Source: Catajapyx aquilonaris (lineage: Eukaryota). From it: a DNA stretch of 64,000 nucleotides. This document shows positions 1 through 64,000 of the stretch, in pieces. Below the pieces are notes generated by a model, which saw nothing but the letters and a program-made list of their open reading frames with translations, was not told the origin of the DNA and made no database searches. The position numbers were made by a program, and so were the translations under genes. Each line of letters begins with the position of its first letter. Position 1 is the stretch's first letter. The stretch spans positions 62,001-126,000 of the forward strand of contig JYFJ02000337.1 of NCBI GenBank assembly GCA_000934665.2, given 5' to 3'.

Positions 1-3000
1 TTTGCTGGTTGTATCATGATGGTAATTGAAAGTGTGTTTGTACAAACTAAATCTTGAATCTGCGTATATTAAACAGTGTATTCGGACAGTCTGTGTTCAA
101 TGTAAATTACGATATAAATTATTTAGTGTAGGATATAAATGGGCTATTTTTCTTCTGGATTTTTTACAGAAATTATATAGTGCAACTAAGGTCGTGCATT
201 TCGTAACTTCATTTGTTACCCCAATGTGACCGCGACAGATTGTGAGAGATGGGAAGATAATTGACACAAAAATACTGCAGAAACTCATGTAAAAATAGCA
301 CGATCTTGCACAGCGTTTGTATAATTATATTCCCTGCACGATGTGGGATTTTCCCTCGGAGGTCATCACTCAGCTGTTTATATATTTACATATAATATAT
401 GTAATAATACGTCGTATATGTCAGACGAGACTTTTGCAAGGCTCTAATAATTTAATTGTGTCTAATAAAAACACACTTGTTCTTTAAATAGAAAAAAAGG
501 TGTATGGATAATCTACGTCTTACTCAAGGCATGGTGGGTCAGTATAAGTCTGAAAGCCGTATTTTGTACAGTATGAGACAGCATCACAGTGACTCAAAGC
601 AATAGCCGATACACACAACACATGAGGATCATAATAAAAGATTAGACTACATCTGTTACATTGCAGTAATGAGTCTACAAATGGCTTCATGCATCAGATG
701 TAGCTATCAGAACATTAGGCGATGAAATCGTAAATCGGTACGGCAAATAGGTTCTGGATTGTATATACAGACCCATGTATAGCTGATCTTAGTAGATTGT
801 GTATGTTCACACATATGTAGGGTCTGCTATTTTATAGAGTGGGTGGCCTATGCAGCTGTCCATTTATGACAGCAATATTCTTAGCGATATAGGTTTGCCA
901 TTGAGATATATCGTAACAAACACTGACAATGTATATATGGTGAACGGGTAATACCGGTTAACAGGGCCAGATGCAAGCTACTTCCCTATATATACATGCA
1001 GTATATTTATTGCCCCATATAAGAATATCAGTGTATATATCTCTATTATTCTTAATCAAGTACCGCTGTACATTTATCAAAGATCATTGGCAAAACGTCA
1101 ATTGAAAATTTTACTACAATATGCCGGCAGAATTGTATATATACTCTGCATCCGTTGTACAGAGTACACTTTTGAGATAATAGCGATTAGAGAGAAATGT
1201 GGAGGTTTGTTGCCAAGGAAACTTACTAAAATAGCATTGCACACGGCCATATGTAACCGCACCAAAGTCCAGGAATATATTGATGACATATTGGAACAGG
1301 ATGCACGACGACACCGCTTATAGGCCGTCTATTAATCAAACGGCCCCGCCATAAGTGACCAATCTGCCATTATAACAAGTTGTAATGAGCAAGTCAGCGT
1401 ATGGAAGCTGATTGGAAATCGGCCCCGAGTGAAGGGTTTCGGGTTACAAGGTTTGCATACAGAAGAGGGTAATTGATTGTTACCCCGACGATGATGGTAA
1501 AAATCCCCCCTCACCACTTTGGTGGCAACTTCCAGAATACGCCTCGTGGACAGCAGCTTCTTTACGGAACGTAATTGAAAACGTGACGGAAAGGTTACGA
1601 CCTGAATTACAAAGAAGCAGTTCAACTGCGATTGGGAAATCGGGTATGCGTACTTATTACAGCGTAATCAAAGTATGTGGAGGATTTTCGGGATAGCTAT
1701 TTCACGTGCTGATGAATTAGCCCGGATATACACGCCGGACAAGTTTTTTCGTTGGTAATTATTTCGTGAACGTGGTTTAAAACTTTTAGTAAGCTGTTCA
1801 TTATACGTGGTACAGACTCAAATGTTACAGCCTCGAAAGCCGTATAGCAAATGAAAACTATTTCTCACACTTTGTGACAAGGACAACCCGTTACTCCCTG
1901 ACATATTCACATGGTAGGCCGCTGAATATATTCCCCTCACATATATAGCAGGCTTTCGTTGACCAATCCCGCATTCAAAGGCCATAACCAGGACTAACTT
2001 TAATCCGTATGTATGGGCGAGTAAAGGGTGTGCAAGTCCTATTCAAGCCACCATCCGGATGACTCCATGTCAACCCTCAACTTTACACAAGGCTCGCCCT
2101 TACCATTGAAATGTTCAACCCCCACCTCTTTCAGATATGGATTATCTGACTTCTTTTCATATCGTGGCCTCTATATAGCACCGGAGACACGTCATGAGAA
2201 CAAAAATTAAAGTTTCGTGACTTACTTACCCAATGGCCCCTCTTGCAGCTGCCATGCTCCGGAAGCCTCCTGCACGAACCTTTAAAAAAGACACAAGTGT
2301 TATTTCAGCCCATTTGGAGTTAGACTTAAATTGCTATTCAGTAAGCACGTGCATTGGATATAACTTTTTTATATATATAAGTTATCACAAAAAAATATAT
2401 ACATTTCCCCTCTTCTCTCGACGGGGAATCTGAATGATGTAACCCACCACCGTCAGTCTACTTGACAGGAAGGAAACTCTGGCTAGAAGAAAACTCCTCC
2501 TACTTTCAGACAAAATCTACACAAAAGGCTTTGTTGCTGTCAGATGTGCGCCTGATTAATCATATCTTGGCTTGGCCCGTCCTAATAGCATTCGTTTTAT
2601 TCTTCATAGCAGGCGCATGGCAGGAGAGTCAGGGATCATCCCAGGCCCACAGATTCTCAAGGAGATTCTTTTTACAGCCCAACAAAAGAGTATAAATTAG
2701 GGCAAAAGTGGAAACCATTTTGGATACAATAGAGGAAAGTGTTCCTAATATAAGAGAGAACCTTGGCAAAGATTGATCATTTTTCTTGCATAAAAATTGT
2801 TGAAATTGTACAGCCGTTCAATTATTGCTTATAAACGAAGATTCCTGATGACATCATGGAGGTAACTGTTCACAGTTCAAGTGTCACCTTAGTTAGTACG
2901 TGACATAACAGCAGCGGCATCCATATGTGGTCCTAATTACAGAGACATTAAAAACTTATTAGTAAGGCGGTGTTACCGCACATTCAACCGGCCTTGAAAT

Positions 3001-3699
3001 AACGCCATGATGATATCTCCCCCATTATTTATGGATCACTTTGAGAGGATCCCGCTGCGTTAATACCCAGTTGAAACGCTTTTTGCACGCGTAAATAAAT
3101 CCCACTGGCCCGATATTTACAACACGATAACAGCACCCCCCAACTTTTTTATTATATTTATCAATGTGGCACTGATTGAGGAGCAATACAACACTTTACA
3201 ATCCTGCATTGTACTCGCTCTAAATTTACAGCTGGGCAATGAACTGTGCGAATCATCATCTGCTGGTCTCTTCTTCTGCAGTAATTCTTGGGCACATAAC
3301 TGTTACGTCTGTTGTTTCTTTTGTTGCTCACGGTGATTTATTCTTCAACCCAACCTTCATTTCGATTTCTTCGGTTGTCATCCCAAAAGGGAAGGACAGG
3401 TGCTGGGTCCAACTTCACATTCCCAAATATGTTTTCAATTATGTGACCAACCTCCAACCGGTTTTTCGAGCGATTATTGTCGGCCACCACACAGGATGAT
3501 CATGGACGTGCGGTCTGAATTTTATGCGCATATTTCCGTGACGAAGCGTAACGGACCTGATCATGTGAAAGTCTCACATCCACTGTAATTATTGTATGTG
3601 ATTGCAGGTTTTGCTGGGCGATGGGAAATGATACGCACGCGATGGATACATTTTGTGCAAATTATATGAGACATAGATTCTTTGGCCATATAGTTGCTA

Positions 3700-3951
3700 G
3701 TGAGGACAGGCGTGGCAACAATACAGTGTGAAAGAAGGTCCAGTTTGGAAGCCCAGAAGTCTTATAGGGAACGTGCGCTTGCAAGCAGCTCGACGATAGC
3801 ATCTGACGTTTATAGCGGGGCGTGGCATGCACGCCTAGGAGTGTGGAAGATGGATGTCAGGCATGCCATGAGGAGGAAGTGTCCATACCAGGACAGCAGG
3901 TGGGCCATCCATCCTGTATATGCCCGCCAGATAAAAACATGATGATGATGC
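3700..3951 (+). mobile_element. possible degraded 3' end of a non-LTR retrotransposon (RTE-like)
   Basis: Peptide ...ARLGVWKMDVRHAMRRK...QDSRW loosely resembles LINE ORF2 C-termini and is followed at once by a (TGA)n tail at about 3940-3950. Confidence 0.3.
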
Positions 3952-6900
3952 TATGGACGGATAGATGTTGGAAAAGGCCTAAAAATCCCCGGCAGCAGCT
4001 GCAGGAGAAAGCACCTTTCGATCAAATTAGGACCAACTAATCGGCTAGAGTATGAATTATGCATGGCAATATCAAGCATCTCACCATACATATTTGGGAA
4101 GACTGGAAGGGCGATAATGCGGCGCACATAAGAAGAAAAACACGCCTACACCTTCAGGTCACATGTCAATTACTGATGTTGATATAGATTGGTGTGTCTG
4201 ATAGTATGTCAGTCCGACGTGGGCTGCGCAATATGCAGATGAGCAGTCGGGACAAAAGTCAGATGTCAGTAGACTGACAATCTGGAGCTGGGCAGTGTGT
4301 CATACTTGGGAAGATGTCAGATTTTTATTAGTTTAAATCTGGTTAAATCGTAGCACTGGCAAGCAGGTGACACGTATCCAAAAAGCACTAAAATGTTTAC
4401 AACTTGTCCTACTAGCCGTTACTTTTTCCTAGAAAAGTTCTTAAAAGTTACGTAACCCTGAGGTCACCCTTTCCACTGATTTTACGCCTGTTTTTGCACC
4501 CATAGTACATAATAGGAGGTGTCAAACGTGCCCTACAAATGTTGAAATATGGGCTTTTCACCCCTTTTCTCCTCCCAGCCTAAGCATCCTATTATCCCTC
4601 CTAAGATCGAGTTTGGTCCCAATTGGATGTGGGTCAGCTCACACTTAACTAATGCAGTCCATGGGCCACACTTCCTTCCAAGACACCTATAAAGATCCCG
4701 TTCAGAAGCGAAAGACGGGGCCAGCCGCCAAAATGGGAGGAGAAAAACAAAGAAAGGCAGCAAATTACTTCTCCACCTCCTACAGAAAAAATTAGGGAAT
4801 TACCGCCTTCTAAATAGGAAATCTCTCATTTGGGTGATCGGTGCCTGAGGATACTCCAGCCCTAAAATTGGGCGCCCAAAAACACTAATTACAGCACCAG
4901 GATTACTACACAAAAAAAATCCAGCAAAGTCTCGCCACCTTACACGAAATCCTTAATCAAAGGGTTTGTTTTTCTCCAGTTGGGGGATGGTGGTCAGAGG
5001 GTGCAAGAAGTGGGCACTACCAAGGATGTCCTCCCTAATCACAGGTTTTTGGGGAGGGCTGGGCTGCCAACTCTGGCAATAAAAGTGAAAGATCACCAAT
5101 CAAATGCTCCACCCATTGCTTCTTTTTGTTCTCCGAGAGATACACAGGTACACTCTCGAATGTTGAAAAAAAAAATTTGTCCTATGATTTGAAAGAGTTC
5201 CGCTATTTTTCCGGTTCGATTAAGAGTGGTCAGTAGCCCCCAATTTGCTCGCCTGGATAACACCTCGAGCAGGCCTTCATCTGCGAAAAATTCTTGTTTT
5301 CTGTCGCGACGTAACCGCCGGAGTAGCGCAGTTGTTATCAAGAAATCGGCAATTATTCTCCGACCAGGAAACACAGATTGCAGCGTTTGGTGGGTGGGGC
5401 AAAAAGTGGAGTTGCGGCTTTTTAGCTGAGGATATCAATGCGAAGGAGATCGGCATTTTGTGGCCGTTTTTGTTGGTTAGGTTAATTGGGGCTTGAATCT
5501 GGGTCTTGCAATCAGAGCTGGGCACGTGCAAATGCTGGGAGCCATTACAGTGGAAGGAAAAGGACAATCGGGCATCGGATGTTGATAGGTAAATGACTTA
5601 TTGGGTCGTTTGTGGAATGCTGAGTAGGCCTGGAAGCTGATCGTAAGTTCAGATATGATCTAGTGCTTTTTAAAAGTAATGAGAAGAGAGAAGAAAGTGC
5701 TGGCTGATTTCGAAAAAAGAATTAATATTTTCAAGAAACTATTTATTTTTCCCTGAACCAAGTAGGATTTCTAGTTGCCGTGTAAAATTAATATTGATCT
5801 GATGGGTAATTATATTTCAGTCTTAGATCATTCCTACTTTGCGTAAAAAGTGACGCCTTCACTCATCCTTTCATCAACTTCAGACAAACCGGATCATCAG
5901 GTAAACACTGATTGATATAAGGCTTCCACATGTTTTTGGACGGTTTGGGCCGTTTATGGAAATTGTTGGTTGATGATGACGCAAATTATGTGAGACGAAA
6001 ATCAGGGAGCCAGGCCTGTAAAAAATGGCCTTGGCCAGACATGCTTATTCACTCGCGTCATTTTACACAGGTTTTTTTTTGCTAAACGTTGAGAAAATAA
6101 CTTCTCTCTCCTGAAACTATTAATAGACTATTAATAGGCGCAATAATATTATGTAGCATGTCATAATGCGCACCCCTTATGACGATCTGTGATCACCTTC
6201 TAAGGAGCACAAAGCAGTCTTTCAGTTTAGCATCTTTGGATGCACCGACACAACAGTTGTAGGATGAGGAAGAAACACGCTATAGGTTCTTGCTTCTTGT
6301 CACACTTCTTGGGTGTGGCAAGTTTAGTGTATGTTGGCCGATGTGTGGTCTGCGTCTGCAAAGTTGATGGACAACTTTATAATGATGGCCAGTATAGGGT
6401 CAAGCCTTCCCAGCAGCACAACCATATACTGCACATGCCGGATTTCAGTTCATGCCTATGTACTAATGGCCTGTGCACTAAGGCTATTAACTCTGTTGTA
6501 TATTCAGAACACCAAATGCGTGGGGTGTACTTATACAGCACTAAACCACATAAATTAATTCATTGTCTTAGTTTATACAAAGCTCGTCTGAAATCGTCTT
6601 ATCAAGATTGTGGTGTCGCGTTATGAAAATATCGCTTCTACTTTGCATTCAATGCATTGGAAATTAATGGAACGATTGTGTTAAGTCACTCCCTGACTAT
6701 TTCAGTTTATTGCACTGGACGCATCTATTTTTCGTCCAGCGAACTGGCTTTTCATTCCAACCCCCATATCTATATGACTCGAGTACAATAAATATTCAAA
6801 ATTTCATTAAAATTACCACAATTCACGGATCAGATTTAAACTTAATCTCTTAGAAAGATAGTGTTCTAAGCAAAAAAATCAAAGCATGATGGTAGTGATT

Positions 6901-9900
6901 ACTGTACAACCAATAGTAACATGTGTGAACCTCTCCTGCCCATTCAATATATTCCAACACATTAAATTGGCAATTCTGAGTACCCCCAGCGGCGGATGCT
7001 GGCCTGATGTGCAGCTTAACTAGATCTAATCTCCAGATATCATCATCCCTTCCCATCCATCCCAGCATATCACCCCGCCTGATGCTGCCATCACCCCCCT
7101 TTAAACCCAACCAATGTCCATGCGCAATGGCATTGACCAAAAGAATCCCAGTGATTGAGTGAACAGGGTGGGCAAAGCCTGCCGCTTGCTCGCTCCGGCC
7201 CCTATCAATCATCATCATCTACCGCAGCCGGTTATATACATATGTGTGTGAATTGCCTCGGACTGCCTTTGCACTCGCCGGCTTTGCTGCGGGTGCATGG
7301 GAATCAGACCAGGGCTCCAATCACGTCCATTACGTGACCTTCTCAAGAGTTGACATCCTCCATACCCAAGGGGAAGGTCTGCCTGCATGCTGGATCTGAT
7401 GGATCTATTACTTGGGACGATGCAGCAGTCACACGAGGATATAGAGCTCTTGGAAGTGGTTCTTCACGAGTGGTCTGCCTTCGTGACATCGCAATGTGTA
7501 AACATAGCTGATGACACTATCTATCAAAAGAAAATATATGTATAGACCAAGCCTGGAGCTATATTTGATGAAAAACAAAAACACTGGTTGATTTTTAACA
7601 TATGTATTATTTCAAAGACACCGTTCAAGTCAAGTTTACAAGCACCTAATGTTCGGACACTGCATGACTAGCGTAATTAACATTTTTTAACCCAGCAAAA
7701 CACGTACGCATAAAAATTCCAGCGATGATGTACCGTAGCCGTGTTAACAAAGTGAAAAAAATGGCGCTTGCTAATTAACCTTTCCGTTGGACACCATTTC
7801 AGATGTAATCAGAAGGGCCTAAAAGAAACAATGTGATTGGAAGTGTGCGTTAAAAAAACGCGGAAGTCAATTAGCATTAAACCCGTTGCCGTTACCACCT
7901 GTTCCGCCAACAGCCAACCGCAGTCACGCATTAATGGACTGTAAATAAATTCCAGAGATATGGCCCGGGTCAATCAGTGGAAGATGCCCTCCCATACGGA
8001 TGATGGCCCCGGGGCCGCCCCGAGCCCCGCCCTGTAATTTAGGCAAGTGGTTGGACACTGGCCATTACCCAATCGGCCAGAGTAGCAATTGCACTGGGTC
8101 CAAAACTGGTCGGATGGCTATTTTGAGGAGAGACGTTCCCTTGACTAATAGGCTTCTTGCTAACGGAATTTAATTGCGGCGCTTATTAAGAAGTCCCTCG
8201 GTGGTCAAGTTCCAGGGTGGTCATTTGTCAGCCGCTATCAGATACAAGTCTGATGGCAAGAAGAAGGAAATGCTAATTTATGTTGACAAAGGTGGGAGTC
8301 GAGGAACCGGACACTGAACGTGTAAATATAAAAACATGGCAAGACCAAATCTGAAGGTGGCTCTCAGCTGCCGGTACACTGTTATATTTATGGTTGCATC
8401 ATCTGATTTCAGATGCACTTACCTACGCACTCTTCGTTAGGCACAAAAAGCCTGGTAACGGTGGACAGAGTGAAGGCAATCAGGAAATGGGTCTAAATTA
8501 ATGTGTGGGTTGGGATTTCTAGCCAAGTGAATATCATTAATGACATATTTATAACTTTTTTTTGTAATTAATGAAGACTTGAAATGCATACGAATGCTTT
8601 CGAATCATGAGAGTTTGCTACACCAGATGCATTAATTTTTTTAGATGCATTTGTAGAAAAGTGACTTGACAATCATGACTTAATTAAGTTTCATAAGACT
8701 GAACGTAAATTATAAGGAGAGTATGTTACACATGACATGCCAATATCTGCATGTAATCACAGATTTTTTTTAAATCACTAGGGAACACTCATTCAGGAGA
8801 ATCATCGGTTTTATCCTGGAAGTTATAGACTACCCATAGACAGGAAAGACCTACAGGAAGCTCTGAATACTTAGGATAAACATCATTTTATTCATGTTTA
8901 TCCTAACTCTGCAGAGCTTCCCATCAGTCTATCCTGCTCAAAATGTAGTCTAAATTACAGGATGAACCGCCCTGCAGGGATGCAGCACTACCCACCAAGA
9001 AAAGTTTCTGCCAGACATATCCTGACTGAGACAATCATGTCGAAATTGTATCTCCAATATTTCTGCGCAACATAACGTACATAATTCAGCTATGTAATCG
9101 CACCATATAACGCTAATTCACGTTATATAACTATGGTAATTTGAGTTTTTATTGCCGTTTACCCCAAATCATCTGCATACTGAAAAAACTCATCGCAGAC
9201 TAATTGGCCTCTACTTCTACCTCTGTGGCCACATCGAGCGGTCATTGCCCCTCCATACCACCCGTCACTCAAAAGTGGACGCTATTCCCTTCTCTGGACA
9301 CCTGCCATTATCAATTTTCTTCATTCCGTGATCCCCCAGCATCACCCACAACGGTCCACACAATTTGACGCAACCGCCCGGAACTGGCATTGTTTATTTG
9401 CAATGCACCACCCCGCTGGAGAAAAGGCGTTGGCATTTTGCAGTGCTATATGGATACAACCTGCCATTCAGCCCGTCCCTCAAAGCACAAAATCTCCACA
9501 CACCGCCAATAGGGGTAGCACGAAAGGGTTGAACCTTATCCTAATTTGGGCCCACCCCCTGAGGCCTCATTTCGCGTACTACCAAATCTCCTCTGGGAAA
9601 AAGTAGAAGAAAAAGAGGCAACTTCCTCTCCATTCCCAATATGCAAACCACACCCATTGCTAAGTGGCAATTTTTTTTTTTCCCACGACCGCAAACGGTC
9701 TGTGGATGTTTTTCCCTCAGGTTGGGAGTCGCCTATACTACCAAGGTGTGGTGCTTTGCAACCTTGCACGTGCAGGGCTGCCCCGATGCATGTCATGCTT
9801 GAGCAACAGGTGTCTTCCCCATGGGCAATCAGCCCTCCAGAAGAATCTTTTCCCTCCTCCCAGTGACCGACTTTCCCTCTGGTGCTGCGGGTGACACTCC

Positions 9901-11518
9901 AGAAATAACACCTCATAAATGTCTGGAGATGCTATCGGTCGTGTTGGTTTTAATGGCTATTGGCTCGGGCATATCGGTATGGTCGTATGTAGGTGGTTTA
10001 ATTAAGAATAGATTAATGAGGACAAGGTTGATTATGCTTATGATGTACTGGCAATAATTTCTAGTACAGTATATTTTCGGCTACAGGTGGTGTTTTTTAC
10101 TGGATGAGCGACATTTTATATATGCATATATGTCGTCTCACAGGCTACATGTGATTTTATCATTAATAAATTTGTGCCCTAATTACTATTACGAAAGATA
10201 TTATTAATAGAAGCGTCTCAAATTATTCCACAAAAATCAATTATCTTACTCTATTATAGGCATATTAATTTGATAAATTAATAGTAATTAAGATTTTACA
10301 GATAATCAATAGGCTATTGTTCAGTAATGGAAGCTATTTAAATTTTCTTATCGTTTCACAATTAATAAATTTTGAGAAAAATCATAATTACATTAATATA
10401 TTTCCCTATAAGTCAGTGATGAAGGATAGGGCCTACTCAAGTTAACCACAAGTAGGCTATGAGCTGAACGTGACACATTCTGTCTTATAAATGTAGCAAA
10501 ATTCCTTATGCCATCTTTATCACTGACTTCCCTTTATACGAAAATTTCATTAATCAACATCAAGTCATCAACACATGTCCTTGTTAAAGTTCGGCAGCAA
10601 TGAATCACAATCACTGAATTAGCTAAAATATGACTCATACTATAGGCCTATACAGGAAAATACATTACAAGCAAAATTACAATTGATTTTTACCATTATT
10701 TCAGCCAGCTCACAAGCCATAGGCCCTACTATTGGTGATTAAAAATTCCATTACCGACCCGTACAAGATATGGCGGTCCAGAAATGACATCTCATAAATG
10801 TCCCTATATGATGGCATCGACAGAAGCTCCGCTGGTTTTAATGGCCAATCAAACTAGCGATGATATCGATATGCACCCCTGCGAGCCATGGAGTTTAACG
10901 ACTCCCATGAACAAGAGTTGTGGATAGTATCGACGGCATTCCGGCTTAATGACGCCATTGAACCGTGGTTAGGTAAGAACACGGGTTGCCAGATGTGGTC
11001 GGTTCCTGTAAATCGGAGGAAACAAGGGGGTGGAGATGGCCAGCTCTTCTCCCTGGGATGTCACTGATTACATGGATCACCAGGGGTTAGAGAGAGAGAG
11101 AGAAAAAAAAACTCCAAAGACGGAAAAAAGAGTAGAATTTAATGAGACGCCTCGACGCAACTTAACCGCCGTTACTTGAATTCGGAGAGACGTTTGCGAT
11201 CACACTCCGCCTTTAAATGAGCCTATTAGACACCCCTGAAGTCAGCGGGTGGAAACGATTACCATTTTTTCTATGGTCGGCGAATTAAAAGGCGCAGGAA
11301 TGTCATCTGGTAACACTTCTCAACAAAAGAGTCTCCCACAAATAAAGCCTACAAATGAGCTTATCAGTGTTAATTAGTGCGTTTCAATCCCAATGTCATT
11401 GCTTACCTGGGGTATACCCGTAAATATCTTCACGCCATTAAACGCTGAGAGTTAAACCTTTATAGGTGCCATGATTTTGGATCAGAGTCACCCCCATACA
11501 ACTGGGACAAGGCCACAA

Positions 11519-11598
11519 TGGTGCCAGCTGGGATTCGAACATAACTACTTCAGGGTACGCGTATAGACCACCCTTGCCTCATTGCCCATGCCAGACCC
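11519..11598 (-). mobile_element. degenerate tRNA-derived sequence (SINE head or pseudo-tRNA)
   Basis: Minus strand ends GTTCGAATCCCAGCTGGCACCA (B box, CCA-like end) with a weak A-box-like segment upstream; no clean cloverleaf. Confidence 0.4.
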
Positions 11599-12012
11599 TC
11601 TCCCCCACCCTCCTGCCGGCATTTGAATTTTTAAGCGCACCCCCAGGCGGTCAAGGCAGACACGCCATGAATCGGAGACAGATTGTGTTCTCTCCCCCTG
11701 TTGTATCGGGAAGGTTTTACCTAAGACGAATAAACTCCGGTAAGCCGAGAGACAGGTACAATCCAGAAAACCCTCAGGCAACAGCCCTATTGTCCAAGGC
11801 TTCTCCGGTAGATGGCGGCTGCGTCTGGTTCCTGTGTAGTACAGTACCGACGTCACAGCAATTGTTAGAATTGTTTTAACTTACGCAGGGACGTCAGTAC
11901 CATTTTAAGACTAAATAAAGGGATGAAAGCAAATTGGCATGGATCTGGAAACAGCAGTGTATTTCCCACATTGGTACAAAAATAAATTATGGAACAATTT
12001 TTTCTCACAAAA

Positions 12013-12020
12013 TATGTACA
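12013..12020 (-). promoter_or_regulatory. Pumilio response element in presumed hairy 3'UTR
   Basis: mRNA-sense TGTACATA matches UGUANAUA. Confidence 0.5.
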
Positions 12021-12033
12021 ACAAAAGTATCTT

Positions 12034-12056
12034 GGGAAGACGTTGGATTTTGTTGT
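12034..12056 (-). promoter_or_regulatory. extended miR-7 target site (GY box plus 3' pairing) in presumed hairy 3'UTR
   Basis: Plus strand GGGAAGACGTTGGATTTTGTTGT vs miR-7 UGGAAGACUAGUGAUUUUGUUGU: 18/23 identical (nt 2-8 and 13-23), so the minus-strand mRNA is complementary; about 545 nt past the stop codon. Confidence 0.85.
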
Positions 12057-12057
12057 G

Positions 12058-12065
12058 TAAGGCAC
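12058..12065 (-). promoter_or_regulatory. miR-124 8mer seed site in presumed hairy 3'UTR
   Basis: mRNA-sense GTGCCTTA (plus strand TAAGGCAC = miR-124 nt 1-8). Confidence 0.55.
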
Positions 12066-12600
12066 TTTACAATGTTGCACTGATAAGAACCTACAATATT
12101 AACACACGACACAATGGGTTTAACCACATGTCAAAAAATATTCCTTAAATTCAACATTACAAGTAAAAAGAAGAAACGTGCTTTGCTGTAACTACAACAA
12201 TTAAAAATATTGGAAGTAAAAACTGGATAGATTGCGCTTACATAACAAAGAGTTGCCACCTTAACAATAAAAAAGTAGCCATTCGAGATCCAAGTAAATA
12301 GTCAAGCGATAACTACAGCTTCTTTCAACTGCAATATAAGGCTCGTCAGTCTTATCAACATCATCAACACAGCCGTGACTTGGACTCCTCCCTTTGATCA
12401 GGTGAAACTAGCAATTTACAAGGGAAGGAAAAAAAAAACACCTAGCAGGTTCGGCTAATGGTAACGGTGGCTTTTTAAAAAATGTACAAGGCAATACCCT
12501 ACAAATGTCCCACATGCATCACCTCGGCCGGAACCCCAACTCAACGGTCGCTGATTGTCAAGGCAGTTGGAAGGCCTCCCAGGTCATGCAAGGCACTGTG

Positions 12601-13365
12601 TCACCACGGACGCCACGGCCTGTCGTCCGAGTCTCCGGAGGAACCAGGTCGAGGGCTCTTGACCATCGCCAATGGTCGCGCCAGTCCGGGACTGCTCATC
12701 CTCAGCTCCGACACCTCACTGCTGGCAGGGCTCAGCGAACTTGGGGTCCTGGAACCCATGGACCCGACGGAACTGATAGGGCTGAGGGAAACACTTGGTC
12801 GAGGAACTGTCAGCTCAAGAGGTTTGTCCAGTGGGGTGGGGGACGACGGCGATGGTGTGGCCGAACTCATGTGCGTGTGCATCGGCATGGGTGGTGCTGA
12901 TGGTTGTTGCGGATGCTGCTGAGAAGCCGAAGAACTGGAGCTCAGATACTGGCTGGGCACCACGAAGGCAATGTCCCCGTTGGGCAACCGGGTAGGTACA
13001 AGTTGGAGTCCGCCGAACACGTTGCTTCCTTCCCCCGAGACGCTAGCACCGGAAGGTACCTGATGAAGTGGCGGTGCAGGTGCAGGTGGCGTACCGCTTC
13101 CCGTACTAGCAGACCCCGCAACTCCGTTCAGACATGTCCCAAGATGCGTCAACAGCCGCTGTTTCACCTGCTGGTCCACCGTCTCCACTCGGCTGATAAA
13201 CCGTCCCACTTCGTTAGCGCACTCGGCAAACCCCGCTCTGTACTTGTTGACCACACTGGGGTCAGCAGCAACCGCCAACGCCAACTGATGCCGCTGAAGC
13301 ACCTGCAGGTGTCTCACTGTCATCTCCAGGATATCCGCCTTCTCCAGCTTAGAATGCCTCGCCGG
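12601..13365 (-). CDS. h: hairy coding exon 3 (helix 2, Orange, Ser/Pro-rich region, WRPW)
   Basis: Acceptor [22 protein letters not shown] runs into the 240-aa ORF ending PWRPW-TGA. Confidence 0.95.
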   Translation of the reverse strand, partial: PARHSKLEKADILEMTVRHLQVLQRHQLALAVAADPSVVNKYRAGFAECANEVGRFISRVETVDQQVKQRLLTHLGTCLNGVAGSASTGSGTPPAPAPPLHQVPSGASVSGEGSNVFGGLQLVPTRLPNGDIAFVVPSQYLSSSSSASQQHPQQPSAPPMPMHTHMSSATPSPSSPTPLDKPLELTVPRPSVSLSPISSVGSMGSRTPSSLSPASSEVSELRMSSPGLARPLAMVKSPRPGSSGDSDDRPWRPW

Positions 13366-13670
13366 CTATAAATCGCAAAAGAACAAGTTAGCCACCACTC
13401 AAAACACCTAGAGAATCCGCATACTTACATCCTTCTTCATCGCATCCAGTATCAGATTCTTGAGCTCGTTCAGACAATTGTTGATCCGAGCCCTCCGTCT
13501 CTTCTCCATAATCGGCTTGTTGCTCTAAAAAAAAACAAGAAGACACATAAGATCCGGAAATCCCCCATCGAGAAAATCAAATCCCGTCAGATACATACCC
13601 TCCGATTGTCGCTGGCCGACTTCTTGGGCGCATTCTCCGCAGGCATGATCGCTCCCGAGTTGCTACACAT
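12601..13670 (-). CDS. h: hairy-like HES bHLH-Orange-WRPW transcriptional repressor, complement(join(12601..13365,13429..13524,13599..13670)), about 310 aa
   Basis: Spliced product reads [76 protein letters not shown]. It has the HES basic-region proline, an Orange domain ([16 protein letters not shown]), the [17 protein letters not shown] block, PLAMV (hairy PLSLV-like) and the C-terminus DDRPWRPW. Both introns are GT-AG, phase 0 (74 and 63 nt). Start is ambiguous: in-frame ATGs at 13754, 13670 and 13646. Confidence 0.93.
13429..13524 (-). CDS. h: hairy coding exon 2 (basic region and helix 1)
   Basis: 96 nt encoding [32 protein letters not shown]; acceptor (T)n-AG, donor GTAAGT; not in the ORF track. 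Confidence 0.95.
13599..13670 (-). CDS. h: hairy coding exon 1
   Basis: ATG at 13670 (or 13646, MPAE) to CGG AGG, followed by donor GTATGT at 13598. Confidence 0.8.
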
Positions 13671-13859
13671 AACCTCACAAATCCCAAGCCACACACCGCT
13701 TCCTTCGAGCACCACCTGAGGAATGAGCCTCTTCCTCCCCAAGGTTAGGGGCATGCGGTGCTTGAGGGTGGTGTAGGGGGAAGGGGGGGTAAAAGTTGTA
13801 GGTCCGGTCCGCCTGGGAGCAGCACACCAGTCGCGAGTCCGGACCGCGCCGCGAGTGTG

Positions 13860-14210
13860 ACCAGTGAGCGAGCCGGGAGTGTGGGAACCTCTTCTGATCC
13901 GCTCTCTGGCGACGTTCCAACAGACCCTCTGAGGGTGGAGGTTGTGAGGCGGGAGGGGTGGTGGGGGGTTGAAGCCCGCCGTGAGAAAACCCGAAAGCCC
14001 CCGTTTCCCAGGCCCTTCTCGGACCAATAGGAGACTCAGCCCGCTCCAACGGCATGCGCCGCCTGGATGGGGATTGGTCCGAACCGCATTCCCCGGACGT
14101 TTTATCTCCCGGCGGCCGTGACAACTGCTATCAGGCGTGCACGTGCCGCTACTTTCATCCGGGCGAGCTGGGAGTGTGGGAAAGCTTCACCTCGGCTCCT
14201 GTGGGAGTTG
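13860..14210 (-). promoter_or_regulatory. GC-rich hairy proximal promoter region
   Basis: Su(H) sites at 13880, 13980 and 14175; opposed CCAAT boxes in 14019-14028 and 14073-14082; class-B E-box GCACGTGCC at 14139-14147; transcription start not determinable. Confidence 0.6.
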
Positions 14211-17200
14211 TGGGGGGGAAAGAAAGGAGCGGGGGAGTCCTGGGGGAGTAGGAGGGAGGAGGAGGGAAGGGCATGCCTCTGGCAGCCTCTGGCCTTGCCG
14301 TGGTGCCGATAAGGGCCGGGCAGGATCGTGACTGACTGGCCGTTGTATGCGACTAGGGAGGGTGGTGGTAAGGGTGTCTTCACTGATTGCGGTAGCGCGG
14401 TTAATGAGCGGGTGGCGTATACTTATATTGCATTGGAAAAGAAATTATATGTGCTGATTAAATAAAGTTTGTTCAAATTACGATGAGCATTTTTGGCGAT
14501 TGTTTACAACCTGTTGCGCCATACAGGTGTATGAGAAGATGTACGACGAACAATCATGAACATATAGAAATGGTTTGACAAAAAAACAAACGAAAAAGGA
14601 TGCCGTGTGATTTATGTGGGATTGACCTACAAGGTCAGGGTTATTGTGGCTTGCTTAATAATGCGGAGATGCTGACGTTAGTTCGAACCTTTAAATTTGA
14701 GTACTGTAGGCATATAATATATATTGAAATATATGGTTTGAAAGTTATTCGATGTTGGACTCTAATTACTGAGACTGTTCAAACTAATAAACTGTAGCAA
14801 CAAAGACACGGCAATAAAAGCCTATATCGAATGACTGTCAAGATGGGTCCTGTAGCTGGGTCATATTAATCCTACATGAAACAAATAAAAGGTGGGTATT
14901 CTCCTTTACAGTAGACTTAGAATATGCACCGAATGTAATAATTACGAATGAGGCTGCTGCTGTAATAATAAACTAAACCAAACTAAATAAAAATGTACGC
15001 ATACAAAAGTCTGTCTATTATTGCGTCGTTTCCTTTTCTACCCACCTGTTCGAAGCTTTATTGGAAACTACAATTTCACCCACAATGCCCACATTTTTGT
15101 CACAAACCCACGTATCCGTACTGAATCATCACTTTAAGCATGCAGCATTGTCGGCACCAAATGAGTCAACACGGGTCACGGAAAGGTGATGCAATATGTG
15201 CTACATTTGTCAAAAATGCTTGAGTCACCTAAAAACGACCCGGCCTCACAAAAAAAAGTTTACACTCAACTTGTACCAATCCACGTGAACATGACTTGGA
15301 CTCCTTGGAATTCGCCTCTCAACATCGTGAATTCCGATAACCAACCCAAGATCACGCGACCGCACACCTTACATTCCTTATCAATAAGTGTGACCGACTT
15401 ATCACCGTGGGAACAGTTATCCGTGAGCTTATGCCAAGATTGCGCGACACAAAAAAAAGGGACAAACATTGCCATTTCAACCTCCCCCCAGGAAATACCA
15501 CCCTGACACAAAACCAGTCGCCAGAGACTGCCTGGCGATTGCTGGACAGCAGGGGCTATTATTTACGCTCAAATTGGCAAGGTTGTTGGTTGGCATCTTC
15601 GCCAAAAACCTCTTTTGCTCATGGCTGATCAAGAGTCCGCCCGTGCAAGAATAAAAAAACAACAACAGAACCCTGTTGTTTCAGAGGCCGGCACCTTGCA
15701 GGATTCCATCAGTACCGGTAATGGAAATAATAAAAAAAAGAAAGAAAAATCGTGAAGAGTCGCCACGCACACTTAGCAACCGCAACCCCATGCATTAATA
15801 AATAACCGAACAAGGTGCGCGGAATAATGCGCTAACTCCGTAAATCATATCATGCAGGTGGCGTGATTTGCAGTCGGTACGTGCGATATATTGTTCTAGA
15901 GCCCAGACCAATTCCTGATTAAATGTTACAACACCGCAGGGAGCTCCTTTCTTTCTTTCTTTCTTTCTTTCCAAGGCGGCCCATTCTTGTGGGCAATTGG
16001 CAGCCAGAGCGGGCGGCCAGACAGGCGACCAGGAGCCTGCCATGTCGCCCCGAGGGCCTTCCACAACCCCGAAGGAAAAAGGCAAAAAGGGGACACTCCG
16101 ATAATCATGGCTAGGGCCCCAGTGGGAAAAGAAAAGAAGAGAGAGAGAGAAAAAAAAGAGGACAGGAAGGAAGGGAGGGTTGTTCAAGAGGGGGCAAAAG
16201 CAACCCTCCCAGAGGCATGCCCCACTAACTTTGCCTCAACCCGCCTTCCCTTCCCACACTTCAAGTCAGGAAATTGTACCAAGGTGAATCCCCCAAAAAG
16301 GTAAAAAAGAAGAAAGATTTAAAAACACGTAATTAATAAAAATTAATAGCTATTTATAATAGTTTATTAATGAAATCGATCATTATCAGTAAGATTTTAT
16401 TGGTAACATTATTGTTTATTAGTTACATTTTAAAATTTAACTGTCGCTATTATTATTATTATTCGTAACATTAATAACTATTATTATAATATTACGGTCT
16501 AATATTTTATTAATTCACATTAATAAACATTTTAAATTCAATATTTTGCTTGTGGTGGTGGGCCAGGGTCATCCTGCTCAGAGCGTGAGAATGTCCAGTT
16601 CTGGTTGGTGGTTGAGCGCGATCAGACGCAAGGCAATGTGACCTCCCGACCACGGCATGGCGGATGAGGGGTCAAACCCACAGGGCGGAATGCTGACGTC
16701 AATAGCCAAAACACCCGCCACCCCGCCCATGTCTCCCTGATCTTCATCAGCACAAGCTCTGACCTGTCTATCGCGTGTTGGGGATCAGGAAACATTTCCA
16801 GTCCCCCCCTCCCCCTGTCTCTCTTTCGAAAACCTATAATCCCAGTGCGGGATCAGTCACGCTCCACTTGAGGTCCGGTCCAAAATTGGTCTGGTGACAG
16901 TTGCAGGTGCAGGTTACCGCCCACGCCCCTCGAGGCATGCGCTAATTTCAAATTGAAGTGGGCTACCACACCTTCTATTCGATATGTTTTTTTGTGTGTT
17001 TCCACCGTGGGAACCGTACAATGTAAATTACTTGAAAATATGCAATCATACAACGCAAATGGGGCTTAGCGAGTCCCAAACATAATTGGCTGTGCGTGAC
17101 TTTGTCCTTACCCGTATATATTGTGGCCAACAAAATGACAACTTCTCAAAAATGAAGTGCAAAGTTGATATTCGAGTATATAAATTCCTCGGGCTCCGGC

Positions 17201-20200
17201 AGCATCTGCAATTCGCTGCACCTGTTTGCAGGTACGTCTCATTAAAGCCTAAAACGCCGCAATTACGTCCCTTTAACGCGGTCCAAAATCACGTGTCCGA
17301 TTTTCTCACTTGCGTGCGTAACCGTGTTTCTCTCATCATCATATAGGAAGGTCCCCAAGGGCGATAACGGAGGCGTCAATTCAGAAGCAACAGAAGAAAA
17401 ATATACCGTTTTCGACGGTGGTTTTTGGCAGCTACCAGCAGCCCACATTCTTGTGGATGTTTCCCACACTTGTTGCTCCGGGGGCCTGATGAGCCCCCCC
17501 CCCCTCCCCCCCCTCCTCCCCTTTCCTTTTTGCTTCAAATTGCAAACGCGTGAGTTGAGCGAGGGTTCGACCTTGTTCCTGCCCTAAAGAGGACATGAAC
17601 GATTTGGTCACGAGCCGCCGCCGTCCTCCCATCACTACACCGCCATCCGGTACGACATCCTGAATCACCGTGACAAAAATTTAGGATCATCTAGGTCAGC
17701 GGTTATGAGAGGGCAAAAACCTCCAGGTTGACCCAGCAGGTGTGTTGCTAAAGGGGTGGGCAACTGGGCCATCTAGAGGCCAACACTCATACGGCACACA
17801 CATGACCAGGTGGACCCAGGCTGTGCAAGTTCAGGGACTTTAGGACCGTTTGTGTATGCAAGTCACTGGGACGATGGACCCCCGCCTTCACACGGGCGCA
17901 GGTGCAACGGCCTGGGATTTATTCCGGCTGACTACAAAAGGAGATGAAATGTAGGGTTTCTTTAAAAAGAAGCGGCGTGGTTGTTACATAAAAGGTGGAC
18001 TATCATTCTTGTTCAGCGTCCGATTCGTGTTGCCCACGCCTATGCTCTAAATTTGGTACCGCTTATCACAAAGCGCAACATGTGTGAATGTACCATGCGA
18101 CACATGCCAGGTGTTTTATGAATATTCCGGAAACTGGTGACATATTTTTCTGAAACTGTTTACGAACGACAGAAATTTCCAGAGTCGACACTATCTGCTG
18201 GCCTTTCACCATCTATCTCCTTACAGGAACTTCTCAGTGGTGGAGAAGGCCAGGGGCATCAGTCGGGGGTTGCACCAGATAAATCCTGGGACCGCTTGGG
18301 GACACGACCTCACCACTTTTCCCCGAGACATATCGCGACCATGATCCTGCACTCACGCCCCACGCCCCCGTTTTTTACTTTTTTCCTTATTTTTTTTTCC
18401 TCGTCTTAACTCCTAGAACCTGATAAGAGTTGTGTCCAGCAGTCTGGCAGGCACAGAGCATACTTGTTTTTTTCTGGTTTCTTATTAACTATACTGTCTA
18501 TATTGTATAATTCTGTAAATAGATGTGCAAGTAGTGTCCATGAACATCATGCTGACCTTCAGTTTTTTCACATTCGAAACACATGTCACGTACACACACG
18601 CAGGCATTGGTCGTATCATTCGTATAGCCCAAAACACTAAAAATACTTCAGTCACGTTCTATTACACGGTCAGATCTTGCCACCAAAATTTCCCCACAAA
18701 ATGTTGATAAAGAAAAACCGTAAGGTCTGAAAATGGGAAAATTCCTGGCCCCTTGTTTATACCCCCCCAGGTGGGCCTCCAGAAAGAAACGGTTCGAACA
18801 GCAATGAATTCATTCCCCCTGCTGCCCTGTTCCATCCACCGTGTGTGGGCGCCAATGGTCAGGCCACCGGCACCATTTGCAATTTGATGAGATCTCCCCG
18901 GGAGCCTAGAATTATATTGCAATTACCAACACAAGGGGGCTCCGAATCAGGGGGGGCAGAGCCCTGGTCAAGCCATAACGGGAACCTGCCAGAGGAGTAC
19001 AACTCGTCATCAAACGGACCCAAAATTAGTTGTAACGCCATCCACATCAAGGATATCTATAATCATGGGCCATTAAATGTCAAGGACCTCTCTGTAACAA
19101 TAAGTTGAAACTTTTATGAGGCAGCTCACTCTACCAGTTATTAATGCACTAACATTGTAAATTCCACTTCAAAATATGGATGATTTTTCCATCGCATCTG
19201 AACCAGGGCATGCCAACTAGAGCGTGGGCGCCGCCATTTTTGGTCCAGATGCCCTGGAATTCTTAACGTGAGAAACACCGCCTCTCACGCTGTAACTCAA
19301 TCTATCGTCCTGATCACGCCTCAATCAACCACATCCTTCTTCTTCTTCTTTTTTTTCTTAAATATATTTCCACGAACGGGTCAAACGAGCCTACTACTGG
19401 CCCCTGCCTCTTCGTGCCTCCTTTTTCTCCCTCCCCATCAAAAACTCCTGTTGAGAAATCCACGGCCGCTTCCCATGCAAGTTTTAAAGGGTGGGTTTGG
19501 GTGTGGGGGTCCGACGGGGGTCCGGTCACGACTCCGGTGCGGGTAGCCGGGAATGAACACCTGCGAATGCGGGAGCACGAAGCTTCATCCTCGTGCAAAA
19601 CAAGGTGGGTCGTCGATGCAAAACAGGTGCGACCGCCCCTTTTGGGGAGCCTCCAAGCTAAGAAGAGGGCCCTCAACAACAAGGAGCTACCCAAAAAAAA
19701 ATTGCGGTGGTTTCGACGAAAAAAAAAAAAAGTCCAGGTTTTTGCTCTAGTTTAAATGTTTGGCGTTACGCAGTCAATCTTATTGCAATGTAATTACAAG
19801 GTTCGGTGAGTTCGGGGTGATGGATTAATTGTGGGGTACGTAACGAGAGGCCACTTAATAAATTTGGATGGGGAAAAAAATTGATCGGCCTTTTGTTGTT
19901 GATCGATTGCGACACTTGGACTTATTGTCGCTTGATTCAGGGGGCGGATAAGGGAATTAATCATGGGCTTTAATCTCGGATGAAATATGAAATGCAAATT
20001 AAGAAGGGGGACAAAAAATGAGTGACCCTGTGCCCTATGTCCGCACGTGCCAGAGGCCAAAGGCGGGTGTATGAATAAATAAGTGCGGAGATGTGTGACC
20101 AATTATGCATAATTTGAGTACAAATGAAGATGTTCCTGCATTCATAGGTTACTTCACATGAAAACGTGCGTGGCCTTGCAAAGTGTGAAGAAATCAGAGA

Positions 20201-23200
20201 CAGAAAAAATTCCGCATGCATAACATTCATTGTCAAGTGATAAAAATCGCGTTATTTTTTTCATCTGCATAGCCTAAGGTCATCGAGTTTATGACCTGCA
20301 TAGCGAGGCCCCCAGCAACTGGTAGATATCCAAATAAAGCGCCTTACATGTAACATGGCATATCACAATAAAATGGTATTATACGAGCTTCTGAAACGCT
20401 ATTAATGTGTTAATATTTGTTTTAAACATTTTTTAAAGTAAAAGTGACGTCACATTCTGAATTTCGCGTCTGCCTCTTGCACGTCTGTCAGTACAGTCAC
20501 CTCAAGTTACAGCACTTTAATAGGTGCTAACTCTGACTTTGTGGCGCAGTCTGGACACGAGTTGGCAACTCCAAAACGTCCTTTCCCCAAAACCTATCCA
20601 CTCTCTTTCGAAAAGTCCAACACTGCAGCAGACTAAATCCCCTAAAGCCTCGAGTTTGGAAATAGTGCTCCTTTCACCATCCTAGAACACAATGGATGCT
20701 TCGTGACTGTCCATCCAATGGCCAGCTCCCGGAAGGATCCCACCGGAAAAATCCTCCTCGGGGGGTTGATTTGTCCGAAATCAACTTTAAGGGATGAAAA
20801 TCGTCCCAGCAGTTTGGAGGAAGAATAGAAGGACAGGATGAATGGGAAGGTTCTTGCTTTTTCCACCCTTACCATCTTTTCATTTCCTTCCCCCATCACT
20901 CCTTACGGTTATGTGGAGAGATTGAATGGAGACTGGCTGGTATAATGCGTCTTGTCATAAATGTTGGTCATTTGTCTTGCTTTTGGGATCTTTTTCGCTC
21001 TTAAAAAAAGATCCGTGTTGGAAGAGGATCTTGAACATTAACTCGTCTCGGATGCGGCGAAACGCTTTCTGGAGTCATCAAAAAAGCTGATTTTCGGATT
21101 TCCAGCCAGGTGAACTCAAACCATCAAAAAATAGGTAGAGTCTGAAGCTAATAACCACCATACACAGCAGGCATCAGCCCATGCATCAGGCGACATTATT
21201 CATACTTATGAACAGAATGCCACGTGTATGCAGAAAAGACGAAACAATTGCTGCACACTCTACGTGGAATGTTCTTGGAAAATGCTGGCAGAATAATTAA
21301 TGTTGGTGAATGATGTTCGCTATAAATAGTACAAATCAATGCGCATGACACATACATCTTGCAGATGTAGACAGGCAGTCTCTTTGTTTTTCCTTCTGAG
21401 AGTTACGCAATACGGAACACAAAGCCAGCCAAATGTCAGAACAGTTATTCCCTCGAGGAGTGAATGACTCCGCATTAACAGGCCGATAATTATAAGACTT
21501 AAAGACATGCACGACGCATTTTGGCTCGAATTTTGCCGTAGAAAGTGATGTCTTGAGTAGAACTGTCCATCATAATAATTTTACAACAATAGCAAAAACC
21601 ATAAAATCATTATGCAAATTTGAGATTTTACCACATTTTGCTGTAACAAATGCTGTTTTATGCATAGCACTGTCTATCATCGGGTCTGTAATTACATAAA
21701 ATTAGAAATACTATATGCACCAATGAGCCTGTAACAGTGTAACAAGTGATGTCTCGTGCAAAACTGTCCGTCATCCTATAATAATAACAAGTCGAACCAA
21801 CAAGTGATGCAGTAAAACCGGCCCATCATTTAAATAGTCCACTACAAACACCACATGCCCAAAATACACTCGAAGCCAAACCACCTTTACAATCCGCCCC
21901 AACCGCAAACTCCAATAACAATTAACCACTATTTTCGCATCATCTTTTTTTCCACCACCTGCCCTCCTTGCCAATCAAACCCCTACTAATTCGCCAATAA
22001 CGCATGTATCCTGCATCCATTACAAAACAGGTGCATACACCGCTTCTCTTTGTTCACTGAAAACGCTGGATCTTCCCGCATGGTGGTGCTCCAACCAAAA
22101 CCTGCCAAGCTATAAATGAAGCACCCCAAATCCTCTCCAGGGTAAGAAAACGGTCCGCGAGCCGCATACGTAAGTCCCATATTTGCATACTTCTCCCGGC
22201 GTGGGGGATATTACCAAGTCATTGGACACTAATTACAAGGAGGCTTCTTTTTTTTCCTCCTTACTCAAAGATGGCCCCTAGGAACTTCTCCGAAAGCCTC
22301 TTTCTTCCTTCTTGTACGCCTCTCATTAGGCGGTGCGGACCCACACATAAATCAGGCATCTCCGTGGACCTCCGACACAGACACCGACGTGTTCACACAC
22401 TCGACACAGACGCCTCATTAAGCCCTTGATATTGGGTTTCGATTGCCAGTTCAGCCAGTCTGGCTGTAAATTACCGGGTGGTTTTTCCACCAAAAAGGAG
22501 CTGAGAATTATTAATAATCATAACTTGGATGGTTATGACGGGGCAATAAAGGTTTAGTGGCTATTCAGGAATCACTTTTTGAAATGGCTGTGATGTGGTA
22601 GGTAGCTGGGTGTCTGCCTAAGCGGCTAATTAAAGATTTATGGGTGGAGGTGGGCTGCGGGTGGTGCCGGCAGCTCTTATAACCGCATATTTTAAAGGGT
22701 GATTTCACTTACAACAATGTGAGTTAATAGCCGACTGTCAGAATCATGAGTCCATGAGTTAAAGCGATGTGTATAGCTCCGAGTGTGCCCTGTGGCCTAT
22801 ATTGTTCGGTGCTTGTGATAATTTGTATTGTGATGGAAATCATTTTACTAAAATATTGATGGTGCAACAACACTGTAAATTTTTAAAAATTTGTTATTAA
22901 TTTGTGATTTTTTGAATGAATAGTGCCAGAAATATCAGGTAGCAGGCCCAGTAAGTTGTCTAGAAATCCAGACTAGACTCACGCCCTGGGTATAAGATGA
23001 CTCAGGGTTTATCGGTTCAATCGAGAGCGGGTGCCGGCAAGGGTAGAAAAAAAACCCTTAAAAAATTGGGTAAGGGTGCGGCTCACTGGCTCTCTGCCCC
23101 TCCCTCATTTCACCCTTGAAAGATCCTATCAGATACCCCTCAGAGAAATCTTACCCCGACATTTTTTTTAACTTCTAGAAAGCTCCAAAATTGTTGGCCT

Positions 23201-26200
23201 GAAAAAAAAATTGAGTGTTACGTAGCTATGTCCAACTCATCACTCGGTGTTTAAAAAAAAACTCGGGCGTTTGCCTAAGAAAAGGATGAGGAAAGGTTGC
23301 GGCATGGTCATTACGGACCTATCCTTTGGGGAGGTTTCGGGTAAGCAAGGGTAGTCCTTCTTCAGATTAGACCTCACTCTATTACAGAGTAGCCCAGGCG
23401 AATCTGTGGCCATCATTTTCACCGCACGGAAGACTCCAATTTTCGAAAGGCCCCGGTCGGCGCCCCTTGTCTTTAATGGACCGAAACCCAGGTATTACCT
23501 CATACAGGTAAAGGATTCAATAAGGGTTTCGCTCTCGTTCAGGACCTATACTTACACCCTTTGCATGGTGGTGTTGACTTTAACTGAGTTATTATAAAGT
23601 AACATGTAAATTGAGATAAGTCAACTGAAGAAAAGTCCGATTTTTACTAAAAATGTTGAGCTAATTTTCAGGTAAGCATCTGGTGTTCTCACAATAAATT
23701 AAATGCAATTAGCAGCTCCAAAAATACTGCTGCTATCAAAATCATCATAACTAAACCTAAAGGTTCGAAACTGACATTATACCTTGCAGTATTTTCCCCC
23801 TGGCTGTAATGGGCATGGGTTTTAGTTCGGGGTGGATGAAAGCTCGATTATTAACACAGGGGGGACTCAGGTATAGGAACCAACAAAAACAAAGGACCCA
23901 TAATTCTCATTACGCCATTTTCTCCCCCCTATCTTGCCGCTTTCCCGCTGCTTCGGGTTTGACCTCCCGAAGTACATTAAAATTTATGAGCCGGTATATT
24001 ATGTTTCATCAGTGGAAGCCAGCAAGGCCTCCTTCTCCTACTACTTGAACATCACACAAATGATGGCCCAGGGGGTACGACTTTCGGTCAGATCGACATG
24101 AGCTGATGGGGGGGGGGCAGACCACCTCTCATTAAACCAGCCTCGCAACATGCATTTTTCAACAATGCGTGTGCCATTAAACTTTACGATGCGAGGCAGC
24201 AAGGTGTACCGATTGCCTGATTTTCAAGGGTGGAAAAATCTGATGGCAAAAAAAGTGGATTTTTGCACACCTTGACACACTTTGAAACATTCCTTAGGGG
24301 GCTTAAAAATTTGGGAAGAGAGAAAAAAAAAGGTTTATCCTCTTCTAAGCCGAAAGGGCAATTTCGTTAGGTTCACTTACGAAGCCCTAGAATTAATTGC
24401 ACGAAAGGTATAACAGCCATGAAAATATGGCACATGGTAAGCAAAAACCTAATATTTAGCAAAGCGGGCTCCCTATAAATACTGTGTTTACAACCGTAAG
24501 TGTCAGGGATTTAATGTAATGTATAATTCAGATTTTTTTTAACGCTCAATTTTTGCAGGTGCGTTCGCCCCCCCCCCCGGCAAAAAAGTAACACAGTGTT
24601 AAAAGTTCGGCTCACAAATATTTTGAAAACCATGTGCAAACATCTGCTAGCCAAATGGACAAGGGGGGCCATCAGTCCCATCAGTGAAAATGAGGATGGC
24701 CGTAAGTGGGACGGGTGTCTTTCCGAAACCCTCGTCTCCGGTGTCCCAAAAAGGCGCCATCAGCAGGGTCCGAGGACCTCCCACCAAAAACATTCTCTTC
24801 AAAAGTTGGAAACATGTCAAAACCCTAAGTGTAGGTTTGAATACACCCCTTCATGCCCCAGATTGTCAATATTGTCGGTTATGAAAAGAAACCTTGTGGT
24901 GCCCAAAACAAGCCAACAAACAAGGAGGGCGTTTGATTGTTGCAATTCTTCTCCGTTTGGTTGCCATCAATTTTTGGTGACATGTTTGTCCCTCGCTCCC
25001 GGATGGACCTTGCTCTTTAAGAGACGGAGAGGGGTTGTTAATGAGCATTTCTGGAACTCATCCCTATACCCATACGCCGAGCCGACACGTAATAGGGTGC
25101 ACATCCTGATCCGACATGGCCGATTAGGGTGACGAAACGTGACACGAGTGTCACTCCTGAGGAGCGGTCATCCTGGGACCGGATATCCTCTTTTGGCTTT
25201 TGGCGCTCTTTTGTGGGCTGAGGGTACAAAAGCCATGGGGTCGCCCCTTTAGAATGGTCCTGTGACCACTCGCCTCTCTACGGGGGCACAAGCGACAACT
25301 AAAAATTGTAAAGACGCTGATGGTGACCTGACCGCCCGCTGCCCGACCTTTCAGGGCACTTCCTATCGCTCTTTCCTCGCGCGACCGGTTTCTTGCTGAT
25401 GGTTGACCCCCTGTACTCTGTGGGGATATCGAGTGACCGGTGTCATCTTCGAACGGTCCAGAAATAAATCCATGAGATAAAACATGGAAGATGTCTGCTG
25501 CGTAACACTAGTACTATCGTGACGTACTTCGGAGTTGAGCTGGTCACTTAGGTCAATGTCTGTGGACTCGTGCCTGGTGTTCCATAACATATGTGTAGAA
25601 AAATGCGTGATTTTCTGCACACACATACATGTCGATAGATCGTCTGGTTACCAGCCAAAATACTATCGCTGTTTGCGCATGATGCGGATACATTTTTTTT
25701 CTTCTTCTTCTGAATCTATCCAGACTGATATATTGCTAGCTCTCCATGGCTTGTTTTGCCTTCTCCCCATGTCGTTCGGTCAGTTCCAGCTCATTATGGG
25801 CAACCCCTAAAACGCCTTTTGAGAGACACAAGAGACGTTTGGAAGGACCAATGATTACGCCAGCTCCCGCTGTTTTTACGGCCACGCTTTTGCAACAACC
25901 CCTCACTTTTTCTTTCTCAACTTTGAAGCCGAAAGTTCCCTTTTTCTATCCTATCCTGAGTTATGGTTGAAATTGGGGCGGGGAGAGGTTTTACAGCCCA
26001 GCTGCGAGCGCAAGAATGACCAGGGCCCTTCAACAATTCCGGCAGGCCTCAACAGACTGCGAATTGATCCTTCACATCATAAATCTCCGAGGGTGGTGAG
26101 CAGTCCCCGATTTTTCAGGTTACAGGGGCCTGTTGGCCTGCGAACTGGACATCGCCCTGGCCCTTAAGGATAGCCCACCCGCTGAGGTTGGACTCGGGAA

Positions 26201-29200
26201 TGGGATTCGCAGAGGGGTTTCCGGGGCCAACCGTTGCCCAGCCTTTGTCTTCAGCATTGCTCCCCAAATTGACTGTCGATTAAAATTGGATGGTGTACAT
26301 TGTACCGGTTCGGGCTAAAAATAACTACTGGTGAGTCTAATGAAGAGCAATACGCATTTTTTGAAAGTCACGCATCTGATCGGTTCATTTTGGTTTCCCC
26401 CAGCCAACTCGTTTATACTCGGGTCGCACCCTCCATTAATAACGTCCGTTTCGCTCCCCCAACTATTTTTTTGTTCCCTTTCCAATCTGAAGGAATCTGG
26501 AAAAGCACCCGTGTCGCACCCCCACCTGGAGGTCCTCCGCCATGAGGTGCCGCACCTCCCCAAGTTTCCTCTCCGTGGCCGCTGACAAATTCATCAGTCA
26601 CGCCTTATCGGACGGACCACACACGGAACCTTCTTCTGGCAAGAAGCAAAAGAAGCTGCAGGTGGCAGCTCAACTCGTCTCTCATGGGAAGAAGTTGAGG
26701 CAGGACTTTACGGTTAATATGTGCTGTCTAGACACCGGAGTACCCCTTCGCACCTGTAATGACCTTTTAAGAGACGATGTGGAGTCCAAAAGACTATTGT
26801 CGTAAAATCGGCGTTAGTCTCCGGTAGCACTAGCCTACATCACAAGGCCATCAGATAATCTGGCCAGAAGGGGAAGTATAGGCCTAATGGGCCTAATAGG
26901 GGCAGCTTGGGGGCGGTGAAGGAACTTGAGCCTCGTAGGCATCGGTCCGTCCGCTGCCTCCAGGGAGGGACAGATAAATAGGACGATGGGAACAGGGAAG
27001 GAAAAAAAGAAATAGTTTTGTACTTGCAAGGCCGTCCATAAACTTCATTCACACTTTGAGGCAAAGGGAACTAGAGGAAGGCAAACACTTTCGGCGGTTG
27101 CTTCGTCTTGGTCGGCTCGCCTTTCTCAAGGTTGTGGTTAGGAGTGCACTTCCTTCTTTCTTGGTAGAAGGGGGCAGTCTTTTTACAACATCCTGCCTTG
27201 ATAATATCGAGTGTGGGCTACTTTCCCGTATACAAACGGTCATTCATTCGGGAGGGAAATTTTTTATTATATATAGGTTGTGACTCGGCGGCACTTTTGC
27301 GCCGGCGACTATTATTGGCATTCTTGGAAAACTTAGCTGCTTGGCTCACTCGCAATGAAAACAATAAGTAAAAGGGGTTTCGATTTATTGGGTGTGAGAT
27401 TGGCTTGCTGCAATTGCTTGACGTCAAGAGTTTTACATTCAGGCAAGGGTCATCCAAAAGTTATCTGAATGTGCTGCCAGCACTTGACTGTCTTTCGTCT
27501 GGATCATCCTTCTTGTTTTCAGTATACTTTTTATATATATTTTATCATTCACTAATAACAATATTAGATATTAATAGACTACATTTCGGTTTTTATTCAT
27601 GTAGTAGACTATACGTATCTAGCTCTCTACGGCTTATCAGGCTACATGTAGTCTATTATACCAAAGGCATCATGCAGCCTGTAAGTGGCCCAAGGGATTT
27701 TTTTTTGTAAAGTAACATTTTAATAGCATAGGCTTTAAAAGCATCGCATGCCATGTGGCAGCTTCCGAGAAACAAGTAAAAAAACATTTCCCACCATGCA
27801 CAGTTTGCTTGGAAATTCCGACGCTTTCAAATTATGTGACGTGATTAGACGTAATCAATACAGAGAACAGGATGTATGTGGAAGGAATGCTAATTACGCA
27901 ATAATTTTCGTCATCATCACTTACATCGGTTAATTCGGCAACAATTTGAAATAATAAAATTCATTTCAAACGCGTTAATTTAACCCATAACAATCCGGAA
28001 GTCGATGGCACAGTCTCTCGTTGATTATAAACTTCATACATCACATATCCTTTGTCCAAGGTTTTCCTTCCTATATCCTTGAACTTCTGCAACCGTTTCC
28101 ACACAGGTGTACGAAAAGTTGCTTGCAAAATGGACCTATACTTTCAACTCATCAATGGCTAATCCATCATCTTCGCCCAACCTTTTTAATTGCCCCGTAC
28201 ACCCTGTGCAGCAACACACCCAATAGGTCCAGTACCGATGTATACACACAGCCAGATTCGAGCGAGGTCATGGACCTGGGAATTGCGCATTTCTCCGTCC
28301 AAATATACCCCCACCTCATTGGCATCTATCGGCCAGCAGCGCGTCAAGTGTGAATAATGCGACCTTTTGCAACCGTACCAACCGGTTCCTTTTGTGTCGC
28401 GGCCCCGTAGTTAAGATTAAGAGGCACTTGTGATAAAAAGGACCCCGGCCAAGAGTGACGTGCGAGTGTGTGTATGTGTGTGCCATAGCATGCGGAGGAG
28501 TCACCGACCGCACACGACCACAAGCCCTGGTCATTTCCTGCCGACCAACATTTCACATGGTATTATGTCGAGGTGTCATTCTCCGTAGCCATAATTAGCA
28601 TTGGAAATTTTTTTGCTTATAAGATTTTGTTCAAATGATATGATGTGTGTAGCACACGAGTAACGGAACCATGGGTTGGCAGCGGCATCCGTGTCAGGAT
28701 GCGATTACTATATTTGGTGAACAATGCGACCAGGGAAGAGCATGCTAATCACGGTGAATAAACGTGATAATCAAGGTGGAGCCCGGGATATGCATCCGGC
28801 TCCCTGGGAATGTCCGGTAGCCATTGTCCAGGCGGAACCAAACCACACTTTCGCCGTCCGCTACCCCAAATTTCGACAAGGGGCAATAGACGCTACGGTA
28901 GCAATACCGATGGTAAAAGCTTCTGTCCGCGGAAACCGGGGGTCTCCTGCTATTTGAGCAAATTGTCTCATAAAAACAACCCGGGGGTCGAGCCCCCCAT
29001 TTTATTTCTCAACGGTTTGATTTGGGCATGACCCGTAGGGAGCGGGTGACCATAAAAATCGAGGTGCCTCTTTGCTACGGGAAAAACGGGGCGTCGTTCT
29101 AGAGAGGCCGTTAAATTTAGAGGACGTCCAGAAGATGCAAAGTAATGGACCTCCCAGAATGTTGGGCCATTTTGGCTACTCACCCAAGTAATGGTTACCT

Positions 29201-32200
29201 TGTCCAAAAAATTATTCCCCCAGCAAATATGTACACATTAAGATAGAATCGGGGCCCCGCCAAGATAAGTAGTCAATTTGCCTTGACCCATGCAATAAAT
29301 ACGCGGTGGAATCTTGTCTCTAATAGACTGGTATAATCCAGCATGACTTCACGTGCGCCTGGAAGAATCTGAAAGAAAAGACGGTGTTATTGATGGAGTT
29401 TGCATGTCGGGGTAAGGGACAGGCTCCACGGTAGGTCCAGGGCCCGTGGTTTATAATTACCGCCCCCCCGGTTGGGTCTAAAGGCATCATTATGGACCGC
29501 GAACGGTAATAAACGCGGCGGCTCAGGGTTGCTGAAAGTGCAAACTTCATCCCTGGATTGGACGGTTTGAAGTCACGAGTCCAGGCCCTCGGATGCTATT
29601 AAAACATATGGGGGAGGCTGCTGGCGGTTCTTAACACCCCCTGAACCATACACCTGCTAGGTAGCTCAGGAGTCACCCCGTGTCAGGGACGAAGGTGAGT
29701 GGTGGGTAAGGACCGACGCCGCACCCAATATTACCCGGGGCCAATTTATATACCCATTTTTTTTTGTAGGTAGTCGTGATTCGGATGACCTTTGTGTTTC
29801 GACCTCTTAAAATAATTTGTGCGTCAAGGATATAGGCTGATACTGGATTTAGCCAAAGTGTGGACAATGTACCCATCTCAGGTGTAAAGTACCGCATATT
29901 TTACAAGCAGCAGCTTTACCGCAAGATCTCCCACCAGTTGGATTACCTCACGCAACCTCCTTGATAGCAATCTGTCGCACTTTGCAGGCCATAAACCACC
30001 ACTTTGGAGACACTTTTTATCCCCTACGCTGCCATCAAGACGACAACCACCGATACATCTTCCTAGATGACCCATGCTTGTTCCGCAATCCTGGTGGTCC
30101 CGGTCTCCCCCCCTTGAAAAACACGATCAAGCATATTCCCCTTACACAAACCGGGACCTCCGTAACTTTTTACCTTTGTCACTGACACAACAACAGGGTG
30201 GACATAATCCTCCGGTCTTAGAAGCAGGACCCTTGATTTACGGGGGTTTCGTGGTTTTTTTTGCCGATCCCTATTCCGATTTGGAGGACAAACTGCTCAT
30301 TTTCTTTGGATTAAACTGTAGATGTAATTAAGTAGTTATTATGAGCCTATAGCTTGTACTGCCATATTGGATTAAACATGGCGGCGCCCATGTCACGCCC
30401 TAACAAAATTGCATTGTTTTGTTTGCTAAATCATATGGCTACAAGTAATTACTGTTTACTGTTGCTCCAATAGTGATTATTGTTTACTTACTTCCAATGA
30501 ACAGTTCATACCCAGGCGCACACCTGTTGCTGGCTGGTGTTACCACGCCATCTTTTACCCCAAAGCTAGGCAAGGGAGCTGGTGAACATAACACCCTGAG
30601 AGACATGTCTTCGGCGACGCAGCGGGGTAATCTGTGCTCCTAAATTAAATTTTCAAGCTCCCTTGATTGCATAGGGCGGGGGTGATTCCACCCGTGTTTT
30701 CCCGCCGCGGGATGAGCAAAAGAGGTGGAGAAGTTGGCGAGTACAGCTTCAGGGGAATCGGCTGGTGAGGAGCACTTCGGACCAGATTACCACCTTTCCT
30801 TCCACTTTGATAGCACCATTGCCCTGGAGACATCTTGAGAGGAAATGCGCCTTGTCGCCTTGGGTGGGCCACCATCCCCATTTTTTGAGAGGGGGGAGAA
30901 AAATAATAAAGGGCACCAGTAGCCGGATGCTTCGGTTGTAATCAGGGAGGCGTCTTCAAACATGATATCATGCTGTATACAGAGTATTTTTTTGTGCTGA
31001 GTCAGCCTCTATTCAGAGTCTTCCTGTCCACTTTGGATGTGTCAGTTCGGCTTTACTAGGTCTATGGTGTTTCACTCTTCAGGAGTTCAGGTCTTCCGTT
31101 TTGCTCAGTCAGCTTCAGTGTGGAACATTCCGACAGAAAGAATGAGATTCGCTGAAGGTATCCTAACGGCTACCCTTTTCATATATAAGAAAATGTGATA
31201 TTGAATTAATTAATTAATTATATTAAAATAAATAAATCACTTGGCAGACCTACTACCCCAGCTTCTCCGTACTGTTGTATATAAGGACCAAAGAGTTTCA
31301 GGCAGCCATCTAAGACCCCTTTCCTTCAATCCCTTGATTAGACAAATGGTTTTGGCCCCCATATACATGCGACATATTCAAATCGCGCTCTATTATGTGC
31401 AATCTCAAAATATTGTGTAACAGGGTGGAGTCCCCGAGAAAAAGGTCCACACCACCCCTTAGGATTTTTATGATGCAAAGTGTTGCTCATTGTCCAACGC
31501 CACCCAGCAAGCAAGAGAGAGGGCCGTTTCGCCTTTAAAAAAATAGGAGAGGGTCCAGAGAGGGTTGTTCACAAGGATGAGGAGGGTAACAGAGGAGGGC
31601 GTTCCCCAAACTGCAGTCCACATGGGGCAATTAACGGCTCAGGATGTCATAAAGCTCTGGCCCCGAAGCAAATTAATATCTGTCCGGTGGCAATGAGGTG
31701 AACACAGCACGGGGAGGACCCCACACTATTGGGCACCCACAAAAAAATATCCCAGGTAGAAACAGGCTTCAACATTTGCATGGTAGCAACCTGTGTGAAG
31801 ATATGTCGGCTTTTCATCCATTATTGTTATTTTTTATGATGGGGTTGATTTTTTTTACGCATCAAGTGGCTCAAATGTAAGCCATCGCTGCTGACTTCCA
31901 GCTCCGAAGAACTTGCTTTCTAATCTCCATATCAGGTAGGCTTATTATGCAAATTCCCCCTTAAGGTCAGAAGAGTGGCATAAGAGGGGGGAGATGGCGC
32001 GTGAATGTAGAAAAAAAAATTATGATAAATGAAGATGGGTGGACGAGATTACTGGTATTGTACCGATCTGACTTGTGTAAATGTGGGGACAGCTGGTGGG
32101 GAAGCTCGGACAAGCTTCCTTCAAGCCTCTTATGAGTACGGTTGAGAGGTATGAAAAAGAAACCGTCATCTATTCACATACTGTAGAGAAAAAAAAATAT

Positions 32201-34459
32201 TCAAAAATAACATGAGATTTCCGGGTCCACTTTGTTATTACTAAACATCTTGCACCATGAACAGGTTTTGTAACATTCACGCTTGACGTATGAGTTCACG
32301 CGAAGCTGACGGCGCGGCGATGCAAATATTTAGGAACTGCACTGTTACCAATATGTATCAATATTTCCGGATATAGAAAGCAGCCATTGACAGCATATAG
32401 ACAGTGTTAAAATTCCGCTGGGTTACAATAAAATAAAAATAAATTAGTAGACGAAAAATGTGCTTGACCATAATTATTAGGGTAAGCTGCTGTATCAACT
32501 CGATCAGTTGAGTTGTGAAATGCAAATTCCTATACACATAATCATAGATTTTCCATTAATTTGCGTTCAATGTAACTGGATGTTAATATTCGCAATTGGC
32601 AAGTTAGCCCAGGAAAAATATTTGCCAAGAATGTCCCTAAATACTTTACCATATGGCCAGACACATGTCGAAAAAAATGATTTCGCCGCATGTAGCTGCA
32701 TAATTTCATCATTTTCGTGATTTAATATATCACATTAGCTCTAATTTGAACTTGCTCATGAATACTGTTATATTATGCATATAAGCTAATGAAAGTACTT
32801 AAGTTTATCTGAGCTCTCTCCCTCCTATAAGTATACGCCATTAAATAAAATATCCTCTAGCAGATGGTAACCGCTCCTCATCTTCCATTCACCTCGTACT
32901 AAACATTACAGGAGCAACAGGACAAAAATTCATTAGCCTGCTATGTAGTAGAGAAAGCTGGGCTAAGAGGATCTGGGCAGAAATTAAGAACCCATTAACA
33001 GTTGAAGGCAGGAATGGCTGGTATATAACTATACCTATATAGACACTTTAGTATTCCGGCTGGATAGTGTGGAGCCGCGCCTTTCAGCCATCGGGAATCG
33101 GGTAATTATTTTAGCATTATTGTTTTCCGAACCCGTTTTGGCGTAAATCCTGTGGCCACCTCCTATTACTAATAGCTTTATGATTTGCGAGGTGCGGTGT
33201 AAGTGCGCTGTAAAAACATGGGTAGGGACTGTTACTTGAACAAGGCAGCTGTGCTCAGGAGCAAATGGGTGATTTTCAAAAGCCTATAGATGAGTTATCT
33301 GACTGGATAAGGGAGGGTTAGACTCACCGCTCTATAAATGACAGGTCAATGAATGTATTACCTTGAGTTACAGCCTCACAATGGAGATAGTCCCTTTTGT
33401 CGCCGCCCCAGAATGAGTCGCCCTTTTGTGAAAAGCACCTTTCAAGTATCATCGTACCTGGGTATAAAACAAACATAAAAATTCTTCTCAAGTGAGGAAG
33501 CACTTTATTTCCATTTTTTGTGGGTTTAGAAGATGGGCGCGCCGCTTTTTCTTTCTTAACCCTTTTTTGTCTGTATGTTATTCATTCAACTCGCTCTGTA
33601 TCAATGCAACGGGGCCCTTTCCAGTGGCCCGTCACACTTCTCTTCATTAGTCATGGGTGCGGTCAGGTAAGCAGAGAGAGAAGAGGGTGCTGGACCCCTT
33701 TTCCGACTTTTGTGCTGTGTGTATGTATAATTGGGGCATTCATGCCAGAAGGACCAGCTGAGTCTGATGAGTATGGGTATTCATATGAGGAAAATGGGGT
33801 GATGGTCCAGCCATATTTAGCATGTCACCCACATTTTTTCCCCTTTAATATTACAGTGTCTCATGTACAAAATTTCAATTTTTTAAAAGTGTCGGTTGCC
33901 ATTAGGTGTGGGTGCAGGTGTGTTGAAGCATAGGTGTGATCTTCCCACTTGAAGACCCAGGTGTGTATATAGGTCCCAGGTACGGGCGGGGCTAGGTCTG
34001 GACCCAGCAAGAGGTCCAAGTCGGCTCTCTCTCACGGCCTGAACAAGGGAAAAAAACTAAACATAAAAAAAGAAAAAAGGAGGGTGGCCTGAGCAAGTCA
34101 GCCATCCGTGGCCATTCTAGTACGTAATTGCACCTCTCCTATATCCCCAGAGACGGACTCGGGTTTCAATTGGAGATTAGAGATGCCCAGACTTCAAAAC
34201 CACTTGGGTGTCGCCCGTTTTCCGCCATTTCCGAGGGAGACTCTCCACAGCAGGGTTAGACAGAGAGATGGGTATGTAGGGGGTTCTACGGCACGCCCGG
34301 ATAACCGGTCCTCACGGGAGCAGTTCGGGATTCATTAGCAGCTTCTGGGATCAGCATGTGGACAGCTCTTTTAATGACATCATATTCATCCGTGGGAGTA
34401 AGCTTGGATTGCATGGAAATAATTACATTAAAGAAGAAGGAGCACCGACAATGTTGCAT

Positions 34460-34501
34460 ACATTACATACATTGTAGCACACATTACATACATTGTAGCA
34501 C
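34460..34501. repeat. perfect 21-bp tandem duplication
   Basis: ACATTACATACATTGTAGCAC x2. Confidence 0.9.
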
Positions 34502-37500
34502 ACAAACTATTAAACAAACCTCATACAACCAGTCTTGTATGTTACATGTCAAATTATAGGCGTTTAATGTCGTTCAGGATAGTGCACGAGCGGTTTTGAC
34601 CTTGTTGTGATTACGGTTATTGCAACTATGTTATCAGTTGGAAAGTCACACCTGCTGGGACTAAATATTATAACTAATCTGCCCATAATTAGGTCAATGA
34701 CAATTATTGAGAATGTGGTAACATTGGAATACTATTATAATTATTGCTTATACATTGTACTACATGTCAAGTGTGTTGAAGGTCAGCTTGGTTGGTGGTC
34801 ACTTACACCAAACTTTGCATGCTCCTAGGTCATTACCAGAGAATTGTAACAATAAGGGGGCCAGACCGCTCTCCATCAATTAACTAATTACTCTAATTTC
34901 TATCAAATTTTATGACCCATTTCCCTACTACATGTGCTATAGCAAAGCTTCACTCATAAGTCCTTCGTGTAATTTTTTTCCTCGACACTTCATGTATTGT
35001 GCATTAATGCTAACCCTCGACTTGTATACCCCGTGACTGATTCTACCTCTAACTCCATGCATTGTGATGTGTCACACCATTTTTGAGCGTTACCTCGGTC
35101 CTAATCGATCAAGCTGCATGTGGTATATAGTATGTACTCCTCTCAAAATTTGTAGGGTGGGCCGTGACTTCTCCATCACTTTGGCAGACTCAGTGTAGAG
35201 AAACGGGTAATTGTTGTCGTGACATCCCCTTCACGTAGAACAATTTTTCCTAACAATTCCTCCCATCCCCTTCTCTCAAAAAAGGGTGCCCAAGATAGTG
35301 ATTTAGCCACACTTATCACGCGTGGGGGTAAAAAGGTTTGAATAAGTGGCATGTGTGACGGAGCCCTTGCTTCACAAAAAGGGGTGAAGCGGCCAAGAAC
35401 TTGTCTTGACACCTGATTTGAAACGGACTTGTGGCCTTCAACCGTTACCCTCAACTCTTTTTGATTGTCCAAGAGGGAGGATGGAAGGAGTCAGTTCCGC
35501 TTTTGTTATGTTCCGACAACCCTTTTTCGGTCCTGGCCGAACCCACACCGAGATTGACACTTGTCACTTCTGGGGGCCTCCAACCTCCAAAGAGGCATCT
35601 GCTGCCTATTCATTTGTCCTTGTTATAACCATTCTGACGCACTCGAACCCCTCGTTTCACGATAGACCCCCCTCTTAAGAGATCTGATTGGATGACAGCC
35701 TGTGGAACATTTCAAAACAATCAGACGGGTTCAAAAGTGGATGTTAGCAACACGCACAGTACTACAAATAATTGCTCTGTGTGAACTTATTTTTAAAATA
35801 AAAAAGACAAAATTCCCAAGCGTATCCGGACAATTAATCGCAGTCCATGTGGACATACCAGCGCAAAATTACCTAAACCATCAGTCCAAAGTCAACCCAA
35901 AACCATGGGTATAAGTGGGGAGGCTGCAGAGGAATCCGAGAGTTCCCTGACTAATTAACCGGAGTGTTCGGCACACAAAGAAGACAGTCGCGTTCCGGCT
36001 GGGATGTGACCTAACCCACCCCCCAATTTATACCCTTCCGACAAAAGAGGGTTACCCGGCTTGGGAACCGCAGACGGAATGTCAACTTCTTCAGCATCTG
36101 GGTACGGTCGCTGGTACGACAAGAAGCCCATTGTCACTTCGATCTAGTAGTTCCAGAGGAATGTTGGTCATTAGGCGCTAGTTGACAGTTGCTGCCAGGT
36201 CACAACACCGGAGGGGCACCACTCTGAATTTATCAACTTCTGCTCAGCTTGCTTTTTTTTTTCTTTCTTCCTCCACAGCACCCTACACCCTAAAGGGAAA
36301 CAAACTATGCGGGTATTTCCGCCCACAGTTTCGACTTATGACAGATCATGTGTTGGAAACCTAACCAAATGAGCCGAGGCTGGCGGGCATTAGTCTCCGC
36401 AAGAATAACTTCCACTTTGTCTCCTCGTAATTAGAGCACATTTATGTGTTCAAATCATTTTTCCGTCTAACTATCGCCTTGGTACACTTGGCCAAAATTA
36501 TAGTAAGACGAAATCTACCGAGTCCAAATTTGGAGGAATTATTCGCCGTAAGTACTCCATCATCTGGTTAGGTCCATTTAGTTCTAAATATTCATAGTGA
36601 GTCTGAAAGTAATCGTTTTTGTCTTCACTATCATATAAGCATCGATTACCCATGGTTGGTGAATTTCTCCTGTATGCCCACGATGTACTGCAATTGAATG
36701 TTGTAAGTACGAACATAAGTCCAACCTGATAGAAAAATGGTGCGGTTCGCGAATAAAATTCGCTGATAGAACAATTCCACAAACATCTGTACTTCAACTC
36801 CAAATTCATTGCCCTTGGTCTTCAGCATATGCTGCCTTCAATTGCGCAAGCAGCAACAAAACATTTGCTCTTTTCAATCCCTGCATGTAAATCAGCCCAG
36901 CTGGCTAAGTAGGAAATGTCACCCAAAACGAGAGAAGGAATAACAGGGGGTCTCTTTCCCCCCGCAGATGTGTAGTTTTATAGCCAACCCCGTAGGAGGA
37001 AAAGGGGCGAGAACATGTAAGACAAAGGCGTGGAAGCGGGAGACCGGACCCCGAGCTGGATCCCAAAACTCTTTGACAACTTTATTGTACTTGAAACGCA
37101 GAAAGAAGCAGGCTTTTTGGTTATATGCTAGCTGGAAAAGAAAGTGCGGCCACCCGGCTTTCAAAAGCCGGACCTTCGTAACCTATACCCGATGAGAATC
37201 TCCGACCCTGAAGAAGAAGAAAGGTCACAGGTTTCACTGCGGCGTTAACTCATCTCTTGAGGGTTTATACCGCCCGAAAGGTCATCTGATTGTTTCGTCA
37301 AAGGGAGTATTGTTCCGCGCATTTTGCAGTACAGGGTGTTACATAAAGGTCTTGGTTGTTTGCTCCAGGGTAGGCCGACTGCAAGGCCACACATGGAGGC
37401 CGTCACTTGTGGGCATTATTGCTGTGATAAGAATAATGAATTTTAGCTGTTCAAAATGGCTCTAATCCTGGGGGGAAATAAATTATCAATTTAAATGCTA

Positions 37501-40500
37501 TTTTCATGAATGATGTAGGCTTACCAAATATTTTTCTGCGTACATATCGCCTGTTACATCAGTGTGTTTTTAAAATATACTTACCGCCGCATAGAGGGTT
37601 CAGTAAAATACTAAGAAGTGATAACAAATACCTCATAAATAACTGCAATTTTACCATGGCTTCCTCTTTATATATCTTCAATGCGTCAACTTATATGGTC
37701 CAGGTGGTATCTGACCGCGCTCACATGAGTAACAAATGGGCAACAAAATGTCACAATAAAGCATCTTCATGGTGTTCACTCTCTTATTGTTTAAGACGCT
37801 TTTAAATGACCCCATCCCTTTCGGAACCTCATAAATTAAAATGCAGCCTACAACTACAGCAATACGCTGTACATCTTCTAAAGGAACTTTCGCTACACCC
37901 CCGTCTAACCCGATTACTATCGAACGCTTAATAACATATTAATAGGTTGTTTTCATGCGGACGTAACGGGTCACGTTAGGCATGGTCCACAGTTTGCCAA
38001 AGGCACGTTATCCTAACACGTTCTTCATCAGCTTCTCCTCCACAATAGGCCGGCATCCATCAAAGGATCGGAGTCTTTATCTACCACTATCGGTTGCTTT
38101 TTTCCCATTCGCCTTATTAACATCCTATCGCATTGTCCTGCTGCATGTTTGAAAAATGATGCATTCCATCCAATGAAAAGAGCTTCCCCTCCTCTATTTT
38201 TTTTTCTCCCCCTGTACATAGGACCCTATCACGCTGTCAGAAGCACACGACTGCTTCTGGGTGACACAAACACCCGATTTTTGTCCCCACCAAAAAAAAG
38301 GTGGACCTTTTCCTTCCCCAATTGTTGTCCAGCCGCTCCAGTTTCCTGGGATCGGATTGGTAATCCAGCGTGGCAAAAAGGATTAACAGGAGAAACCGGT
38401 AGGAATCCAGAAAAATGGAAAAAAGGCGTCCCTGAAACCTGGAACATTTTTACCGGTGGTCACAAACCTCACAAAGAAAACCGTGGTTTTTCTTTCAGAA
38501 ATTTCAGCATCTGCTGTGTGCGGGGGAGAGTTATTGACATCTCAATATATCATCCACCTCATCCCTATTAGTGTGGCTTCTGCTTTTCAAAAAAAAAAAA
38601 AAGTGGGGGTTTTTGCCAAAAAAGGTTTTTTTTTTTCCTTTCCCCGGAAGATATTAATCTTGCTCACTTTTGGTGAAGCGCCAGTCAAGGCCGGCATTGA
38701 TACTTTTGGGGCCGTCTCTCCCACCAAAAATAGGTCCACTTTTATCGGACTTGTCCATCTTCTTCGGGAAAGGAAAAAGAAGTTGTTAGCGTCTTCCTTT
38801 TTCACTCCCATCCTCAGCCTTCTTACGTGACACCAAGAGAATTCGGGAGCCCCAAAATTGGCCTCCTGAAATGTACAAAGAATACAAAGACCAAAAGGGA
38901 CAGGTCTGGTATCGAACTCACCACCTAATTTTTCGGAGTCTGACTCGAATTTAATTGATTGCTTTTTTTTTCAAAATAACATCTTCCCTCAGTACACCAC
39001 CAGGCGAACTATCAAAAAAAAAATCCATCCCTTAGGGGTACAGTATATTAAATGAATTCTGTATACAGTATAAATAAATATATGAATCAGCCAATTGTAG
39101 CTGAATGTCCCTTTCAACTTATAATCCGCATACTGAAAAATTAATAATGGACCTTTGTCGATATGAATTATCAATGGCCTCCTGAAATAACACACTTTAG
39201 ACCATTACCTTCCCGTTTGAACCTCCATGAATAGGATCCCTATCTTGTTAGTAAAACGGCATCAAAAAGCGACCGCCTGAAGACCCAACCAAAAACCTGC
39301 CACCATATCCCAAAACCTTGATCCAAACTGACAGAAATGATTTGTCCAACTAGTCCTCTCCTAACTTTTTCTAATGAATTTCCTAATACGGCTTGGAACC
39401 AAAACCCTCCAACATCCCCTCCCCCCTCCCCCCCCCCAAAAAAAAAGAGGCATCAGAAAGACGAAGCCATTATACCTAACCCTCCTTCCCAAACCTTACA
39501 CTGTCATTCCACTCAGGAACAACAACATATCAAAAACCCCTGAGAGAAAAACAACTTGAAACCGTACGCCATGCGCCTCAAGGGACTTTTTGCATTTCCT
39601 TTCCATTTGGTATAGGGAGGGTCAAAATCCTAGGATTTTTGGTGCAGGTCAGCAACCCAAAAGCTGAGATTTGGGGGGGCTGGAGGTGGGGTGGGGAAAG
39701 AGAAAAACTGGACTGTTCCTTACAGTATTTCTATAGGCAAACCCCATGCTGTGAGATTGTTTGTCGCCAATCCTCCCTTTTCCCCAAGCTTCCTGAAAAA
39801 GGTAGGCCTCATTGTGGACACCGCTCTGGCTTCAGTGTTTGCTTAGCTGCCGGTAAAACGCGCCTGAGGAAGAAGAAACTTCCTGCGTAATGCTCGCCAT
39901 TACTTTATTGCTCAGAATAAAGGTGGAGTTCTCTTTATATTTCGGGTGGGCCTCGAACCGATCTTTGTGACCTGAATGGCTAGAGCAGCTGTCACATCCT
40001 CTTGTCCGACGCGTGTCACCAAACATGATTGAAATCCAATATTTGCAGTGAGCATTAACACCTCATGGTGACACTTGACAGCTATCAGCAAGATAAACTG
40101 TGTATAATATGAACGTAGCACCGTAATTACACGAAAATCATAATTTTTCTCAACCAAACCGCCCACCTTGAATGCCATACATCTTCCGTGACCCCTTGTG
40201 ACCTCAAACCCACTGGACCTCTTAGTTAAACATGCCAGCAACACCCCCACCTACGCGACACCTGGACAACAGGTCAAATCCCACCTGCACACTTAACAAA
40301 AATTGTTCCTGGACACGCCTCCCAGGTATCCTAGAAAAACTAGAGGGGGACATTTCTCATCCGCAAGTTTGGCAGATCAAACTTCAAGAGTTTGGCCCGC
40401 CTCAAAAGGAACCAGAGGCCTTCCATTCAAAGAGGGTCCCAGCCCACGTGGGGGTCACAGTTGGGGTCACTTGGCTGTAAGGATGGGTGTTCCTTTTTAC

Positions 40501-41830
40501 CTCAGCCTCTCCAAAACTGCTCTCAATGTTCCCCACCCAACCAGGGAGGATTAAGGATGAACCAAATTTTACTAAGGTCCAACCACCCCCTGGAGAGAAC
40601 CCGGCATAATGAAAATTTCGGGATTACGACAAACCCCGGAATTAAATTGATTTCATTTACATGCCCGTTAGAACTGTCCCCATCCACATGGAAATCTGGA
40701 CAATAGATTTAGGACCTGGGATTAGGCCCCGGCAGAGTGGACAATCTGCCTACAATCGGGCAGCATTTACTGACCACGCACGCTTCCCACAGGGGGCGAC
40801 ATCCAAATCCGTCTAATTCCCTTCTTCTACTTTAGAAGCCGAAGATCTGGAAATAGTACCTTTCCTGTCAATTACCATGAGCCGCGTCCGAGGGATTTAT
40901 GGGTGCCCCGCTGGTGCCACGGACCCCGCCAAAGTGCCCAAAAGTACCCTTGCGCTCTAGATAATGCACTGGAATGGTAATGGGCACGTCTAGACAGGTT
41001 GAAACAATAAGCTCCTAACAAAAAGGGACAGTACTCTCAACGGGCTTCTGGAGACAACAATACAGTACAAGAATAACACCCCATGGCTGCACCTGACCGC
41101 CTGTACATTTGGCATCGTTGTCTTGACCCCCATATTCACCATCACCCTGATCCTCCCCCACTGATTAATAATATTCAGTCTTGTAGGCATGTAGACGAGC
41201 AGGTGCGCCCACAGCCTCTTATTCAAAAACCTTATGGGGGAGCCTCATTTGATACCGCCCAGCTCAGAATAAATGACCAAACGAGAAGGGGAGATCCTAG
41301 AAGCACAAAAAATGGAGAGAAACACGTGCATAAGCAGCGTAAGTGATTATCTGAGATTCTGATGGTGCTATTGTCACAAATGAGGAATTGCAACAAGCCC
41401 AGGACAACTGCTCCCATTTCATTCTGTCAATGGCTGTCGGTTGTATTTCGCTCTGGAGTAGATTCTATGCTTGCATTTAGGCTCGAAAAGGGAGAGTAGA
41501 AAAAAAAGTTGAGTTTATGGCTACATCTTTCAGCAAGAACTCTGGTTTAAATATATCGGCATGGAAAGGTCGTAAAGAGTGGTGCACCTGGAAAGACTGG
41601 ACCTATAGGTGCCCACGCACCCATTTGCAAATTAGGGCGGCGAGATCAAAAGACCGGGCCGCAGTTGTTATGAAAGGCTTGGTATAAGGTGTAGTGAAAT
41701 GTTAATTCGTGACCTCTTAGTACCACTATTTAATCTGCTGTCCACCTACCCGTTAACCGTCCTTATTCCACTTTTTCTAACTAAAAGCGGACATAAACTT
41801 AGACGAACTTTTTTTTGGGGGGGGGGGGGG

Positions 41831-41837
41831 NNNNNNN
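41831..41837. other. assembly gap or ambiguous bases inside a poly-G run
   Basis: 7 N flanked by G runs. Confidence 0.98.
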
Positions 41838-43734
41838 GGGGGGAAGCAGACACCGTTTTAGCACGGGTCATTTAATTTTTAAGTGAAATTAACTTGAATT
41901 ATCGCCAGCAGCGGAGGAGTATGACTGCAGGGTGGTCTGATGGTCACATTTCGGCTTCAATATCAAATATTTTATTTGTGTATTTAAAAAATGTCAAATA
42001 TTTCATTTTTGTATTTTAAAAATTTCAACTATTTTGTTGCACAGTAGACGAAACATCAACCCTGCAGAACTGACCACTTGACCACACTTCAACTGAACCA
42101 AGGCCAGCACTAGTCAGTTCCAGCCTCTTAATTGAATCGAATCGTTGGGTGTCTCCCCCAAAGAAGATGGCAGCCAATTATCACCTACTGTTGTGGTGCC
42201 CTGGCAAACAGGGTCAAGGTGAGTGAAAGACCCGCCGTCACCCATCTAACCAAGAATGCCCCCGATCCGTCAACGTCAGAGGGAAAGGAGAAGAGGAGAA
42301 GTCCCCTTAGAAGAAAACATGGAGGAGAATTCCAACCATTCCCTTCTCGTTAATTTCAGGCCCACGTCCGTCCCCTAAAATGCTTATATATGCTGGAAAG
42401 AAGTTTAAAGGTCGCGTGTGTGGGCTTCTCAGGATCGTGTGCAACACACGTGCATGCCGCTTCATTACCCAACCAATTTTCGAGTGTCTCTATTTCAACC
42501 CTCCCCTAGCTCAACTCACAACTGTAAAACTGCCTTATGGAATTTTTATATGGTCTCAGCTGCTGGTTTGATTTAAGTGGATTTCTGTGTATGATGTGCT
42601 TTTTGGAGGCTGCCATAAAATTAGCCGTCGGACTGGGCCTTCCTCAAGATAATACCACCTTGCGGAATTTGTGGGTTAGGGATAATAAACTGCTTGTGAT
42701 TCCAGTCTGAGGGTTGAATGGGCTTCAAAACCACGCCTGTTCAGAGTCGGGGCCGTCTTTATAGTATGAGCTATATCAAATGGCGTGGAGAGAATTTTGA
42801 AATATTGTTTTATTCTTTGGGGGCGTCGCGTCGGTTCCAAAGGTGGTAACCGCTTTATCACGTCTTTCCGGCCGTAAACTCCAATTAACGCGTCTGTAAT
42901 GGGTGAATTGATTGCTGATGGCGTAATTTTGGGCAGTGGAAAAAGGGTGGTCGGATTGGAAACATCTATTGATAATAATTTATATACGTCTCGAAACAGC
43001 TTACCAGCAGCAGTGTGTGATTACAAAACCATCAATTCGAAAGAAATTATCGTCTAAGTGTAATGAAAAATAAATACAGGTAATTGCAACAAACATCAAC
43101 ATGTTCATGACTGTAATCGCTACAATTTGCTACATTTAAATACATTTTATTTACGTAATTTATCAGGTCATTGCTGCCTTTGTGTGTCTCATATCACTTT
43201 ATTTCTTGCATTTCAAATACGTTCAACGTTTCTCATGGCCAACCCATTGTTGTTTAATGATGATTATTGTGCCAGCCTTGCTCGTAACTTGCTCCCAACT
43301 TGAAAGGTCAGACATAGAACCCACCGCTAATGCCTATAATGCCGAATTGTATGGCTCCTAAACAACTTCAATTATAAATCATCCCAAAAATATCCCCATC
43401 GACAACCCCCCCCCTACTATTTTCTGGTATTGTTTTAAACACCCATTTCCTCCGAAGCCCGATTATATAGAGGAAGGGTACCCGAAATTGGAAACCGTAT
43501 AACCTTTCCAACCCGCACATTTTGATCCCTTGCAACAACCGGAAAACACCCTTCAGTATAACTCGTGGCCAATGACTTTAGGCCATCGCCTCCCTCCCAA
43601 AAAAAGACGCGTGTGAAAATGGCCTTACCAACCCCCGAAGCGCCGGGAAATCAAAATTATTTACTACAACCTCACTTCCACCCCTCAACCCCCCAAACAA
43701 AAGCCTGGAAGGGACACACGCCTGTCAGCCTTCG

Positions 43735-43756
43735 CTTCTTCTTCTTCTTCTTCTTC
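43735..43756. repeat. (CTT)n microsatellite
   Basis: About 7 CTT units read directly. Confidence 0.85.
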
Positions 43757-46700
43757 TCCTCCGTCGTTGCCCTCTGATCAACAGACCCCTCAATAACCCT
43801 GTTATTTCCCCCCTCTTGGGAGGGCACTCCTTTGGGAGTTTACGATGACAGAAATGGCCAAGTCTTGCAGTCCTGACTGCAGGGCAAGAGTGGAACAATT
43901 TCTCCAAATGGGCCGTGATGCCTAGGTGTGAGTAATTTAATGGACACTTGCCTACGGTTTCTAGGAGGATCCGGATTCCCTTCTGGAAAAACGGACTGTG
44001 TCCCATCCACCATCGAAGGCGCATTATGGCTTGAAGGCTGCCAAGGACCCCTAATTACGCATTGGGGAAATCATTTCACGGTCCGTCCTTTTTCGCCAAC
44101 CTCGCCCTTTAAAGTATGGCCCCACTGAAAAGCGTGGGCAGGATCAGATATCCATCTTATATTGCAACACCTGCGCTCAAACATACACAAAAATTTCAAT
44201 CCAATTTTGGAAGCTTCAACTCAAATTTGAAACGGGGAAAAAAAATTCCGCTCAGATGATCTGACTTTGGTGGCATCTCCTTTGTCAAAGAAGAAGCCGC
44301 TAGCTTCTCATCCCATTATCAGGACTTGCTAAGCACAAAATTCTCCCTTCCGTCCCTTTCGGCTCATAAATGAAAGGCTCCCTCATCTACTACCTTGCCC
44401 CCCTTTCCACCAACTTGTCAGGGGAGGAAAAAGGTCCATGCCAACCCCTGGGCAGGTGCAGACCAAAAATGAAAAGAAAGAAAAGTGCAGCATGGGCACA
44501 CCCTTACTTGAAAAATCTGTTTGACATCACTAATATTGTTTATAGTGAAATTATCTGAACGAGATTCTCTTTTTTTTTAGATGGATCCTGTAAATTGAAA
44601 ACCCATGCCAACACCATTATAGACGTCTCCCCTTTCCTTTTTTCTGTATAATAATAATACAACAAGAGGACAGCTTATCTCCCAGGTAGGGGGTTTTTGG
44701 AAGTTTGTTGAACCTTTTTCGGCAATAAAGCGCGATGGGGAGTCCCTTACACGTTTGTCCTTCTCCCAGGTTTTAATACCTTTAGGATTTGGCCAGAAAG
44801 GCTCCAGTTTCCCTTCTCCCACGGTTATTTTGTTCATGTTCTTTCATACTGGTAGACGTGGTGAATTGGTGATACCGTATACTCCTAGTCGTTTCCGGTC
44901 GTTTCATTAGCTTCATAAACATGTGAATCATCATTTGCTACAATTTGCTCTCCATATGCTGGCACTGACACCTTGTAACCAGCCAGAAGGGGAGGCATTG
45001 CACGTTATAATCTATCTGAACCCTGCTCCACTTATGACTTCCTCACATGAATCATGTGAGATGGCCATTCAAAAAACATGGAACAACTCAGCGGAAAAGC
45101 GTGCCGATTTAAATGGCGGACAGCTTAGTTCGCCCATGGGATAATCGAACCATCACTTGAGGGGGCCACCGCCCTATTCAAAATTCGGCCATCACCGCCT
45201 ATCTCATTTCTATGCGTGAGAACAGACAGCAAACCCCCACCTAAATTAATAGCCGCAATTCGTCAACCTCTCCGTCTCAATTATCGTTCCATCTCCATAC
45301 TGATGCCTTGGGATAAGAGGTAGGGCCATTCCCACACACCTTTTTGGTCCGCTGTCCTGTAGAATTATGGTGGCCCCGTGGAATATGATCCGGACGTGGT
45401 ATTCGCAGGCACAAACTTTACCACTAAGAATTAGGGGGACCACAGTAATATTTTCCTTTTCCCAATTTTACGCCCTGGAGGTGCCAGCTCGTGTGAAGTT
45501 GGCTCTGCAAGGGGCCCAACCAGGATAATAATCTCGGTTGGAAATGCATGCCTGCTGATTCAGGATGGATTTGAAGGATGTGGAATGGTTACGAGGCTTG
45601 GGGCGGATGGACTACGTAGGACTCGTATTTAAACAGAGTTGTATGAATGCGGGGCCTTCAGAGATGAATCTGTAATTTGATCGTATTTATTCCTGAGGAA
45701 GTCATGTAGGATCTGATAGCAGCATAAAAAGGCCGCTTGTTATTTTTTTTTAAAAAAAAGTGATACCTATACTATCAGTTTATCGTGGATCATCATTCGT
45801 GTGTTTAAATATTTATATGTGCCGTATAATGAAGAAAAACTTGAATTATTATTATGTAGTCTTTTCCGAAACATGTGCACATTAAATCCATAATGATGCA
45901 ACGATGCAGCACAGTATGCCACAAATCTGCACAAAGCCGGTAATAATATTGCATGACTTACAATGATTGCCATGCAGCTTAAACTGTGGCTTCCGTGCAT
46001 GGATATCATCTATTAATTAAGTTACCTACAAATTTGTCTCACAAATTATAGAGCGAAGTTACGACACGTGGACGAATGGGGGCATACCTAAAGAATATGT
46101 GCTGTAAATTACATCAACCTGATCATCTTCAAATAAATTCTGAACGCAATCCACTTTTTTATAACCATAACGTGAAGCAGCTTTCACGTGTTTCATTACC
46201 GTTCGGCACTTTGATTAGTGGAAAAATGTAGTAACATATACGACCAGATCGACAATTAATCATTTTATGGATGATCGTGCGTATAATGTTCAATGAGGCC
46301 AAAAAAAGGTGTGGGCCTTCCCGGAAAATTTTGGGCACTTCTCCAGGCGCATTATGGGTTAAGGTAAATTCCCTCCTGGCGGAAAAAATCTCATTATACA
46401 ACAAAACCACAAAAAAAATCCTGAGGGGGGCTTCCGAACCACAAAAAAGGGGTTTCCGGACCAGACTCTTCAATTAGGGAAAAAAAAGACCGCTTCTACC
46501 TTGGACCCCCCAAAAAAACAGTAAATTATACTGAAAAAACTGGAAACCTTGCGAAATATCACAGGTAGGTGTCAGATATCACAAAACTGCTTCACCTGCC
46601 TCACTTCCTATCGCCCCCGAGAAATTACGGTTGGGGGCAATCCAAAATTCTTACCCCTGGAGGATGACGTCAAAAACAGCTGTCGGAACCAGTATGACAG

Positions 46701-49700
46701 GCTGTAATTACCACGTGGAGGGCTCATCTTCAGGTCGCTGGTCTCGAATTGACATACGCTAACATTCAATTAACCCCTAAGACGATGACTGCTCGAATTG
46801 CTACTGCATCCACGACTATAAAACCCTCAGGAATGCAAATCAAAAAGATGGTAATCTTCTCTCCCTCTTGGGTACAATAAGTTATGCCCTACCTGCACAT
46901 AAATCCTTTTCATTTATATTACATTTACCGCTGATTTAATCAGAACTCCCTGGTTAATTGTAAGTTCTGCGTGAATCACAAATTAGGGTTATCGTTCAGA
47001 ATAGCCCCATCGAAAAGGCGATGCTTGTAAATCTATCCGACACTGGGTGACAATAAGCAATAAATAGGCTCCTCCTGATCAATTGGTATGCCATGAATCT
47101 GTGAACTGCCATCATCATTATTCCTCTTTGGCGTTGTCATAAAGAATGGATTGACACTACGCACTCACGGCCGTTTCAAGAAGAAGAAAAAAAAAACAGA
47201 GTGACACGCGCCAAGGTTAGTGTCTTTGTCATTCTGCCCTTTTCGGCAATAAAACATGAGCGGCACCACCCTTGAAGTATTTATTTGCAGGTTGCACGAA
47301 CAAGGGCGCAACCCTGGTCGCAAGTCACACTTGGAACAGGTCCGAAAAAAAGGAAAATAAATGAGAGCGTTTTCTATCCGTACCTTCCAAGTCGCCATGG
47401 AATTTGCGGCTCGCAGGACAAATTCCTTGTTTGCAGGTGTTAAACGTATGGTTGCTAAACGCTCGTTAATATATGCTGGCACAAAAAGTGCAAATTACCA
47501 TATTTTTTGTGCAGGCCTGGAATGTCCATGACAATGCAAATCTGATAGTTTTTCCCCCTCAACAAGTGCGCTGAAAAAATTCAATAAAAAATTGGCCACT
47601 ATTTCCACGTCAGGGCTGGTCAACACCACATGTTTTTCTCAGGTTTGGCTATGTAAATCATCATTTAGCTCTGCTTGTGTCAGGCACAAGCAACACCCCC
47701 CTATATTTTTCTTCCTTGCCCCAATCCAAAAATCCAACTCCTTTGTCACCACATCCTTTATGGGTCGGAGAGCACCTTCACTGAAAATCACCTTGTTTAC
47801 TAGTTTCCAGGTAAGCTCCTCAGATCCCCCACCTGAAAAGCCTCGACAATGGACCCGTAACCCTCCGTAACCCCTCACACCCTTTTACATCACCATGCAA
47901 ACAATTTTTTTTGCCGGACCTACTTTTCGCGAATGTGTTTTGCATTTAGCACCCAGCAGATATAGTATTTTTATAGTCTGCAGATGGATCACTATCATTC
48001 AGATGATATTACTCTGGAAAAATAATTTAAGAAAAACAAGTGGGTGGAAAAAAAAGGTTACCTGTGCTGTGAGGGGATTGTTGCCACACGGGGGCCTTAT
48101 TCAGAATAAAGTTTCGTGACCGGGACTTTTCAATACACAGTCAGTCGGGGCGTAAAAGAAACGGGAAGCAAAGGGGGTGGTCCTGATTGAAAGGATTCAA
48201 CAAGGCGGACCTTTTTCTCCTACCTGTTTTGCTGGGTTGCTGTGATTGTGCTTCAAGTGTGAGAAAATTCTGAGGAGATGCTGCCCACACCTCTACGTGT
48301 GGGGCCCTAAGACGATTGTTTACGGCCACGGTCACCCCAAAATGTGTTTTTGCCACCAGGTTCTTGATATATTGAGAAAGAGTATGCATGGGCCGATTGC
48401 GTGTTTGGCAAGATATGTGCGGCCAAAGCAATTTGACAGGACCTGTCTGTATGTGGCCAACGTAGTAAAATTGGGCTCGATAAGATGTGTCAATATCTGT
48501 CAAAATGAAAGGTAAGCAGCCAAAGTCAATGACACTATTCTTATTTCACGTAACTGACTTTTTGACCCCATATGAACTTGGCCTCGTCTGACTTACTCTT
48601 TGTTCTATCCAGGCAGAAAAGGGCGTTCCCAGACATTTTCGGGACAATGAGGAAGTTTGGTTCGTCACGACCACCCGTTCTTTGCACCCTCTCAAGAGTG
48701 CTGCAGCATATGCCTTTGGCACAATGTTTGAGCAAGTGTGTGTTTAAAAGACAATCACTGTTTTTCAGAAGGACATTAGTGAAGTAGTGGATAAACATGG
48801 TAATTCTCAAAATGATTTCCTATACAATCAGGATATGTGATAAGGAGTGACTTGCGTCATATTGCTCAATAAAAATGGCACTGGAGCCACCAGATTTGTC
48901 GTTATCACATAGTGTACAGTACACTAAAGGTAATATCAGCTCAGTATGTTGTACAATTATTTCAAAACATGACCTTCGAAGTTGAACCCGATGCACTCGG
49001 AAGGAAATGCCAACATCTATACGCGTGTCAGAATCGTGCACCTTGTTATTCATTGTATTGCGCACTCTGTGCAAGTAAGTGAAACTTCTATTTAACTGAA
49101 ATCTACTAACGAAACCAGCAGGCTCGTCACTGTCAACCCTCATTTTGTCACCCAGATCGGATTTAAGTCCCTAGAAACTTTCCCTATAAATCTGTCCAGT
49201 ATAAAAACCGGCTCGTGACCGAGACCGTGGAAACTCTAGTGCACACCTGAATTGGCTTCCCCCCGAATGCTACAAAGTGGAACAACTTGGTATAGATACA
49301 CCAAGGCGGCAGGGCTGATGTCGGACAGCTTGTCTGGAGGCGGAAATAGTCGGCAATGACAAGCAAATCCAATGTTTCTCACCCCTCTCCTGTCCCTTTG
49401 CTGTGGTTCGGAAGAGCATGAAAAATTCCCGTCTCGAGTTTGCCATTATTGGGGAAGCAAAAGGATTGGGTCGCTTGTGTCCCTTTCACGATCCCAGGTG
49501 ATCCTATACATCCAATTGGCCCTCTCGGCTCATCCTTTTCTACACCCAAAAATAGCCTCGAGTTCCGCGTCCAAAAGAGACCCTTAACCCACTCTTTTCA
49601 AATTGAATCCGTTTTGGAGGCGCTCCCTGTACTTCGAATCGACAACACCTTAGAACTCAGGGAGGACAAGGATTCACCAGGTGTAAAAATGCCCTACCGT

Positions 49701-51540
49701 TGTCCACCCCTTTGAACTACCCTGATTCACCATTGGTAGGGGGGTAAACTATTGGGGAGAAAAATGCGGAATCACCTTACCGTTGCTGATGCTGACGATG
49801 ACAATGATGACAATACATCGAAGGATGCATTGTTGTTCCATTATGCACCTGTAAAGAATAATGATAGGACTTTAACCGACAGTCATTATTTTTTGTTCAA
49901 TTCATAATGGCTTATGCTTCCAAGTGCTTTTGTGACTAAAACAAGTTCAAAGTCACCAACAAGTGTATATCAGCAGAATACACAGCAGGTGCTGTAGAGA
50001 GCCACATATTACCACGAATCCAGATTTATGAAGTCCAGCCTACCCGCATATGTCCACCCAGTGTTGGACACGAGGCACGCAAAGCCATAACTATAAAGCA
50101 CGTCAAAAAGGACGAAGAAAAGAGTCCTGCTTGTTAGCAAAATTTTTGGGTGGATGCCTCTTACAAAATTCGAGCCAGATTCAAAAGTGGTCCGGTTAGA
50201 GATGTCCATATTTTACTGTCGACGGACCTCGAGAATTACGATGCTTTTAGAAGCAGTTGCTAAAGCTCCCGGTGCGTGCTTCCCACACTTCGATAGTAAC
50301 TAACAAGATTAAGGATTTTGCATAATGCACCGTTATGCTTCAAAGTCACGCTACCAACCACCGGGGTCGGTCCATCCCAAAAGTCTCAATAAATCTAACC
50401 GGCCAACGAGGCTCCACATCATTTGGGTGTCCTTTCCAATCGAGAATAACTGTATATTATACAGGGTGAGTCATAACGGCATTTCAAATGGGTTTTGGCC
50501 CGATATGTTGGGGCATGTGTTTTTTTTCACATTAGTTTTTGGCCAATCTTCTGACTCACCATGTACATGTCTTTCCGGGATGAATCAAAGACTAAGTGGA
50601 ATCTTTGAAATCAGGCGTCCCAATCTTCCCCAAAAACCGCCGAGCCCAACCTTAATCAAGATAACCGTCAGAATAGGACCCGACATCTCAGATGAGATAG
50701 GGGGGGATAAGTGGGTCCTCCTAAGAATTTTTGCCAAACAAACCTGTGGGGATGGGGCAGGAAATCTGACGCTACCTTTCCAATTTGTTGAGAAGAAGAA
50801 GAATGTGGGGCTTGTTATCTGCGCTAATTCAATTTCGACCCATCCACCTACCCACCCCCCCAAAAAAACATGCACCCCTTTCTTTTCAGGAACATTTTTA
50901 TGTAGCTCTGGGCGTTTCCTTCTACACCTGCCACCCTCTTTTCTTCAACTTTGTGAAGAAACAAGAAAGGGGGAGAAAGAAAAACACTGGCGTGCCTCGT
51001 TTCTTCGCCAGATAATCTTCTTACAATTTTTTTCTTCTTCTCGCCACCAAAAACTTCTGGCTTTTGTTTGTTGTTGGTATTCCGTGGTTGACACTTGACA
51101 TTCACTCAACTGGAAGATTATCTCAAAGCCTGGCTTTTGTGGGCGACTCCTGGTGCTGACTGCACTTTTTTGTGCTATCTGTCAATTTAGTACACCTCAC
51201 GTTTTTCATGTTTAATGTTCAAAATTTATTCGGGAGACTGGGCCATGTTTCAAAGGAGCTTTGTAGTGTTCCAGCCATGAAAACAGGCTGCTCCGCCATC
51301 TATGAGCATCACCCCACACTTCCAAGGAATACGGTTGGCTACGGTTTTTCCCTTTTTAAAACGTTTCACCGGCTAATATTTTATCTAGGGTGATAGTAAA
51401 TAATAATTGGTCAATAACATGCTTATGCAAACACAAATAATTATTGCGAATTATCATTTTGAATTAATGTAGTTGCAATTAGTTTGATTCAATATTATTA
51501 TTAACTTCTGCAAATTTTCCATCTGTTAAATCTGATCCAC

Positions 51541-51591
51541 GCGACCCTTCCTCCTAATATGGGTCATGACCCCATGTTTGCGAAACCGCTG
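51541..51591 (+). mobile_element. possible terminal fragment of a hAT-type non-autonomous element
   Basis: GCGACCC...GGGTCATGACCCCATGTTTGCGAAACCGCTG resembles recalled hAT MITE ends; no partner end found nearby. Confidence 0.25.
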
Positions 51592-54312
51592 TTTCAGATA
51601 GCGTAACTAGATTACCGTCCAGTGTACGGCGTCAGACCACATCTGACCTCGATAAACACTCCTCATTCACATAAACGGTTTACACGCGGTCAACATAAGC
51701 CTCGACCATCATGTTTAGCAACACAAGAGGGCCTCTATTGAGAGGGTGTTTCCGGCATCCCCCTGATGCAACTCGAGCGTGCTGTATCGTTGCTAACGTT
51801 TGCAGGAATAGGAGGTTATCGCACGGAGGTCGTGGACGTCAGGTTACGTACGGCTGCTGGAATGGAGCTCAAGAGCAATTTCTAATCCGCCACGAGTCGA
51901 TGTCGAGCGTGGGAAAGAGCGGCCCTTTGCGATGGCATGTCTGGCATCCACCGCCTCCTATAGCAAACACCATAGCCCATGCTGCGAAACAATCGGAGGA
52001 AATGGCAGGGCGAACTGCCTTGACCCCAAGCCATTGCAGACACATGCTGATGGATGCAATTACCAGGAATCGCCGCCTTTTTATTCCGACTTGTACTGGT
52101 CGTAAGGTGAATGCTAATGATGCGGCGGGGCTATTGAAGCTGGTCATTCGGATAATACCTGGCGAGGGGATTGAATCAAGCAAGATTGTACAGAGGGAGT
52201 CATAATGGGCACTTCTGGTGTCTCATTGCTTCCAATTTATGTTGTCCTCTCACACATTATTGCTAGTGCACTGGATATGGTTATGCGCAGTTAATCTATC
52301 AACCAGGCTGCTCGACGATGAAAAGACCCCTCGAGATTATGTAGCAAAAATATGAAATTTGCATAAAAATCGAGGATTCCGAGGGGAAGGTCAAAAACAA
52401 AACAAAAAATCCAGACTCCTTCCTTCTTCGACAGCACGCTGTGTCTACACGTCTTTACCGGTACTGAAAAGACTGGTTTTATGGAACTTGATTTCCGTGC
52501 CTATATGCCATCACATCTCGTAACTCTTACAAATCCACCACCCTATCTTTCCCCCTGACCAACCTGCCCGGTTGCATCTGGTGGGTGCCAATGGGACATG
52601 GTGTCCTTTCGCGAAACCATTTTCTCAAGGCATCTCATAATCTTTCCACATCACCACTTTCTGATGGTTCAGCAACTTTTCTTCCCAGGATGCTAAATAA
52701 TTATTAAAATAAACAGGATTGTCAAAGTCCTCCCCCGACCTCCAAAAGCCTTGGGGTCATCAGGGGGCGAAGGGCGACAGCAACCTGAACCCCCTCCAGG
52801 CAACAACCTGCTGCTGGGTTCAAAGCTTCTGAGAAAAAGGAAGAGAAAAGAAGCGCTGCTGCCACGGGAGAGCTACTTTCCCATGCTCCCCCCTCCACCA
52901 TCCTCTTGCTTACCATGGCCTCTGAGGTCTAGAAGGTTAGGGCCATGCGCAGGGAGAGGGGCTGGGAGGGGGCCACACTCACTCCCCGGCCTACTGCTTT
53001 GCCTTGCCCGCTCCCACGTCCTCGGGGACTGCTTCAGACTTGAAGCAAGGAGGCTGCCAGCCTCATGGGATTTTTCCCACACTCACACGCTCCTCGGGAG
53101 GTGAAGAAAAGTTGAGGCGCGTGCAAGGCCCATTGCAGGACCCGCCCACCTTCATCCCTCCCTTCTCTCTATTCTCTCTCACGGGGGATTCTTTTCTTCT
53201 CAGGAACTATAGAGAAGGTCACGTGATTAGGTTGGAAGGGCATTGTTACCGTCGGGGGGATGCTTCTAGAAAAAAAAAAGTGGGTCGACAATTAGGAGCA
53301 ACATTGTCAGGATGGAAATGTAGGAGTCTCGATTATCCGGACAGATGAGACGCCCGAATAATATCCGACAGTGGAGTGTACACCAGTAGGCCTATGTAGT
53401 TGAATAATGGTGCTCAACACTCCTACAATTTCATATAATTGCGCAATAAATCATTGCGACGGTACTTGTCGTGCATTCAGGTGTCATACGTACATTTCAC
53501 TGATATTCAACACACGTCCCAGATCCAAGACAATAGCAAGTGTATACGGTGATTATGATAAAATTAATCCCCAGCGCAAGGCCGAAGTCGCTCAGACTCA
53601 AGACTGTCAAGATCGAGGACACCCCATGTCAAAGCATGTTGATAGTCCCCATGATATACAACAAGTGATATCGACCACAAGGTCCAACCAACATAACTCC
53701 AGACCTCAACATATTTCATTTCCACCCTATGACACAACCATCTCAAGAAATTGCGATAAATATCACACCATTTTATTGCCGTCAATAACCCACGGTTGCA
53801 ATAAAAAAAATAGACAAGGTCACGCAAGGCCGTCCCTCAGCTGGCCCCCGCGGTTGGTGGTCCATCTTCTTTTTCTTCATCTTACTGAACTCCCCCATCC
53901 CATCCGACCTGTTTCCCACAGTAAAAATGCATCCAGTTCTGGAAGCTGGCCGGCCACACATGAGTCGTACGCCGACACACTCTTGGGTTTCCAAGGGCAG
54001 CCTCCCTTAACCACCACCCTTCCCGTAGCCCCCAAGTCTCCTTTTCCATGGAAAAACTCCCAGCAGTCTGAGTCTTTGTTTTCTTTATACCCAGCTTTTC
54101 TCACCAGCACAAACGTAAGCAAGAGGGACGTGGGTTCGACTCCAGGGATGATCAGGAGTTTCCCACGGGTTGTGGTCGCTCGACCCTTTTTGTTGTCACG
54201 CCTCCGGAGTGTGTTTCGGAGAGGGCACTGCCCCGTCGAGCTGACATGTGGATCAGCCTTTTCTTGGAAGATGATGAGGAATTCTACTCCATGTACCTAG
54301 TATAGTATATTA

Positions 54313-54489
54313 CCGTCAAACGTGGTTAGATTGTGCCAGCACATTTTTTGGACAACAGCGCGCCTTACCGCGAATTTTACTCATAATTGCCAATCGTGAC
54401 CTTCCCCCAATGCAGTAAAACATGCCTAAATTCGCTTGCTGCCACTGTGTCCAAAAAGTGCGCTGGCACAATCTCACCACGCTTCACAG
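54313..54489. mobile_element. 177-bp MITE, Tc1/mariner-like (TA target duplication)
   Basis: Terminal inverted repeats match at 36/42 nt (CCGTCAAACGTGGTTAGATTGTGCCAGC... vs ...GCTGGCACAATCTCACCACGCTTCACAG), flanked by TA at 54311-54312 and 54490-54491; no coding capacity. Confidence 0.75.
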
Positions 54490-55062
54490 TACTAGTGCAG
54501 AGTTCGAGACAGAGTTGGTCAAATTTACTGGGGCAACAATAACTCCATCACCAATTGCACCTTAATGACCTATTTAAGCCGGATAGTTCTGCACCGGTGA
54601 CTTTTGCACCGTCCGCCTTAAATTCCCACGGTCTTCTCCCAGAATACCACCGGATAAGATAACAGTCTTTGGTAGCTAATCGGCACGACAAGACGCATCT
54701 AATCTGGGTCGTACGCACAGCAACAGGTGGGCAGGTGGGCATTTCCGGTCGGAAGTTCGTTACCATCAATGGTCAGCAGGTGTGGTAAGAGGGGAAGCGC
54801 ATATGGGCAGAGAGTCAGTTGCCCTCTTTCTCAAGGAAGTACTTGTCGCAGTTGGGTTAGCAGCACCTTAAGGTCTACGGTATATCCAGTGGCACACTCC
54901 CGGTTTTGCCCCCGACCGGCTCCCGCTAATTTCCTCCTTCCCTTTCGCCCCTATGAAGAATCCTCCACCTCCATTGCCCTCCTCCACCTCCCCACCATGG
55001 ACTCTTCACCCTCCTCCTCCTCCTCCTCCTGGGCTGATTGGCGCTTGGCGAGATGCCTTCAG

Positions 55063-55098
55063 TGTGGGAAAGCTGAGGCCGCCCGGTTCTCACACGAG
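55063..55098. promoter_or_regulatory. Su(H)/CSL paired site (SPS) with overlapping N-box, upstream of deadpan
   Basis: TGTGGGAA (55063-55070), 16-nt spacer, TTCTCACA (55087-55094); CACGAG at 55093-55098; reverse CCAAT (ATTGG) at 55037-55041. Confidence 0.8.
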
Positions 55099-56761
55099 CC
55101 TTCCCGAACGCCTGTCGGAGGACGGATCCTTCCAGGGGACAAGGATCTGTCTTTTCCCGCCACTCTCTTTTTGCACCATGCCGATTTGGATGGTTTTGCG
55201 GAAGGCAGGTCATTTTTATGGGAGATCCGGGGATTGGATCTAGTGTTGCTGGCATATGAGCAGGGTACAGACCGAGTCATACCGTTAAAATTGATGGGAG
55301 CACGAAAAGTGGACAAGTGATGCTTGATGCCAATGAAACCATTCGTTTGCATTTGGGACGGTATAATCTACTGGATGACAGCATTGAAGGCTTAGTGTGA
55401 CATGAATTGCAGAGGGGTAAAAATACGTCAGTTGTACAATTAGCCACAAAATTATTAGTCCCTGAGGGCCTGAGTTATTCAAATGGGATTAAAAATTAAT
55501 TTTAAATTTGGATTTTGAAAATTAACAGTTACCAGCAATTTTTAGGTTTTCAAAAAATCGACTCGTATTAACCCCACTTTTTGATATGACTGTCAAAATT
55601 TAAAGGACAGATGAACATAATGTAATCTCAAAGGCATACACGGATTGTTAACCATTTTATTTGCTTACACCTTGCTATAGGGTCATATGTCCTTTTAGGA
55701 AGACAGTTTTCTCCTTTTTGAATTAATTATTACATAAGTTCGGTTTGATTTATTAAGATAAATCCAAGGGAACTATGGCTATCTGGCTGGAAAGGTGGTC
55801 GACAGACAGAAACGAAGAGAAAAAAAGAAGAGAGGAAAGAATGGTATCTCTCTTAATCTGTCTCCTAACTCCATAAGTAACTCACATAATTCAAATGTCG
55901 ATTCATTTGATGCAGGCTTACAGTTAACCACGAAGCCACAAAACATAATAGATACCGATCTTTCATACAGTTTGAAATACACGAACCATCTTATTTGGTC
56001 GGTGTGTATTCAAATACCGTAGTTCACATGAGGTACTAAAATTTTGGGCCATCACATTACATACAGCCTAACTCTGGAATAAAATGTAACACCAACTCTT
56101 GCAAATCTACATGTCATATTGTGCCCCCCAATAGATCGCTGCAAACGGCCGCCTGGTATACCTGCAGAGGCATCATCCCTTCCACATAATTTCACGGGTC
56201 AAATCAAAGTCCGACCCAACTGTAATCAACCAATGTTCCGTTTGTACTCTACGAACCCCCTCCATATGATTGCCACACGACCAAGCTGCCGGTGGGCCCT
56301 AGATCCTCGCAATGCCCTTGACGAAAGGCCGACAAAGCAAACAAGTTCGCATGACCGACCCAAAATAAAACATTTACCTCACGGGCACTTTCCCACATTA
56401 TGGATTCACACACTGGCGACTCTTCCTTGGCCCTCCCTCGATCCGCATACCCTTACCCTCCCACCGCCCCTTCTGTGAACGTTATTGTGGGGTTGTGTGA
56501 CGTAGGCAAGGTCTCCACCTTCCGATGCCCCCGTCCACCGCTTTTTAAGTTTAGTCGTTCGTTGGACGTGCACCAGTCACGTGTGCCTGGTTTCGTCTCC
56601 CGGGCTATTTTATTTTGTGAGCGTGTCATACCTGGGGTGACACCGTGGAGTGCCTAGAGTTGGTCGGTGTCGAGGGTGGGGGAGGGGGTGGCGGGGGCGG
56701 TGGTGGTACCGGTGGTGAAGGTGCCAGTGGCGGAATGTGGTGCCAGTTCGATCAGGATACC

Positions 56762-56839
56762 ATGCCGGTCAGTGAGGATGAGGTGGACCAGAAGGGACCG
56801 TCCAATCCGTCGGCCATCAGCAAGGCGGAGCAGAGAAGG
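56762..56839 (+). CDS. dpn: deadpan coding exon 1
   Basis: ACC-ATG context; MPVSEDE...SKAEQRR; donor GTTAGT at 56840. Confidence 0.82.
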
Positions 56840-59800
56840 GTTAGTTTGGAACATGCAGAAAATGTGGTTTGAAATTCGCGCCGGAGGGAATCGCCGGGTG
56901 ACGTCAGATCAGGGGGGGTTAACGAGCTGTTTGACGCAGCAACTGAAACTGGGGTTAACTCTCAACTGGCAGTTAAAACACAGTACATAAGATGCAGACG
57001 TAGGGATGATGTGAATGCATCTGTCATGACGTCCGTCGGGTCATGTAATCATAATAATAATATTATGACCTCGGGTAATTATATACTTTGTACTGTACGC
57101 AAACACCTTAGAGGGCAAAAATAAATAAACAAGGTTTTGTGTACGATGTCGACGAGCTCTCCCGACATGTATGATTAAAAAACACGTTTTGAAATGTTTG
57201 ACACGACTCCTAACCTTACATCGCTGGTGACGTCTATATGCGTAGGTAGTTGATTGACCAAATATATGACGACCTCTTTAGTACACTTGCGCCATACGTC
57301 ACATCACTTGAGTACACGGCGATACTGTCAAGATATTTTCTCTTGTAAGGTGTACTGTGCAATCTGATTTAGCTATAGGTAAGTCTGCAAGGAGTGCAGC
57401 CGTAGCATATGATAAAACCTGAACAATTTAAATGTAAGAACTGGCAGAAAACACTACAGTAGCTCCTCTTAAACTGTTAAACTTTTAAATAATATGAAAT
57501 AATTTATTGTAATTTGTGGTTCAGGATGCATGAAAAGTACAGGAAAATGCGCCTATTACGTAATAGTATTAATGAAACGCGTTTTATGTATTAAACATGA
57601 TAAACAAGTAATACAATATTGCAAATATTAATACTCTCTTATACAATTTACCAGATATAGCCTGCAGCCCTACACCAACTGCTTATTTTTAATTTTAGGT
57701 GTGATACAGAATAATGACTAATTAGTAGACTGTTAGAACTTCCCGTCATACAAGCCGTGTAAAATTCACATTTTCAAATACAGTAATAATTAGGCCACTC
57801 ACGACACATGTTTTCAAGTGAGTATATAGTTGACGAGTGATGAACTGATGATCTATCTCCTGGTCCTGGACATCGAGTTTTATACCACACTGAATTTATA
57901 TCTATATACCCTATGAGGTGGCCTTTCTTCATCACTTTCGTGCTTCAACAATATAAGAACTGAACCGAATCAGGTCTTCAGGAAATATAATTTCTCAATT
58001 TGGGTCGTAGTGACAGTCACCACTCACTACGGGTCCGTGTTTTTCCCCCCCCTTCTCAGTTGACCTTCACGTGAACTATCAGAAACGGGAGAGAAGTCAG
58101 TCTCAGGGGTGTATGTGAGACAGGGTGCAAAAAAAGACAGGATCGTGTTTCCTCCCAGATTTAGGTTACTTGCGAATTCCTCAAAGGAAATTGCCGCAGC
58201 TGATTTTGGCGTATTCAGTTTCATATGGGAAAGAATATTGCGTGCCTGCTTTGCTGCGTCATCCTCGTGAAGTCGTGAATCGCATGTAACATCCTGCGGG
58301 TTATGCCACCCCCAATCACCTGCACTGGAGGAATCGTCTAACGCGGAGAATTTTATTTACATGCAAGACTACAATAATAACAACCACAACAAATTAATTA
58401 ATTCTCTGGAGTAATTTGACGCGCATGCCGCCAGGAATGTATAAGTCTCCTGTCGATTTGAACCCTATATTATATCTGTCTCGTAGAACGCTCGTATGAA
58501 AATCCCCCTCCCCTAATCCCTCGTCACACACATACATCACTTGCAAAGACAATAGGGGCGAAAAAAATTACGGCCAGACGTCAAACAAAAATTGCCTGCA
58601 ATTAATTTCGCAACGTAATTCTGTTTCCCGTCATAACACTTCTTTCAACACATATCCAGTAACCTTCTGAAATGGTTCTCACAGTCTTTTATGTGAATTA
58701 CCCTCACTCGGCCAGATGTCATGAACCTTCTTAGTCTTCCGGAACCCAAGCATCATTCGTATAGTGACTATCCTGATCTTACAGTGAAACGACCTGTTAT
58801 TTTTTCTCTTCTTTTCTGTCGCCATCTGTCCCACCTTTGCATCAGATAGTTGCTTTGGCTCCTTCCTAATAAACCTAAATGTAAACCTCAGATAGTATGT
58901 CTTGATGTCAAAAAATGTTCCGGACAAACGTATCTTTTGGCTGTACAGGACCGTACATCATCTTCAGCAAGGTTTTGTTATGTCAACTTTCTATAGAATG
59001 CTGATGGACGTATCACGCCAATAGCATCGCCCTAATTGTTGACATGGGAATGATTACACATTGACCCTAGTGAAGACTATTTACATAATTATGTGCAACT
59101 TTGTAGGATAAAGAGGCTACTCATCACTTATAGCATGTATGCATAAGCTTGTAAGCTGTTGCCATACTCACAAACTTTGATCAGACCACACAAGTACAAC
59201 TGAACACGTAACGCGACCTTTGTCTCCTCCGGACAGGTATCAGGTGCGTCTTACTGAGGTCATTAACGCTGCTAATCTAGACTCTTGATTGATAATTTTA
59301 AATCCACATGTCAGCCATGTCATTAATTAGCCTGCCTTATCATTACAGAGCAACAAGCCGATCATGGAGAAGAGGAGGCGGGCCAGGATTAATCACTGCC
59401 TCAACGATCTCAAAACACTCATCTTGGAGGCAATGAAGAAAGACGTAAGTGATAACCTAGGTTTTTACATAAGTTTTACTTAGACTTCAGAAGACACCGG
59501 AGGAATGTAAATGGTCGCAATATCAGGGGAAGATAAACGAACTGATAAGAAGGGTTATTAATACCGGACCTGTAATGGCATGTTTCTTGAAGACTTCTGG
59601 AAATTAGTTATGATGATGCTAGCGACTCTATTTTTAGAGCAGACTATTAGAAAGCTGTAGGTTATTCAGTGAGTTTATGCCATCTTAATTCCTTCCAAAA
59701 GGCTCATTTATGTCCGGTAGCACAATAGTGAGGTTGGTTAATCCATCGATAAATTACACGCCAATTACCCCCCTAGTGGCTACGCCCTCTTCAGACAATC

Positions 59801-62800
59801 ACGAACCCATCTAACGGTCGCTCAAATTATTCAGTGCTTTCCTCTACATTGCCCACCCTAACCCAAATTGGTTCCTTCTATACAAAAAAAAAGTAGGCTA
59901 ATAACTGTCACCAAGTGCAGGAACGTACTTTTCCCACGCTCCACACTACTACTAATGTAGCAGTATAGTCTTGACTCGCCAATTTTTATGGGGTCAAATG
60001 ATTGCACTTAATATGCATAAAAATTGTTGATAAGTGCATTCAATGCATATTGTAAAAAAATTGCATTTTTTGACAATAAACCTTGAATGCAATGTATGAT
60101 AAGAGTGAATCTCAATAATTTGAATAATTCAGCCTATGATAGAATTGAAATAATTGAACCTACGTGATATGAGCACGTTTCAGTCAAATATATGACTAAA
60201 ACACATTGTCAATCCATATTCGGAACCACACAAAATGCGTCATAGTATCCAGTGTCCGTTATATAGGCAGGATTTATTGCCCACATTGACTGCTTTCTAG
60301 TGATGTGGGTGTCTACATATTGGCAATCAACCACACGTTTTCAGAACCAGTGTCTCCTTCCCATAATCTAGGGCTGATCGGAATGTCGCCCCTGACACGA
60401 AACACCGTCGCTTTTCCTTCAAAAAATTGACGGTTGGCACATTCTTTTTTTTTTGTCGCTGCAATGACAAACGCAAGCAAGTACCCCCAGATTATCGCAC
60501 GTTGAATAATCCCGATGATTAGTCATGTCGAAACCACCTCTTCTGGCAACCTTCCCCTTCTGGTCTCTCCCCCTCTCTTTTTATTACTGAAAAGGTCTTG
60601 AAGAGGAGGGGGTTAGAGTGTACCTAGTGTAAAGGAGCCGTATCTCCCCACTTTTTCCCACCGTGGATGCCGAGGGTGCGATCTGCAACCAAGGCAATCC
60701 GGATGGACGAGAAAAAGGAACAAGAGGAGCCAGTTTCGCCCTGTTGGACATTCCCAAGACCCCGCTGCACTGCCAACAATCTAATTAATCCCACGGTTCT
60801 AGGGGGTAATTAGGCCCTGTTAGACTTGCTTCCTTTACCGGACATCCACTCCTGGACTGGGGGGAACAGGAGAGAGGAGGGGAGGACATTACACCCCGCC
60901 CTTTTCTTCCCTTGGATATATCTTCCCAAGACCAGTTTCAATGGAACTTGTCTGCAACCTACAGATTCTTCACGGGTTGAAAGTCATAACTCCGGGAGTA
61001 GGTGACAACTCGGCACAAATGAATTTGTTTCTCACGTGGGAAAGGAAGCGGGGCACTGTGTCCTATCATGGGAAAATGTCCAACGATGATGTCCAGAAAT
61101 AAGGGACGAATTGATTGCGTCAGAAACCAACGGAATTATGATATTCACATTAAGAATTTAAAAGAACTGGAGGTAATGTACCACCCTGTAGTAACAACAT
61201 CCTTCATGTTACAGCCAGCACGACATTCGAAGCTGGAGAAGGCAGATATCCTGGAAATGACTGTGAAGCACCTGCAGACTGTCCAGAGGCAGCAGCTCGC
61301 CATTGCTGTGGCTACTGATCCATCGGTGTTGCTCAAATTTAAGACTGGATTTAGCGAGTGTGCTGCTGAAGTAGGTTTGCCAGCTGCTATTGCGTTTCAT
61401 GAGACTAACCAGATGTTGCTTTGTGCAGGTCAGTAGGTATATCAGTCGCATTGAAGGAGTTGACCCAGCTGTCCGGCAGAGACTGCTGTCCCATCTGGCC
61501 CATTGTGTCAATGGACTGCAGCAGCTTACTCCTCTGACCTTTGGCGCTGTCACAGCTCCAGGACTGGCCAACTACCCGATTGGAACCGCAGTCAGTTCCA
61601 CTCTGGCCAACGGTGGACTTCCATCCGTGTTGCCACAGGTTAGTTACACGCTTGATGCCAAGCACTGATAGAAAACAAGCACTAACAACTTTTTGATACT
61701 TGTTGTAACTGAACTACTTTTTCTAGACTAACTCCTGACAAAACAGATTATAGTTGGTGATTTATATTAGTCTTCAGTGTCAGTCTCAATCATGTGATGA
61801 ATTGCTGTTTATTAATTTAGGTTGGATTACCCTCTTGCGATGCCCTTGCTGGAGCATATTATTAACTTAATTTTTTGAGAATGTGGCACTGAACTTATTG
61901 AATTGTTAAGAACTAGAAACAATGGGTGGAATTTTCGTCACACTGCCAGTTACTCTACTGCTAACTTATCAGTTCCAGTGTAGTGCATTACTGGTACTGC
62001 TAAGCTAGCACCAACTAGCAGGGCAAGGAAAATAAATTCCACCCAATGGCAGTAACAAAGTATTGTCTCTTGAACATTAGTAAGATTATTGAGCTTGAGT
62101 TATGGTAGATTTACCTAAATTAATACATTCAGATGGCAAATAAATGTACGATTTTTACGTCATTGCAGGTTCCATTTCCAGCAGGCGATGTGAACAACAA
62201 CCATTCCCGACTGATGAATGGCCTGCAGCTGATCCCAAGCCGGCTGCCTAGTGGTGAACTTGCTCTTCTCCTGCCCAGTGGAACTCACATGAATGGGGTT
62301 CTTCCCTTCTTCTCTCCTGCAACCACCACCACTGCAACATCCACCGCAACAGCAGCCACTGCACCTGCAATTCCTACTGCCACTATCACAAGTGCCACCA
62401 TCAATGACCGCTCACATCCAAGTGCCTTCACTGCTGTGCTCCGCTGCCAAAGTCCACTCTCTACCAGCAGTGGGACCGAATCCCAGTCACCTAAGCAGGC
62501 TGCCAGTCCTACATCGTCAGCACCACTCTCCGGTTCAGACACTGATGTCAGATACTCAGGAACAGCCACCATAACATCGGCTGGAAATGCATTTCACTTC
62601 CCAGATGCCCCATGTGTCAATGATACTGCATTTCCAAGCACATCATGGAGCAATGAATCGCGGCAGAGCAAGGTCATTGTCAACCACGTGAACCACAACA
62701 ATGCTGAAAACAAGGACCCACTCGACTTTTCCATCAAGGGCATGAAGCGGCCAGCTGATGAAGTGCCGGACGGTGCTCCTCCTATCAAGATGGAGAAGGC

Positions 62801-62939
62801 CGCATTGCCATACGTGGGCATGCGTGAGAATGCAAAGGTGGTGCGAGTGGAGCCTCTCAGGCCTCAAAGGTACCTTCTGGTGCAGGACTTGTCCCAGCCA
62901 TCCACATCGGCCAACAAGGACATGTGGAGGCCGTGGTAA
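56762..62939 (+). CDS. dpn: deadpan-like HES bHLH-Orange-WRPW repressor, join(56762..56839,59349..59444,61215..61370,61429..61638,62169..62939), about 436 aa
   Basis: Spliced product reads [86 protein letters not shown]...[31 protein letters not shown]...|...[17 protein letters not shown]...[31 protein letters not shown] and IPSRLPSGE match Deadpan better than Hairy as I recall them. All four introns are GT-AG, phase 0. Alternative in-frame ATG at 56735. Confidence 0.9.
59349..59444 (+). CDS. dpn: deadpan coding exon 2 (basic region and helix 1)
   Basis: 96 nt; TTACAG|AGC AAC AAG CCG ATC ATG...AAA GAC|GTAAGT; not in the ORF track. Confidence 0.95.
61029..61042. promoter_or_regulatory. overlapping inverted Su(H) sites around a CACGTG E-box, deadpan intron 2
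   Basis: TTCTCACGTGGGAA = TTCTCACG + CGTGGGAA sharing a CG. Confidence 0.55.
61215..61370 (+). CDS. dpn: deadpan coding exon 3 (helix 2, start of Orange)
   Basis: TTACAG|CCA GCA CGA...GCT GAA|GTAGGT; 52 codons. Confidence 0.93.
61429..61638 (+). CDS. dpn: deadpan coding exon 4 (rest of Orange)
   Basis: Follows a 58-nt intron with a CTAAC branch-point motif and TGCAG acceptor; [10 protein letters not shown]...SVLPQ; donor GTTAGT. Confidence 0.9.
62169..62939 (+). CDS. dpn: deadpan coding exon 5 (C-terminal region, WRPW)
   Basis: TTGCAG|GTT CCA; contains [17 protein letters not shown] and ends MWRPW-TAA. Confidence 0.93.
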   Translation, partial: VPFPAGDVNNNHSRLMNGLQLIPSRLPSGELALLLPSGTHMNGVLPFFSPATTTTATSTATAATAPAIPTATITSATINDRSHPSAFTAVLRCQSPLSTSSGTESQSPKQAASPTSSAPLSGSDTDVRYSGTATITSAGNAFHFPDAPCVNDTAFPSTSWSNESRQSKVIVNHVNHNNAENKDPLDFSIKGMKRPADEVPDGAPPIKMEKAALPYVGMRENAKVVRVEPLRPQRYLLVQDLSQPSTSANKDMWRPW

Positions 62940-64000
62940 AAAGTTGCCATTTGGACACCACTTAAAGCTGTGAAGGAGTACAAATCTGTCATGTTCCTGC
63001 TGACACTTGTTCAAGTCTGTGATCTTAAAACATTTCCCAATATTCCATGTCGTAGTTATCTCTCTTGCTTGCTAGGGAGGGTCATCTATAAACTAGCATA
63101 ATTCATATTGATGGTTGAGTGATGCTCAAACGACTGAGCTGCAAATGTGACACTTTCTTTTAAACTTGTTGAAGGATAAAAATTTATAAGGAGTTTGTTG
63201 TACTTGCATGTAAGCATTTATAGCCTATGGTAGGTGAAGTTGTTGAAGTTTGATGAGGTAATGGTGAAGAAGGGCTGAAGCTGAAACATCAATATGAAAC
63301 TAATGAGCAGCCTCTCACAAATATATCAGTATCAGTGATGACAAGATATGTTTAATTGAGAGCTTGTGCCTTTCTGTTTCTTGAATCTGTCAATGATAGA
63401 ACTGACGTTGCATACCATATTCATTAAGTTCATTAAAATTAGCTTAAATTCATTAAGTCCTCAACATCATGCTGATTTTTGCCCTCTTGACTCCTTTTGT
63501 TGACTTGCCCACACATGTAGTGTTACGGAGAGAATTTCTGATGCTTCTGAATGGGCTCCGTCATGTTTTGCTTTCTTGGCAGGCAGTGCAATTATCGAGC
63601 AAAGTAATGTAAAATTAACAAGTGCCAACATTACAGGAGAAAACAAGGAGGGCATGCCCTTTTAAGACATGATTTTTAAAATAAATACTGCAACAGATTC
63701 AACACTGGTTGATTACTTAGAGCACATCCGATAAATTTAGTCCTAAGTGATCAATTTGTGATCAGATTTCAGTTCCACTGTTATCAACCAGAGGAAGAGC
63801 CATGATGCAGTCCTGTTCTGTCTCATTAATTTCCTGAAATATGCAATGAAACTTCAAAAACTAGTGGAACTGCTTTGCCGATCAAAGAAGTTGGATGTGG
63901 TAACCTGTCCTCTCTCTGTAGTAAACAGAACTTTGTAGTTATTTAATTCGACATCTCCTTGTGCCATTACACTGAATATGCACATGCACTGGCATTTCAT

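Follow-up and report, generated by a model that had tools for sequence, protein, structure and literature searches.

A hairy-type gene in the 64 kb window (the whole stretch of DNA analysed here) carries in the untranslated region at its 3' end (3'UTR), at positions 12056 to 12034 of the minus strand, a site that pairs with miR-7 at the seed and again at the miRNA's 3' end, with a loop of unpaired nucleotides between the two blocks. This is almost certainly a real, expressed miR-7 binding site, and its arrangement, apart from seed strength, is that of the TDMD triggers, which bring about the decay of the miRNA that they bind. On balance, we read it as an element that may trigger Dora/ZSWIM8-dependent decay of miR-7 in some cells while also permitting repression of hairy, and most likely as the putative evolutionary counterpart of the miR-7 trigger in the hairy (h) gene of Drosophila.

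The host gene and its mature transcript

The host gene is a hairy-type bHLH-Orange-WRPW gene on the minus strand, with three exons in the region covered by RNA. The first, as far as the RNA contig reaches, lies at 13599–13848 and contains a probable start codon at 13646-13644, from which an open frame begins MPAENAP...; the in-frame open stretch continues upstream of this codon through the whole RNA contig. Exon 2 (13429–13524, 96 nt) encodes the basic region and helix 1 of the bHLH domain, and the last exon (12601–13365) encodes helix 2, the Orange domain and the terminal WRPW. The introns between them, at 13525-13598 (74 nt) and 13366-13428 (63 nt), both have GT..AG edges and are very short. 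The last-exon open frame has 254 codons and a C-terminus of ...DDRPWRPW, directly followed by a TGA stop at 12603-12601. Pfam finds Hairy Orange (PF07527) in the last exon at 63.1 bits (2.9e-17), and HLH (PF00010) over two exons, at 31.6 bits (1.4e-07) in exon 2 and 19.6 bits at the start of the last exon. The two HLH matches span profile positions 4-28 and 32-53, and the bHLH reading frame stays open when the exons are joined at the splice joints.

The protein was placed in a careful maximum-likelihood tree of 44 rows, in which the rows carry the names given by the databases; orthology to fly h is traced through the named insect proteins, as the D. melanogaster sequence is not among the rows. 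The clade into which it falls has moderate support (93/90, ultrafast bootstrap/SH-aLRT) and takes in Artemia, Strigamia and every one of the 14 insect rows that bear the name hairy or hairy-like; the protein lies outside the winged-insect clade (99/97). Its best database relative is a mayfly protein at 45% identity, followed by chelicerate and beetle proteins. This low identity, together with the tree position, indicates that the host is an arthropod outside Pterygota that is poorly represented in the databases. An initial annotation, made from the letters of the window, had named the gene hairy; the Orange match, the split HLH domain, the terminal WRPW and the hairy clade bear this out.

A second bHLH-Orange-WRPW gene lies on the plus strand at 61200-61382 and 62124-62939, ends in ...KDMWRPW with its stop at 62939, and is placed in the deadpan clade (99/97). 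The hairy-type and deadpan-type genes are thus about 48 kb apart on opposite strands. Among 15 other long open frames of the window Pfam gave one hit, which belongs to this second HES gene. The heptamer GTCTTCC is absent from the 1,060 nt that follow the deadpan-type stop inside the window.

Presence of the site in mature mRNA was established with X5, a run from a sample and a study that differ from those of the likely source, namely four runs of one sample, including the DNA run X1. None of these five runs is recorded as RNA, the kind of X5 being entered as '?'. Comparison of X5 with positions 10400-14600 nevertheless yielded a single contig of 1,772 nt, which matches 11940-13365, 13429-13524 and 13599-13848 letter for letter. 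The contig omits 63 and 74 nt whose edges are CT..AC on the plus strand, and hence GT..AG on the coding strand, and these splice joints are absent from the DNA run X1, which is colinear over the same region. Because the spliced contig runs through the site, the site is in mature mRNA. The contig covers at least 661 nt of 3'UTR (11940–12600), in which the site occupies positions 545-567 after the stop. The transcript does not end before position 12056, the ending that would have removed the site from the hairy mRNA to which the initial annotation assigned it; the contig passes the site by 94 nt. Nine poly(A) hexamer variants were sought between the stop codon and the site, and none was found; the first poly(A)-signal-like hexamer past the stop is AATACA at 11958–11963. 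The RNA contig ends at 11940, 18 nt beyond this hexamer, which is a hint to the end of the transcript, the end of a contig being no proof of the end of an RNA.

Pairing with miR-7 and comparison with known triggers

Read from 12056 to 12034, the letters of the site run ACAACAAAATC-CAAC-GTCTTCC-C. The 3'-pairing block ACAACAAAATC (12046–12056) is joined to miR-7 nt 13-23 by an unbroken run of 11 Watson-Crick pairs and so extends to the last nucleotide of the miRNA. The target-side loop CAAC (12042–12045) lies opposite nt 9-12, where neither a Watson-Crick nor a G:U pair can form at any of the four positions, giving a 4x4 internal loop. The GY box GTCTTCC (12035–12041), which occurs only once in the 661-nt 3'UTR, pairs with nt 2-8. 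The C at 12034 stands opposite miR-7 nt 1, where an A would give an 8mer, and the seed match is therefore a 7mer-m8. The dinucleotides adjoining it are AC and CC/CA, so that it lacks the high-affinity context of an 8mer with A/U flanks. ViennaRNA duplexfold gives -23.2 kcal/mol for the full duplex, with nt 2-8 and 13-23 paired, and -11.1 kcal/mol for the 3' block alone. Both the letters and the pairing pattern agree exactly with those described in the initial annotation.

The reference miR-7 was taken from the 23-nt 5p arms of two metagenome hairpins, L033 and L056, which are identical to each other and, compared by eye, to the dme-miR-7-5p entry of Sheng 2023 Supplementary Data 1. These were two of seven loci tested, and scored 65.2 and 60.8 bits, respectively, against an Rfam mir-7 (RF00053) gathering threshold of 51.8. 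The host's own miR-7 presumably has this canonical sequence; the miRNA is described in the literature as bilaterian and seldom lost.

Validated TDMD triggers have been surveyed in a review (PMC10899785), according to which seed pairing is universal, at least 6 contiguous 3' pairs are present in 12 of 13, the 3' pairing usually begins at nt 12 or 13, 3-11 nt are unpaired, and the 3' pairing energy lies between -9.6 and -17.1 kcal/mol. The hairy site pairs perfectly at nt 2-8 and has 11 contiguous 3' pairs beginning at nt 13, and its 4x4 internal loop disrupts positions 9-10; its 3' energy of -11.1 kcal/mol is also within the range, albeit in an approximate comparison of a ViennaRNA value with a range obtained by RNAstructure. 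It is situated, moreover, in an untranslated region of expressed, spliced RNA. Where it departs from the pattern is in seed strength, since most validated triggers have an 8mer seed with flanking A/U dinucleotides, a feature given as typical and not universal, and a CYRANO mutant with a 7mer-A1 seed lost 75% of its activity (PMC10899785). The TDMD-like architecture claimed at the outset thus stands in everything except seed strength, and its loop has the length of that in wild-type CYRANO, which is reported as 4 nt on the target side (PMC13083262). The same report describes substantially less ZSWIM8 binding and AGO polyubiquitylation when the length of the CYRANO loop is altered, and contact between ZSWIM8 and the RNA 5' of the trigger site.

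The closest known system is the fly h element. In AGO1-CLASH of Dora-knockout S2 cells h/miR-7 was one of five TDMD triggers, which were validated by CRISPR deletion, northern blots and small-RNA-seq and which, according to the same paper, were also predicted and validated by the Bartel group (Sheng 2023, PMC10102002); the Drosophila trigger that the initial annotation mentioned is thus correct for S2 cells. The h:miR-7 hybrids were 8-fold enriched in the Dora knockout, and the element has a conservation score of 2.41, a moderate insect phyloP (Sheng 2023). As a miR-7 target hairy goes back to Stark 2003, cited in John 2004 and in Brennecke 2005 (PMC1043860), the latter describing the fly hairy site as a 9mer seed with 3' complementarity, and reporting that six drosophilid UTRs conserve its seed as well as how far its 3' pairing extends. 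The host site is like fly h in its gene class, its miRNA, its single 3'UTR position and its succession of seed, central unpaired nucleotides and pairing to the end of the miRNA. The fly element pairs miR-7 nt 1-9, 12-13 and 16-23 with a dG of -21.3 (Sheng 2023 Supplementary Data 1), and the two differ accordingly: the fly seed covers nt 1-9 (8mer/9mer) whereas that of the host is the weaker 7mer-m8; the fly 3' pairing is interrupted and includes a G:U pair within nt 16-23, whereas the 11 pairs of the host are uninterrupted, Watson-Crick and cleaner; and the fly target loop is longer than the clean 4x4 loop of the host. Demonstrated trigger activity belongs to the fly site only, and to S2 cells only.

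Cyrano (OIP5-AS1), the miR-7 trigger known from vertebrates, offers a second comparison, in which homology is not implied. It is a lncRNA with an 8mer seed and, as reviewed, 14 contiguous 3' pairs (PMC10899785). What the host site shares with it is miR-7, a seed with extensive 3' pairing to the end of the miRNA, and the 4-nt target loop. In placing a GTCTTCC heptamer within a HES-family repressor's 3'UTR, the host site also resembles the GY-box miR-7 sites of Notch-pathway genes, a class reportedly described by Lai et al. in 2005. Ordinary GY-box sites differ in being seed-type and repressive with no long 3' pairing, as exemplified by an 8mer in the contig L120 (see below). Other mRNA 3'UTR triggers share a similar seed, loop and 3' design, with duplexes of -19.5 to -24.4, although the genes and the miRNAs are different (Sheng 2023 Supplementary Data 1).

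Function of the site

In the mechanism that we propose, Ago1 loaded with miR-7 would dock on the seed match, and the 3' block would then zip up to nt 23, drawing the miRNA's 3' end from the PAZ pocket. The internal loop would block slicing and bend the duplex, and the ZSWIM8/Dora cullin-RING ligase could read this conformation and ubiquitylate Ago1, upon which miR-7 would be degraded. The same site would also let miR-7 repress hairy, so that hairy and miR-7 would each act against the other, as h mRNA has been shown to do in Drosophila S2 cells.

That the site is a functionless chance match would be suggested by the seed heptamer by itself, which is at chance-level frequency: the window has 9 copies of GTCTTCC where 7.13 would be expected, and a count of 9 or more was reached in 28 of 100 shuffles. 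The full design behaves differently. At up to three mismatches the 22-nt two-block pattern has one match in the window, which is the real site with no mismatches, against a mean of 0.11 in shuffled sequence, where 11 of 100 shuffles had a match. When a first-order Markov model was used to simulate the 661-nt 3'UTR 400,000 times, 8,767 of the simulated sequences contained the seed, and in only 7 was it accompanied, within 1-10 nt, by 8 or more contiguous 3' pairs, which is a looser criterion than the 11 pairs of the real site. The site is, furthermore, the single lowest-energy miR-7 duplex on the two strands of the window (128 kb in total), the runner-up reaching -22.6 with no seed-type pairing, and its host gene is orthologous to the one fly gene known as a miR-7 trigger. 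We therefore regard a chance match as exceedingly improbable. The second-best miR-7 duplex within the hairy 3'UTR, at 12168-12207 on the minus strand (-18.7 kcal/mol), depends on G:U pairing and does not match the seed canonically, and for these reasons is probably not a site.

A greater claim on our attention comes from repression. The site could be a strong repressive miR-7 site whose 3' block provides supplementary pairing only, with no meaningful degradation of miR-7, and we consider this possible though rather doubtful. In flies, experiments support hairy as a target of miR-7, the 7mer-m8 seed is weaker and its flanking context poor, and deletion of the h trigger left miR-7 unchanged in total RNA of adult flies (Sheng 2023, PMC10102002). 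About half of the trigger predictions made from architecture fail validation, as the reviewed figures illustrate: 5 of the 11 sites predicted in flies were validated, and 20 of the 37 from TDMDfinder (PMC10899785). The seed again counts against the trigger reading, as does the 3' block being mostly paired within the mRNA (predicted unpaired probability 0.22). Set against repression alone, however, are the 11 contiguous pairs reaching nt 23, far more than the 3-5 bp of ordinary 3'-supplementary pairing (PMC10899785), and the orthologous fly site, an active trigger in S2 cells even though its 3' pairing is weaker (8 pairs with one G:U among them, plus 2).

The internal pairing of the 3' block arises from a weak hairpin that contains the site, at 12018–12056 on the minus strand (-7.3 kcal/mol). 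Its 9-bp outer stem joins ACAACAAAA with UUUUGUUGU, and an inner 5-bp stem joins GUCUU with AAGAU and overlaps the seed match in part. In its 3' arm, UUUUGUUGU, the hairpin repeats the letters of miR-7 nt 15-23, and it is this arm that pairs with the 3' block of the site itself. The seed match has a predicted unpaired probability of 0.39, which equals the mean of the UTR. Since the hairpin is far weaker than the duplex with the miRNA, we take it as a possible modulator of the site and not an obstacle; it may serve to mask the site, or it may be fortuitous. A very improbable alternative would make the functional element the hairpin itself, for example as a protein-binding stem-loop, or a plus-strand mir-7-like gene, the complementarity to miR-7 being incidental. 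Consistent with this, the fold beats 198 of 200 shuffles (z -2.93; 2 of 200 fold as well), and the 3' arm copies letters of miR-7. The hairpin is nonetheless weak and leaves the perfect seed match unexplained, and in a plus-strand precursor the complementary arm would have to stand on the other side. Rfam searches of both strands of 11850-12250 at E values up to 10 gave three far sub-threshold matches, no mir-7 among them, and the whole window gave nothing at the gathering threshold; an antisense mir-7-like gene was rejected on these results.

Age of the hairy/miR-7 pair and counterparts elsewhere

Shared descent with the fly site seems to us likelier than an origin of its own. A likeness between miR-7 sites is forced by the miRNA that they share, and likeness alone therefore cannot show descent. 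The earlier suggestion that the circuit is much older than flies draws on two points only, the host and Drosophila, and both paired blocks may be conserved in other arthropods. Conservation of the fly site is described, in the sources consulted, only among drosophilids (Brennecke 2005), together with a moderate insect phyloP (Sheng 2023).

An unlikely alternative is convergence, whereby a functional miR-7 site or trigger evolved apart from the fly site and gives no clue to how old the circuit is. The likeness would be dictated by complementarity to one and the same miRNA, the loops differ in letters and in length (4 nt here, longer in the fly), and in flies the hairy 3' pairing keeps its degree and not its letters (Brennecke 2005, PMC1043860); the comparison is also confined to the host and Drosophila. 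Against this, the gene, the miRNA, the type of UTR region and the two-block design are all common to both. Chance recurrence in a given UTR is in the order of 2 in 100,000, so that convergence would need repeated selection for the same design.

On the reading of common descent, it is a tentative possibility that much of Arthropoda inherited the hairy/miR-7 trigger pair, which would reach back at least to the common ancestor of the fly and the host. Were this so, it would exceed in age every TDMD trigger-miRNA pair known, among them that of Cyrano, which is reported to have arisen in bony vertebrates (PMC13125240), and reciprocal hairy/miR-7 antagonism would be an ancient part of HES-gene patterning circuits. 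A bolder addition to the ancestral pair is that the UUUUGUUGU hairpin might mask the site and so gate access to the trigger. Validated endogenous TDMD triggers number only a handful, and a cleaner site of the same design in a distant arthropod suggests that trigger function has been selected over very long times. We found no report in the literature of a hairy/miR-7 trigger outside flies. Work from the Bartel group by Kingston et al. in 2022, which reportedly deals with the Drosophila h trigger for miR-7, may address its conservation. With its better 3' helix and its weaker seed, the host site is a natural variant on which the features that matter could be tested, and it would link the turnover of miR-7, beyond the fly model, to control by a repressor that acts in segmentation and neurogenesis.

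Counterparts were sought in metagenomes and in prokaryote and viral contigs. None of the 119 metagenome matches to the two-block pattern that were listed (at least 119 loci) has a WRPW stop within 2 kb upstream, and nearly all look like bacterial chance matches. Prokaryote genome contigs contain at least 110 two-block loci, and 80 of 80 titles among those shown are bacterial or archaeal. When the host protein and a 29-row alignment were used as queries, two HES-like contigs came up and no others, both of them contaminants of prokaryote assemblies (L120 and L121/L232); the two assemblies gave no further HES genes, and the protein-guided scan of viral contigs gave no HES-like loci. GTCTTCC is absent from L121/L232, which was not placed in the tree. 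L120 is a host-derived contig binned in a Dysgonomonas MAG and carries a deadpan-like last exon whose best protein-database hit is 44% identical; it was rejected as a hairy orthologue, as the tree places it beside the deadpan clade. It contains (L120:903-1200) an 8mer miR-7 seed match, GTCTTCCA, 262 nt past the stop and with no 3' pairing, and a sense copy of the miR-7 seed is found about 80 nt upstream of the 8mer match.

A near-identical two-block site is present in L005, a 1,413-nt eukaryote-like metagenome contig in which HES or hairy coding sequence is absent; it lies at L005:590-615 in UTR-like sequence, with the loop CAAT and an A opposite nt 1. The metagenome loci L101, L106 and L118, which with 300-nt flanks score below the Rfam mir-7 gathering threshold, contain a perfect complement of miR-7 nt 2-22 with the gap ACTA, and may be divergent mir-7 genes or fully complementary sites.
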